Below, piece by piece: positions 1 through 32,000 of a DNA stretch of 32,000 bases (position 1 is the stretch's first letter; each line of letters begins with the position of its first letter). The stretch is from assembly GCA_001766815.1 (NCBI GenBank), contig LYOS01000005.1, forward strand, positions 14,168-46,167, written 5' to 3'. A program made the translations under genes and the position numbers. Source of the DNA: Candidatus Syntropharchaeum caldarium (GTDB lineage: Archaea > Halobacteriota > Syntropharchaeia > Syntropharchaeales > Syntropharchaeaceae). The notes below the pieces were generated by a model. That model was given only the letters and a program-made list of their open reading frames with translations. It had not been told where the DNA came from and searched no databases.

Positions 1-53
1 TACACTACTCATTTTATCTCCTCAACCTTTGCTCTGAGATACTCTTCTCTTTT

Positions 54-64
54 AACTTAAAAAC
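54..64 (-). promoter_or_regulatory. TATA-like box (aacttaaaaac) upstream of a gene start at the left window edge
   Basis: The same 11-mer occurs at 6881-6891 upstream of a DUF104 antitoxin. On the minus strand it is followed by gaggagataaaATG, with the ATG at 12-10 and the ORF running off the window. Confidence 0.3.
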
Positions 65-178
65 ATTCTCACCTTTTACCCTTGATCCAACCCACTTCCC
101 CAAAATCTACACCAACGGCGGAAGCGAGATCTACTACCGCTGAAGCATCTTCACCCAAACCCCACCAGCCACAACGTT

Positions 179-326
179 CCCTGTAGGCTTTTCCAAAAGC
201 TTAACTTAGGCAAAAATTTCATCTGCGATAGGGCTATTCAGCTACAGTACACCCGAAGCCCACCACAAGCGTTATAACATACCACTAGAAAAGATCAGAT
301 TTTACGACAGAGGAGATCGTGTTATT
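179..326. repeat. Cassette-punctuating repeat, copy R1 (truncated mosaic)
   Basis: Begins ccctgtaggcttttccaaaagc plus gatagggctattcagc and ends with the core tttacgacagaggagatcgtgtt (301-323). It lies 24 bp from the vapC stop. Confidence 0.8.
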
Positions 327-349
327 GGGCACTTTTATAAGCCCCAATT

Positions 350-724
350 CTACTCAATAAACTCAACACCTTCAAGACCTTTAAAATGCTTATCGCTTGT
401 GACCACAATCGCACCCTCACTTCTGGCAGTCGCATATACTATAGCATCCGCCATTCCAAACTCATATATAAGGCTGAAATCAGCAGCCGTTATCGCCAGA
501 TTATCGTCCAACGAGATTATTCGTGTTCGCATCATCTGGGCATAGGCCTCAAGAGCCGCTTCTTCGTTCACTTCGTTTTTTATCTTCCTATAAACCTCAT
601 AGACCACTATCGCGGGCGTGATTGCACTTTCTTCATCTACTTCTTTGATATAGTCTGCATACTTATCAGAAAGCGGGCCATCAGCAAAGTATTCTATCCA
701 ACCGTATGAATCAATCAGAATCAA
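350..724 (-). CDS. vapC: PIN-domain ribonuclease toxin VapC
   Basis: 124-aa ORF with the PIN acidic residues visible (MILIDS, VVYEV, GMADAI, VTSDKHF). Its start overlaps the upstream antitoxin ORF by 4 nt. Confidence 0.9.
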   Translation of the reverse strand: MILIDSYGWIEYFADGPLSDKYADYIKEVDEESAITPAIVVYEVYRKIKNEVNEEAALEAYAQMMRTRIISLDDNLAITAADFSLIYEFGMADAIVYATARSEGAIVVTSDKHFKGLEGVEFIE

Positions 725-930
725 AAGCGATCACTCTCATCTCTAATATCGCGAGTTTGAACTCCCTTTGCAAAACCCTTCATCTCTTTTATTGGTAACT
801 GGGGTATGAGCGTTATGATCCCACCTTTCTCAATCATAACCAACTTTTCTTTCGGTTTCAGCCCTATCTTCTCTCTAATGCTTCTTGGGATCGCGATCTG
901 AAACTTTGATGAGACTGTAACAACGGCCAT
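721..930 (-). CDS. vapB: AbrB/SpoVT-family antitoxin (VapB-type)
   Basis: 69 aa with an N-terminal AbrB/MazE-like pattern (VSSKFQIAIPRSIREKIGLKPKEKL). Translationally coupled to vapC. Confidence 0.85.
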   Translation of the reverse strand: MAVVTVSSKFQIAIPRSIREKIGLKPKEKLVMIEKGGIITLIPQLPIKEMKGFAKGVQTRDIRDESDRF

Positions 931-964
931 CGATATTACCTCTGCTTTACTTTTTGTTCTCGAG

Positions 965-974
965 GGATAAAAGG
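965..974 (-). promoter_or_regulatory. TATA-like box (minus strand ccttttatcc) for the vapBC cassette
   Basis: A/T box about 40 nt upstream of the ATG at 930. Six other cassette starts in the array show 36-40 nt (47 nt at the left-edge start). Confidence 0.4.
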
Positions 975-1051
975 TTTACGCCTCATACTCACCCTTCCTT
1001 CCGCGCAATCATAACAACTGCTAACCGCACCTATTGCATAACTCAAGACCC

Positions 1052-1250
1052 ACGGTAGGCTTTTCCAAACGTCCATTTATCGACAGAACTATTCAGCCAA
1101 AAGCTGAATCTCTCGACCGAAGATGCCTTTAATAAAGGCATTGCCAAAATGGTCTGCCTTCGGCGGACCTCGATCAACCGCAGGTCGATCATTTGAGGAT
1201 AAACTTTGTGAAAGTTCATATTGGGTGTATGAGGCGTGCTTTACGCTTCA
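1052..1250. repeat. Cassette-punctuating repeat, copy R2 (variant hairpin set)
   Basis: Shares ggtaggcttttccaaa, attcagcc..gctgaat, gaccgaagatgcctttaataaaggcattgc and gtgtatgaggcgtgctttacgc with R3/R4. The middle is replaced by other hairpins, e.g. ggtctgccttcggcggacc at 1151-1169. Confidence 0.8.
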
Positions 1251-1697
1251 CACCCACCCCTCCCTCCACACCATCACTCCCACGCACACGCTCCCAACCC
1301 CATTCCCCACAACCCATGCAACCCCAACCCCAACGACCCCAAACATCGTCATGAACAGGTACCCCAATCCAACCACCAACCCAAAAACCAACCCGCTCAG
1401 CACCACCAGCTCTTTAACATCCTTCTGAATCCTCTTGATCGCAAAAAAAATCCGACTGAGCGAAGCGAATGTCGGATGCAGGGGTAGAGGGGGCGGCAGC
1501 CCCTCTCGACAAACAGACTCGCGACAACCATCACCCGCAGCACCCCAGCCCCGCCAGCCGCATACTCGGCACCGAGCACCCCTGAGCACCAGAGCCGCTG
1601 CCGGAACGAGCAGCGAGAAGATGACAATAAGCGACTTCACAACGGTTCTTTTGAGTGCATCGCCGTGGCTACCCTCAACGAAGAGCGTGACGTTCAA
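1248..1697 (-). CDS. Doubtful hypothetical ORF in a GC-rich patch
   Basis: 149-aa ORF with two hydrophobic stretches. Its C-terminal third is the reverse complement of repeat box A1, and a hairpin plus T8 signal lies inside it. Probably not a genuine full-length CDS. Confidence 0.15.
   Translation of the reverse strand: MNVTLFVEGSHGDALKRTVVKSLIVIFSLLVPAAALVLRGARCRVCGWRGWGAAGDGCRESVCREGLPPPLPLHPTFASLSRIFFAIKRIQKDVKELVVLSGLVFGLVVGLGYLFMTMFGVVGVGVAWVVGNGVGSVCVGVMVWREGWV
1251..1306. repeat. C-rich box (G-rich on the minus strand), copy A1
   Basis: cacccacccctccctccacaccatcactcccacgcacacgctcccaaccccattcc. Near-identical copies lie at 2564-2617 and 6903-6956. Confidence 0.85.
1443..1477 (-). terminator. 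Hairpin followed by a T8 run (minus strand)
   Basis: Minus strand reads atccgac-(14 nt)-gtcggat followed by tttttttt. Oligo-T is the archaeal termination signal, and this lies downstream of the PIN-like gene 1706-2332. Confidence 0.4.
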
Positions 1698-1705
1698 TTG
1701 TAGTT

Positions 1706-2332
1706 TCAGTCTCCAATAGTGCGCATAACACGCCGAACCACATTACCCGAATCAAAATGGACTTCAACACACTGTTCTTTCAATTCGTCTCTTATCTCTT
1801 GATGATCAAAATCTTCTTTGTCGGATGTATAAAAAATTACCGTGTCATAATCATTCCCATTTTTCGTAAAACTCAATATAGATTCATAAATCTGTCTATC
1901 GTTGTCTTTATATGGCGGAAGATTCGCTACATCTCTTATAAATGCCCTGTATGCTATATCGGAATTATGCGGTATTGAAATGCACAATGATTTAATATCT
2001 TCTGTTGATTCCAGTACGTCAAGCTTTTCTTTTGAAGATTCCATATACAATTGCTTCAATTTTTCTTTCACATCGTATAATCTATCTTTATGATATTCAG
2101 ACCTCATTAAATCGTTTAAAAAGAAGATGATCTCTTTCAATTTATCTTCTCTCCGTTTAAATCTCTCATCTATCCTACCTTTGACTTCAAAAAACGAAAA
2201 TTCAGGGATTGCGACGTCAATCTTATTTTCACTTGCCAAATCGAGAAGATATCCACAATTTCTATCCTGTGCAAGGATGATTGAGTAAATAAAATTTGTT
2301 TCACCAATCACGAGGAGTTTTGGATTTTTCAT
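1706..2332 (-). CDS. Atypical PIN-like nuclease with a helical insertion
   Basis: 208 aa. N-terminal strand LLVIGETNFI, then PEFSFFEV, DNDRQIYESI and C-terminal FYTSDKEDF match the order of PIN acidic motifs. Residues about 55-105 are a K/E-rich helical insert. Confidence 0.6.
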   Translation of the reverse strand: MKNPKLLVIGETNFIYSIILAQDRNCGYLLDLASENKIDVAIPEFSFFEVKGRIDERFKRREDKLKEIIFFLNDLMRSEYHKDRLYDVKEKLKQLYMESSKEKLDVLESTEDIKSLCISIPHNSDIAYRAFIRDVANLPPYKDNDRQIYESILSFTKNGNDYDTVIFYTSDKEDFDHQEIRDELKEQCVEVHFDSGNVVRRVMRTIGD

Positions 2333-2450
2333 GGGTTCTAACTCCTTTTAACTCCTCTAATAATTCAGGTATGTACTTCAGAGCACTGCCCCAAATTTTC
2401 TGGACTTTTTGGCTCTTAAAGGCTATGTCTTTCTTTGTCAGTTCTTCCAT
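2301..2450 (-). CDS. Small 49-aa ORF, putative partner (antitoxin-like) of the PIN-like gene
   Basis: Hand translation gives MEELTKKDIAFKSQKVQKIWGSALKYIPELLEELKGVRTHEKSKTPRDW. It overlaps the start of the 208-aa ORF by 32 nt, and a TATA-like box lies 38 nt upstream. Below the ORF-track size cutoff. Confidence 0.4.
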   Translation of the reverse strand: MEELTKKDIAFKSQKVQKIWGSALKYIPELLEELKGVRTHEKSKTPRDW

Positions 2451-2483
2451 TCTTTATCACCTACCAACAATTCATCGTCATGT

Positions 2484-2493
2484 TTTAAATATT
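2484..2493 (-). promoter_or_regulatory. TATA-like box (minus strand atatttaaaa)
   Basis: Centred about 38 nt upstream of the ATG at 2450. Confidence 0.35.
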
Positions 2494-2563
2494 GTTCGCT
2501 TGCATCCACGACCCATCAATGGAACCACCTCATCAGTGTCCTTGCCACATTCATCCACCTAAA

Positions 2564-2856
2564 CCCACCCCTCCCTCCACACCATCGCGCCCACGCACAC
2601 GCACCCAACCCCGTTCCCTGTAGGCTTTTTCCAAAAGCCCACCCTGCAAAAACCCCACCTACCGATAAAGCTATTCAGCCTTCGGCTGAACCGTTCGACC
2701 GCAGATGCCTTTTAATAAAGGCATTGCGAAAGGAGCACCTCTTTGAGGTGCTCAAGTCCAACCGAAGGTTGGACATGGGTGTGTGAGGCGTGCTTTACGC
2801 CTCATAAGAGATCGGAGTTTACGACAGAGGAGATTGTGTTATTATCGGTCATGGTT
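2564..2856. repeat. Cassette-punctuating repeat, copy R3 (full length: C-rich box A2, seven hairpins and the core)
   Basis: 2617-2856 is near-identical to 4365-4600. The core tttacgacagaggagattgtgtt lies at 2818-2840. The repeat end supplies the last codons and the stop of the DUF3368 ORF. Confidence 0.9.
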
Positions 2857-3336
2857 TAGATCCGTTTCACCAACGATCTTTCTGTATTCTTTTTCACCAA
2901 GTCTGAAGCCGACCGCCATGAGATCGTCGATCGTTCTCTTCAGATCGAGATTATTATCTTCTGCCGCCAGCAACAGCAGACCGATCGTTCCGGTAATCTT
3001 TAATCCAAGAGATCTGGCGATTCGTCTTCCGTCACCATCATCAATAATTAAAAGTGCTGCGTTTTCCTCCTTTGCAAGTACTATCGCCTCTGCTTCACCC
3101 CTGTCCAGCATCAAGCAGAGAGAGTCTACCGCAAGTTTATTCTCGACTTCTTTCACTTCTATCCATCCCGCAGATCTCACCTCGTCTGCGCCATATAGAT
3201 TCCCTCCTTGTGTTACCACTTCATCATAGACCGCTTGTGGAATACAAAGATCATCAAAGTAGGTCTTCAATAATTCAAACCTTCCAATTCTCGAAAGTGC
3301 AATGAGTGGTGTAGAGTTGCATACAACAGTCATCAT
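2842..3336 (-). CDS. DUF3368-family PIN-like toxin
   Basis: 164 aa. VVCNSTPLIALSRIGRFELL and LDRGEAEAIVLA are characteristic of the DUF3368/COG2405 PIN-like family. Overlaps the upstream UPF0175 ORF by 4 nt. Confidence 0.8.
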   Translation of the reverse strand: MMTVVCNSTPLIALSRIGRFELLKTYFDDLCIPQAVYDEVVTQGGNLYGADEVRSAGWIEVKEVENKLAVDSLCLMLDRGEAEAIVLAKEENAALLIIDDGDGRRIARSLGLKITGTIGLLLLAAEDNNLDLKRTIDDLMAVGFRLGEKEYRKIVGETDLNHDR

Positions 3337-3617
3337 CTGTCCAGTACTTCTTTCAGTGTTTTGAGGTCGTTTTCTGCATCTTTTGCTGTATAATTTATCG
3401 TAACGCCCTTTTCATTCAGTAGCATCAACATCTCCCATTTATTTCGTACGCCAGCGACTTCCGCAGCTTTTCCGAGGGATAGTTTACCTTCCCTGTAGAG
3501 TTCCACAGCTAATGCTCGCCTGATAAAGATATCAACCTCCGCCTCCCTGATCTTTGCCGCCGCCAAAAAAGAATCTGGTAGATTAACTTTTGCCTCGATT
3601 GTTCCCATCTGCCTCAC
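3333..3617 (-). CDS. UPF0175-family antitoxin
   Basis: 94 aa. AVELYREGKLSLGKAAEVAG is typical of UPF0175/COG2886, the known partner of DUF3368. The track start is a GTG at 3617; the ATG at 3608 is more likely. Confidence 0.8.
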   Translation of the reverse strand: MRQMGTIEAKVNLPDSFLAAAKIREAEVDIFIRRALAVELYREGKLSLGKAAEVAGVRNKWEMLMLLNEKGVTINYTAKDAENDLKTLKEVLDR

Positions 3618-3640
3618 CGTCGTTTAATATCTCACTCATA

Positions 3641-3650
3641 CATTATATAT
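3641..3650 (-). promoter_or_regulatory. TATA-like box (minus strand atatataatg)
   Basis: About 38 nt upstream of the ATG at 3608. It lies inside the nonsense tail of the FrhB-like fragment. Confidence 0.4.
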
Positions 3651-4253
3651 CCTTATGTGGCAAGTTCTATGATGGTTGCGGTGCGATATAACCCTATTAT
3701 CAACCCCTTCCTTCAACTTCTCGTTCACCTGCTGCGCCTTCCTGAGCCCGTGTATGTGACAGGGCAGCCCCACGACCGCAAACTTCTCCCCTTCTTTTGA
3801 ATTTAGAATCTCTTTTAGTGCTACATTCGCGGGCACAGGGCAGTACTTCGAGCCTCTCGCCTCGATGACCTCTTCTCTTGTTCGTGCAATGAACGGCTCT
3901 GGCTCTAAGGGGTTATCTTTTTTCATTCTTGTAACCAAAGCGCCATCTATTATTCCTTCTTCTAAAGCGAAGATCAAAAGTTGAGTAACAAGACCACCCG
4001 ATGAAGAATTATATCGGATATCGTAATCTGTAGAATATCCAATGTAACAATTAAGATAATTTCCGATCAGAATATCATCTGGCTCTTTCCCGAATATCTC
4101 AAGATTCAACTCTTTGAAATCGACCTCGTGACCAGGGCAGACTTTATAGCAGATTCCACAGTTGTTGCATTTTTCTTCGTTCAATTCAGGGACATAAACC
4201 CCTTTCTTCTCATCGATCACCATCTCTATCGCTTCATTCGGACACAGAGCGAG

Positions 4254-4307
4254 GCACGTCCCGCAGCCTGTGCAAAGGTTATCTTTTACGACCTGGGAGA
4301 TTGTGTG
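4254..4307. repeat. Segment of the FrhB-like 5' coding region duplicated at 5289-5342; contains the 23-nt core
   Basis: Manual alignment gives 48 of 54 identical positions with 5289-5342. 4285-4307 (tttacgacctgggagattgtgtg) matches the terminal core of R1, R3, R4 and R5. Confidence 0.85.
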
Positions 4308-4364
4308 ATCATTCATTCCATTATCCAATGAGGAAACGCTAACATTTAAATTCATCTCTCCTTC

Positions 4365-4600
4365 TACAGTAGGCTTTTCCAAAAGCCCACACGGCAAAAA
4401 GCCCACCTTCGGTAGGGCTATCCAGCCTTCGGCTGAACCGTTCGACCGAAGATGCCTTTAATAAAGGCATTGCGAAAGGAGCACCTCTTTGAGGTGCTCA
4501 AGTCCAACCGAAGGTTGGACATGGGTGTATGAGGCGTGCTTTACGCCTCATAAGAGATCGAAGTTTACGACAGAGGAGATTGTTTTGTCGGTCATAGTTT
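4365..4600. repeat. Cassette-punctuating repeat, copy R4 (reference copy; seven hairpins and the core)
   Basis: Hairpins: 4372-4387, 4401-4418, 4423-4435, 4452-4470, 4479-4499, 4502-4520, 4528-4552. Core at 4564-4586. Confidence 0.9.
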
Positions 4601-4629
4601 CCAGACGATCATCCAAAATTTTGGAAAAA

Positions 4630-5004
4630 TTATTTGACATATTCTACATTTTCCATGTATTCAAACTCTCGATCACCTGTAAGAAATTTTATTCGGTGTC
4701 TTTTCGCATATACATATCCAAGACAATCTATCAGCGAAAGATTCTTACTTTCTTTGTTGGTGAGCAATCTCAACTCGGATGCTTTAATGTAATCCCGATC
4801 TTCGGCATACGCTATTTCGATCTCGTCTCTCACCAACCTCAACATATCCATTGTATCGCTTCCGAAATCCCTGAATAAAGCATACGTAAGTTCAAAAATA
4901 TTGAATTCTGTGGTGATAAGTGATCTATCAGAATAATTTTTGTAACCTGAACTACCTTTCAAAATCTCAACCAAAGCGTATGTGTCCGCAAAAAATTCAG
5001 CCAT
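4630..5004 (-). CDS. vapC: PIN-domain toxin VapC
   Basis: 124 aa with FFADTYALVE, TEFNIFEL, SLIDCLGY and FLTGDREF. Overlaps the antitoxin ORF by 8 nt. Confidence 0.85.
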   Translation of the reverse strand: MAEFFADTYALVEILKGSSGYKNYSDRSLITTEFNIFELTYALFRDFGSDTMDMLRLVRDEIEIAYAEDRDYIKASELRLLTNKESKNLSLIDCLGYVYAKRHRIKFLTGDREFEYMENVEYVK

Positions 5005-5182
5005 GTATGTTCCTCAGCTCTTCTTTCAATCTTTGAGAATCTACTTTCCAGCCCTTAAGAATGCCAAACATTGCTTTTTTCTTCACCTCTAACTCTACTT
5101 CCTCACCCTCTTTCAAATCCAGTTTCTCAAGCGGCTTCAGGACATTGTTCTCATACACAGCTTTTATGATCATAGGCGACAC
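4997..5182 (-). CDS. DUF104 (AF2212-like) antitoxin
   Basis: MIIKAVYENNVLKPLEKLDLKEGEEVELEV is the family signature. The track start is a GTG at 5182; the ATG at 5173 is more likely. Confidence 0.8.
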   Translation of the reverse strand: MSPMIIKAVYENNVLKPLEKLDLKEGEEVELEVKKKAMFGILKGWKVDSQRLKEELRNIHG

Positions 5183-5206
5183 CTGTGAATAATTTGTGTT
5201 TGTAGG

Positions 5207-5214
5207 TTAAAAAG
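5207..5214 (-). promoter_or_regulatory. TATA-like box (minus strand ctttttaa)
   Basis: 37 nt upstream of the ATG at 5173. The same motif occurs at the same distance at 6071-6078. Confidence 0.4.
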
Positions 5215-5254
5215 ATGGCGATGGTAGGAAAGGCTCGCTAAAAAGAGTGATAGT

Positions 5255-5342
5255 CCTGTAGGATGTGGGCGTAAGATAAGCCTACAACGCACGTCCCGCA
5301 GCCTGTGCAGAGGTTGGAGTTTACGACCTGGGAGATTGTGTT
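5255..5342. repeat. Cassette-punctuating repeat, copy R5 (short chimeric copy)
   Basis: cctgtaggatgtgggcgtaagataagcctac followed by the 54-nt FrhB-like segment. It ends in the core tttacgacctgggagattgtgtt (5320-5342), 25 bp from the PIN stop. Confidence 0.8.
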
Positions 5343-5367
5343 GCTGAGGGGCAGGTTTATCATTTCC

Positions 5368-5850
5368 TCACATCTTTTCAAGAATATCTATAATTCCTTC
5401 AAGATCGATCTTTCTGATTAAAACAGAGCTAACACCAGCCTCTTCTGCATGAGAATGCATTTTTCCATCGTCCGTAAACAGTATCGCATCCTCTATCCTT
5501 GCCAATGCTATAAAATATGAATCGAATCCGGAACAGCCGGTCTCCGTGGCAATTCTCCATGCGATGTTGAAGAGAATAGCTTCATCAACAAGCTCATAAG
5601 AATTGAAAACTCCTTCAGAGATTCTCCTCGCAAGATCCTTATCACTGAGTCTTTTTGTTACTGCTGCTGTTTCAACAACGCAAACTTTTGGGATATAAGT
5701 TTCTACCTTCTTTTCTTCCAGTTTCTTAATGATTAATCTGCACTTTTCATGGGTTTCCAACTCTCTTTTATGTATTTTACTTGAGATGGATTTTGGTGGC
5801 TTAAAAATGCTCTTTATGATGACAGATGTGTCTAAAACAGATCTATTCAT
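5368..5850 (-). CDS. vapC: PIN-domain toxin (160 aa)
   Basis: SVLDTSVIIK, CVVETAAV, SGFDSYFIALA and LFTDDGKM. Overlaps the antitoxin ORF by 8 nt. Confidence 0.85.
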   Translation of the reverse strand: MNRSVLDTSVIIKSIFKPPKSISSKIHKRELETHEKCRLIIKKLEEKKVETYIPKVCVVETAAVTKRLSDKDLARRISEGVFNSYELVDEAILFNIAWRIATETGCSGFDSYFIALARIEDAILFTDDGKMHSHAEEAGVSSVLIRKIDLEGIIDILEKM

Positions 5851-6046
5851 AATAATTCCTAATCCGCATATCCTCTAAAACTTTGTCTATATCCACCTTT
5901 GCTTCCAGTTCTCCCAGTTCATCAAGCAATTTGCTAAAACTTCCTTTGATTGTTATTCGCACTTCTGTTTTTTCTGGCAAATCCAGTTTCTCAAGCGGCT
6001 TCAGGACATTATCCTCATACACAGCTTTTATGATCATACGAGACAC
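5843..6046 (-). CDS. DUF104 (AF2212-like) antitoxin
   Basis: MIIKAVYEDNVLKPLEKLDLPEKTEVRITI. Likely ATG at 6037 (track GTG at 6046). Confidence 0.8.
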   Translation of the reverse strand: MSRMIIKAVYEDNVLKPLEKLDLPEKTEVRITIKGSFSKLLDELGELEAKVDIDKVLEDMRIRNYYE

Positions 6047-6070
6047 CTGTGGATAATTTGTGATTGAAGG

Positions 6071-6078
6071 TTAAAAAG
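6071..6078 (-). promoter_or_regulatory. TATA-like box (minus strand ctttttaa)
   Basis: 37 nt upstream of the ATG at 6037; paralogous to 5207-5214. Confidence 0.4.
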
Positions 6079-6116
6079 ATGGCGATGGTGGGGAAGGTTC
6101 GCTCAAAGATCGATAG

Positions 6117-6175
6117 CCCTGTAGGATGTGGGCTTTTGGAAAGCCTGTGGTGTGTGAGGCGTACTTTACGCCTCA
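6117..6175. repeat. Cassette-punctuating repeat, copy R6 (short)
   Basis: ccctgtaggatgtgggcttttggaaagcct (first hairpin in inverted orientation, gg loop) plus tgaggcgtactttacgcctca. The last hairpin contains the stop codon of the PIN pseudogene. Confidence 0.75.
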
Positions 6176-6669
6176 TAATGGCTTCCACACCTTAATCCAG
6201 TCAACCCGCTCAAAATCGCTGTCGTTTGTGGCGATGTTTGTTAGTCCATACTTTTCCATCGTTGCAAGATGCATGGCATCGTTTGGCAGCAAATTGTATT
6301 TCTCCATCAGCATCGTTACTTCCACACATTCGAATCCAATGAAAGAGATATTCAGGTCGAGTTCATCAAACAACATCGTCACTGCATCAAAATCTACCAG
6401 TTCAATCAAGCTGGGATCTCTCTTTATCTCTCTTGCAACTCTATAGGGTGCGATTCCTCTTAATCTGAGTAATTCAGATTTTAGAAAATTCAGTAAAACC
6501 TCTGAGATTATGATGTCGTTAACGTATCCTCTCTATTCTTTTCTCTCAACTTGCCTAAGAAAGTCTCTACATGATTCTCCAAAAATCTCATGTCCTGAAA
6601 AAGGTGATATGTAAATATATTAGAATCTATGAATATCTCTAAGCCTCTTGATAAAGCGCTGCGCGTCAT
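6173..6669 (-). pseudogene. vapC: PIN-domain toxin interrupted by a frameshift
   Basis: The ATG at 6669 overlaps the antitoxin stop (TGATG) and gives MTRSALSRGLEIFIDSNIFTYHLFQD...REKNREDTLTTS*. The remaining PIN motifs (IIISEV, LLPNDAMHLA, ATNDSDF) continue in another frame from about 6530 to the stop at 6173. Confidence 0.75.
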
Positions 6670-6860
6670 CACTCTCCGTTTTCTGTGGACTCTATTATTT
6701 CATCGATCTGTTCATTGCTCAACTTTGACACAGCATAAGTATTATCTACAGCACTGATGGGGATTCCGATCTCGATCACATCCCCCTCTTTCAAGCCCAA
6801 TTTCTTAAGTAGCTTCAAAACCTCGTCCTTGTATACTGCTTTTATTCGCATTTGCGTCAC
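6669..6860 (-). CDS. DUF104 (AF2212-like) antitoxin
   Basis: MRIKAVYKDEVLKLLKKLGLKEGDVIEIGI. Likely ATG at 6851 (track GTG at 6860). Confidence 0.75.
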   Translation of the reverse strand: MTQMRIKAVYKDEVLKLLKKLGLKEGDVIEIGIPISAVDNTYAVSKLSNEQIDEIIESTENGE

Positions 6861-6880
6861 TGATAGTTAGTTAATCTTTG

Positions 6881-6891
6881 AACTTAAAAAC
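6881..6891 (-). promoter_or_regulatory. TATA-like box (aacttaaaaac)
   Basis: About 36 nt upstream of the ATG at 6851. The same 11-mer occurs at 54-64. Confidence 0.35.
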
Positions 6892-6902
6892 TTGCCGTTC
6901 AT

Positions 6903-7099
6903 ACCCACCTCTCCTTCCACACTGTCACCCCAACGCACACGCACCCAACCCCATTCTCTGCAGGCTTTTCCAAAAGCCCATCCTGCAAAAAGCCCATCTG
7001 TGATAGGGCTATTCAGCCTTCGGCTGGATATTTTCGATCTTTGATCGGAATTGTCCTATCGAAGATGGGCTTTTGGGTGCAGGCTTTGAAAAGCCTGCG
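6903..7099. repeat. Cassette-punctuating repeat, copy R7 (C-rich box A3 plus an inverted-repeat-bounded variant)
   Basis: Box at 6903-6956. 6959-6998 (gcaggcttttccaaaagcccatcctgcaaaaagcccatc) is an imperfect inverted repeat of 7064-7098, and the two arms flank the cagccttcggctg hairpin. Confidence 0.8.
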
Positions 7100-7331
7100 T
7101 TCGATTAAATAGAAGACGCAATCAAACTGAACGAGCGATGCGAACCGCATATCCGCCTGCTATGCAGTCTGAACGATAGCGAAAGTGCAACGTGGTAACA
7201 GGGATATCAACATGTTTTAGGGCGAAGCTTCTCTCAAATCCCCTTTTTGATATTCCAGCGGAGTAAAGTGTCGAAGGTGGGCACGCATCCCAATCTTCAC
7301 GTCTTTTTCCTCAACTGCCACTTCCAATAAT

Positions 7332-7859
7332 TCATAGAACGTATGTATAAGCCCTCATAAGCTGGCTATAGTGAAATGGACTGGATGGGTTTTTACTGTC
7401 GTAATATTGCAAATTCTTAGCATAACCATCATGTATTTTTCCAATCGGATCTCCAGGCTTCACACCAAGCTTAAAATAGGCTCTTATGAGATTTTTATCC
7501 CTCCAAATCCAGGCTATCTCAAAGAATTTCATTACATTGCCATAGGCGCGCTCAATCTTTACAAGCTTTTTAGGATCTTTTGAATAACGCTTTTTACGCT
7601 CCGTATATGCATCCTCAACCTCGTCCTCAGTTGCCCCTTCTTTCAATCCCAGTATATTAAGAGAAGTAGTAAACATCTTAATTTCGTTTGTTCTTGCTTG
7701 AAAATTACAACGAGGGCACTTATGAAAGGCAAAAGGACCGTTTGGATCTTGATTTCCAATCGGGCTTGGTGACATGATGGCAGCACACGCTGGACATCGC
7801 ATATCACTAAACCTTCCTGGCATATTGAGACTTGTCAGATCATTACCTCCTGGTATCAT
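7332..7859 (-). CDS. Zinc-ribbon protein with two degenerate J-domain-like repeats
   Basis: 175 aa. CPAC...CPRC, then ILGLKEGATEDEVEDAYTERKKRYSKDPKKLVKIERAY and YFKLGVKPGDPIGKIHDGYAKNLQYYDSKNP...LMRAY. The layout is J-helix II/III-like but there is no HPD. Confidence 0.55.
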   Translation of the reverse strand: MIPGGNDLTSLNMPGRFSDMRCPACAAIMSPSPIGNQDPNGPFAFHKCPRCNFQARTNEIKMFTTSLNILGLKEGATEDEVEDAYTERKKRYSKDPKKLVKIERAYGNVMKFFEIAWIWRDKNLIRAYFKLGVKPGDPIGKIHDGYAKNLQYYDSKNPSSPFHYSQLMRAYTYVL

Positions 7860-7986
7860 TCAGGTATTCACGTATCTTCTTTTCTATTTTTTCCTCAAAT
7901 TTATCTATATCGGCCATCAATTCTTTCACAAAACGATAACATTCTTCATGATATGCTAAGTTAGTTAGTGGTGAAACAGTTGCCAT
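7843..7986 (-). CDS. Small 47-aa helical ORF
   Basis: Hand translation gives MATVSPLTNLAYHEECYRFVKELMADIDKFEEKIEKKIREYLNDTRR. ggaggt lies immediately upstream, and the ORF overlaps the start of the 175-aa ORF by 17 nt. Confidence 0.35.
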   Translation of the reverse strand: MATVSPLTNLAYHEECYRFVKELMADIDKFEEKIEKKIREYLNDTRR

Positions 7987-8035
7987 ACCTCCGTCTTCAA
8001 GAGATTTATGGCAAAAAGAACATTTTGAGCGATCA

Positions 8036-8188
8036 CTATATTGTTTTTGTTAAATTACATCGATTACAAACATATTTTATATGCCTGAGCTTTCCATCCA
8101 CGGTACGAGCTTCCATTGAATTTCCGCACTTCTCACAAAGAACATCATGCCGAAGTATATCCTTTATCTCTTCAATTGCAGAAGGCAC
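8036..8188 (-). CDS. Small 50-aa zinc-ribbon ORF
   Basis: GTG start. (M)PSAIEEIKDILRHDVLCEKCGNSMEARTVDGKLRHIKYVCNRCNLTKTI, with CxxC...CxxC. Lies directly downstream of purM. Confidence 0.35.
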   Translation of the reverse strand: MPSAIEEIKDILRHDVLCEKCGNSMEARTVDGKLRHIKYVCNRCNLTKTI

Positions 8189-8238
8189 TTATATCATCCC
8201 CGTTTCAATTTGATTACGTCGTCTATTTTTCTGGACTT

Positions 8239-9198
8239 TTACCCCCTCACCCTCCCCACAACCTCTCCCCCAAGTATCCCACATGCTTTTCTGGCATCAG
8301 CCTCATCAACCACCGCAAGAAATCCCATGCCCATATTGAATGTGCGATACATCTCATCATCCTCGATTCTGCCTATCTCCTGCAGAAATTTGAAGATCGG
8401 TTGTGGTGGTAATGGATCTGTGATCTCAAATTCAAGATCCGTGAGTCTTTTGAGCTTCAGAAGCCCTGATCCTGTGATATGCGCAAGTCCATGAACATCA
8501 CATGCCTTGATCAGATCCACAACCTCGATATAGATCTTTGTTGGGATCAAAAGTTCCTCTCCTATTGTCTTCGATGGATCGGGTGGGAATGGATCGTTGT
8601 ATGAATATCCTGCATCTTCAATGACCTTCCTTGCAAGTGTTAAGCCATTTGAGTGGATGCCTGATGATGGAACACCGATTATAGCATCTCCCTTCTCGAT
8701 TCGATCACCTGTTATGATTTTTTCTTTTCCCTGGATCACGCCGAGCGCACTTCCTGCAAGATCCATGCCATTTATGATCTCAGGAAGCGTTGCGGTCTCG
8801 CCTCCAACAATCGAGATATTGGAGAGCCTCGCGCCCTCATTCAGACCCTTACCAATCTCTGCTGCGATATTTTCATCCCCACGTTCCATAGCCAGGTAAT
8901 CGACAAAAGCAAGTGGTTCAGCCCCAACTGCAAGAAGATCGTTCACATTCATCGCTATGCAGTCAATACCGATTGTATCCCACTTTCCAAGCTCTTCTGC
9001 AACGAGGATCTTTGATCCAACGCCGTCTGTTGTGAAGGCAAGTATCAAACTTCCAAGATCGATCAATCCTGCATAATGTCCGATATCACCGATCGGCCCA
9101 CCAAATCCACGACGCCTGTATGTAATATGTGATGATAAAGACCTTATAATCTCGTTTTCCTTAAATATATCAACGCCAGCATCCCTGTATGTAGCCAT
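8239..9198 (-). CDS. purM: Phosphoribosylformylglycinamidine cyclo-ligase (AIR synthetase)
   Basis: 319 aa. [30 protein letters not shown] and [10 protein letters not shown] are PurM signatures. Confidence 0.95.
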
Positions 9199-9263
9199 GC
9201 AAGAAGAATGATGTTGCTCTTAGTTCATAAATCTACCCTGATTCCTTGCGTGCGTGACAAACC

Positions 9264-9271
9264 TTTTTATA
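9264..9271 (+). promoter_or_regulatory. TATA box (tttttata)
   Basis: Centred about 26 nt upstream of the ATG at 9294, which would imply a leaderless or nearly leaderless mRNA. Confidence 0.4.
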
Positions 9272-9293
9272 CTCAATTTTGCAATAATCAAAC

Positions 9294-10451
9294 ATGAAAA
9301 ATGAGTGCGACATCCTGGTTATAGGGGCGGGATTTGCAGGCCTGAGTGCAGCGATCTCTGCTTCAAGGGCTGGAGCAAAAACACTTATAGTTGCTCCTTC
9401 ACTTGCAAAGACGATACCAGGTGGTGAAGTGGGGCTTGATCTCCTGGGAATAGGACCAAAGACCGCTGCTGCGTTCAAGGAGGTTACAGGATCTTTTCCA
9501 CCGTATTACATCGAGACCTATGGTTTTAAATATATCTCACCCGAGGGAAAGACATTTACAGACAGATCGGAAGAGGTGAGAGGCTGGACGTTGATGACAA
9601 CAGAAGCTACAGAGATCCTCTTCAAAAAAGCGATCGTTGAGGGCAGCGATTACATAAATGCATCTGTTATCGATTTCATCATAAATAGCGGCAGCGTTGA
9701 TGGTGTGATACTCGATGATGGTAGATCGATCCAGTCAAAAGTCGTGATATGTGCATGCGGTTATAATCCACAGCTCATCCAGAAACTCGGGGTGGCACCG
9801 CCCAAAGACTCACTCTTTGCTCTGCAGACCCTCCTTGACATGAAGAAAGAAGGAGATGAACATCTGCTCTTTACATTCTTCTGCGGAAAGCGATGGTCCA
9901 ACAGTCTCGGCGGATTTTTGATGCCCGTGAGCAAAAAGAGGGCAGTTCTGGCGATTGGTGTAAAGTCACGTGGAGATGCACACAGCTATCTTCTGAGGGT
10001 AATCAGAGAACACCCCGTAATATCCAGGCAGGTTGAATGGAATCCAGGCAGGATGCATGGAGGCGTAATCTCACTCGGTCTTGCAGAGAGAAGCTATGGT
10101 AACGGTTTTCTCCTTGCAGGAGATGCGGCAGGGCACTTTAGGCCGATAGGTGGTGTTGGGTCAGGAAACGCTCTTCTATTTGGTCGTATGGCTGGAACGA
10201 TCGCGGCAGAAGCCGTGCACGAGGATGACGTCTCCAGTAATCGACTAAAAGCCTTTGAAGAGGCGTGGATGGCAACTCTAGAGGGTCAGTCACTCATACA
10301 GATGTTTCCATATTCAGAGATCATGAGAAATGCGGATGACAGGGTGCTTGAGGACGCCTTTTCGGGCTTTGAAGGTAGAAAGATCTCAAAGACATTCTAT
10401 CTGGAACTTATTGCGGCAATTTCTGGAGAATCAAAAATAAAAGAAGGGTGA
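9294..10451 (+). CDS. FAD-dependent oxidoreductase, geranylgeranyl reductase family
   Basis: 385 aa. N-terminal DILVIGAGFAGLSAA Rossmann motif and C-terminal LAGDAAGH motif. Confidence 0.8.
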   Translation: MKNECDILVIGAGFAGLSAAISASRAGAKTLIVAPSLAKTIPGGEVGLDLLGIGPKTAAAFKEVTGSFPPYYIETYGFKYISPEGKTFTDRSEEVRGWTLMTTEATEILFKKAIVEGSDYINASVIDFIINSGSVDGVILDDGRSIQSKVVICACGYNPQLIQKLGVAPPKDSLFALQTLLDMKKEGDEHLLFTFFCGKRWSNSLGGFLMPVSKKRAVLAIGVKSRGDAHSYLLRVIREHPVISRQVEWNPGRMHGGVISLGLAERSYGNGFLLAGDAAGHFRPIGGVGSGNALLFGRMAGTIAAEAVHEDDVSSNRLKAFEEAWMATLEGQSLIQMFPYSEIMRNADDRVLEDAFSGFEGRKISKTFYLELIAAISGESKIKEG

Positions 10452-10456
10452 CCGAA

Positions 10457-12445
10457 TCATATTCGGCCAAGTTTCCTGAGCATCTCGGCGGTCTCAGGGA
10501 AGAGATCAAGGTTCTTGTTCGGTAGATACATCGACTCAGGATAGAGCTTCATGTAGTCGGGATGTATCGCAGCTTCGATGAACTTACACTCTTCTGAGAA
10601 CCTGTCCGCCATCTTCCGCTCTGCTCTTGAGACAAGTGCCTTTCTGACACCTGTTCCTGCAGCGTTCCCGATACCTTCGATCTTATCGAGTGGGAACTCA
10701 GGGAACATACCCATTGTACGGGCAGACTCTGGATCGATGAAGTTTCCGAATGCACCAGCGATGACAAGCTTATCGATCGTCTCCACGGTCTGACCCATCT
10801 CACGCATCAGTAGATATGCGCCACAGAACATAGCTCCCTTTGCAAGCGTCAGTTCTCTTATATCTGCCTGTTCGATCACGATATCCTTCCCGATCGCGGT
10901 CTCTTCTGCTGGAACGATCACATACTCCAGGCCTCGTGGACCTTCCCGCATCCTCGGATCGACTCCCAGTAACTCTCTGTTCATCTGCCCGGATGGGAGT
11001 ATTATACCAGCCTTCAAAAATTCTGCTGGAACATCACAGAGCCCGGATCCACATATACCGATCGCTTTTGTCTCCACTTTTCTGAACTTTGAACAGGATC
11101 GGATAGCGCCTGATGTGATCCCTTCGATGAGTTTGTATTCGACTTCTCTTGTCTCGGGATCGATTCTGATCTTCTCAACCGCACCATTTGACGCCCGCAT
11201 ACCGCACCTGATCATCATACCCTCAAATGCAGGACCTGAAGCACATGATACACACATGCATCCATCCTTGTTTCCAAGCGTCATCTCGGTGTTTGTACCG
11301 ATATCAAGCTCGAGGATCATCTCATCGTTGTTTAAGAAGTCAACCGCAAGCTGGGCTGCAATCTGGTCTGCACCCACAAAGCCCCGTATGATCGGGAGTG
11401 AATAGGTAGATCCATTGGGGTGCATCTTCAAACCGAGTTTTGCAGAGGGCGCTCTCAATGATTTTCTCACTGCTGCGGGGTATGGTGCAAAGGTCACAAA
11501 CTTGGGCCATACGCCGAGGAGTAGATGATGCATCGCTGTATTTCCGACAACCACTGCTTCATATACTTCATCATGTCGAATACCGGTAAGCTCGCAGATC
11601 TCATCGAGCATGTCATTCAATCCACTTATGACGGCCGACTGCACTGTCTTGAGATTTTCCATCCCCTTCTTTGCATATGTAATCCTTGATAAGACATCCT
11701 CACCATAGGGAATCTGGGGGTTCATCCTCGACGAAACGCCCACGACTTTCCCTGTGTTGAGATCCATCAGGAAACCTGCAAGTTTTGTCGATCCAACATC
11801 AACCGCAAATCCATAGCATCGATCAGTGGTATCACCTGGCTCAACCGCCAGCACCTTGTTATCGTCGATGGTTACAACGGTAATATCAAAGTCCTTCTTC
11901 TTACCACCCACCTCTCGCATCACGATTGGTAGATATGTCAGAACTTCATAGGGTATCTCAAGATCGATTCCATATTGCTTCTTGAACTCTTCAAGGAGTC
12001 TTGTTTGATCTGCACGATCATCATGCAGCGTTGCTTTCGGTAGTACGATATGATACTTGCGGATCGCTGGGTCGATGACAAAGTCCTCTGGCAGCTCAAG
12101 TCCCTCTGTCTGAAGCCGCTGTGCCCCGAGCCTGCTGGATTCAGGTACCTTGAGCACAAGCCTACCTTCTTTGGGCATCTCAATACAGCAGAGTAGTCTG
12201 ACTCCCTCTCGTTTTTCATCATCAGAGAGGAGTGCCGCTTCGGAGGGCTGCATATCATCAAGTAGCTCAAGTCCATCTTCCACAACGACCTTACACTTTC
12301 CACACTCACGTGCTCCACCGCAGATCGTAGCGATGTCCACACCGAGCTTCATCGCAACCTCAAAGAGGTTTGTACCAGGCTCAAATGTGCCTCGCAACCC
12401 CGATGGGAAGAAGACAACGTTGTAATCAGTTACGTGTCCTGCCAC
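10457..12445 (-). CDS. ATP-dependent reductive activator of corrinoid proteins (RACo/COG3894, ASKHA fold) with an N-terminal [2Fe-2S] ferredoxin domain
   Basis: 662 aa. CGGARECGKCKV...LLCC plant-type ferredoxin pattern, then the ASKHA phosphate motifs FAVDVGSTK and LDIGTNTE. Confidence 0.8.
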   Translation of the reverse strand: MAGHVTDYNVVFFPSGLRGTFEPGTNLFEVAMKLGVDIATICGGARECGKCKVVVEDGLELLDDMQPSEAALLSDDEKREGVRLLCCIEMPKEGRLVLKVPESSRLGAQRLQTEGLELPEDFVIDPAIRKYHIVLPKATLHDDRADQTRLLEEFKKQYGIDLEIPYEVLTYLPIVMREVGGKKKDFDITVVTIDDNKVLAVEPGDTTDRCYGFAVDVGSTKLAGFLMDLNTGKVVGVSSRMNPQIPYGEDVLSRITYAKKGMENLKTVQSAVISGLNDMLDEICELTGIRHDEVYEAVVVGNTAMHHLLLGVWPKFVTFAPYPAAVRKSLRAPSAKLGLKMHPNGSTYSLPIIRGFVGADQIAAQLAVDFLNNDEMILELDIGTNTEMTLGNKDGCMCVSCASGPAFEGMMIRCGMRASNGAVEKIRIDPETREVEYKLIEGITSGAIRSCSKFRKVETKAIGICGSGLCDVPAEFLKAGIILPSGQMNRELLGVDPRMREGPRGLEYVIVPAEETAIGKDIVIEQADIRELTLAKGAMFCGAYLLMREMGQTVETIDKLVIAGAFGNFIDPESARTMGMFPEFPLDKIEGIGNAAGTGVRKALVSRAERKMADRFSEECKFIEAAIHPDYMKLYPESMYLPNKNLDLFPETAEMLRKLGRI

Positions 12446-12504
12446 CTATATACCTCCTGTAACCTTCAATTGATTGTAATTAAAAGAAAAAGAAAAAAGA
12501 GAGT

Positions 12505-13203
12505 TCACTCAACCCTCTTATCGAGTTCCGCCATCGCCATCTTAATCTCTTGGACCATACGCTTTATCGCATCAACTCCCTCGACCGCGTCTGCTGCATA
12601 ACCGTCTGCACCGATCTCTTCAGCAAACTCATCTGAGGTTGCACCACCGCCGATGATCGTCTTGACCTTGTCCCTCAGACCCTCATCTTCGAGATCCTCG
12701 TGGAGTTCTTCCATAACCTCGAGTGTTGGAGTCATGAGTGTACTTGCAGCGATAACATCAGCACCAACTTCCTTTGCCTTCTTTATGAACTCTTCTGCAG
12801 GAACATCTCGTCCAAGATCATAGACCTCAAATCCAGCAGCCTCAAGAAGTGATGCGGTGATAGTCTTACCGATGTCGTGAATATCTCCCTCAACAACACC
12901 GATTACGACTTTACCGATAGTCTCGCCACCTGATGCCGCCATCTCTTCTTTGATTCTTGGCATCACAATCTCCATCGCGGCATCCATTACGTCAACACAC
13001 ATCAGCATCTCTGGGACAAAGTATTCGCCCGCCTCGTATTTGTCACCTGCAATTGTCATACCCTCACCAAGACCAAGTCTGAGTATATCAAGTGGGGTTG
13101 CTATACCTTCATCGATATGCTCTTTGATGAGGTTGACACATGTTTCTTTATCTCCTACAACAAGCGCATTCTTTACAGCTTCAAGGAATTCTTCTCTATC
13201 CAT
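12505..13203 (-). CDS. Methyltransferase cognate corrinoid protein (B12-binding)
   Basis: 232 aa. Helical cap domain followed by GDIHDIGK (DxHxxG), STLMT and IGGGA. Confidence 0.9.
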   Translation of the reverse strand: MDREEFLEAVKNALVVGDKETCVNLIKEHIDEGIATPLDILRLGLGEGMTIAGDKYEAGEYFVPEMLMCVDVMDAAMEIVMPRIKEEMAASGGETIGKVVIGVVEGDIHDIGKTITASLLEAAGFEVYDLGRDVPAEEFIKKAKEVGADVIAASTLMTPTLEVMEELHEDLEDEGLRDKVKTIIGGGATSDEFAEEIGADGYAADAVEGVDAIKRMVQEIKMAMAELDKRVE

Positions 13204-13277
13204 ATAACATCACCTTCTAATTCTATCGACATTACTATTTTTGTATCCACAATTCAATCTTGTACTTATAAATTTAT

Positions 13278-14321
13278 CTATTTTTTACCAAATTCTGCGG
13301 TTGCATCAACCATGGCTTTGATCTTCTCTGAAGGTGTCTGTATCCAGAAATCACATCCAGGAGCTACCATATCAATACCCTGATCGATTACTGCTTTCAC
13401 CTGCTCTTTTATTACTTCTATTGGAGCCTGGTGAATCACACTCTTGGGTGCCAGATTGCCGATGATTGGATATCCTGGAGTAACAGCGTCTGCAGAAGCC
13501 CTCACATTTGCGATTGAATCCTTCTCATCAACTGCAATTGCATTCGCACCGCATTCAACCATATCACCAATTATCGGTTCGGTCTTTCCACAGATGTTAA
13601 GAACAACCGGAACATCGATCTCTGCAATTATTTTCGTCAGATATGGCTTAACAAACTGTACAAACTGTTCTTGGGATATGTTATCACATGGTGCACCCAT
13701 GTCGTGGAGCGTTATCATATCAACACCCGCATCAACATATGCATTTGCAATCTCGATGAAAGGGGGTGTCAGTGTTTCCATGAATCGACCAACGAGATCA
13801 GGGTCTGACTTCATCGCCATCATGAACTTGATCGTATCCACAATATAACTGCTCAGTCCTGTAAATGGTGGTACCATAAAGACATTTACAGCCGCCTTGC
13901 CACCATACTCTTCCTTCAGTATCTTTATCGCCTTTGAGATCACTGGAACACGCTTTGTGTTCGCGATATCATCTGGTATGTAGATCATCTCAGGGGATTC
14001 CGCGACATGCCGTTTGGAACCAGGCCAGAGGTATCTTCCTTTTTTCGCCGCTTTCTCTCTGAAATCGATCGGTGTACCGAATACCTCTGCTTCCACTGTC
14101 ATATCAAAAGGAATCGTGATGTTGTCAAGACCACAGTATTTATGTGCCGCCGCACCGAGCCTTGCCATCTTTTCAGGGTCTTTGTGTGCATCCGGCCAGT
14201 ACGCGTCTTCCTTCTCCATAAACTCCACTGTTGCGGTGGATACTGTGTTGACACACGGTATCTGATCTACTTCGTCTTTTTTACCTTCCAGAACTGCTAT
14301 CACTCTCTCGTAAGAGTTCAT
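13278..14321 (-). CDS. MtaA/MtbA-like methyltransferase (uroporphyrinogen decarboxylase fold)
   Basis: 347 aa. ERVIAVLEGKKDEVDQIPCV...TVEFMEKEDAYWPDAHKDPEKMA...TVEAEVFG are typical MT2-family N-terminal motifs. Confidence 0.8.
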   Translation of the reverse strand: MNSYERVIAVLEGKKDEVDQIPCVNTVSTATVEFMEKEDAYWPDAHKDPEKMARLGAAAHKYCGLDNITIPFDMTVEAEVFGTPIDFREKAAKKGRYLWPGSKRHVAESPEMIYIPDDIANTKRVPVISKAIKILKEEYGGKAAVNVFMVPPFTGLSSYIVDTIKFMMAMKSDPDLVGRFMETLTPPFIEIANAYVDAGVDMITLHDMGAPCDNISQEQFVQFVKPYLTKIIAEIDVPVVLNICGKTEPIIGDMVECGANAIAVDEKDSIANVRASADAVTPGYPIIGNLAPKSVIHQAPIEVIKEQVKAVIDQGIDMVAPGCDFWIQTPSEKIKAMVDATAEFGKK

Positions 14322-14396
14322 CTAATCACCTGTGCACAAATCTTTATCAGCATATTTAAGCGTTTTGATTTGGGGTACTGTGAGGCTTTTTAAAAA

Positions 14397-14603
14397 CTAT
14401 TCTTGTTGGTATTTCTTAATTACACTGTATATAGATAGGATAAACCCAGTAATTGCACCGAGAAAGAGCCCGATAGCATGCCTCCCCTCAATAACCTCAC
14501 CCGGGCGCCAGCCTGCTATAAGTAACCCCAAAAAAGAAACAACTACGACAGAGGTGACAATCTCGAGTGCATATCCGAGTCCCTCTGCCGTGTATTTATT
14601 CAT
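14397..14603 (-). CDS. Small 2-TM membrane protein, AtpZ/ATPase-gene1-like
   Basis: 68 aa. GLGYALEIVTSVVVVSFLGLLIAG...GLFLGAITGFILSIYSV. ATGA overlap with the atpI stop. Confidence 0.4.
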   Translation of the reverse strand: MNKYTAEGLGYALEIVTSVVVVSFLGLLIAGWRPGEVIEGRHAIGLFLGAITGFILSIYSVIKKYQQE

Positions 14604-16687
14604 TCTTCTGTGTATACTCTCTCTACCTTGAGAGGCTGGTACGCAATCCCTGTTGCATCATAAAACTTTGTGAAGAACTCGTAAAAGTGCAACCTGATCG
14701 TCTGGATCGAGACAAGAAGCACTTCAAGCCCTATCACAACGATGTTACCTGCGATGATGATCAGTATGAACAGTATCGGACCGATCACACTGATATCAAC
14801 GAGCATGTATGCGATCAGGATCGTAAGTACCATAAGACAGACATGTGCGAGCGCCATCGCAAGTATCCTGCCGTAGGATATCGTGTTTGAGAGGAACTTC
14901 GAGAAGACATCAAGCGCCTCGATTATTCCACCAAGAAGCCATGAAACAGCGTCCATTGCGCCTCCAGAGACTCCACTCTTTTTTGATTCATGCCGAGCCT
15001 CGAGCACACCTTCGACAGAGACGATTGCAAGTGGTATCGCCATCCATATGTACAGGTCCGCTTTCATATAGAGATTGCCGTTGACAACAAGGTACATAAG
15101 CCAGTAGAAGAAACCTGAGTAGAACCAGAGACAGAGTACTGGATATAGAGGACTCCGTTTAGTCTTTATCCTGTTGATAATATCGAGTATGACGCCGAAT
15201 GTGAGGTGCAGACCACCAAATATGAGGGTTATCACGAAGAACGCAACAACACCACTCGTGATTCCAAAGATGATCGGACTGTGGGCCTCAAGGATCGGAT
15301 CAAACCAGAGTGGTTCCATCAACGGATGCACCTGCTCACCGATAAATGCCTCTGCCGCCTCGCCCCATCCAAAGATCTCACCAAATAGTGCACCTGTGAT
15401 CATCGATGCGATTCCGCATGGGATCATGATGAGTCCTAAATCTCGCATACTGGGTCCAATCCCCTTCATAAAGACGCCAACAAGCAGCCCCAGAAGCAAC
15501 ACAACAAAACCGTGTCCAACATCGGGGAACATGAAGGCAAAGAATATTGGGAAGATAACAGCCATCAAAAGGGTTGGATCAAATTCCCTGTAGTTTGGCA
15601 CCCCAAACATTTCCACCATCATCTCATAGGGCTTTGCAAACCTCGGGTTCTGTAGCTGTGTTGGTGGTAGTTCCTCATCTGTGGGCTCAGCTACATCGAT
15701 GATACAGTAACCTTCAGAAGCTTTTTTGATCGCACCTTCCGCATCAGCCACCCGTTTTGCCGGAATCCAGCCCTCAAGCACATTGACCATATCAGTGGAT
15801 CCAAAGTTGAGCTTTGACCTGAGTGTGCTATCCTCAATCTCAACCAGCTCACGCATCATGAGGAGTTCATCAAGTTTACTATCTCTGATCTCAACGAGTT
15901 CAGCCTGTAAGGATTTTACTTCGTTCTCAAGTGTCTCGATCGTGGGGGTGATCTTCTCCATCGCATCCTTTATCGCACCTGGAAGCTCAGGTGACGGGGC
16001 AAATTCCTCGAAATCAACGATCCTGAGGAACTTATAAATATCGTCACGCCGTTCAGCAAGGCTGGTTACGATTATCAGGCTCTCGGCTCCACCTTCCAGA
16101 TCCTCTCGAATCATGATGAACTCTTCGCCGATATTCTCATTAAGAAATGCTTCAACATCAGGTATATTCTGTGCTGGCAGAAGGCCTGCTATCGTTGAGG
16201 TGAATGTGAATGCACCGATATAGTCCGGATCAAGATTGAGCTTTTCAAGGACTTTCAAGATTCTATTTGTAAAATAAGCCGTTGATAACTCATCCTTGAC
16301 CGATTCGAGCCTGGAATTTATGTCAAGAACCCGCTTCTCAATCTCTCCAAAAGTACTTTCGATCGTTGCCGTGTGTCCTCCCAGCGGTTTATCCTCGACT
16401 TTCGTTCGCTGTATCTCTGTGCCTTTGAAGAGCCTGGAGATGATACCCTGCTCCTCTTTCTCCCCGAGATGTTCCAGAATTGTGTTTATCCGCGTAAATA
16501 GCTCAGATGTTCTGGCTATCGTCTCATCGTGTGTGTAAGGTGTGAGTAATCCTTCCCATCTCTCGAGATCTTCTGTTATATTTGTGAGATGGATCACACC
16601 CGCCTTTTCGAGGCTTTTCACAACCTCGTTTGTATATTCATCCAGGACGACAGCCTGTATTCGTTTCATTCTGGCAGGTTTTAACAA
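14600..16687 (-). CDS. atpI: A/V-type ATP synthase subunit I (a-subunit, proton channel)
   Basis: 695 aa. Begins MLKPARMKRIQ, with a long cytoplasmic coiled-coil domain, multiple TM helices and the conserved Arg context NTISYGRILAMALAH. TTG start preceded by ggagg. Confidence 0.9.
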   Translation of the reverse strand: MLKPARMKRIQAVVLDEYTNEVVKSLEKAGVIHLTNITEDLERWEGLLTPYTHDETIARTSELFTRINTILEHLGEKEEQGIISRLFKGTEIQRTKVEDKPLGGHTATIESTFGEIEKRVLDINSRLESVKDELSTAYFTNRILKVLEKLNLDPDYIGAFTFTSTIAGLLPAQNIPDVEAFLNENIGEEFIMIREDLEGGAESLIIVTSLAERRDDIYKFLRIVDFEEFAPSPELPGAIKDAMEKITPTIETLENEVKSLQAELVEIRDSKLDELLMMRELVEIEDSTLRSKLNFGSTDMVNVLEGWIPAKRVADAEGAIKKASEGYCIIDVAEPTDEELPPTQLQNPRFAKPYEMMVEMFGVPNYREFDPTLLMAVIFPIFFAFMFPDVGHGFVVLLLGLLVGVFMKGIGPSMRDLGLIMIPCGIASMITGALFGEIFGWGEAAEAFIGEQVHPLMEPLWFDPILEAHSPIIFGITSGVVAFFVITLIFGGLHLTFGVILDIINRIKTKRSPLYPVLCLWFYSGFFYWLMYLVVNGNLYMKADLYIWMAIPLAIVSVEGVLEARHESKKSGVSGGAMDAVSWLLGGIIEALDVFSKFLSNTISYGRILAMALAHVCLMVLTILIAYMLVDISVIGPILFILIIIAGNIVVIGLEVLLVSIQTIRLHFYEFFTKFYDATGIAYQPLKVERVYTEE

Positions 16688-16750
16688 TGAAATTCCTCCG
16701 AATTACCCATAGGTATATCTGATACTCAAACTGCTCATTCTTTCTGCTTC

Positions 16751-16760
16751 TATAATAAAA
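16751..16760 (-). promoter_or_regulatory. TATA-like box (minus strand ttttattata) upstream of atpI
   Basis: About 70 nt upstream of the atpI start, consistent with a roughly 40-nt leader carrying the ggagg SD. Confidence 0.3.
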
Positions 16761-16917
16761 ACTTTTCTTTTTTAAAAGGTGCACATAACCCACACATATT
16801 TATTTATCCATCATCTGAGTAAATAGAGTTAGCTTATGCAGGCAGTAAGTGATCAGATGGATGATTGCACGAACGAACCACCAGATAGGCTTGAATGGAT
16901 AGAGCGAGGTGTAAGCG

Positions 16918-18165
16918 ATGGTAGCACGAAGAATCTGGTTAAAAAGAGAACTATTCAGCCGTGCTTCTACGTTTACACTGGAATTTTCAGATCTCATCAG
17001 ATTTGGATCTCTTGGACTTCTTATATGTATCATCGGAGATCTTATAGCCGGTATTGAGCTTGGATCACTCGGTAATTTTTTGGAACTTATCCCTGGGCTT
17101 ATCATACTGGTTCCGCCTGCGATGGGTATGCGAGGCAACGTCTATGGTGCACTTGCATCCCGCCTCGGCACATCGATGCAGACAGGGACATTCACCCCAT
17201 CACTCCAGCGAGATTCACTTCTATCGAGAAATGTCATTGCATCGTGTCTTCTGACGATTTTTGTCTCTGTTATACTTGGTATCGTTGCAAAGCTGGTATC
17301 CCTGACATTTGGTCTTGCGAACATTCCACTAAGTGGTTTCATACTCATCTCGTTTTTAGCTGGTATAATATCAGCGAGCATCCTCATTCCTATTGTTATA
17401 ATAATCTCGAAGGTAGGCTATTTTGGAGGATGGGACATAGATAATTTCTCGGCACCTGTTATAACAGCTACTGGGGACATTATAACAATTCCGTCTCTCT
17501 ACATCGCTGCAATAGTTATGATAAGAATCTCAGCAATCTCTGATATGATTCTCAACTGGCTTGCAGTGCTGGTAGTTTTAATCGCATTCCTTTTATTTAT
17601 ATTCGGAATTAAGGAGAAAGGTATTACAGGGCAGATATTCAGGGAAAGCATCCCCATATTGGTATTCACATCATTTGTGGGCGCGTTTGGAGGGTTTATA
17701 ATTGATACGAGGCTTGAATCACTCATTGATATTGCAGCAATCCTCGTTCTGATTCCACCGTTTCTGGGGGTTAATAATGCACTCGGTGGCATTCTATCCG
17801 CAAGACTATCCTCGATGTTACACTTAGGTGTCATCTATCCATCCAAATTTCCAGAAAGAGCGGCAAGAAGAAATTTCACCGCGATGTATCTCTTTGCAAT
17901 CGTGGTCTTTCCCCTTGTTGGGGTATCATCTCATCTATTGAGTGAAATGCTGGGGTTTGCATCACCAGGTGCGGTTCAGATGATCATGATGAGTTTTATT
18001 GCGGGGCTTGCATCAACGACGATGGTAAATATAATCGCCTATCTCGTCGCCAGCGGAACGTTTAAACTTGGTGCTGATCCAGATATCCACTCAATCCCGG
18101 TAACATCAAGCATGATGGATCTCTTTGGGATCTTCTCACTTATGCTCACGCTCGCACTCTTCTGA
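16918..18165 (+). CDS. Divalent-cation (Mg2+) transporter with tandem MgtE-type membrane domains
   Basis: 415 aa, polytopic. The MgtE/SLC41-like motif is repeated: PGLIILVPPAMGMRGNVYGALASRL and ILVLIPPFLGVNNALGGILSARL. Confidence 0.75.
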   Translation: MVARRIWLKRELFSRASTFTLEFSDLIRFGSLGLLICIIGDLIAGIELGSLGNFLELIPGLIILVPPAMGMRGNVYGALASRLGTSMQTGTFTPSLQRDSLLSRNVIASCLLTIFVSVILGIVAKLVSLTFGLANIPLSGFILISFLAGIISASILIPIVIIISKVGYFGGWDIDNFSAPVITATGDIITIPSLYIAAIVMIRISAISDMILNWLAVLVVLIAFLLFIFGIKEKGITGQIFRESIPILVFTSFVGAFGGFIIDTRLESLIDIAAILVLIPPFLGVNNALGGILSARLSSMLHLGVIYPSKFPERAARRNFTAMYLFAIVVFPLVGVSSHLLSEMLGFASPGAVQMIMMSFIAGLASTTMVNIIAYLVASGTFKLGADPDIHSIPVTSSMMDLFGIFSLMLTLALF

Positions 18166-18715
18166 TTCTGTATCCTCCTGCAATAAGCGCGGCAACCGAT
18201 GCCTTGAAAATATCACCTGCGATAAATGGGAGAGCCCCGAGAACAATCGCCTCTCTGATCCCAACGCCGAGAACGAGTGAGAGGTGTATGACGCCAGATG
18301 TATAGATCACACCAACACCTGTGAGCATCAGGAAAAAAAGAAGCGTAAAACGCCTCAAGATCGCTGGATATGATTCAACCACGCTTCCAATCAAGAATGC
18401 TGCAAGGATAAAACCAAGAAGGTAGCCTCCTGTAACACCACTCAGTACAGAGACGCCACCGCTCATGTTGCTAAACCACGGCACGCCAGCCGCTCCAGCC
18501 CCCACATAGATCAACTGGCTCAATCCGCCGTACTTTCCGATCATAACTCCACATAAAAGGACAAATATCACCTGTGCGGTTATTGGAACAGGTGTGAAAG
18601 GTAAAGGTATTCTAATCTGTGCTGCAAGCCCTGTAAGTCCTGCAAATAAGAACGCCAGTGCAACTTTATTTATGTTGAAATATTCATCACTTACTTTTAC
18701 GCCGCATATCTCCAT
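18146..18715 (-). CDS. bioY: Biotin transporter BioY
   Basis: PFTPVPITAQVIFVLLCGVMIGKYGG is the BioY signature. The start is placed at the ATG at 18715 (MEICGV...) to avoid overlapping the NFACT gene; the track ORF extends to 18841. Confidence 0.85.
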   Translation of the reverse strand: MEICGVKVSDEYFNINKVALAFLFAGLTGLAAQIRIPLPFTPVPITAQVIFVLLCGVMIGKYGGLSQLIYVGAGAAGVPWFSNMSGGVSVLSGVTGGYLLGFILAAFLIGSVVESYPAILRRFTLLFFLMLTGVGVIYTSGVIHLSLVLGVGIREAIVLGALPFIAGDIFKASVAALIAGGYRIRRVRA

Positions 18716-18749
18716 CACACTCACCAGAGAGAGATTGACTGGAGAGCTA

Positions 18750-20798
18750 TTAAACTTTTTGTCTCGATTGCCGCCCAGGTTCTTCAAGTATTTGCGATCC
18801 TCCGGGTGGAAGAATATGGGCGATCTTTGAAGCAGATGCAATCTCTTTCACAACTCTTTTATCCTCTAAATCTGCCATATCCATAAATCTGGAAGCAATA
18901 TCTCGGGCGATCTCGTTATGTCCGCGTTTGCCGGGTGTTATCGTGACAATGTACTTACACCAGGTCTTTATCGAGGATGTAGGTCCTGCAAGAAGAAGTG
19001 TCTCATCTGCAATTTCGATCCCGATGCTGCACGAAAGTGGCGTGTTCTTATAGTAATTCCGCTCTCCTCTGATGACAAATGAACCTGTTGGAAGGTATTC
19101 GCCATGTTCAGGAGTTTTTGAGACCTGATCATGTTCTACCCAGTAACAATCCCCTGCTGCAAACCCATCCTTCCATAGATTTGAAAATGAAACCGCAAAC
19201 TGAGCTGCTTCAAACAGATCCTGCTCTGATGGCTCGTTTTCATTAAGCTTCAGAATAACAACAGGTGCACCAGGGTATGCTGTGTGGAAGAATCGATCAC
19301 CCTTCTCAAGGTACTTTCTAACCAGATCCTCGTTTGTCCCCGCATCCCTGCCGCCCACCACGAGGAGTCCTCCCGATGTTCTGAACCATCTGAAACGGTT
19401 GTACCAGTGTTCTTTCTGTCGAACCCGTCGTTGTGGAATTCTGGTATCTATCATAGATTCTGCACCCGCGTCTTCCTCTGCTTGCTGCGCCTTCTCAAAA
19501 CGAAGACGTGTCATTTCAAGTGCCTCCGTGGCACCCCTGCGTTTTGAACGAAATACCTTCGAACGGTCGTAATACGCTGCCGCGTTCTGCTCAGGTGTCA
19601 GCCTGATATCGAGTTCAAGTTCAAGACCATCGAGATCGAGCGTAACCGTCTTTTTTGATCCATCAAGTGATTTTATAGCTGTAACAGACTCGATTTTAGC
19701 TCCTCTGTTGGATTCAATGATCCTTTCGATCTCCTGCCACGAATATCCCTTATCAATTGCCGACCTGATCGCTGAAAGTATCTCATCGATGATCTGATAA
19801 TTTGCATAGATCGCCTCCCCTTTTCGCTTACAGAGTGATTCCTCTTGCTCAAATTTGGTGATTGCATCCTCCTGCTGCTTCAATATACGCTCAATTCGGC
19901 TTAACTTTTTGCTTACAACTCTTTTTTCAGATTCAAATCCTTCTGTAAGTCCTCGTGTGCTGTAATAGGCATCAAGCGCTGCATTGAAGCTCTCGAACTC
20001 CTCTTTTTCGAACGTATCACTGCTGTATGTCCTGAGCTCGACAGGTACAACATCCAGGAGTTCTCCATTCTTTTTTATAATCTGAGGCTTGAGATCACCA
20101 CGTTTTATCGGATCAAAGATCTCGTGGATTGTATCAAAGATCAGAGAGGATGTTTCCCATGATATGCTCGATGCATCCATGCTCTTGTCCACCTCACACC
20201 TCAGAAAGACCTCTTCGGCATAAAGGCTCCCGATCTTGAGTTCCACAGCGATTGTCCTCACAAGATCGCGCTTTGATCGTTTGAAAAGCTCAAAAAGCTC
20301 CTCTTTATTCATTGTAAGTGGATTTGTACCAGCCGTGGGGTATGTGTATAATTCCCCACGCTTTATGGTACGATCCCTGAACCGCATCTGCCTTAACGGG
20401 AGCAAGATTCTGTAATCACTATCGAGAAGCATCAGATTGCCTGGATCGAAGAGTTCTGCAAGGAGTATAAATCGACCGTCACGCCTTTCAAGCTCAAGTT
20501 CCACAATCCGATCGAAGTTGTGCTGGCTTACTCTGGTGATTCGCGCACCTTTTGTATATTTGCGCAGAAACATTGGAAAACTCGGGGGTAACATCGGGCT
20601 TTCGGGTGGGTAATCGGTTAGATAAATTCTGCCTTCAGTTGCGATTATCAAATCCCTGTAACCTTCTCCCTGAGTCCTTAGTTTAATTCTTATCGTATCA
20701 CGTGCATGCTGGTAGCTCTTATCGATTCTTGCACCTATGAGCGCTTTGAGTTCAAGAACTACTGCCGCTATATCAGGATTCGACATCGCCACTTTCAT
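18750..20798 (-). CDS. NFACT-family (Rqc2/FbpA-like) ribosome quality-control protein
   Basis: 682 aa. NFACT-N start MSNPDIAAVVLELKALIGARIDKSYQ, a central coiled coil, and NFACT-R/DUF814 (FRTSGGLLVVGGRDAGTNE). Confidence 0.9.
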   Translation of the reverse strand: MKVAMSNPDIAAVVLELKALIGARIDKSYQHARDTIRIKLRTQGEGYRDLIIATEGRIYLTDYPPESPMLPPSFPMFLRKYTKGARITRVSQHNFDRIVELELERRDGRFILLAELFDPGNLMLLDSDYRILLPLRQMRFRDRTIKRGELYTYPTAGTNPLTMNKEELFELFKRSKRDLVRTIAVELKIGSLYAEEVFLRCEVDKSMDASSISWETSSLIFDTIHEIFDPIKRGDLKPQIIKKNGELLDVVPVELRTYSSDTFEKEEFESFNAALDAYYSTRGLTEGFESEKRVVSKKLSRIERILKQQEDAITKFEQEESLCKRKGEAIYANYQIIDEILSAIRSAIDKGYSWQEIERIIESNRGAKIESVTAIKSLDGSKKTVTLDLDGLELELDIRLTPEQNAAAYYDRSKVFRSKRRGATEALEMTRLRFEKAQQAEEDAGAESMIDTRIPQRRVRQKEHWYNRFRWFRTSGGLLVVGGRDAGTNEDLVRKYLEKGDRFFHTAYPGAPVVILKLNENEPSEQDLFEAAQFAVSFSNLWKDGFAAGDCYWVEHDQVSKTPEHGEYLPTGSFVIRGERNYYKNTPLSCSIGIEIADETLLLAGPTSSIKTWCKYIVTITPGKRGHNEIARDIASRFMDMADLEDKRVVKEIASASKIAHILPPGGSQILEEPGRQSRQKV

Positions 20799-20927
20799 CG
20801 TAGAGACCTTTTACTCCCTGGGTATTTTAGGGTTATGGTAAGCTGAATCTCATCTACAACGCTGAATCGTGCGATAAAAGATAAAAATAGGTTAGATCGG
20901 GGCTGCCGATCCACCTGCCATTCAAAT

Positions 20928-21105
20928 TTACGGATTAAACGCAAGCAGTGTCGCACCGAGCTTTTTTTCAAGATCCTGGATCTTCTCAAGCTCTTTTTCA
21001 TCGAGGTCTGCGTAGCGGGTATATGCAACAAGCACCACGCCGAGTTCTTTCTCAAGTTCCTGCACTGCTGCGATCTCTTCCGGAGTCAGCTCTTTCACCT
21101 GCATA
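20928..21105 (-). pseudogene. Small internal-repeat ORF split by a 1-nt frameshift
   Basis: The ATG at 21105 gives MQVKELTPEEIAAVQ and then stops. The next frame continues ELEKELGVVLVAYTRYADLDEKELEKIQDLEKKLGATLLAFNP*. The two halves are clear repeats, and the shift is at a GGG run (21058-21062). Confidence 0.45.
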
Positions 21106-21161
21106 ATAGATATGTTGATTCCATACTACTTAAATTTTATGGACAAGTAATTCAATTTACT

Positions 21162-21974
21162 TTATATCAATTTATTGTTCCTCATCCCATCCATGACTCC
21201 TTTCAAAACAGCGTAATGTTCAAAACGCTCAGAAAGTGCACTCACCATACGATCGCATACGTATCGATCAACCTCGAACTTCAGGTCCCTGTAAGAGACA
21301 CCTCTGAGGATAAGTCCATAGGCTGGTGCAGGTGCGATTGTGCTGGTTTTGGAGTTTAAAAGCCCTTCAAGCCAGTCAGAATCCTTCTCTCCACTTCCAA
21401 CAAGCGCAAGTGCAGCCACAATCCTTCTCACCATCTGCCAGAGAAATGCATCTGCTGATATATCAAAGATTATGAGATCGTTCTGCATCTTTAAATCAAT
21501 CTTATGCACATCCCTTATCGTTGTGAGCTCATCTCCCCGCTTTGAAAACGATGCAAAATCATGCCTGCCAATCAAAATTTTTGATGCTTCTTTCATACGT
21601 TCGATCTCGAGTGAACCGGCATAGAGAATATATCGATACTCCCTGCTGAGTGCATCCCTTCTCGGGTCAAAGGACGAATCGACTTCAGACCTCGCCCAGA
21701 CCCATATATCTTCAGGAAGGAATGTATTGATGATTCTTGGGACCGCGAGCCGATAATTATCTGTATCAAAAGCTACAACCTGGCCGAATGCATGAACTCC
21801 CCTGTCTGTCCTGCCTGCGGATATAAATCGTGAAGCTCTACGATCGGAAATTACACCGGATGACTCCAGTCCCTCGCAGAGTTTGCCCTCAACTGTTGGA
21901 AGGTCTGGCTGGATCTGGAAGCCGTGATATGCTGAGCCAATGTATCCCACCTTCAGGGCAAGACGCACCATCAC
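21162..21974 (-). CDS. truA: tRNA pseudouridine(38-40) synthase
   Basis: 270 aa with KVGYIGSAYHGFQIQP and GRTDRGVHA (catalytic Asp). Confidence 0.9.
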   Translation of the reverse strand: MMVRLALKVGYIGSAYHGFQIQPDLPTVEGKLCEGLESSGVISDRRASRFISAGRTDRGVHAFGQVVAFDTDNYRLAVPRIINTFLPEDIWVWARSEVDSSFDPRRDALSREYRYILYAGSLEIERMKEASKILIGRHDFASFSKRGDELTTIRDVHKIDLKMQNDLIIFDISADAFLWQMVRRIVAALALVGSGEKDSDWLEGLLNSKTSTIAPAPAYGLILRGVSYRDLKFEVDRYVCDRMVSALSERFEHYAVLKGVMDGMRNNKLI

Positions 21975-22924
21975 CTCTCCCTCAGATCAAGTAGCTTCTT
22001 AAATTCATCTGGATTGAGGAGTGTAACCTGCTCCATATCATCCACGAGTCTTGGACATGCAGTATTGATATACACATCCATTCCCAGATTTATGAGTGCA
22101 TCCTCTGTGACCTCATCGAGTAGAATGAGATGTGCCTCGATCTTATGATCTGCTGCAGCTTTCAGGATCTTATCCGCAAGCTCTTTGTTGTATTGTCCGC
22201 TCTTGGCCGAGAGAATAACTCCAAAAACATCTGCATCGATCGCCCCCGCAAGTATCGCCCACCGCCTCCTGATCAGACTTTCAGGATCTATCACCTCGAC
22301 CCTCTCTGTATATGGATCTGCTGCAACGACCTTTTTTTTACAGATGAGAGCGATCCCCCCCGGATGAAACAATCCCGTCCCGATAAAAAGCACCTCATCG
22401 CAGCGAGGATCAACGGCTGATGCGTTACATCCAAGAACCTGTCCTGGATAGTTTATTCCATCTCCAGAACCCATCCTTATCATAATTTCTTTTTTAGCGC
22501 GTTCAAGGATCGTCTTAGCTCTATCAAGTTGATCTATATGCTGGATCGTTGTGACAACAGCTATTTTGTCGCCTTCAAGATATTCAATCGCAGATTCAAT
22601 AGCAGGTGAGACATCGAGAGTGGATCGCACCTCGACAAAGATGAGATTCTCGCGGTCGCTGCCAGAATGCCCGAAGTGAAAGAGGAGATCAACCATCCCC
22701 AGAAGTTCTGTATCGATGTCACATGAACCATAACATCCTTTTCCAGCGATTATAACAGGAATATTACACTGATTTTGTATTTCCTTTGATATCAGTCGTC
22801 CCTGTCTCATAAGTCCAGCTGGAAGCTGCAGTCCTACGGATCTAACCCCCCGTCTCCTGATAATATTTATAATCCCTTCGATATCTATCCTGAACTCAGT
22901 CTTTTGTTGCATCTTCAAGATCAC
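21971..22924 (-). CDS. dph2: Diphthamide synthesis protein Dph2 (2-(3-amino-3-carboxypropyl)histidine synthase)
   Basis: 317 aa. VGLQLPAGL start and the conserved Cys positions of archaeal Dph2. Overlaps truA by 4 nt. Confidence 0.85.
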   Translation of the reverse strand: MILKMQQKTEFRIDIEGIINIIRRRGVRSVGLQLPAGLMRQGRLISKEIQNQCNIPVIIAGKGCYGSCDIDTELLGMVDLLFHFGHSGSDRENLIFVEVRSTLDVSPAIESAIEYLEGDKIAVVTTIQHIDQLDRAKTILERAKKEIMIRMGSGDGINYPGQVLGCNASAVDPRCDEVLFIGTGLFHPGGIALICKKKVVAADPYTERVEVIDPESLIRRRWAILAGAIDADVFGVILSAKSGQYNKELADKILKAAADHKIEAHLILLDEVTEDALINLGMDVYINTACPRLVDDMEQVTLLNPDEFKKLLDLRER

Positions 22925-24044
22925 TCAGGAATTCATCGATGATTGGTTCTGTGAGGTGCGGCATTATGACGAGGCGCATGAATCCATCTCTTGTAACAGA
23001 GACCCTCCATCCAGATTGCGCGAGCCGTTCTATAACCTGTTCAAGGTTTGCAACCTCAAGGGTCAGTACATTCATCATCGGTTCAACAGGCGATGTGATA
23101 CCAGCGGATTCTGTACCGCTCCTGAGCTTTGCCGTCATCTGCATACAGCGATCAACGATCTGCTTGAAACCCCGTCGCCCAAGATGCCGGAGGACTGCAT
23201 ACGTGGATGCGGCTGTCGCACCGCTTCGTGTACCTGTGAGCGAGAACTGATTCTTCGATGTGAGATATGGCGTTGGTGTTGAGAGAAAATCCAGAAGCGT
23301 TCCATCTTTAAAGAGGAGACCGCCTGAGGGTATGGTGCTCATTCCCATCTTGTGTGGGTCGATCGTGATCGATGAGACCCCTTCCACTGATAGATCGAAT
23401 GGTGGATGCGAATCAAGAAATGGGATTACAAAACCGCCAAAAGCCGCATCCACATGAAGAAAGAGGTTATTACGACGTGCAATCTCTGCAAGTGCTTCAA
23501 TCGGATCAATCTGGCCATATTCGGTTGTTCCTGCAATTGCAACAATTCCAATTGTCCGATCATCTATAAGTTCCTCAACTGCATCTGGATCAACCCTGAA
23601 ACTCGCATCAAATGGCGCTTTTCTAACCTCCACCGCAAGAAGATCTCCGATCTTGTCGAATGAGAAGTGAGCTGACTGTGGAACAATGATATTCCCATCA
23701 CGTATTTGAGCAGCGTTCCTGAATGCTCTTATCGCCTGTATATTCGACTCTGTGCCCCCGGTTGTTAGATAACCTCTTACAGTATCGTCACCACCGAGCA
23801 GATCTGCGATCATCGATATCGTTCGCTCCTCGATCGCTTTTGCACCTGGGAAAAGCCCTGGATCTCCGAGGTTCGCCTCCAGAAATAATCTGTGTGCAAT
23901 CTTAGCGATCGGGTGGGGATCTGTACACATCGAACTGAGTATACGGGTATATTTAAGATCCTGCTCTTTGAATCTTTCAAGTTCGGCAAGAACGTCTTCG
24001 AACGCCATTCCCTCTTCCATCATCTTACCAGCACCTCTTCGCAT
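22896..24044 (-). CDS. mfnA: Tyrosine/aspartate decarboxylase MfnA (PLP-dependent)
   Basis: 382 aa with SSMCTDPHP, NLGDPGLFPG, TTGGTESN, HVDAAFGGF and DPHKMG (PLP lysine). Alternative starts at M8/M9. Confidence 0.9.
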   Translation of the reverse strand: MRRGAGKMMEEGMAFEDVLAELERFKEQDLKYTRILSSMCTDPHPIAKIAHRLFLEANLGDPGLFPGAKAIEERTISMIADLLGGDDTVRGYLTTGGTESNIQAIRAFRNAAQIRDGNIIVPQSAHFSFDKIGDLLAVEVRKAPFDASFRVDPDAVEELIDDRTIGIVAIAGTTEYGQIDPIEALAEIARRNNLFLHVDAAFGGFVIPFLDSHPPFDLSVEGVSSITIDPHKMGMSTIPSGGLLFKDGTLLDFLSTPTPYLTSKNQFSLTGTRSGATAASTYAVLRHLGRRGFKQIVDRCMQMTAKLRSGTESAGITSPVEPMMNVLTLEVANLEQVIERLAQSGWRVSVTRDGFMRLVIMPHLTEPIIDEFLSDLEDATKD

Positions 24045-24123
24045 GGGTATATGAAGTTTGCCAAAGACGGGTAATACCCTTATAACTACAGCTCACTTTG
24101 AAGTTTAAGAAAGATTTTAAACC

Positions 24124-26271
24124 ATGGATCGACAATCTCCAATCATGAATCGATCGATCGTTCTCATCACAGTATTTTTATTCTTAAGTGCAGGGTGTAT
24201 CTCGTCACAGCCTGCAATTCCACCCACAAACCTGACGATCGAACCGATAGACTTGACCATGGTATCTGGAGCGAAAAAGACTTTTTCAAATCATTACACG
24301 CTGAACACACTTGAGTTCAGTCCTAACTCGCCCCAGTACACACTTCCACTTGAAACAGAGGATATTGAAAATTTCAGGAGTTTGTCAGATAAGATCGAGT
24401 TGAGTGATGCAATGAGGGATGAGCTTGAGCAGAACGGGTTTGTAATAATCGAGAATCCCCTGAATCCACAGGAAGAAGATATTACAGCACCTTACAAAGA
24501 GCTTAGAAGCATGGATATTCCGGTATTTATCACCTCTGACACGCTGCTCCATCTCTACCATCTACAGTTTGATGAGAGCCTGAAAGAGATCGAGGAGCGA
24601 GAGTTCTATGGTTTGATCTGTGAGATCACTGAAGAACTGCTTGAAAAATCCACTAAAACATACGCAAACACAGAGGGAGATCTCAAAGAGGCAGCACGGA
24701 GAAATGTTGCATTTTTTGCGGTGGGTTTATGTCTTCTTGAAGGTGAGAACAGGACTCACGCAATCCCTGAATATGTTGCAGATGAGGTTGAGGCAGAGCT
24801 TAAGCTGATCGAAGCACATTCAGGATTTGCGCCATCACCAATCTTCACCTATGAGGAGGATTATTCACAGTACGTCCCACGTGGACATTACACGCAATCT
24901 GAAGAACTCAAACGCTACTTTAAGGTGATGAGCTTCTATGGCAGGATGAGTTTTCTCCTTAAAGGGGGATGTGGGGATTGCCTCGTCACCAAAGAGGATG
25001 CAGAGCTTCAGACAATCGGTGCAAGCTTGATTGCAGGTTATCTTGCTGGGTCACCGGATCTCATGGCAAAATGGGAGCGAATATATACAGTAACCGCCTT
25101 TTTCGTTGGTTTATCAGATGATCTTGGACCATATGAGTACATCGACGCCCTTAACCACGTTTTTGGCGATGAACTTGAGCCTGGTGAGCTTACAGGTGAG
25201 AATATCAATCTGATGAAGGCAAAGCTTGCTGAATATGATTCACCCAAAATCTATGGGGGGACGGGACGATGCGAGATCGATCCACCATTCACACCAGAAG
25301 AGGCAGATCGTTGTCTTGAGAATACAGAGGGGTTCAGGTTGATGGGACAGCGTTTCATCCCAGATTCGTACATCTTCCAGAACCTGGTTTTTCCAAAGGT
25401 TGAAGGGAGGTTATTTCCCACGGGGCTTGACCTTATGGCACTTCTTGGTTCACGTGAGGCAGAAAAGAGGCTTGATGAGCTGAATGAAAGTGATTACCCT
25501 GGATACGCAAAGCAGTATGCAAAACTCAAGGCTGAATTTGACGCTTTTGATGAAAGTGACTGGAACAGGAACCTCTACTGGGCGTGGCTCTATACGTTAA
25601 AACCACTCCTCAAAAGCTATGATGATGGCTATCCAACCTTCATGCAGACAGATGCATGGCAACAAAAGGAACTTAACACAAGCCTCGCATCATGGACAGA
25701 GTTGAGACATGATACAATACTGTATGCCAAACAGAGTTATACAATGAAGGCAACAGGCATTTTACCACCAGAAGTTACAGGATATGTTGAGCCAGTTCCA
25801 GAGTTCTACAACCGATTGCTTGCCTTGACCACAATGACAGAAGAGGGGCTTGATGATATGGGTGTGCTTGATGATGCTGGGAGGAGACGACTTCAAAATC
25901 TCGAAGAGGTGCTCAAACGACTCATTGAGATCTCAGTGCGTGAGCTTGAGGGAGAATCACTCACAGAGGCGGATTATCAATTTATAAATGAGATCGACGC
26001 CCAGTTTGATGGTGTTCTTGGTGATCTTGATGAAAAAGCAAAAAAGACGACAGTGATTGCCGATGTTCACACCGATACCAATACAGGAAAGGTACTTGAG
26101 GAAGGGGTTGGGTATGTCAACCTTATCCTTGTTGCCTACAAAACACCTGATAACAGGATTTTAATCGCAGCAGGACCAGTTATGAGCCATTATGAGTTCA
26201 AACAGTCAATGGATGAGCGATTGACGGATGAAGCATGGCGGGAGATGCTGGCGAGAGGTTTTCAGGCGTGA
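24124..26271 (+). CDS. DUF3160-family secreted lipoprotein
   Basis: 715 aa with a signal peptide and lipobox (VFLFLSAGC). The DUF3160 assignment is from memory of the family. Alternative start at M8 (24145). Confidence 0.6.
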   Translation: MDRQSPIMNRSIVLITVFLFLSAGCISSQPAIPPTNLTIEPIDLTMVSGAKKTFSNHYTLNTLEFSPNSPQYTLPLETEDIENFRSLSDKIELSDAMRDELEQNGFVIIENPLNPQEEDITAPYKELRSMDIPVFITSDTLLHLYHLQFDESLKEIEEREFYGLICEITEELLEKSTKTYANTEGDLKEAARRNVAFFAVGLCLLEGENRTHAIPEYVADEVEAELKLIEAHSGFAPSPIFTYEEDYSQYVPRGHYTQSEELKRYFKVMSFYGRMSFLLKGGCGDCLVTKEDAELQTIGASLIAGYLAGSPDLMAKWERIYTVTAFFVGLSDDLGPYEYIDALNHVFGDELEPGELTGENINLMKAKLAEYDSPKIYGGTGRCEIDPPFTPEEADRCLENTEGFRLMGQRFIPDSYIFQNLVFPKVEGRLFPTGLDLMALLGSREAEKRLDELNESDYPGYAKQYAKLKAEFDAFDESDWNRNLYWAWLYTLKPLLKSYDDGYPTFMQTDAWQQKELNTSLASWTELRHDTILYAKQSYTMKATGILPPEVTGYVEPVPEFYNRLLALTTMTEEGLDDMGVLDDAGRRRLQNLEEVLKRLIEISVRELEGESLTEADYQFINEIDAQFDGVLGDLDEKAKKTTVIADVHTDTNTGKVLEEGVGYVNLILVAYKTPDNRILIAAGPVMSHYEFKQSMDERLTDEAWREMLARGFQA

Positions 26272-26337
26272 AAGTTCTGAAGGGTTTTGGTCAGATCAGG
26301 TAAGCTTTAAGTATGGATATAGCATAGATCATCATTG

Positions 26338-27237
26338 ATGGAGATTGAACTTAAAGAGCTGAGGCATGGTACAGAGCTCCTGAAGCGCGGTTTTGCATCG
26401 ATGCAGAAGGGTGGTGTAATCATGGATGTTACAAACCCTGAAGAAGCAAAGATCGCAGAAGACGCTGGAGCTGTTGCTGTGATGGCCCTGCACAGAGTTC
26501 CTGCTGATATCAGGGCATCGGGAGGCATTGCACGAATGGCAGATCCCGCGGTTGTTGCAGCGATCATCGATGCCGTCACGATCCCTGTTATGGCAAAGAC
26601 GAGGATAGGTCACTTTGTAGAGTCCGAGATTCTCGAGGCGCTGGGCGTGGATATGATCGATGAATCAGAGGTTTTAACTCCAGTTGACACCCATCACATT
26701 GATAAAACGCGTTTTACTGTTCCTTTTGTCTGTGGAGCAAGAGATCTTGGGGAAGCACTTCGCAGGATAGATGAAGGTGCTGCGATGATCAGAACAAAAG
26801 GCGAGGCTGGAACGGGCGATGTAAAGGAGGCTGTAAGGCACATGAAGCTCATTATGGGGACGATCAGGTCACTTCAGGGAAAGAACGAGGAAGAGCTGAT
26901 GGATGTTGCAAGAGAGATTGAAGCGCCCTTTGAGCTTGTTCTTGAAACAGCAAAACTTGGTAGACTGCCTGTTGTCAACTTTGCGGCAGGTGGGATTGCA
27001 ACGCCCGCAGATGCTGCGCTGATGATGAGGCTTGGGGCAGACGGAGTCTTTGTTGGCTCAGGGATATTCAAGTCGTCCGATCCAGAACGAATGGCTCGCG
27101 CGATCGTTGATGCAGTGAACAACTTTGATAATCCTCGCAGGCTTGCAGAGATTTCCAGTGGACTTGGGGAGCCAATGAAAGGTATGGAGGTTGGTTCTAT
27201 CCCCGCAGAGAAGCTTCTTCAGGTCAGAGGATGGTAG
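26338..27237 (+). CDS. pdxS: Pyridoxal 5'-phosphate synthase lyase subunit PdxS
   Basis: [42 protein letters not shown]-type sequence. The ATG at 26338 lies one codon inside the track ORF. Confidence 0.95.
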
Positions 27238-28475
27238 AATACGATCTGCTGGCCGTTTCAGAGAAGATCATTGCATCCGGCAAAATCTGTGATAACTGTC
27301 TTGGCAGGCAGTTTGCAAAGCTATCTACAGGGCTTACAAATCGTGAGCGTGGGCGCGCACTCAGGACAGTTCTGCAGATGGCACATGATGATCGGGAGAT
27401 CGATGGAACTGATGAAGGGGATTGCTGGCTCTGTCTTGGCTTATTTAGTGATAAAGAGCTTGAAAAATGGGCTACAAAGGTTGAAGAAGCGCTGCAGAAT
27501 ATTGAATGCAGAACATTCCTGATTGGAACGCATGTTAGTGGACTTCTTTCTGAGAACGAAGAGATTCTGTGGAGTGAGTGTGAGATAAAGTGCGCTGAGC
27601 CTTTAAAGTCTGAGCTTAACCGCGAGGTTGGAAAGATTGTAGCATCAAGGACAGATCTTGAAGTTGAGTTTACACGGCCAGATGTGCTTATAATTCTCGA
27701 TCTTACCCGAAACGCAGTTGAACTTACGATAAACCCGGTATTTGTATTTGGAAGGTATCAAAAACTTGTCAGGGGCATTCCACAGACAAGATGGCCCTGC
27801 AACCAGTGTCGTGGCAGAGGCTGTGAGCGATGTAATTTTACCGGTAAACTCTATGCAGAATCGGTTGAGGAACTCATCGGTGAGGTGGCACTTCAGCTTT
27901 TCAGGGCAAAAGGTTACGTGCTTCATGGTGCAGGCAGGGAAGACATCGATGCGCGGATGCTTGGTACGGGGCGCCCCTTTATTCTTGAGATAAAATCGCC
28001 AGCAATTCGGGAGGTTGACCTGAAACTGCTTGAGGAAGGGATTGATCAACAGAAGGTGAAACTCACAGGACTGAGATATGTCGATGGATCAAAGGTTGCG
28101 CTTGTAAAGTCAGCATCAGCGAAGAAACGCTACAGAGTACGGCTCAGGGTTGATGGTGTGCCAGAAGATCGACTTGAGGCGGGTGTGAAGGCACTTTCAG
28201 GTGCGACCATCGAACAAAAGACGCCAATAAGGGTTCTTCACCGACGCAAAGATACAACAAGGGTGCGAAAAGTCTTTGAAGCGTCACTCTCATCGATCGA
28301 GGATGGATGCGCCGTGATCGAGATTCTTGGAGAAGCAGGGTTGTACGTAAAAGAACTCATATCAGGCGATGAGGGACGAACCAGACCAAGTCTTGCCGAG
28401 TATGTGGGTTTTGATCTTTCAGTTGAGGAGCTTGATGTCCTCGAAGTTGAGCCAATTGAAGGCATAGAGATATAA
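27231..28475 (+). CDS. pus10: tRNA pseudouridine(54/55) synthase Pus10
   Basis: 414 aa. N-terminal Zn motifs CDNCLGRQF and CWLCLG, a THUMP-like middle region, and a C-terminal catalytic domain ([16 protein letters not shown]). Confidence 0.9.
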
Positions 28476-28532
28476 AAAGGAGGGCAATCTATTTATTTAG
28501 CAAACTGCATTAATATATGGAGTGAGTAGTAT

Positions 28533-28823
28533 ATGCCAGTATCACACGGTGTTAAGCACAAAACAAGGTATAAGCTCAGGAAGAAGGTGCGAGAGCGTGG
28601 AATATCCCCTGTTACAAGGGCTGTCCAGGAGTTTAAACCTGGTGAGCGAGTTCACATAAAGATTGATCCGAGCGTGCACAGGGGAATGCCGAACCCGAAA
28701 TTTCATGGAAAGACTGCAAAGGTGGTGAATATGCGTGGAAGGGCGTTCGGGCTCGAAGTGCGAGACGGAAACAAGCTTAAAACGATCTTTGTGAGGCCAG
28801 AACACCTCCTTTTGCAGAAATGA
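28533..28823 (+). CDS. rpl21e: 50S ribosomal protein L21e
   Basis: 96 aa: [12 protein letters not shown]...HGKTAKVV. Confidence 0.95.
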
Positions 28824-28839
28824 TCGGGAAAGTCGATAC

Positions 28840-29184
28840 ATGATCGTAAAAAAAGTTCTTGGCGAGGAAATACTGACATTGGCTGAAGCCAAAGAGATTC
28901 TGCTGAAAGTTCGCGATGAACATGAGGGTGAAGAACTCAGTTATGAGAAACGAAAAGCAATAGAACACGCAGAGTTATTCTGCCACATGGATGCAGCAAG
29001 ATCAAGAGCGATGGTGGAGGAGCTTGAGAAACTTGATAAGATGAAACCCGAGCTCGCCGTCAGGATCGCAGACCTGCTACCTGAGACAAGAGACGAGATT
29101 CGAGCAATCTACGCAAAGGAGCGGTTCACACTCACAGAAGAGGAACTTGATGAGATACGTGAGATTGTGGATAAATATCGTTGA
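28840..29184 (+). CDS. rpoF: DNA-directed RNA polymerase subunit F (Rpo4)
   Basis: 114 aa. LTLAEAKEIL...KRKAIEHAELF...ELAVRIADLLP, in the conserved position after rpl21e. Confidence 0.85.
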   Translation: MIVKKVLGEEILTLAEAKEILLKVRDEHEGEELSYEKRKAIEHAELFCHMDAARSRAMVEELEKLDKMKPELAVRIADLLPETRDEIRAIYAKERFTLTEEELDEIREIVDKYR

Positions 29185-29775
29185 GTGGGGGAAGCGATCG
29201 AGATGTTTAAGGCGAGCAAGGAAAGAGAGGATTATGTCAGAGTGCTCGATTTTCTTCCCTACGGCAGGATCGATGATGATCGCCCAGCTTACCAGAAGAA
29301 ACCACTTATACAGGCGATCGGTGAGAAGAGCTTTGTGCTTATGGAACTTACACCCAAGAAAGGAAAAGAAGCGGTGATGCACCAGAGGCTTTATATTGGA
29401 AAAGGTGAGCGGGATATCGTGGATCATGTAAACTGTAGAATCAGATATGATGAACTCACACACGCGGCAAAGGCTGAGTTAAAGCACGTACTGGCTGAGA
29501 TAGTGAAAGAGAATGAGGAGCGGTTTCTCGATGTCTATAACAAATCATACCCGATCACAACAAGACTTCATATACTTGATCTGTTTCCAGGGATCGGTCG
29601 AAAGTTTGTAAACATGATCCTCCAGGAGCGAAAAAAGGGGGAATTTACGAGCTTTGAAGATCTCTCGAGACGTGTGAAGGGGCTGTATCACCCAGAGAAG
29701 ATCATAGCGAATCGAATAGAAGAAGAGCTTTCTGAAAAGAACGTAAAATATCGACTTTTCACCACCACGGTCTGA
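29185..29775 (+). CDS. DUF655-family nucleic-acid-binding protein
   Basis: REDYVRVLDFLPYG and a C-terminal HhH-like region. Conserved archaeal neighbour of rpl21e-rpoF. The track start is a GTG; the ATG at 29203 is also possible. Confidence 0.8.
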   Translation: MGEAIEMFKASKEREDYVRVLDFLPYGRIDDDRPAYQKKPLIQAIGEKSFVLMELTPKKGKEAVMHQRLYIGKGERDIVDHVNCRIRYDELTHAAKAELKHVLAEIVKENEERFLDVYNKSYPITTRLHILDLFPGIGRKFVNMILQERKKGEFTSFEDLSRRVKGLYHPEKIIANRIEEELSEKNVKYRLFTTTV

Positions 29776-29812
29776 TCCTGTAAACCAGTTGAGAAATACA
29801 AGAGGGGATGGA

Positions 29813-31369
29813 ATGAGGCGGCCACTTGGTACAATATTCGGTGATACAGATTTACTCAAGTTTCGTTTTGCCGTGACAGCGCCTGACATCCTGAGGCAGG
29901 GTGATTATGTCAAAGTCTGGCACCCAACTCAGGGATGGGTACTCTCACAGGTAAGATCGATCCGCAGATCGAGTGATCTCTCATTCGAGGAGGCAAAGTC
30001 TGTAGGTACATTCACGGAAGTTGAAGAGAAGGTTATAGCAGAGAGTGTTGTCATTGGAGCAAGGGACGTTGATGGACTTTTAAAATCTCCGAGAACACCT
30101 TTCTCGCCTGGAGACCGCGTTTTTCCAGCAGATAGGGATCTGATACGTGAAACAATCGGTCTTGGAAGAGAAGGAATCTACATCGGGCTTCTTGAGGGGC
30201 ATGATATAAAAGTTATGCTCGATCCAAACAGTTTTGTCCAGAAGCACTGCAGCATCCTCGCAAAGACAGGATCTGGTAAGTCATATACATCAGGGGTGAT
30301 CGTAGAGGAGCTTCTTGATAAGGGTGTACCGCTTGTGATCATCGATCCACATGGAGAGTACGTCTCGCTGAAGTTTGAGAACGATGGAGAGGAAAATCGC
30401 GCGCAGATGGAGCACTATGGAGTTATGCCAGAATCATATCCTGATCAGGTGATGGTATACACACCTGCAAACCTTGCGGTCGTTCCCTATGCCGATGCGA
30501 TCTTCAGGCTTGATGGTATAAATCTTGATGCACGCAGATTAAGCCTCATGGCACCGACGTTGACAGATACGCAGCTTGGTTTGCTCTATCAGTCGATAAA
30601 GACGCTAAAAGAGCGTATGGATTTTTACAGGATCGATGACATCATCGAGGAGGTTACAAAGCTCAAAACGAATACTAAATGGGCGATTGTACACACACTC
30701 GAACTCCTGAAAGAGACAGGCATCTTATCAGATAGTCCTACGCCATTGGATGATCTTGTTAAGCCAGGGAAGGCATCAATTATAGATATGAAAGGTGTCG
30801 ATCCAAAGCTTCAGGAGATCATCGTATCTCAGCTTGCGTCAGCGCTTTTTGAAGCGCGAAAGATTGGAAAAATCCCACCGCTGATGCTCGTAATCGAGGA
30901 AGCGCACAATTTCTGCCCTGAGAAAGGAATCGGAAAAGCGACTTCATCCGAGATACTCCGAACGATCGCATCGGAGGGCCGAAAGTTTGGTCTTGGATTA
31001 CTTGTCATCTCACAGCGTCCCGCAAGGGTTGACAAGAACATCCTCTCTCAGTGCAACACACAGATAATTCTCAAGGTCACAAACCCGAACGACCTCAGAG
31101 CCTTAAGCAAGGGACTTGAAGGCATGAGCACAGACCTTGAGGAAGAGATAAAACGAATTCCAGCAGGTATGGCACTTCTTGTAAGTAATGACATCGAGAA
31201 ACCAGTGCTTGTTGACGTGCGGGTGAGAAAAACCCGGCATGGTGGCGAATCCTCGCAGATCGTATCCACATATCCTGCAAGCTGGGAGGATTATCTTGAT
31301 ACACTCGATGTGGAAGAAGAAGTGGTTGAAGAGCGGGGAATTCTATCGAGGCTGCTGGGACGAGGGTAG
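29813..31369 (+). CDS. HerA-like (DUF87) P-loop ATPase
   Basis: Walker A ILAKTGSGKSYT, Walker B LMLVIEEAHNF, and an N-terminal HAS-barrel-like region. The ATG at 29813 is preferred over the TTG at 29789. Confidence 0.8.
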   Translation: MRRPLGTIFGDTDLLKFRFAVTAPDILRQGDYVKVWHPTQGWVLSQVRSIRRSSDLSFEEAKSVGTFTEVEEKVIAESVVIGARDVDGLLKSPRTPFSPGDRVFPADRDLIRETIGLGREGIYIGLLEGHDIKVMLDPNSFVQKHCSILAKTGSGKSYTSGVIVEELLDKGVPLVIIDPHGEYVSLKFENDGEENRAQMEHYGVMPESYPDQVMVYTPANLAVVPYADAIFRLDGINLDARRLSLMAPTLTDTQLGLLYQSIKTLKERMDFYRIDDIIEEVTKLKTNTKWAIVHTLELLKETGILSDSPTPLDDLVKPGKASIIDMKGVDPKLQEIIVSQLASALFEARKIGKIPPLMLVIEEAHNFCPEKGIGKATSSEILRTIASEGRKFGLGLLVISQRPARVDKNILSQCNTQIILKVTNPNDLRALSKGLEGMSTDLEEEIKRIPAGMALLVSNDIEKPVLVDVRVRKTRHGGESSQIVSTYPASWEDYLDTLDVEEEVVEERGILSRLLGRG

Positions 31370-31450
31370 AGGGGTAAGTTCTTCCATAATGAAAGTCGTG
31401 ATCATACTTATTTAAACTTGACGAGTATGTAGTGCAGGGTGAATAGATCA

Positions 31451-32000
31451 ATGGGTCTCATCAAAGGCTTCAGGGATACTGTAGGATTTTTCACGATAAT
31501 TCCTGTGAGGGATGGTGATTTTTTTGGCGCTGCCGATCATGCGTATCTTCTTCCAGTACTGGGAGTACTTATAGCAGCTATATGCTCCCTCTTTGCAGTC
31601 ATCAGCTTCTACCTCTTCCCGCCTGCTGTTACAGGTATGATCGTACTCCTCGTGGCACTTCTGATCACAGGCTTCAACAATATCGATGGACTTGCAGATG
31701 TCGCAGATGGCATGATGGCACATGGAAACAGCGAGCGCCGACGATCCGCGATGAAAGATACAAGACTTGGAATAAGCGGTCTTGTAATCTGTATATTTAT
31801 GATCGGGCTTGCTGGAACCGCCTTGGCAGAACTTGCAGGCGCGGGCATCCTGATCCTTCTGAAAGCAATATTTTTATCTGAGCTGGGTAGCAAGTACGCG
31901 ATGCTTCTCACCTCCTTTGCCGGGAAGCCAACCTATGACGGGCTTGGCGCAGTCTTTTTTGAACATGTTGGAAACCTCCAGATCGTGATCGGAAGCATTT
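31451..32000 (+). CDS. cobS: Adenosylcobinamide-GDP ribazoletransferase (cobalamin synthase), 5' partial
   Basis: An open frame from the ATG at 31451 runs off the window and is not in the ORF track. MGLIKGFRDTVGFFTIIPV...TGFNNIDGLADVADG...MKDTRLGISG is the CobS/CobV signature. Confidence 0.8.
   Translation, partial: MGLIKGFRDTVGFFTIIPVRDGDFFGAADHAYLLPVLGVLIAAICSLFAVISFYLFPPAVTGMIVLLVALLITGFNNIDGLADVADGMMAHGNSERRRSAMKDTRLGISGLVICIFMIGLAGTALAELAGAGILILLKAIFLSELGSKYAMLLTSFAGKPTYDGLGAVFFEHVGNLQIVIGSI

Follow-up and report, generated by a model that had tools for sequence, protein, structure and literature searches.

Toxin-antitoxin (TA) islands are an already known kind of genomic region. TA modules are also common cargo of pdif systems, in which the recombinase is not encoded nearby. 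The region described here, positions 1-7100 of a 32 kb stretch (the window) from the butane-oxidising archaeon Candidatus Syntrophoarchaeum caldarius, is a TA island. A first-pass annotation had compared it to an integron: a unidirectional array of unrelated TA cassettes sharing one structured repeat. The order of the same TA pairs differs across related populations, which shows that the row is being actively reshuffled; the agent is probably recombination between its repeats, not an integron. We rate the chances as about even that homology-dependent insertion, together with unequal crossover, both built the island and reshuffles it.

Anatomy of the array

The array comprises six type II cassettes on the minus strand and a seventh, C1, that begins at the left edge (table 1), in agreement with the proposed unidirectional organization. 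Contig L001 continues the C1 side of the window by 323 bp, and in the C1 homologues P0001 and P0002 a ParE_toxin gene comes next. As proposed, each cassette has a TATA-like box of its own, read from the sequence 25-45 nt upstream of the antitoxin start; the motif of the C1 box is the same as that at 6875-6891.

The families are less diverse than was first thought. By BLASTP the toxins are mutually unrelated except for a C7-type group, but all those in the window belong to the PIN superfamily. The three DUF104 cassettes are partly paralogous, since promoter and antitoxin start, up to about codon 30, are common to them (170 nt at 88%).

The island is also a dump for mobile DNA and decaying genes, with a frameshifted PIN and fragments of FrhB and, probably, flippase genes. 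An unbroken, 165-aa version of the C7 toxin is present in L015, and L012 carries an IS5-like insertion within a toxin.

Table 1. Cassettes (C), repeat copies (R) and gene fragments of the TA island. Families of C2-C7 are assigned with Pfam.
Feature	Coordinates	Strand	Composition
C1	1-12	-	first codons of 85-aa DUF2281-like antitoxin; ParE-type toxin past window edge
C1 TATA-like box	48-64	-	GTTTTTAAGTTAAAAGA (minus-strand reading)
R1	102-331	+	module X 102-160, H1 183-198, H2 210-242, FrhB 5' vestige 289-331; without H4-H8
C2	350-930	-	MazE/AbrB antitoxin 721-930; PIN toxin 350-724
R2	1047-1307	+	H1-like 1055-1075, H3-like 1091-1109, H5 1123-1141, private hairpin hpX 1201-1219, H8 1228-1253, C-rich 'G-tail' 1252-1307
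ORF149	1248-1697	-	candidate 3' fragment of MOP-type polysaccharide flippase gene; stop codon in H8
C3	1706-2450	-	49-aa ORF 2301-2450, no family; PIN_12 toxin 1706-2332
R3 (fullest copy)	2563-2857	+	G-tail 2563-2618, H1 2623-2639, H2, H3 2674-2690, H5 2705-2724, H6 2733-2753, H7 2756-2774, H8 2781-2806, FrhB 5' vestige 2806-2857
C4	2842-3617	-	UPF0175 antitoxin 3333-3617; DUF3368/PIN toxin 2842-3336
Truncated FrhB-like gene	3636-4406	-	residues 1-205 of 433-aa protein; likely start ATG 4316
R4	4361-4600	+	H1 4372-4387, H2 with T5 terminator-like site 4402-4416, H3, H5 4452-4470, H6 4479-4499, H7 4502-4520, H8 4528-4552, FrhB vestige 4552-4600
C5	4630-5182	-	AF2212 (DUF104) antitoxin 4997-5182; PIN toxin 4630-5004
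R5	5183-5381	+	promoter module with TATA 5207-5222, inverted H1/H2 5250-5283, 31-codon FrhB 5' fragment 5289-5345, ORF to 5381
C6	5368-6046	-	AF2212/DUF104 antitoxin 5843-6046; PIN toxin 5368-5850
R6	6047-6178	+	promoter module 6071-6086, inverted H1/H2 6113-6146, H8 6152-6178
C7	6173-6860	-	AF2212/DUF104 antitoxin 6669-6860; frameshifted PIN 6508-6672 + 6173-6409
R7 (right-hand array end)	6898-7101	+	G-tail 6898-6956, H1 6963-6978, H2 + T5 6993-7007, H3 7010-7030, inverted H2 7055-7069, inverted H1-like 7079-7098

The repeat and its gene vestiges

Seven copies of one mosaic repeat separate the cassettes, linked to their boundaries and uniform in polarity. An nhmmer profile recovers copies at 159-243, 1047-1251, 2588-2807, 4357-4553, 6149-6178, 6928-7067 and 6993-7101, with no further copy in the remaining 25 kb (7.1-32 kb); R5 is detected solely as its inverted H1/H2 module. 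Searches with single modules return 4-5 matches each versus 0.00-0.12 expected by chance. There are 16 perfect hairpins with a stem of at least 7 in the first 7.1 kb, versus one in the remainder.

The hairpin-rich element is ~220 nt long and forms a chain of perfect short hairpins. In the direction of the genes, H8' on the toxin side is followed by variable, covarying hairpins, by the terminator-like H2' (a hairpin followed by T5) and by H1'. R4 is 91.6% identical to R3 across 238 nt, positions 102-242 of R1 are 87% identical to locus L004 of Ethanoperedens E37, and R7 as a whole is a palindrome of ~140 bp.

Fused with the hairpins are vestiges of two neighbour genes: one, FrhB-like, is represented by its 5' end, and the other, probably a flippase gene, by its 3' end. 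The truncated FrhB-like gene (Pfam FrhB_FdhB_N and Fer4) has 81% amino acid identity to an intact gene of E37; besides this pseudogene, its first 15-31 codons are found in four copies of the repeat, in native orientation. The vestige in R3 is a 16-codon mini-ORF, MTDNNTISSVVNSDLL, ending in a stop codon. ORF149 has no Pfam match of its own; it is tentatively read as probably a flippase 3' fragment from its similarity (28% identity, E = 0.019) to a 187-aa ORF of L032 with MatE/MurJ matches below threshold. The G-tail is its in-frame C-terminus, the last 19 codons. In E37 the intact flippase gene stops 4 nt ahead of the intact FrhB-like gene.

Direct repeats of 34-238 nt, 79-93% identical, flank every cassette. 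The R4/R3 pair encloses the FrhB pseudogene and C4, the first two G-tails (56 nt at 93%) enclose C3 and ORF149, and the R6/R5 pair (170 nt at 88%) encloses C6. The repeat had been placed within 45 bp of each toxin stop; this does not apply to C3, which is followed by the 149-aa gene fragment, with the first repeat module ~400 nt from its stop. Of the two stop codons said to be supplied by the repeat, that at 6173 indeed lies inside the H8 palindrome of R6, as does the stop of ORF149, and the one at 2842 is located in the FrhB vestige. Elsewhere, the last gene of TA operons from other families likewise has the repeat after it: ParE (L014, L021), HicA (L017) and MNT/HEPN (L019).

Rearrangement in related populations

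The same cassettes have different neighbours in metagenome contigs, which bears out the suggestion that related assemblies might reveal reordering. The cassette after C4 is C3 in the window, C7 in L015 and L020, and one with PIN166 in L032; next after C1 is C7 (L021), a PIN161 cassette (L022 and L024) or C5 (L023). These contigs come from independent samples, and the arrangement in L015 equals that in L020, as does that in L022 that in L024.

The breakpoints do not fall at a single core, as had been envisaged. Some are at hairpin H8; others are in FrhB (codon ~5, ~15 or ~31), around codon 22 in DUF104 antitoxins, or ~75 nt in from the 3' end of the toxin gene, in a stretch near-identical among PINs that are otherwise 37-42% identical. 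Breakpoints within coding sequence point to homologous or illegitimate recombination and not to one core site.

In two analogous arrays elsewhere, the repeat between cassettes consists of duplicated pieces of other genes. In the ANME-1 contig L025, a UDP-glucose dehydrogenase gene is interrupted by a UPF0175/DUF3368 cassette, which sits between the two copies of a 168-bp target duplication (91%), and a 109-nt YdjM fragment encloses five cassettes. In L032 an epimerase fragment of ~190 nt occurs three times between TA pairs. The ANME-1 repeat, a T-rich hairpin unrelated to that of S. caldarius, is intrinsic to the cassette, at its 3' end, and not to the target, which counts against the explanation we prefer.

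According to that explanation, the island would have grown within what is left of an operon for polysaccharide biosynthesis, in which a flippase gene preceded the FrhB-like gene, and the vestiges in the repeat would be pieces of the genes that first flanked the hairpin element. Each cassette is an autonomous transcription unit running from its TATA box through antitoxin to toxin. A segment carrying a TA pair and a stretch homologous to the repeat may integrate by single-crossover (Campbell-type) homologous recombination; alternatively, unequal crossover or template switching at palindromes may spread such segments. Either route would leave a copy of the homologous stretch on each side of the insert and give all inserts the same orientation. 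Rearrangement would be ongoing: recombination between any two direct copies of this one intergenic segment could excise, delete, duplicate or re-order cassettes. Ordinary cargo would be unstable, and TA pairs may penalise their own loss by addiction, which would leave the array with TA pairs only. The hairpins probably have a second role, insulating adjacent operons by terminating transcription or forming RNA 3' ends.

A site-specific system is an unlikely alternative. Here H8 would be the crossover site for cassette excision and re-insertion in an integron-like or an Xer-dependent, pdif-like system, and the enzyme acting on it, perhaps a tyrosine recombinase of the host, would be encoded elsewhere. 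H8 is an invariant 25-bp palindrome, TATGAGGCGT-GCTTT-ACGCCTCATA, with two 9-10-bp arms and an asymmetric 5-7-bp spacer of constant orientation. Together with the adjoining 7-nt linker it is near-invariant in all copies and all related genomes, whereas the neighbouring hairpins covary, H7 by compensatory changes in 5/8 pairs. This implies that H8 is recognised as a sequence, of which plain homologous recombination has no need. In at least five families of TA operon, H8' is the first module past the last gene. Between lineages, homology extends exactly to the outermost base of H8 and no further, and the flanks beyond it are of at least six kinds. To the left of H8 stand H7, hpX or H1 and to its right an FrhB vestige, a PIN 3' end or the G-tail, in five different combinations, and one swap is seen between contigs 97-99% identical elsewhere. 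Both sides reassort even in near-identical strain variants (L015 versus L020/L012, downstream of PIN174); this pattern is expected from a site-specific crossover site and counts against homology-dependent insertion. On the other hand, many breakpoints lie away from H8, R1 and R5 are entirely without it, and it differs from the 11-6-11 dif sites described for bacteria and archaea. Every copy is in direct orientation, the S. butanivorans variant has a shorter spacer (TATGAGGCG-CATC-CGCCTCATA), and related genomes hold merely 1-3 exact copies. As the annotation had stated, no candidate recombinase is found in the 32-kb window or on its right flank, and L025 has none either. Strain variants reaching up to ~2.5 kb past the left edge hold only more cassettes, the true left flank in the S. 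caldarius genome being outside the sequence read.

Other readings of the hairpins and comparison with integrons

A quite unlikely reading takes the hairpin element for a palindromic repeat of the REP/BIME or MITE kind, either self-propagating or mobile but non-autonomous, that inserts by itself 3' of genes; the TA array would then have arisen apart, and the repeat would have built up in a dispensable island as decoration. The repeat is indeed a mosaic of 16-25-nt palindromes, some present both ways round (GTCCTGCC-GAA/TTC-GGCAGGAC in S. butanivorans); H1/H2 are inverted in R5-R7, and the R7 palindrome has MITE-like arms. H8 abuts the truncated coding sequence of several genes, and in other Syntrophoarchaeum genomes H7-H8 units also adjoin ordinary housekeeping genes, such as aconitase, and truncated 5' ends of IS5-like transposases. 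The element is 84-87% identical to its E37 copy, compared with ~65% amino acid identity for the best PurM match outside the Syntrophoarchaeum lineage, E37 being absent among the PurM matches listed; this implies horizontal spread. However, we found no target-site duplications, no transposase and no association with viral contigs, and copy number is low both in the window and in related genomes. Copies in one lineage have common flanks (FrhB vestige, IS fragment, small membrane-ORF fragment), which suggests spread as larger segments and not by precise transposition.

That the repeat is kept mainly for an RNA-level role, as terminator, insulator, or 3'-end stabiliser or processing site of TA transcripts, is improbable. 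A GC hairpin H2' precedes T5 in gene direction in R1, R3, R4 and R7, folding is far more stable than in shuffled sequences (z = -6.2 as RNA, -6.6 as DNA), and the compensatory changes in H7 and the 3' position of the unrelated ANME-1 hairpin fit such a role. But the stems are perfect and both strands fold equally, the few one-sided changes are of the G-T type when read on the plus strand, the antisense strand of the TA genes, and in S. butanivorans the orientation to the upstream gene is reversed. An RNA-level role leaves the gene vestiges and the reshuffling unexplained; it is compatible with homology-dependent insertion and no true alternative to it.

The window and all variant contigs were built from short reads over repeats of 100-240 bp, and some of their joins could therefore be chimeric. 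In an assembly made independently from the same sample (SRR3669912), contigs end within repeats (L001, L031 and L009, the last at window position ~6251), and close relatives of the cassette toxin occur almost only on contigs shorter than 5 kb. Nevertheless, it is very improbable that the array orders are mis-joins, since repeat copies diverge by 2-20%, which makes most joins resolvable, contigs from different samples concur, L001, L024 and L031 match parts of the window, and unique junctions exist, such as the DUF3368 stop overlapping the start of a vestige.

Placing the array among integrons is not supported: it has neither R''/R' or L''/L' architecture nor attC-like sites, and its repeat has no match in Rfam. 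In contrast to attC, the S. caldarius repeat folds as a local chain of hairpins and not as one long imperfect hairpin, and the cassettes differ from those of integrons in bringing their own promoters.

Composition and setting of the toxin–antitoxin array

Six minus-strand type II toxin–antitoxin (TA) pairs were confirmed by Pfam in the first 7.1 kb of the window, and a seventh cassette is cut by its left edge, in agreement with the modules of the first-pass annotation. The pairs are of more than one class: MazE/PIN, UPF0175/DUF3368, three AF2212/PIN (DUF104), a PIN_12 toxin with a 49-aa partner, and DUF2281-like/ParE. With adjacent pairs of recognised families and more than one class, the array is a TA island. 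The families had been called unrelated; this holds for the toxins of C2–C6, which are mutually unrelated by BLASTP, but all in-window toxins belong to the PIN superfamily, and the three DUF104 cassettes have the promoter and the first ~30 antitoxin codons in common. The C7 toxin family has paralogues in related contigs (BLASTP). Each cassette does have its own TATA-like box, 25–45 nt upstream of the antitoxin start (read from the sequence).

The proteins of the window are OFV67259–OFV67282 (e.g. SCAL_001528), encoded on a 100,686-bp contig (exact-sequence match). Ordinary chromosomal genes occupy 7.3–32 kb, among them purM, a corrinoid methyltransferase set, V-ATPase subunit I, truA and pdxS. 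No tRNA or tmRNA that could be an integration target was found in the 32-kb window, and Rfam gave nothing relevant, either for the whole window at the gathering threshold or for 1–7400 by E-value. For the right-border gene (7332–7859) the NCBI record has a 114-aa J-domain protein, SCAL_001539, as against 175 aa here and in the Logan assembly; the Pfam match of this gene, CPP1-like/J-domain-type, is sub-threshold only.

Table. Cassettes, repeat modules and related features. L numbers are contigs or loci; PIN161, PIN166 and PIN174 are toxins of cassettes in such contigs.
Feature	Source	Position	Strand	Content
C1	window	begins base 12, off window edge	−	seventh cassette; DUF2281-like antitoxin, ParE
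C2	window	721–930; 350–724	−	MazE/AbrB antitoxin; PIN toxin (Pfam)
C3	window	2301–2450; 1706–2332	−	49-aa partner; PIN_12 toxin (Pfam)
C4	window	3333–3617; 2842–3336	−	UPF0175 antitoxin; DUF3368/PIN toxin (Pfam)
C5	window	4997–5182; 4630–5004	−	AF2212 antitoxin; PIN toxin (Pfam)
C6	window	5843–6046; 5368–5850	−	AF2212 antitoxin; PIN toxin (Pfam)
C7	window	6669–6860; 6508–6672 + 6173–6409	−	AF2212 antitoxin; frameshifted PIN toxin (Pfam)
R3, fullest repeat copy	window	2563–2857	+	C-rich tract, H1, H2, H3, H5, H6, H7, linker, H8, ~50 nt
C-rich tract	R3		+	'G-tail' on the gene strand
H1	R3		+	GGCTTTTCCAAAAGCC
H2	R3		+	GCCC...GGGC, A5-flanked
H3	R3		+	CAGCCTTCGGCTG
H5	R3		+	ATGCCTTTAATAAAGGCAT
H6	R3		+	GAGCACCTCTTTGAGGTGCTC
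H7	R3		+	GTCCAACCGAAGGTTGGAC
H7–H8 linker	R3		+	ATGGGTG
H8	R3		+	TATGAGGCGTGCTTTACGCCTCATA
Last ~50 nt	R3			encode 16-codon mini-ORF MTDNNTISSVVNSDLL-stop
H8-derived spurious ORFs	window	2781–2806, 4528–4552, 6152–6178, 1228–1253	both	MRRALRLI... / MRRKARLI...
Cassette order	L015, L020		gene direction	FrhB-pseudogene, C4, 31-codon FrhB fragment + DUF104 promoter, intact C7, new cassette C8 (PIN174)
Cassette order	L032		gene direction	C4, PIN166 cassette
Cassette order	L022, L024		gene direction	C2, R1, C1, PIN161 cassette, PIN166 cassette
Cassette order	L021		gene direction	C1, C7
Cassette order	L023		gene direction	C1, C5, full repeat, C7
Cassette	L012			C8, toxin split by IS5-like element
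Cassette-3' repeat	L025	2272–2329, 9584–9641, 10534–10591, 11197–11254, 20125–20164		
Epimerase fragments	L032	854–1043, 1912–2100, 2863–3038	opposite to C4-type array	
H8/IS5-fragment sites	L002; L005; L003; L006	~440–560; ~4070–4185; ~6310–6430; ~2120–2240		

Anatomy of the shared repeat and its gene vestiges

The repeat between the cassettes (copies R1–R7) proved to be real: single modules occur four to five times against 0.00–0.12 expected by chance, and a profile from five full copies finds copies in 1–7.1 kb and none in the other 25 kb. Perfect hairpins are distributed in the same regions, with 16 in 1–7.1 kb and one in the rest of the window. Copies other than R3 are subsets of its modules. 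H1 and H2 are inverted in R5 and R6, and the right-hand end, R7, has both orientations, giving a ~140-bp palindrome; its inverted arms (27 nt, 85% complementary) lie inside a ~143-nt palindrome at 68.5%, with no target-site duplication recognised.

The repeat folds as a chain of six to eight independent local hairpins, not as one long hairpin, and the fold is far more stable than that of shuffled sequence (z about −6.2 to −6.6). The stem of H7 is maintained by compensatory changes in five of its eight pairs, and its position can hold other, unrelated hairpins. H8 has arms of 9–10 bp and a spacer of 5–7 nt, is always in direct orientation and is nearly invariant across all copies, seven of nine pairs never varying. 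One-sided stem changes that keep pairing in the H7–H8 alignment are all G–T on the window plus strand, antisense to the TA genes; they occupy three column positions and represent roughly three to five independent events, too few to separate selection on a plus-strand RNA or single-stranded DNA from mutation bias. Because H8 is a palindrome beginning ATGAGGCG, both of its strands open short spurious ORFs, which recur among the ORFs called in the window and in numerous loci and could lead gene prediction astray. Read in the gene direction (H8'), it supplies stop codons in two of three frames.

The repeat had been placed within about 45 bp of the toxin stop codons, two of which it was said to supply. 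For C3 the first module is ~400 nt from the stop, because a 149-aa gene fragment (ORF149, 1248–1697) intervenes. The stop at 6173 does lie in the H8 palindrome, as does that of ORF149; the stop at 2842 belongs to a gene-vestige part of the repeat.

Direct repeats of 34–238 nt, 79–93% identical, bracket every window cassette. Two modules of the repeat are coding scars: the G-tail forms, in frame, the C-terminus of ORF149, and the mini-ORF corresponds to the 5' end of an FrhB-like gene (cf. MSDDTIASVVKDGLC in the Ethanoperedens genome E37). A 31-codon FrhB fragment lies at 5289–5381 (cf. MTDNNTISQVVNSNLCTGCGTC... in L015), and 3636–4406 codes for residues 1–205 of an FrhB-like protein of 433 aa, with 81% identity to the intact E37 gene. 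ORF149 aligns weakly with a 187-aa ORF of L032, whose MatE/MurJ flippase matches are sub-threshold; it might be a flippase fragment. E37 carries an intact flippase gene whose end is 4 nt from the start of the intact FrhB-like gene; a pyruvyl-transferase gene comes next. This gene order, together with the gene scars, would place the array in the wreck of a polysaccharide operon, and pieces of its flippase/FrhB junction appear to have been copied together with the hairpins.

Cassette neighbourhoods and relatives of the element in other archaea

Metagenome and MAG contigs 85–99% identical to parts of the array carry other cassette neighbourhoods, so that cassette order differs among relatives, as had been anticipated. 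In further contigs H8' comes after the last gene of ParE, HicA and MNT/HEPN operons. Junctions had been expected at the repeat core. Breakpoints are indeed seen at the H8 base, including a swap downstream of PIN174 between contigs otherwise 97–99% identical, but they likewise fall in the gene vestiges (FrhB codons ~5, ~15 and ~31) and in coding sequence, near codon 22 of DUF104 antitoxins and ~75 nt inside the toxin 3' end, a stretch with almost no differences among PINs that are otherwise 37–42% identical. The variant contigs could come from a single genome with paralogous arrays instead of from several strains; either way, the cassettes have been copied into other surroundings. We do not claim that a cassette was replaced between unique flanks (window versus L032), because the right-hand flank of L032 consists of only 59 nt of the repeat itself.

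Two of these contigs carry other features of note. In L012 an IS5-like insertion sequence (463–1654) interrupts the PIN174 toxin; its transposase is 330 aa long, its 16-bp inverted repeats GAGACCTTTGCAAAAC are perfect, and the target ATTC is probably duplicated. The inverted repeat is absent from the window, from the other loci and from the vicinity of any repeat copy, and an IS5-derived MITE was rejected as the source of the repeat. In L017 a small hydrophobic ORF (MWRDICLMPGIAIITLVLGYLLMQSMGLIGYEA-stop) or its 3' fragment ends twice in the H8 loop (~330–470 and ~1400–1470), and RAMP (Csm3/Cmr4)-like and small-subunit-like ORFs, recognised by eye from motifs, directly follow TA cassettes at 2468–3689, which suggests type III CRISPR-Cas genes.

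Analogous arrays use other repeats. The ANME-1 'Methanospirareceae' contig JBNGDK010000038.1 (L025) has a unidirectional TA array amid sugar-nucleotide gene fragments, in which a different T-rich hairpin repeat of 40–53 nt follows five unrelated TA units. This repeat, CACTTTCTTTCAYCGAAAGAACCTGAACTAAGAAAGGA, often continued by a TTTTCCGCG...CGGAAAA hairpin, is unrelated to that of the window. At 1060–2498 a UPF0175/DUF3368 cassette with its own promoter and hairpin repeat lies inside a UDP-glucose dehydrogenase gene, which resumes after the insert; a directly duplicated 168-bp stretch of the gene (91% identical) lies on either side of the insert. A 109-nt YdjM fragment (7484–7592 and 11728–11836) brackets five cassettes. 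In L032 a ~190-nt UDP-GlcNAc 2-epimerase-like fragment occurs three times (69–78% identical) between TA pairs, namely UPF0175/DUF3368 and DUF2283 pairs.

A scan of 185,579 species-representative genomes found H8 in only three archaeal genomes, besides one bacterial chance match. Exact copies number one in Ethanoperedens E37, two in S. butanivorans and three in Syntrophoarchaeum sp. 12019_3. For the H8 pattern of 18 specified bases ~17 chance matches are expected in 596 Gb, and the bacterial matches (L008, L010, L011 and L013), in unrelated contexts, were attributed to chance. A viral origin was rejected: IMG/VR scans with H8, H1, H6 and the H7–H8 linker gave no matches or one chance match.

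The E37 copy is a full element, 84–87% identical to the window repeat, between a HicB-like gene and an antitoxin/RelE pair, with the intact FrhB-like gene 2.3 kb away. Outside the Syntrophoarchaeum lineage, PurM identity reaches ~65% at best, E37 not being among the matches listed. Given this difference, the region probably moved horizontally. The element and the adjoining FrhB-like gene are far closer between Syntrophoarchaeum and Ethanoperedens than housekeeping genes are, which suggests that distant syntrophic archaea that co-occur have exchanged such cassettes. The other Syntrophoarchaeum genomes keep only the H7–linker–H8 unit, adjoining housekeeping genes and the truncated 5' end of an IS5-like transposase gene. 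At least four H8 copies in S. butanivorans and 12019_3 directly adjoin, in reverse orientation, the opening ~36 codons of this transposase (MKSLIDYSLNEEYEKVKRLGDRLAEVDSLIDWGAFR); the repeated unit of those genomes therefore includes the IS fragment. The purM gene of the window (8235–9243) has 97.5% nucleotide identity to L029 9956–10964 (12019_3), with homology ending at the gene ends; on the purM side the two loci have no flank in common, purM alone matching, and either the gene was exchanged on its own or the neighbourhoods were rearranged.

Assembly of the array and comparison with known systems

The best-supported reading, to which we give about an even chance, is a homology-driven origin: a segment with target-gene DNA in it is present in direct copies, and recombination among these would have built the island. 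Campbell-type insertion of a TA pair with a homologous stretch is one possible step; unequal crossover, template switching at palindromes and gene conversion are others. Such recombination would account for the gene scars, the heterogeneous breakpoints, the single orientation of the cassettes and the differing extent of the repeat, as well as for arrays that use other gene fragments as the repeat. Loss of a cassette by recombination of its flanking repeats would presumably be penalised by the toxin, which may be why only TA pairs accumulate. Recombination between direct copies leaves unexplained the invariance of the H8 sequence and the sharp end of homology at the H8 base.

Those two features are what would be expected if H8 were the core site of a recombinase encoded elsewhere; since breakpoints also fall in the gene vestiges, the antitoxin 5' region and the toxin 3' end, we consider such a site-specific mechanism somewhat unlikely. 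In its broader form, put forward only tentatively, a cassette platform not described before would operate in Syntrophoarchaeum, Ethanoperedens/GoM-Arc1 and ANME-1, a recombinase encoded elsewhere moving TA modules via a palindromic 3' element. It is similarly tentative that this element, H8 here and CACTTTCTTTCAYCGAAAGAA... in ANME-1, has a role like that of attC or pdif. If true, cassettes would be excised, inserted into genes or arrays, and exchanged between archaeal orders. The invariance of H8 and the sharp homology end would equally suit the terminus of a mobile element, the repeat being a REP/MITE-like passenger; the low copy number and the lack of a recognised target-site duplication make this distinctly unlikely. 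In the gene direction H2' is a hairpin followed by T5, a form which suggests that the hairpins also insulate neighbouring operons; that the repeat has mainly an RNA function is very unlikely. All sequences compared are short-read assemblies across repeats, but an assembly artefact is highly improbable, as variant contigs of different samples match pairwise and several match parts of the window.

The array had been read as integron-like. An attC site is an imperfect palindrome of 55–141 bp with R'' (RYYYAAC), L'', L' and R' (GTTRRRY), folding into one hairpin; a simple script (not IntegronFinder) found no R''/R' pair with L-box complementarity on either strand of 1–7400. The ORFs of the 32-kb window and the right flank include no IntI-type recombinase, and a homologue walk leftward from the left-edge antitoxin (L001 and the variants L021–L024) showed only further cassettes, up to ~2.5 kb. 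Integron cassettes are mostly promoterless and expressed from Pc, unlike those here, and on this point and on attC structure the array does not fit the integron family; the idea of cassettes moving with a shared 3' element is partly borne out. As in integrons and CALINs, which may be without integrase, the array is unidirectional, with one structured element at each cassette 3' end, sometimes overlapping the stop, and its order varies. TA cargo is common in both, TA cassettes being 10.5% of annotated archaeal cassettes (PMC9668308). Unlike integrons, the window has no RYYYAAC/GTTRRRY boxes or single long imperfect hairpin; it has a promoter in every cassette, gene fragments in the repeat and breakpoints at several sites. 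No IntI or attI was recognised within its 32 kb.

By their published description, the pdif modules of Acinetobacter plasmids are small, often TA, bounded by short palindromic Xer sites, and shuffle between replicons with no dedicated recombinase nearby. The window cassettes are likewise small TA modules with short palindromic boundary sites, and no recombinase was found in the window or on its right flank. To our knowledge, H8 shows no resemblance to the bacterial dif consensus. Unlike the alternating, dif-related pdif sites, which have the 28-bp, 11-6-11 layout of dif-type sites (PMC2958812), H8 is 9/10-5/7-9/10 and always direct, and so appears not to be an Xer/dif-type site.

The repeat resembles REP/BIME sequences, whose palindromes are 20–40 nt long, as a mosaic of short extragenic palindromes, partly alternating in orientation, just after stop codons. 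We know of no REP/RAYT system described in archaea, and a literature search gave nothing specific on archaeal REP-like elements or on TA cassettes with such repeats. REP/BIME sequences number over 100 in a genome, have an associated RAYT transposase and are proposed to act in termination and mRNA stability (PMC2817692). In contrast, the present repeat has a low copy number (none in the other 25 kb of the window, one to three exact H8 copies per related genome), is concentrated in one island and has an archaeal host; no RAYT (Y1 HUH) transposase was found within the 32-kb window.

Campbell-type single-crossover integration of circular DNA that carries a piece of the chromosome leaves the insert bracketed by direct homologous copies in one orientation and is reversible by recombination. 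The 168-bp duplication in L025 and the 34–238-nt direct repeats of the window are of this form; unlike in established Campbell integration, the circular intermediates are hypothetical here, and we know of no case in which it is a natural route for building TA arrays.

TA islands, regions where several type II pairs of different classes lie close together, have been known since 2009, and the juxtaposition of unrelated pairs is still without explanation. Tandem duplication cannot explain them, and preferential incorporation or transfer of TA 'cassettes' was proposed; the same paper describes tandemly duplicated DUF104/PIN pairs in Archaeoglobus and the pairing of PIN with UPF0175 (PMC2701414). 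The window has in common with these islands multiple type II pairs of mixed classes in one region. It differs in that its cassettes are strictly unidirectional and bracketed by one structured repeat carrying target-gene vestiges, and in the different cassette orders of related populations. Here the junctions are readable, with bracketed cassettes, gene scars and other orders in relatives, and two independent arrays (L025 and L032) follow the same logic with other duplicated gene fragments. This provides two testable models for TA islands: homology-dependent insertion stabilised by TA addictiveness, and site-specific insertion at an invariant 25-bp palindrome.

Follow-up and report, generated by a model that had tools for sequence, protein, structure and literature searches.

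The 23-nt core that recurs in this stretch of DNA from Candidatus Syntropharchaeum caldarium belongs to the coding sequence of an FrhB-family gene, and its copies are 5' stumps of that gene that differ in length. They lie among toxin-antitoxin (TA) cassettes in an array at the left end of the window, by which we mean the whole stretch of 32,000 nucleotides analyzed. We think it probable that the array was built by homology-driven (Campbell-type) insertion, duplication and shuffling, in which case the core would be the overlap of nested stumps and there would be no dedicated att site.

The core is a segment of FrhB coding sequence

Allowing up to two mismatches, TTTACGACNNNGGAGATNGTNT is found exactly five times in the window, always on the plus strand, starting at positions 301, 2818, 4285, 4564 and 5320, and no match was obtained in any of 100 dinucleotide-preserving shuffles. 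An earlier note on this DNA had listed five copies in direct orientation, and we recover the same positions. Pairwise identities between the 23-mers range from 18 to 22 of 23. All the genes of positions 1-7100 are carried on the minus strand, on which the core corresponds to FrhB codons ~5-11 with the peptide T-I-S-Q/S-V-V-K/N. The copy at 4285-4307 reads ..HTISQVVK.. on that strand, in agreement with its previous assignment to residues TISQVVK near the N-terminus of an FrhB-like gene. Close homologs from metagenomes of Methanophagales and Syntropharchaeales begin M..(T)I(A/S)QVVKDxLCTGCGTC. In more distant genes that are intact or longer (loci L002, L003 and L029) the peptide motif is kept and 4-5 of 20 nucleotides differ. 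Since these differences sit at wobble-type positions, the core is conserved at the level of coding sequence only. It has no dyad symmetry; in the core ± 15 nt, inverted exact matches reach at most 4-6 nt, and no short crossover region flanked by inverted arms for recombinase binding is seen there.

The gene that contains the 4285 copy (3705..4313, minus strand) encodes two 4Fe-4S (Fer4) motifs and an FrhB_FdhB_N domain (Pfam E = 6.6e-27), as expected for the family to which it had been assigned. The match to FrhB_FdhB_C is limited to profile positions 2-29 of 150, and the gene is therefore itself a fragment of ~203 codons (1 to ~203 in translation) and not the whole gene that had been supposed. 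The open frame runs on from the fragment through unrelated sequence until a stop at 3636, and homology to L003 and L002 stops at ~3708-3730.

The other four copies belong to shorter stumps, all on the minus strand. In R1 (285..332, core 301-323) the start is degenerate (..VPNNTISSVVKSDLF*); the translation reads ..NNTISSVVKSDLF followed by a stop, and the ATG has been lost. The R3 stump (2807..2852, core 2818-2840) reads MTDNNTISSVVNSDL, with its stop inside the hairpin HP-A described below, and overlaps the stop of a DUF3368 PIN gene. That of R4 (4553..4595, core 4564-4586) reads MTDKTISSVVNFDL and then stops. R5 (5289..5363, core 5320-5342) has 25 codons (MINLPLSNTISQVVNSNLCTGCGTCVVG), made up of a three-residue N-terminal extension and family codons 1-22, joined to a short repeat tail. 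Homology between R1, R3, R4 and R5 thus exceeds 23 nt, reaching from the start codon as far as codon 15 or 22, and the stump lengths in the window are ~15 codons (R1, R3 and R4), 22 (R5) and ~203 (the truncated gene). The proposal that core copies lie at cassette boundaries holds for these four, where duplicated 5' pieces of FrhB are found. We also reproduced the match of 4254-4307 to 5289-5342 at 48 of 54 positions (repeat family D9). The R5 segment had been taken for a chimera. Both the repeat-type 'ggag' (the N-S codons) and the gene-type 'ctg' (a Gln codon) are indeed present, but these are two informative sites, and an allelic variant fits equally well.

Toxin-antitoxin cassettes occupy a flippase-FrhB spacer

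Pfam searches identify the cassettes, all on the minus strand, as a MazE/AbrB-type antitoxin with a PIN toxin (350..930), a small ORF with a PIN_12 protein of 208 aa (1706..2455), a UPF0175 antitoxin with a DUF3368 PIN-like toxin (2842..3617), two pairs of an AF2212-like antitoxin with a PIN toxin (4630..5182 and 5368..6046), and a degraded cassette with an AF2212-like antitoxin and a split PIN gene (6173..6860). The array extends past the left end of the window; in the 323 nt beyond that edge, taken from L001, an antitoxin and RelE/ParE-like pair can be recognized by eye. TATA-like TTTTTAA boxes were read upstream of each antitoxin gene, and each cassette would thus appear to have its own TATA-like promoter. 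The promoter and antitoxin N-terminus at 5973-6107 are repeated at 5109-5243 (repeat family D4), and this segment is also present in L028.

Relatives of the FrhB gene are housed in glycan-biosynthesis clusters, together with a Polysacc_synt flippase, PS_pyruv_trans and glycosyltransferases. The flippase lies directly upstream in L002, and in L030 and L031 the spacer between flippase and FrhB is ~40 nt. Every cassette holds the position of this spacer. The FrhB start codon is found 0-45 nt from the ends of at least seven different cassettes, in a sample biased by the use of FrhB for the search. Four loci with distant FrhB homologs on long contigs (L034-L037) are ordinary glycan clusters in which short gene calls are due to frameshifts or contig ends, and they are uninformative on the array.

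The flippase gene is duplicated at cassette boundaries in the same way as FrhB. Sequence comparison identifies the G-rich/C-rich module of R3 (2558..2615, minus strand; ..NGVGCVCVGAMVWREGWV*) as the last ~18 codons of the flippase with the stop codon, and a similar 3' stump is present in R7 (6899..6955, minus strand; ..NGVGCVCVGVTVWKERWV*; repeat family D1). A larger C-terminal fragment of a Polysacc_synt-type flippase, of ~140 residues, follows the PIN_12 cassette (1248..1697, minus strand). It matches residues 283-418 of the 422-aa flippase of L023 (BLASTP E = 8e-16) and contains a hairpin-like insert at 1440-1508. The same arrangement, a PIN_12 cassette followed by a flippase C-terminal fragment, occurs in L031.

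Composite repeats with a modular hairpin cluster

The repeats that separate the cassettes are mosaics of FrhB(1-15), a hairpin cluster and a flippase 3' stump. The full composite is ~280 nt, and overall the repeats, in which gene stumps are combined with several perfect hairpins, measure ~130-290 nt. The cluster begins with HP-A (TATGAGGCGTAAAGCACGCCTCATA), continues with GTCCAACCTTCGGTTGGAC, GAGCACCTCAAAGAGGTGCTC and ATGCCTTTATTAAAGGCAT, and closes with HP-Z (GGCTTTTGGAAAAGCC). In R4 (4362..4552) there are six hairpins, perfect or nearly so, of which HP-A (4528-4552) is the first and HP-Z (GGCTTTTCCAAAAGCC) the last, and the fold z-scores are -9.4 as DNA and -8.9 and -7.4 as RNA of the two strands. 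R3 has a corresponding cluster at 2616..2806. Positions 2711-2840 of R3 are 98% identical to 4457-4586 of R4, a tract of 130 nt that ends at the core, and the cassettes flanking these two repeats are unrelated.

The remaining repeats are less complete. The R2 cluster (1048..1250) has HP-A at 1222-1250 and HP-Z at ~1048-1069, with a diverged middle between them; it lacks an FrhB stump and comes after the flippase fragment. R6 is short, with HP-A (6155-6175) and a tail (6105..6178), and lies directly after the degraded PIN gene. The tail of R5 (5235..5288) is HP-Z-like and homologous to the R6 tail (repeat families D10 and D12). R7 has a partial cluster (6956..7100) at the edge of the array, adjoining housekeeping genes. 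The core is missing from the R2, R6 and R7 boundaries. A scan of all 32 kb for perfect hairpins (stem ≥ 8 bp) gave 14 hits, every one of them in positions 1-7100.

The cluster has properties of an element in its own right. It is built of modular units whose stems vary in a compensatory manner (GTCCNNNN..NNNNGGAC). Its ends are fixed at HP-A and HP-Z, and its left neighbors vary: FrhB codon 15 or 85, the end of a PIN gene, the end of a flippase gene or an ORF stump. Hairpin clusters occupy ordinary intergenic sites between housekeeping genes in Ca. Syntrophoarchaeum butanivorans and in another Syntrophoarchaeum MAG. Clusters in Syntrophoarchaeum genomes are fused to the stump of an ORF of 36 codons, which gave no match in Pfam and may look IS5-like. 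These are mosaic clusters of short palindromic units dispersed intergenically, as in REP/BIME-type elements, and the variable mosaics of short extragenic palindromes with compensatory stem variants resemble those of bacterial REP/BIME. The differences are the archaeal host, the lack of a RAYT-type or Y1 transposase in the loci examined, and the fusion of clusters to gene stumps where they appear to replace deleted sequence.

The array might accordingly be viewed as the work of a mobile MITE- or REP/BIME-like element that inserted at FrhB codon 15 and near the 3' end of the flippase gene, after which unequal crossing-over or composite mobilization amplified a unit of flippase stump, cassette and FrhB stump, with the core as baggage. 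The fixed ends and variable left neighbors, the intergenic copies in Syntrophoarchaeum, the modular units, the confinement of the window's perfect hairpins to the array and the near identity of R3 and R4 would all suit such an element. We nevertheless find this doubtful as an account of the array. The left flanks have no target-site consensus, no terminal inverted repeats or target-site duplications were seen, and we know of no transposase for the hairpin cluster. HP-A is absent from the viral contigs of IMG/VR, where the only hit to the core (L038) is an unrelated chance match, and a viral or plasmid origin was rejected on these grounds. Nor would a mobile hairpin explain why each unit has a different cassette, or why a related array in L031 (below) is free of hairpins.

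It could alternatively be that the repetition is due to selection and not to the history of recombination, the stump or repeat being retained for a function in cis: it might encode a leader peptide or a small RNA, act as terminator or insulator, or stabilize mRNA through a 3' structure. Both strands can form a very stable structure, the stumps of R3, R4 and L023 retain an ATG together with an in-frame stop that lies in HP-A, and T-tracts follow some of the toxin genes. Yet the hairpins are equally good on both strands with no strand-specific RNA signal evident, R1 has lost its ATG, R2, R6 and R7 have no stump, and in related loci the stumps are of many lengths. Rfam gave no match in the whole window at gathering thresholds, and a permissive search (E ≤ 1) over 1-7400 returned only a spurious lncRNA hit, so that no known RNA family is indicated at the repeats. 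We consider retention for such a function very improbable.

Junctions vary in related arrays and cassettes have moved

The junctions seen in the window recur elsewhere. L030, a Syntropharchaeales MAG locus, is 96% identical to window positions 3801-2818 and has the same FrhB(..205)-UPF0175-DUF3368 unit, followed by an FrhB copy that runs to codon 116 and then by an FrhB piece of codons 16-85 fused to HP-A. Thus one FrhB piece among the related loci begins at codon 16. In L023, L025 and L028, from other JGI samples, the same FrhB(1-15)-HP-A junction is followed by an intact flippase and preceded by either a ParE-type cassette or a ParE 3' remnant that is fused to a truncated cas10. L031, L032 and L033 have the array without hairpin clusters. 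The order in L031 is flippase, [small ORF + PIN_12], flippase(283-422), spacer, FrhB(1-215), [UPF0175 + DUF3368], FrhB(1-188). Literature searches gave no relevant account of TA arrays or repeats in Syntrophoarchaeum.

Cassettes differ in their relationships from one another. The UPF0175 + DUF3368 cassette is 96% identical to that of L030 and ~80% to those of L031-L033. Over window positions 2615-1587, starting at the R3 flippase stump, the PIN_12 cassette matches L031 with 97.6% identity, whereas its neighbors are 75-89% identical, and the order of the PIN_12 and UPF0175 cassettes is reversed between L031 and the window. Given this disparity and the different position in the array, cassettes have moved. 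R3 is itself recombinant, with a switch of parentage inside the core: it is L030-like (96%) up to ACAATCTCC and R4/L023-like after it, and the crossover falls within ~9 nt of identity.

The FrhB stumps of the window and L029-L031 end at codons ~15, 22, 85, 116, ~152, 185, 188 and ~205/215, i.e. in at least eight different places. The earlier note had proposed that each event duplicates its crossover region. The copies are duplicated 5' pieces of FrhB, but their extent is not fixed. The junction between the FrhB fragment and the UPF0175 promoter is common to the window, L030, L031 and L033. We had considered a recombination hot spot at codon ~205 and rejected it, as these four loci share one homologous junction that goes back to one event. 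L002 is also truncated near this codon, but in unrelated sequence and probably by a frameshift.

Repeats of 130-280 nt break short-read assemblies, and contigs in the Logan collection end inside R2, R3 and R4, so chimeric joins in this metagenome-assembled contig were considered as the source of the repeats. Two Logan contigs of run SRR3669912 correspond to window positions 1142..1 (L001) and 4398..2785 (L039), both with 100% identity. Together they cover R1, the junction of the gene with the UPF0175 cassette and the DUF3368-core-HP-A junction. Because independent contigs reproduce these junctions at 100%, an artefact of assembly is unlikely, and with the same junctions present in other samples and MAGs (L023, L025, L028 and L030) we regard it as scarcely credible.

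Comparison with site-specific recombination systems

The earlier note had interpreted the core as an att site in the 5' end of a gene. There are recombination footprints at the 5' end of FrhB, with the R3 switch inside the core and cassettes that have moved, and that part of the proposal stands; a dedicated att core is improbable. Fixed-extent direct repeats around each unit are not seen, since the stump ends vary and R2, R6 and R7 have no core. Searches for an integrase or recombinase domain in the ORFs of the array and in 17 large ORFs from the other 25 kb of the window, the latter all housekeeping genes, were negative, and none was found in the related loci L002, L003 and L029-L033. The window search covers the array as far as its left edge, beyond which lies a further portion that might encode a distal recombinase. 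The window contains no tRNA or tmRNA that could have served as integration target. With varying ends, duplication of the flippase as well, no dyad symmetry and no recombinase in the loci searched, homologous or illegitimate recombination fits better than an att site.

A true site-specific platform, integron-like or of att type, in which a recombinase encoded outside the window acts on the FrhB core or on the whole composite repeat, has a number of observations on its side. The core stands at four cassette boundaries in direct orientation, the FrhB(1-15)-HP-A junction is found with other cassettes in other metagenomes, and many unrelated cassettes abut the FrhB start codon. R3 changes parentage in the core, in a stretch of 9 identical nucleotides, cassette order differs between genomes, and the repeats are strongly structured, like attC sites. 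Against this, the duplicated FrhB segments terminate at their 3' side in at least eight different places, duplication extends to the flippase, three boundaries are coreless, the core has no dyad symmetry, its conservation in more distant genes is at the codon level only, and the loci searched contain no integrase. The hairpin-free array of L031 moreover has the same architecture without a structured repeat. We therefore judge a site-specific platform to be unlikely.

One comparison of this kind is with chromosomal integrons. An integron has an intI tyrosine recombinase and an attI site beside an array of cassettes that are mostly promoterless and served by a common Pc promoter. The attC sites are imperfect palindromes of 55-150 nt bounded by RYYYAAC and GTTRRRY, with R''/R' core sites, and the superintegrons of Vibrio are rich in TA cassettes. 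Like integron arrays, the present one has small co-oriented cassettes, many of them TA modules, with structured repeats between them and evidence of reordering. It differs in that no IntI is found in the loci searched and that its repeats are composites of ~130-290 nt built of gene stumps and several perfect hairpins. A search of both strands of 1-7200 for RYYYAAC...GTTRRRY pairs with a spacing of 45-160 nt gave none, and attC sites were rejected. Integrons have been described in archaea (Ghaly et al. 2022, PMC9668308). It is conceivable, if improbable, that Syntropharchaeales and ANME-1-related archaea have an integron-like platform without a classical integrase, where the ~280-nt repeats would act as portable recombination sites by which TA or defense cassettes are captured, amplified and shuffled at the flippase-FrhB junction of surface-glycan loci, and a hairpin-recognizing recombinase or nuclease would be encoded elsewhere.

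Tandem accretion at an att site in a gene end offers a second comparison. Such targets are the ends of tRNA or protein genes, used in archaea by SSV- or pNOB8-type integrases. Nested direct repeats of one gene end, with displaced stumps forming an array, are common to both situations. Here, however, the units have no integrase gene, the stumps range from 15 to 215 codons, the flippase is duplicated too, and the units are TA modules of 0.6-1.8 kb and not viruses, plasmids or islands.

A probable homology-driven route to the array

Campbell-type insertion, which we favor, places an insert between direct partial duplicates of its target gene, and this is what is found. The window has FrhB(1-~203), the UPF0175/DUF3368 cassette and FrhB(1-15) in succession, and in L030 the same unit is followed by FrhB(1-116). 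In L031 a cassette lies between FrhB(1-215) and FrhB(1-188), and the PIN_12 cassette lies between the flippase and flippase(283-422). Of the known systems, insertion-duplications and repeat-flanked amplifiable or translocatable units come nearest to the array in behavior. It shares with them the sequence of truncated copy, insert and further copy in direct orientation, with duplications of variable length, and looping-out and re-insertion between direct repeats would explain the reordering. It differs in being a natural multi-cassette TA array at one junction of a glycan locus, and in having duplicates trimmed to stumps of 15-22 codons and fused to a hairpin-cluster repeat.

On this model TA cassettes would have accumulated in the flippase-FrhB spacer within this lineage. 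Each gain would bring a piece of DNA with a cassette and a chunk of the FrhB 5' end or the flippase 3' end, and a single crossover in that homology would give a 'pop-in' product of truncated copy, cassette and further copy. The resulting direct repeats would let cassettes loop out and re-insert elsewhere, leading to a shuffled array. Later, the hairpin-cluster repeat may have replaced the stretch from FrhB codon 15 to the final ~18 flippase codons. Further unequal crossing-over, gene conversion and cassette exchange would then draw mostly on homology in the composite repeat, and the 15-codon stump with HP-A would be one old junction that spread as part of the repeat. The core would be the stretch that all the nested FrhB stumps have in common, and it would lie outermost in the composite. 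We infer circular intermediates, this order of events and host homologous or illegitimate recombination as the joining activity.

Looping-out and re-insertion, unequal crossing-over and gene conversion agree with the changed cassette order, with the 130-nt tract common to R3 and R4 and with the mosaic promoter/antitoxin segment. Some observations go against the homology-driven route. The seeding of at least seven cassettes in one short spacer by non-specific events looks improbable, the ~9 nt of identity at the R3 crossover is short for homologous recombination, neither a circular cassette nor an empty site was observed, and the origin of the hairpin cluster is not accounted for.

Implications

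For annotation, the 'short FrhB-like proteins' of these lineages in the databases are mostly such stumps and not functional genes. The stump and hairpin boundaries provide sequence markers by which arrays of this kind may be found in metagenomes, and the modular hairpin cluster, also present in Ca. Syntrophoarchaeum genomes, gives a separate clue to what may be a REP/BIME-like element of archaea. The movement of TA systems in archaea is poorly understood. The boundaries described here offer a testable model, of pop-in and pop-out versus a dedicated recombinase, and they show an uncultured lineage of alkane-oxidizing archaea building and reshuffling a TA island at a single surface-glycan junction.

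Organization of the hairpin-cluster repeat

The hairpin-cluster repeat is modular. Its end hairpins, HP-A and HP-Z, are fixed, and the internal units are of 19 nt with the form GTCCNNNN-loop-NNNNGGAC, in which the stem variants are compensatory. Copies lie at window positions 1048-1250, 2616-2806, 4362-4552, 6155-6175 and 6956-7100, and on other contigs at L007 274-442, L014 4185-4305, L018 2011-2123, L008 6262-6311 and L019 6016-6042. When the window was scanned for perfect hairpins with stems of at least 8 bp, every match fell inside the array. Genomes of Ca. Syntrophoarchaeum also carry the repeat, at ordinary intergenic sites, and there a 36-codon ORF stump (MKSLIDY..IDWGAFR) is joined to it. 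The repeat has the appearance of an archaeal element of the REP/BIME or MITE type.

A 149-aa ORF (window 1248-1697, minus strand) encodes the C-terminal part, ~140 residues long, of a Polysacc_synt flippase, and is split at 1440-1508 by a hairpin-like insert (TCCGAC..GTCGGA, GAGGGGGCGGCAGCCCCTC). In L031, a relative with a hairpin-free array, the same flippase C-terminal fragment also comes after the PIN_12 cassette.

Changes within the cassettes and at the array edge

Two cassettes have a common promoter region and first ~23 codons of the AF2212-like antitoxin (window 5109-5243 and 5973-6107, 90% identical), and the same segment is present in a contig of another sample (L028 545-647) at 98%. 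The antitoxin C-termini and the toxins of these cassettes are unlike. This points to recombination within the cassettes as well as at their boundaries. A further cassette (window 6173-6672, minus strand) is degraded, its PIN toxin being split into ORFs of 54 and 78 aa. The 78-aa ORF matches only positions 79-119 of the PIN profile, and its stop codon lies within HP-A of repeat R6.

R7, the partial hairpin cluster at the array edge, is separated by a non-coding stretch of ~230 nt (window 7100-7330) from the gene for a 175-aa zinc-ribbon-containing protein with only a weak, CPP1-like match. This gene and a 50-aa zinc-ribbon ORF (window 7332-8190, minus strand) adjoin the array edge. The methyltransferase module at window 10457-14321 on the minus strand (URO-D/MtaA-like methyltransferase, B12-binding corrinoid protein and RACo-type corrinoid activase) belongs to the housekeeping surroundings and fits an archaeon related to methanogens or alkanotrophs.

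Truncated genes in databases and in another sample

Many 'FrhB-like' database proteins of these lineages (among matches P0002-P0120) have 120-290 aa, compared with ~430 aa at full length. Where the contigs were inspected, the proteins were short because they were recombination stumps, were fused to other genes, or were cut by a frameshift or by the end of the contig. The Pfam listing gives P0015 a DUF3368 domain and P0094 tRNA-synthetase anticodon-binding domains. P0006 ends in an adapter-like tail, VSYTHLTLPTN.

In L025, from another metagenome sample, a truncated cas10/csm1 gene (reverse complement 538-2469; Pfam HD, Csm1_B and positions 1-51 of 133 of Cas10 palm2) runs into the final ~70 nt of a gene for a ParE-type toxin, with the FrhB stump and HP-A after it. 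Hence a CRISPR effector gene, too, is cut short in this other sample by the same type of junction.
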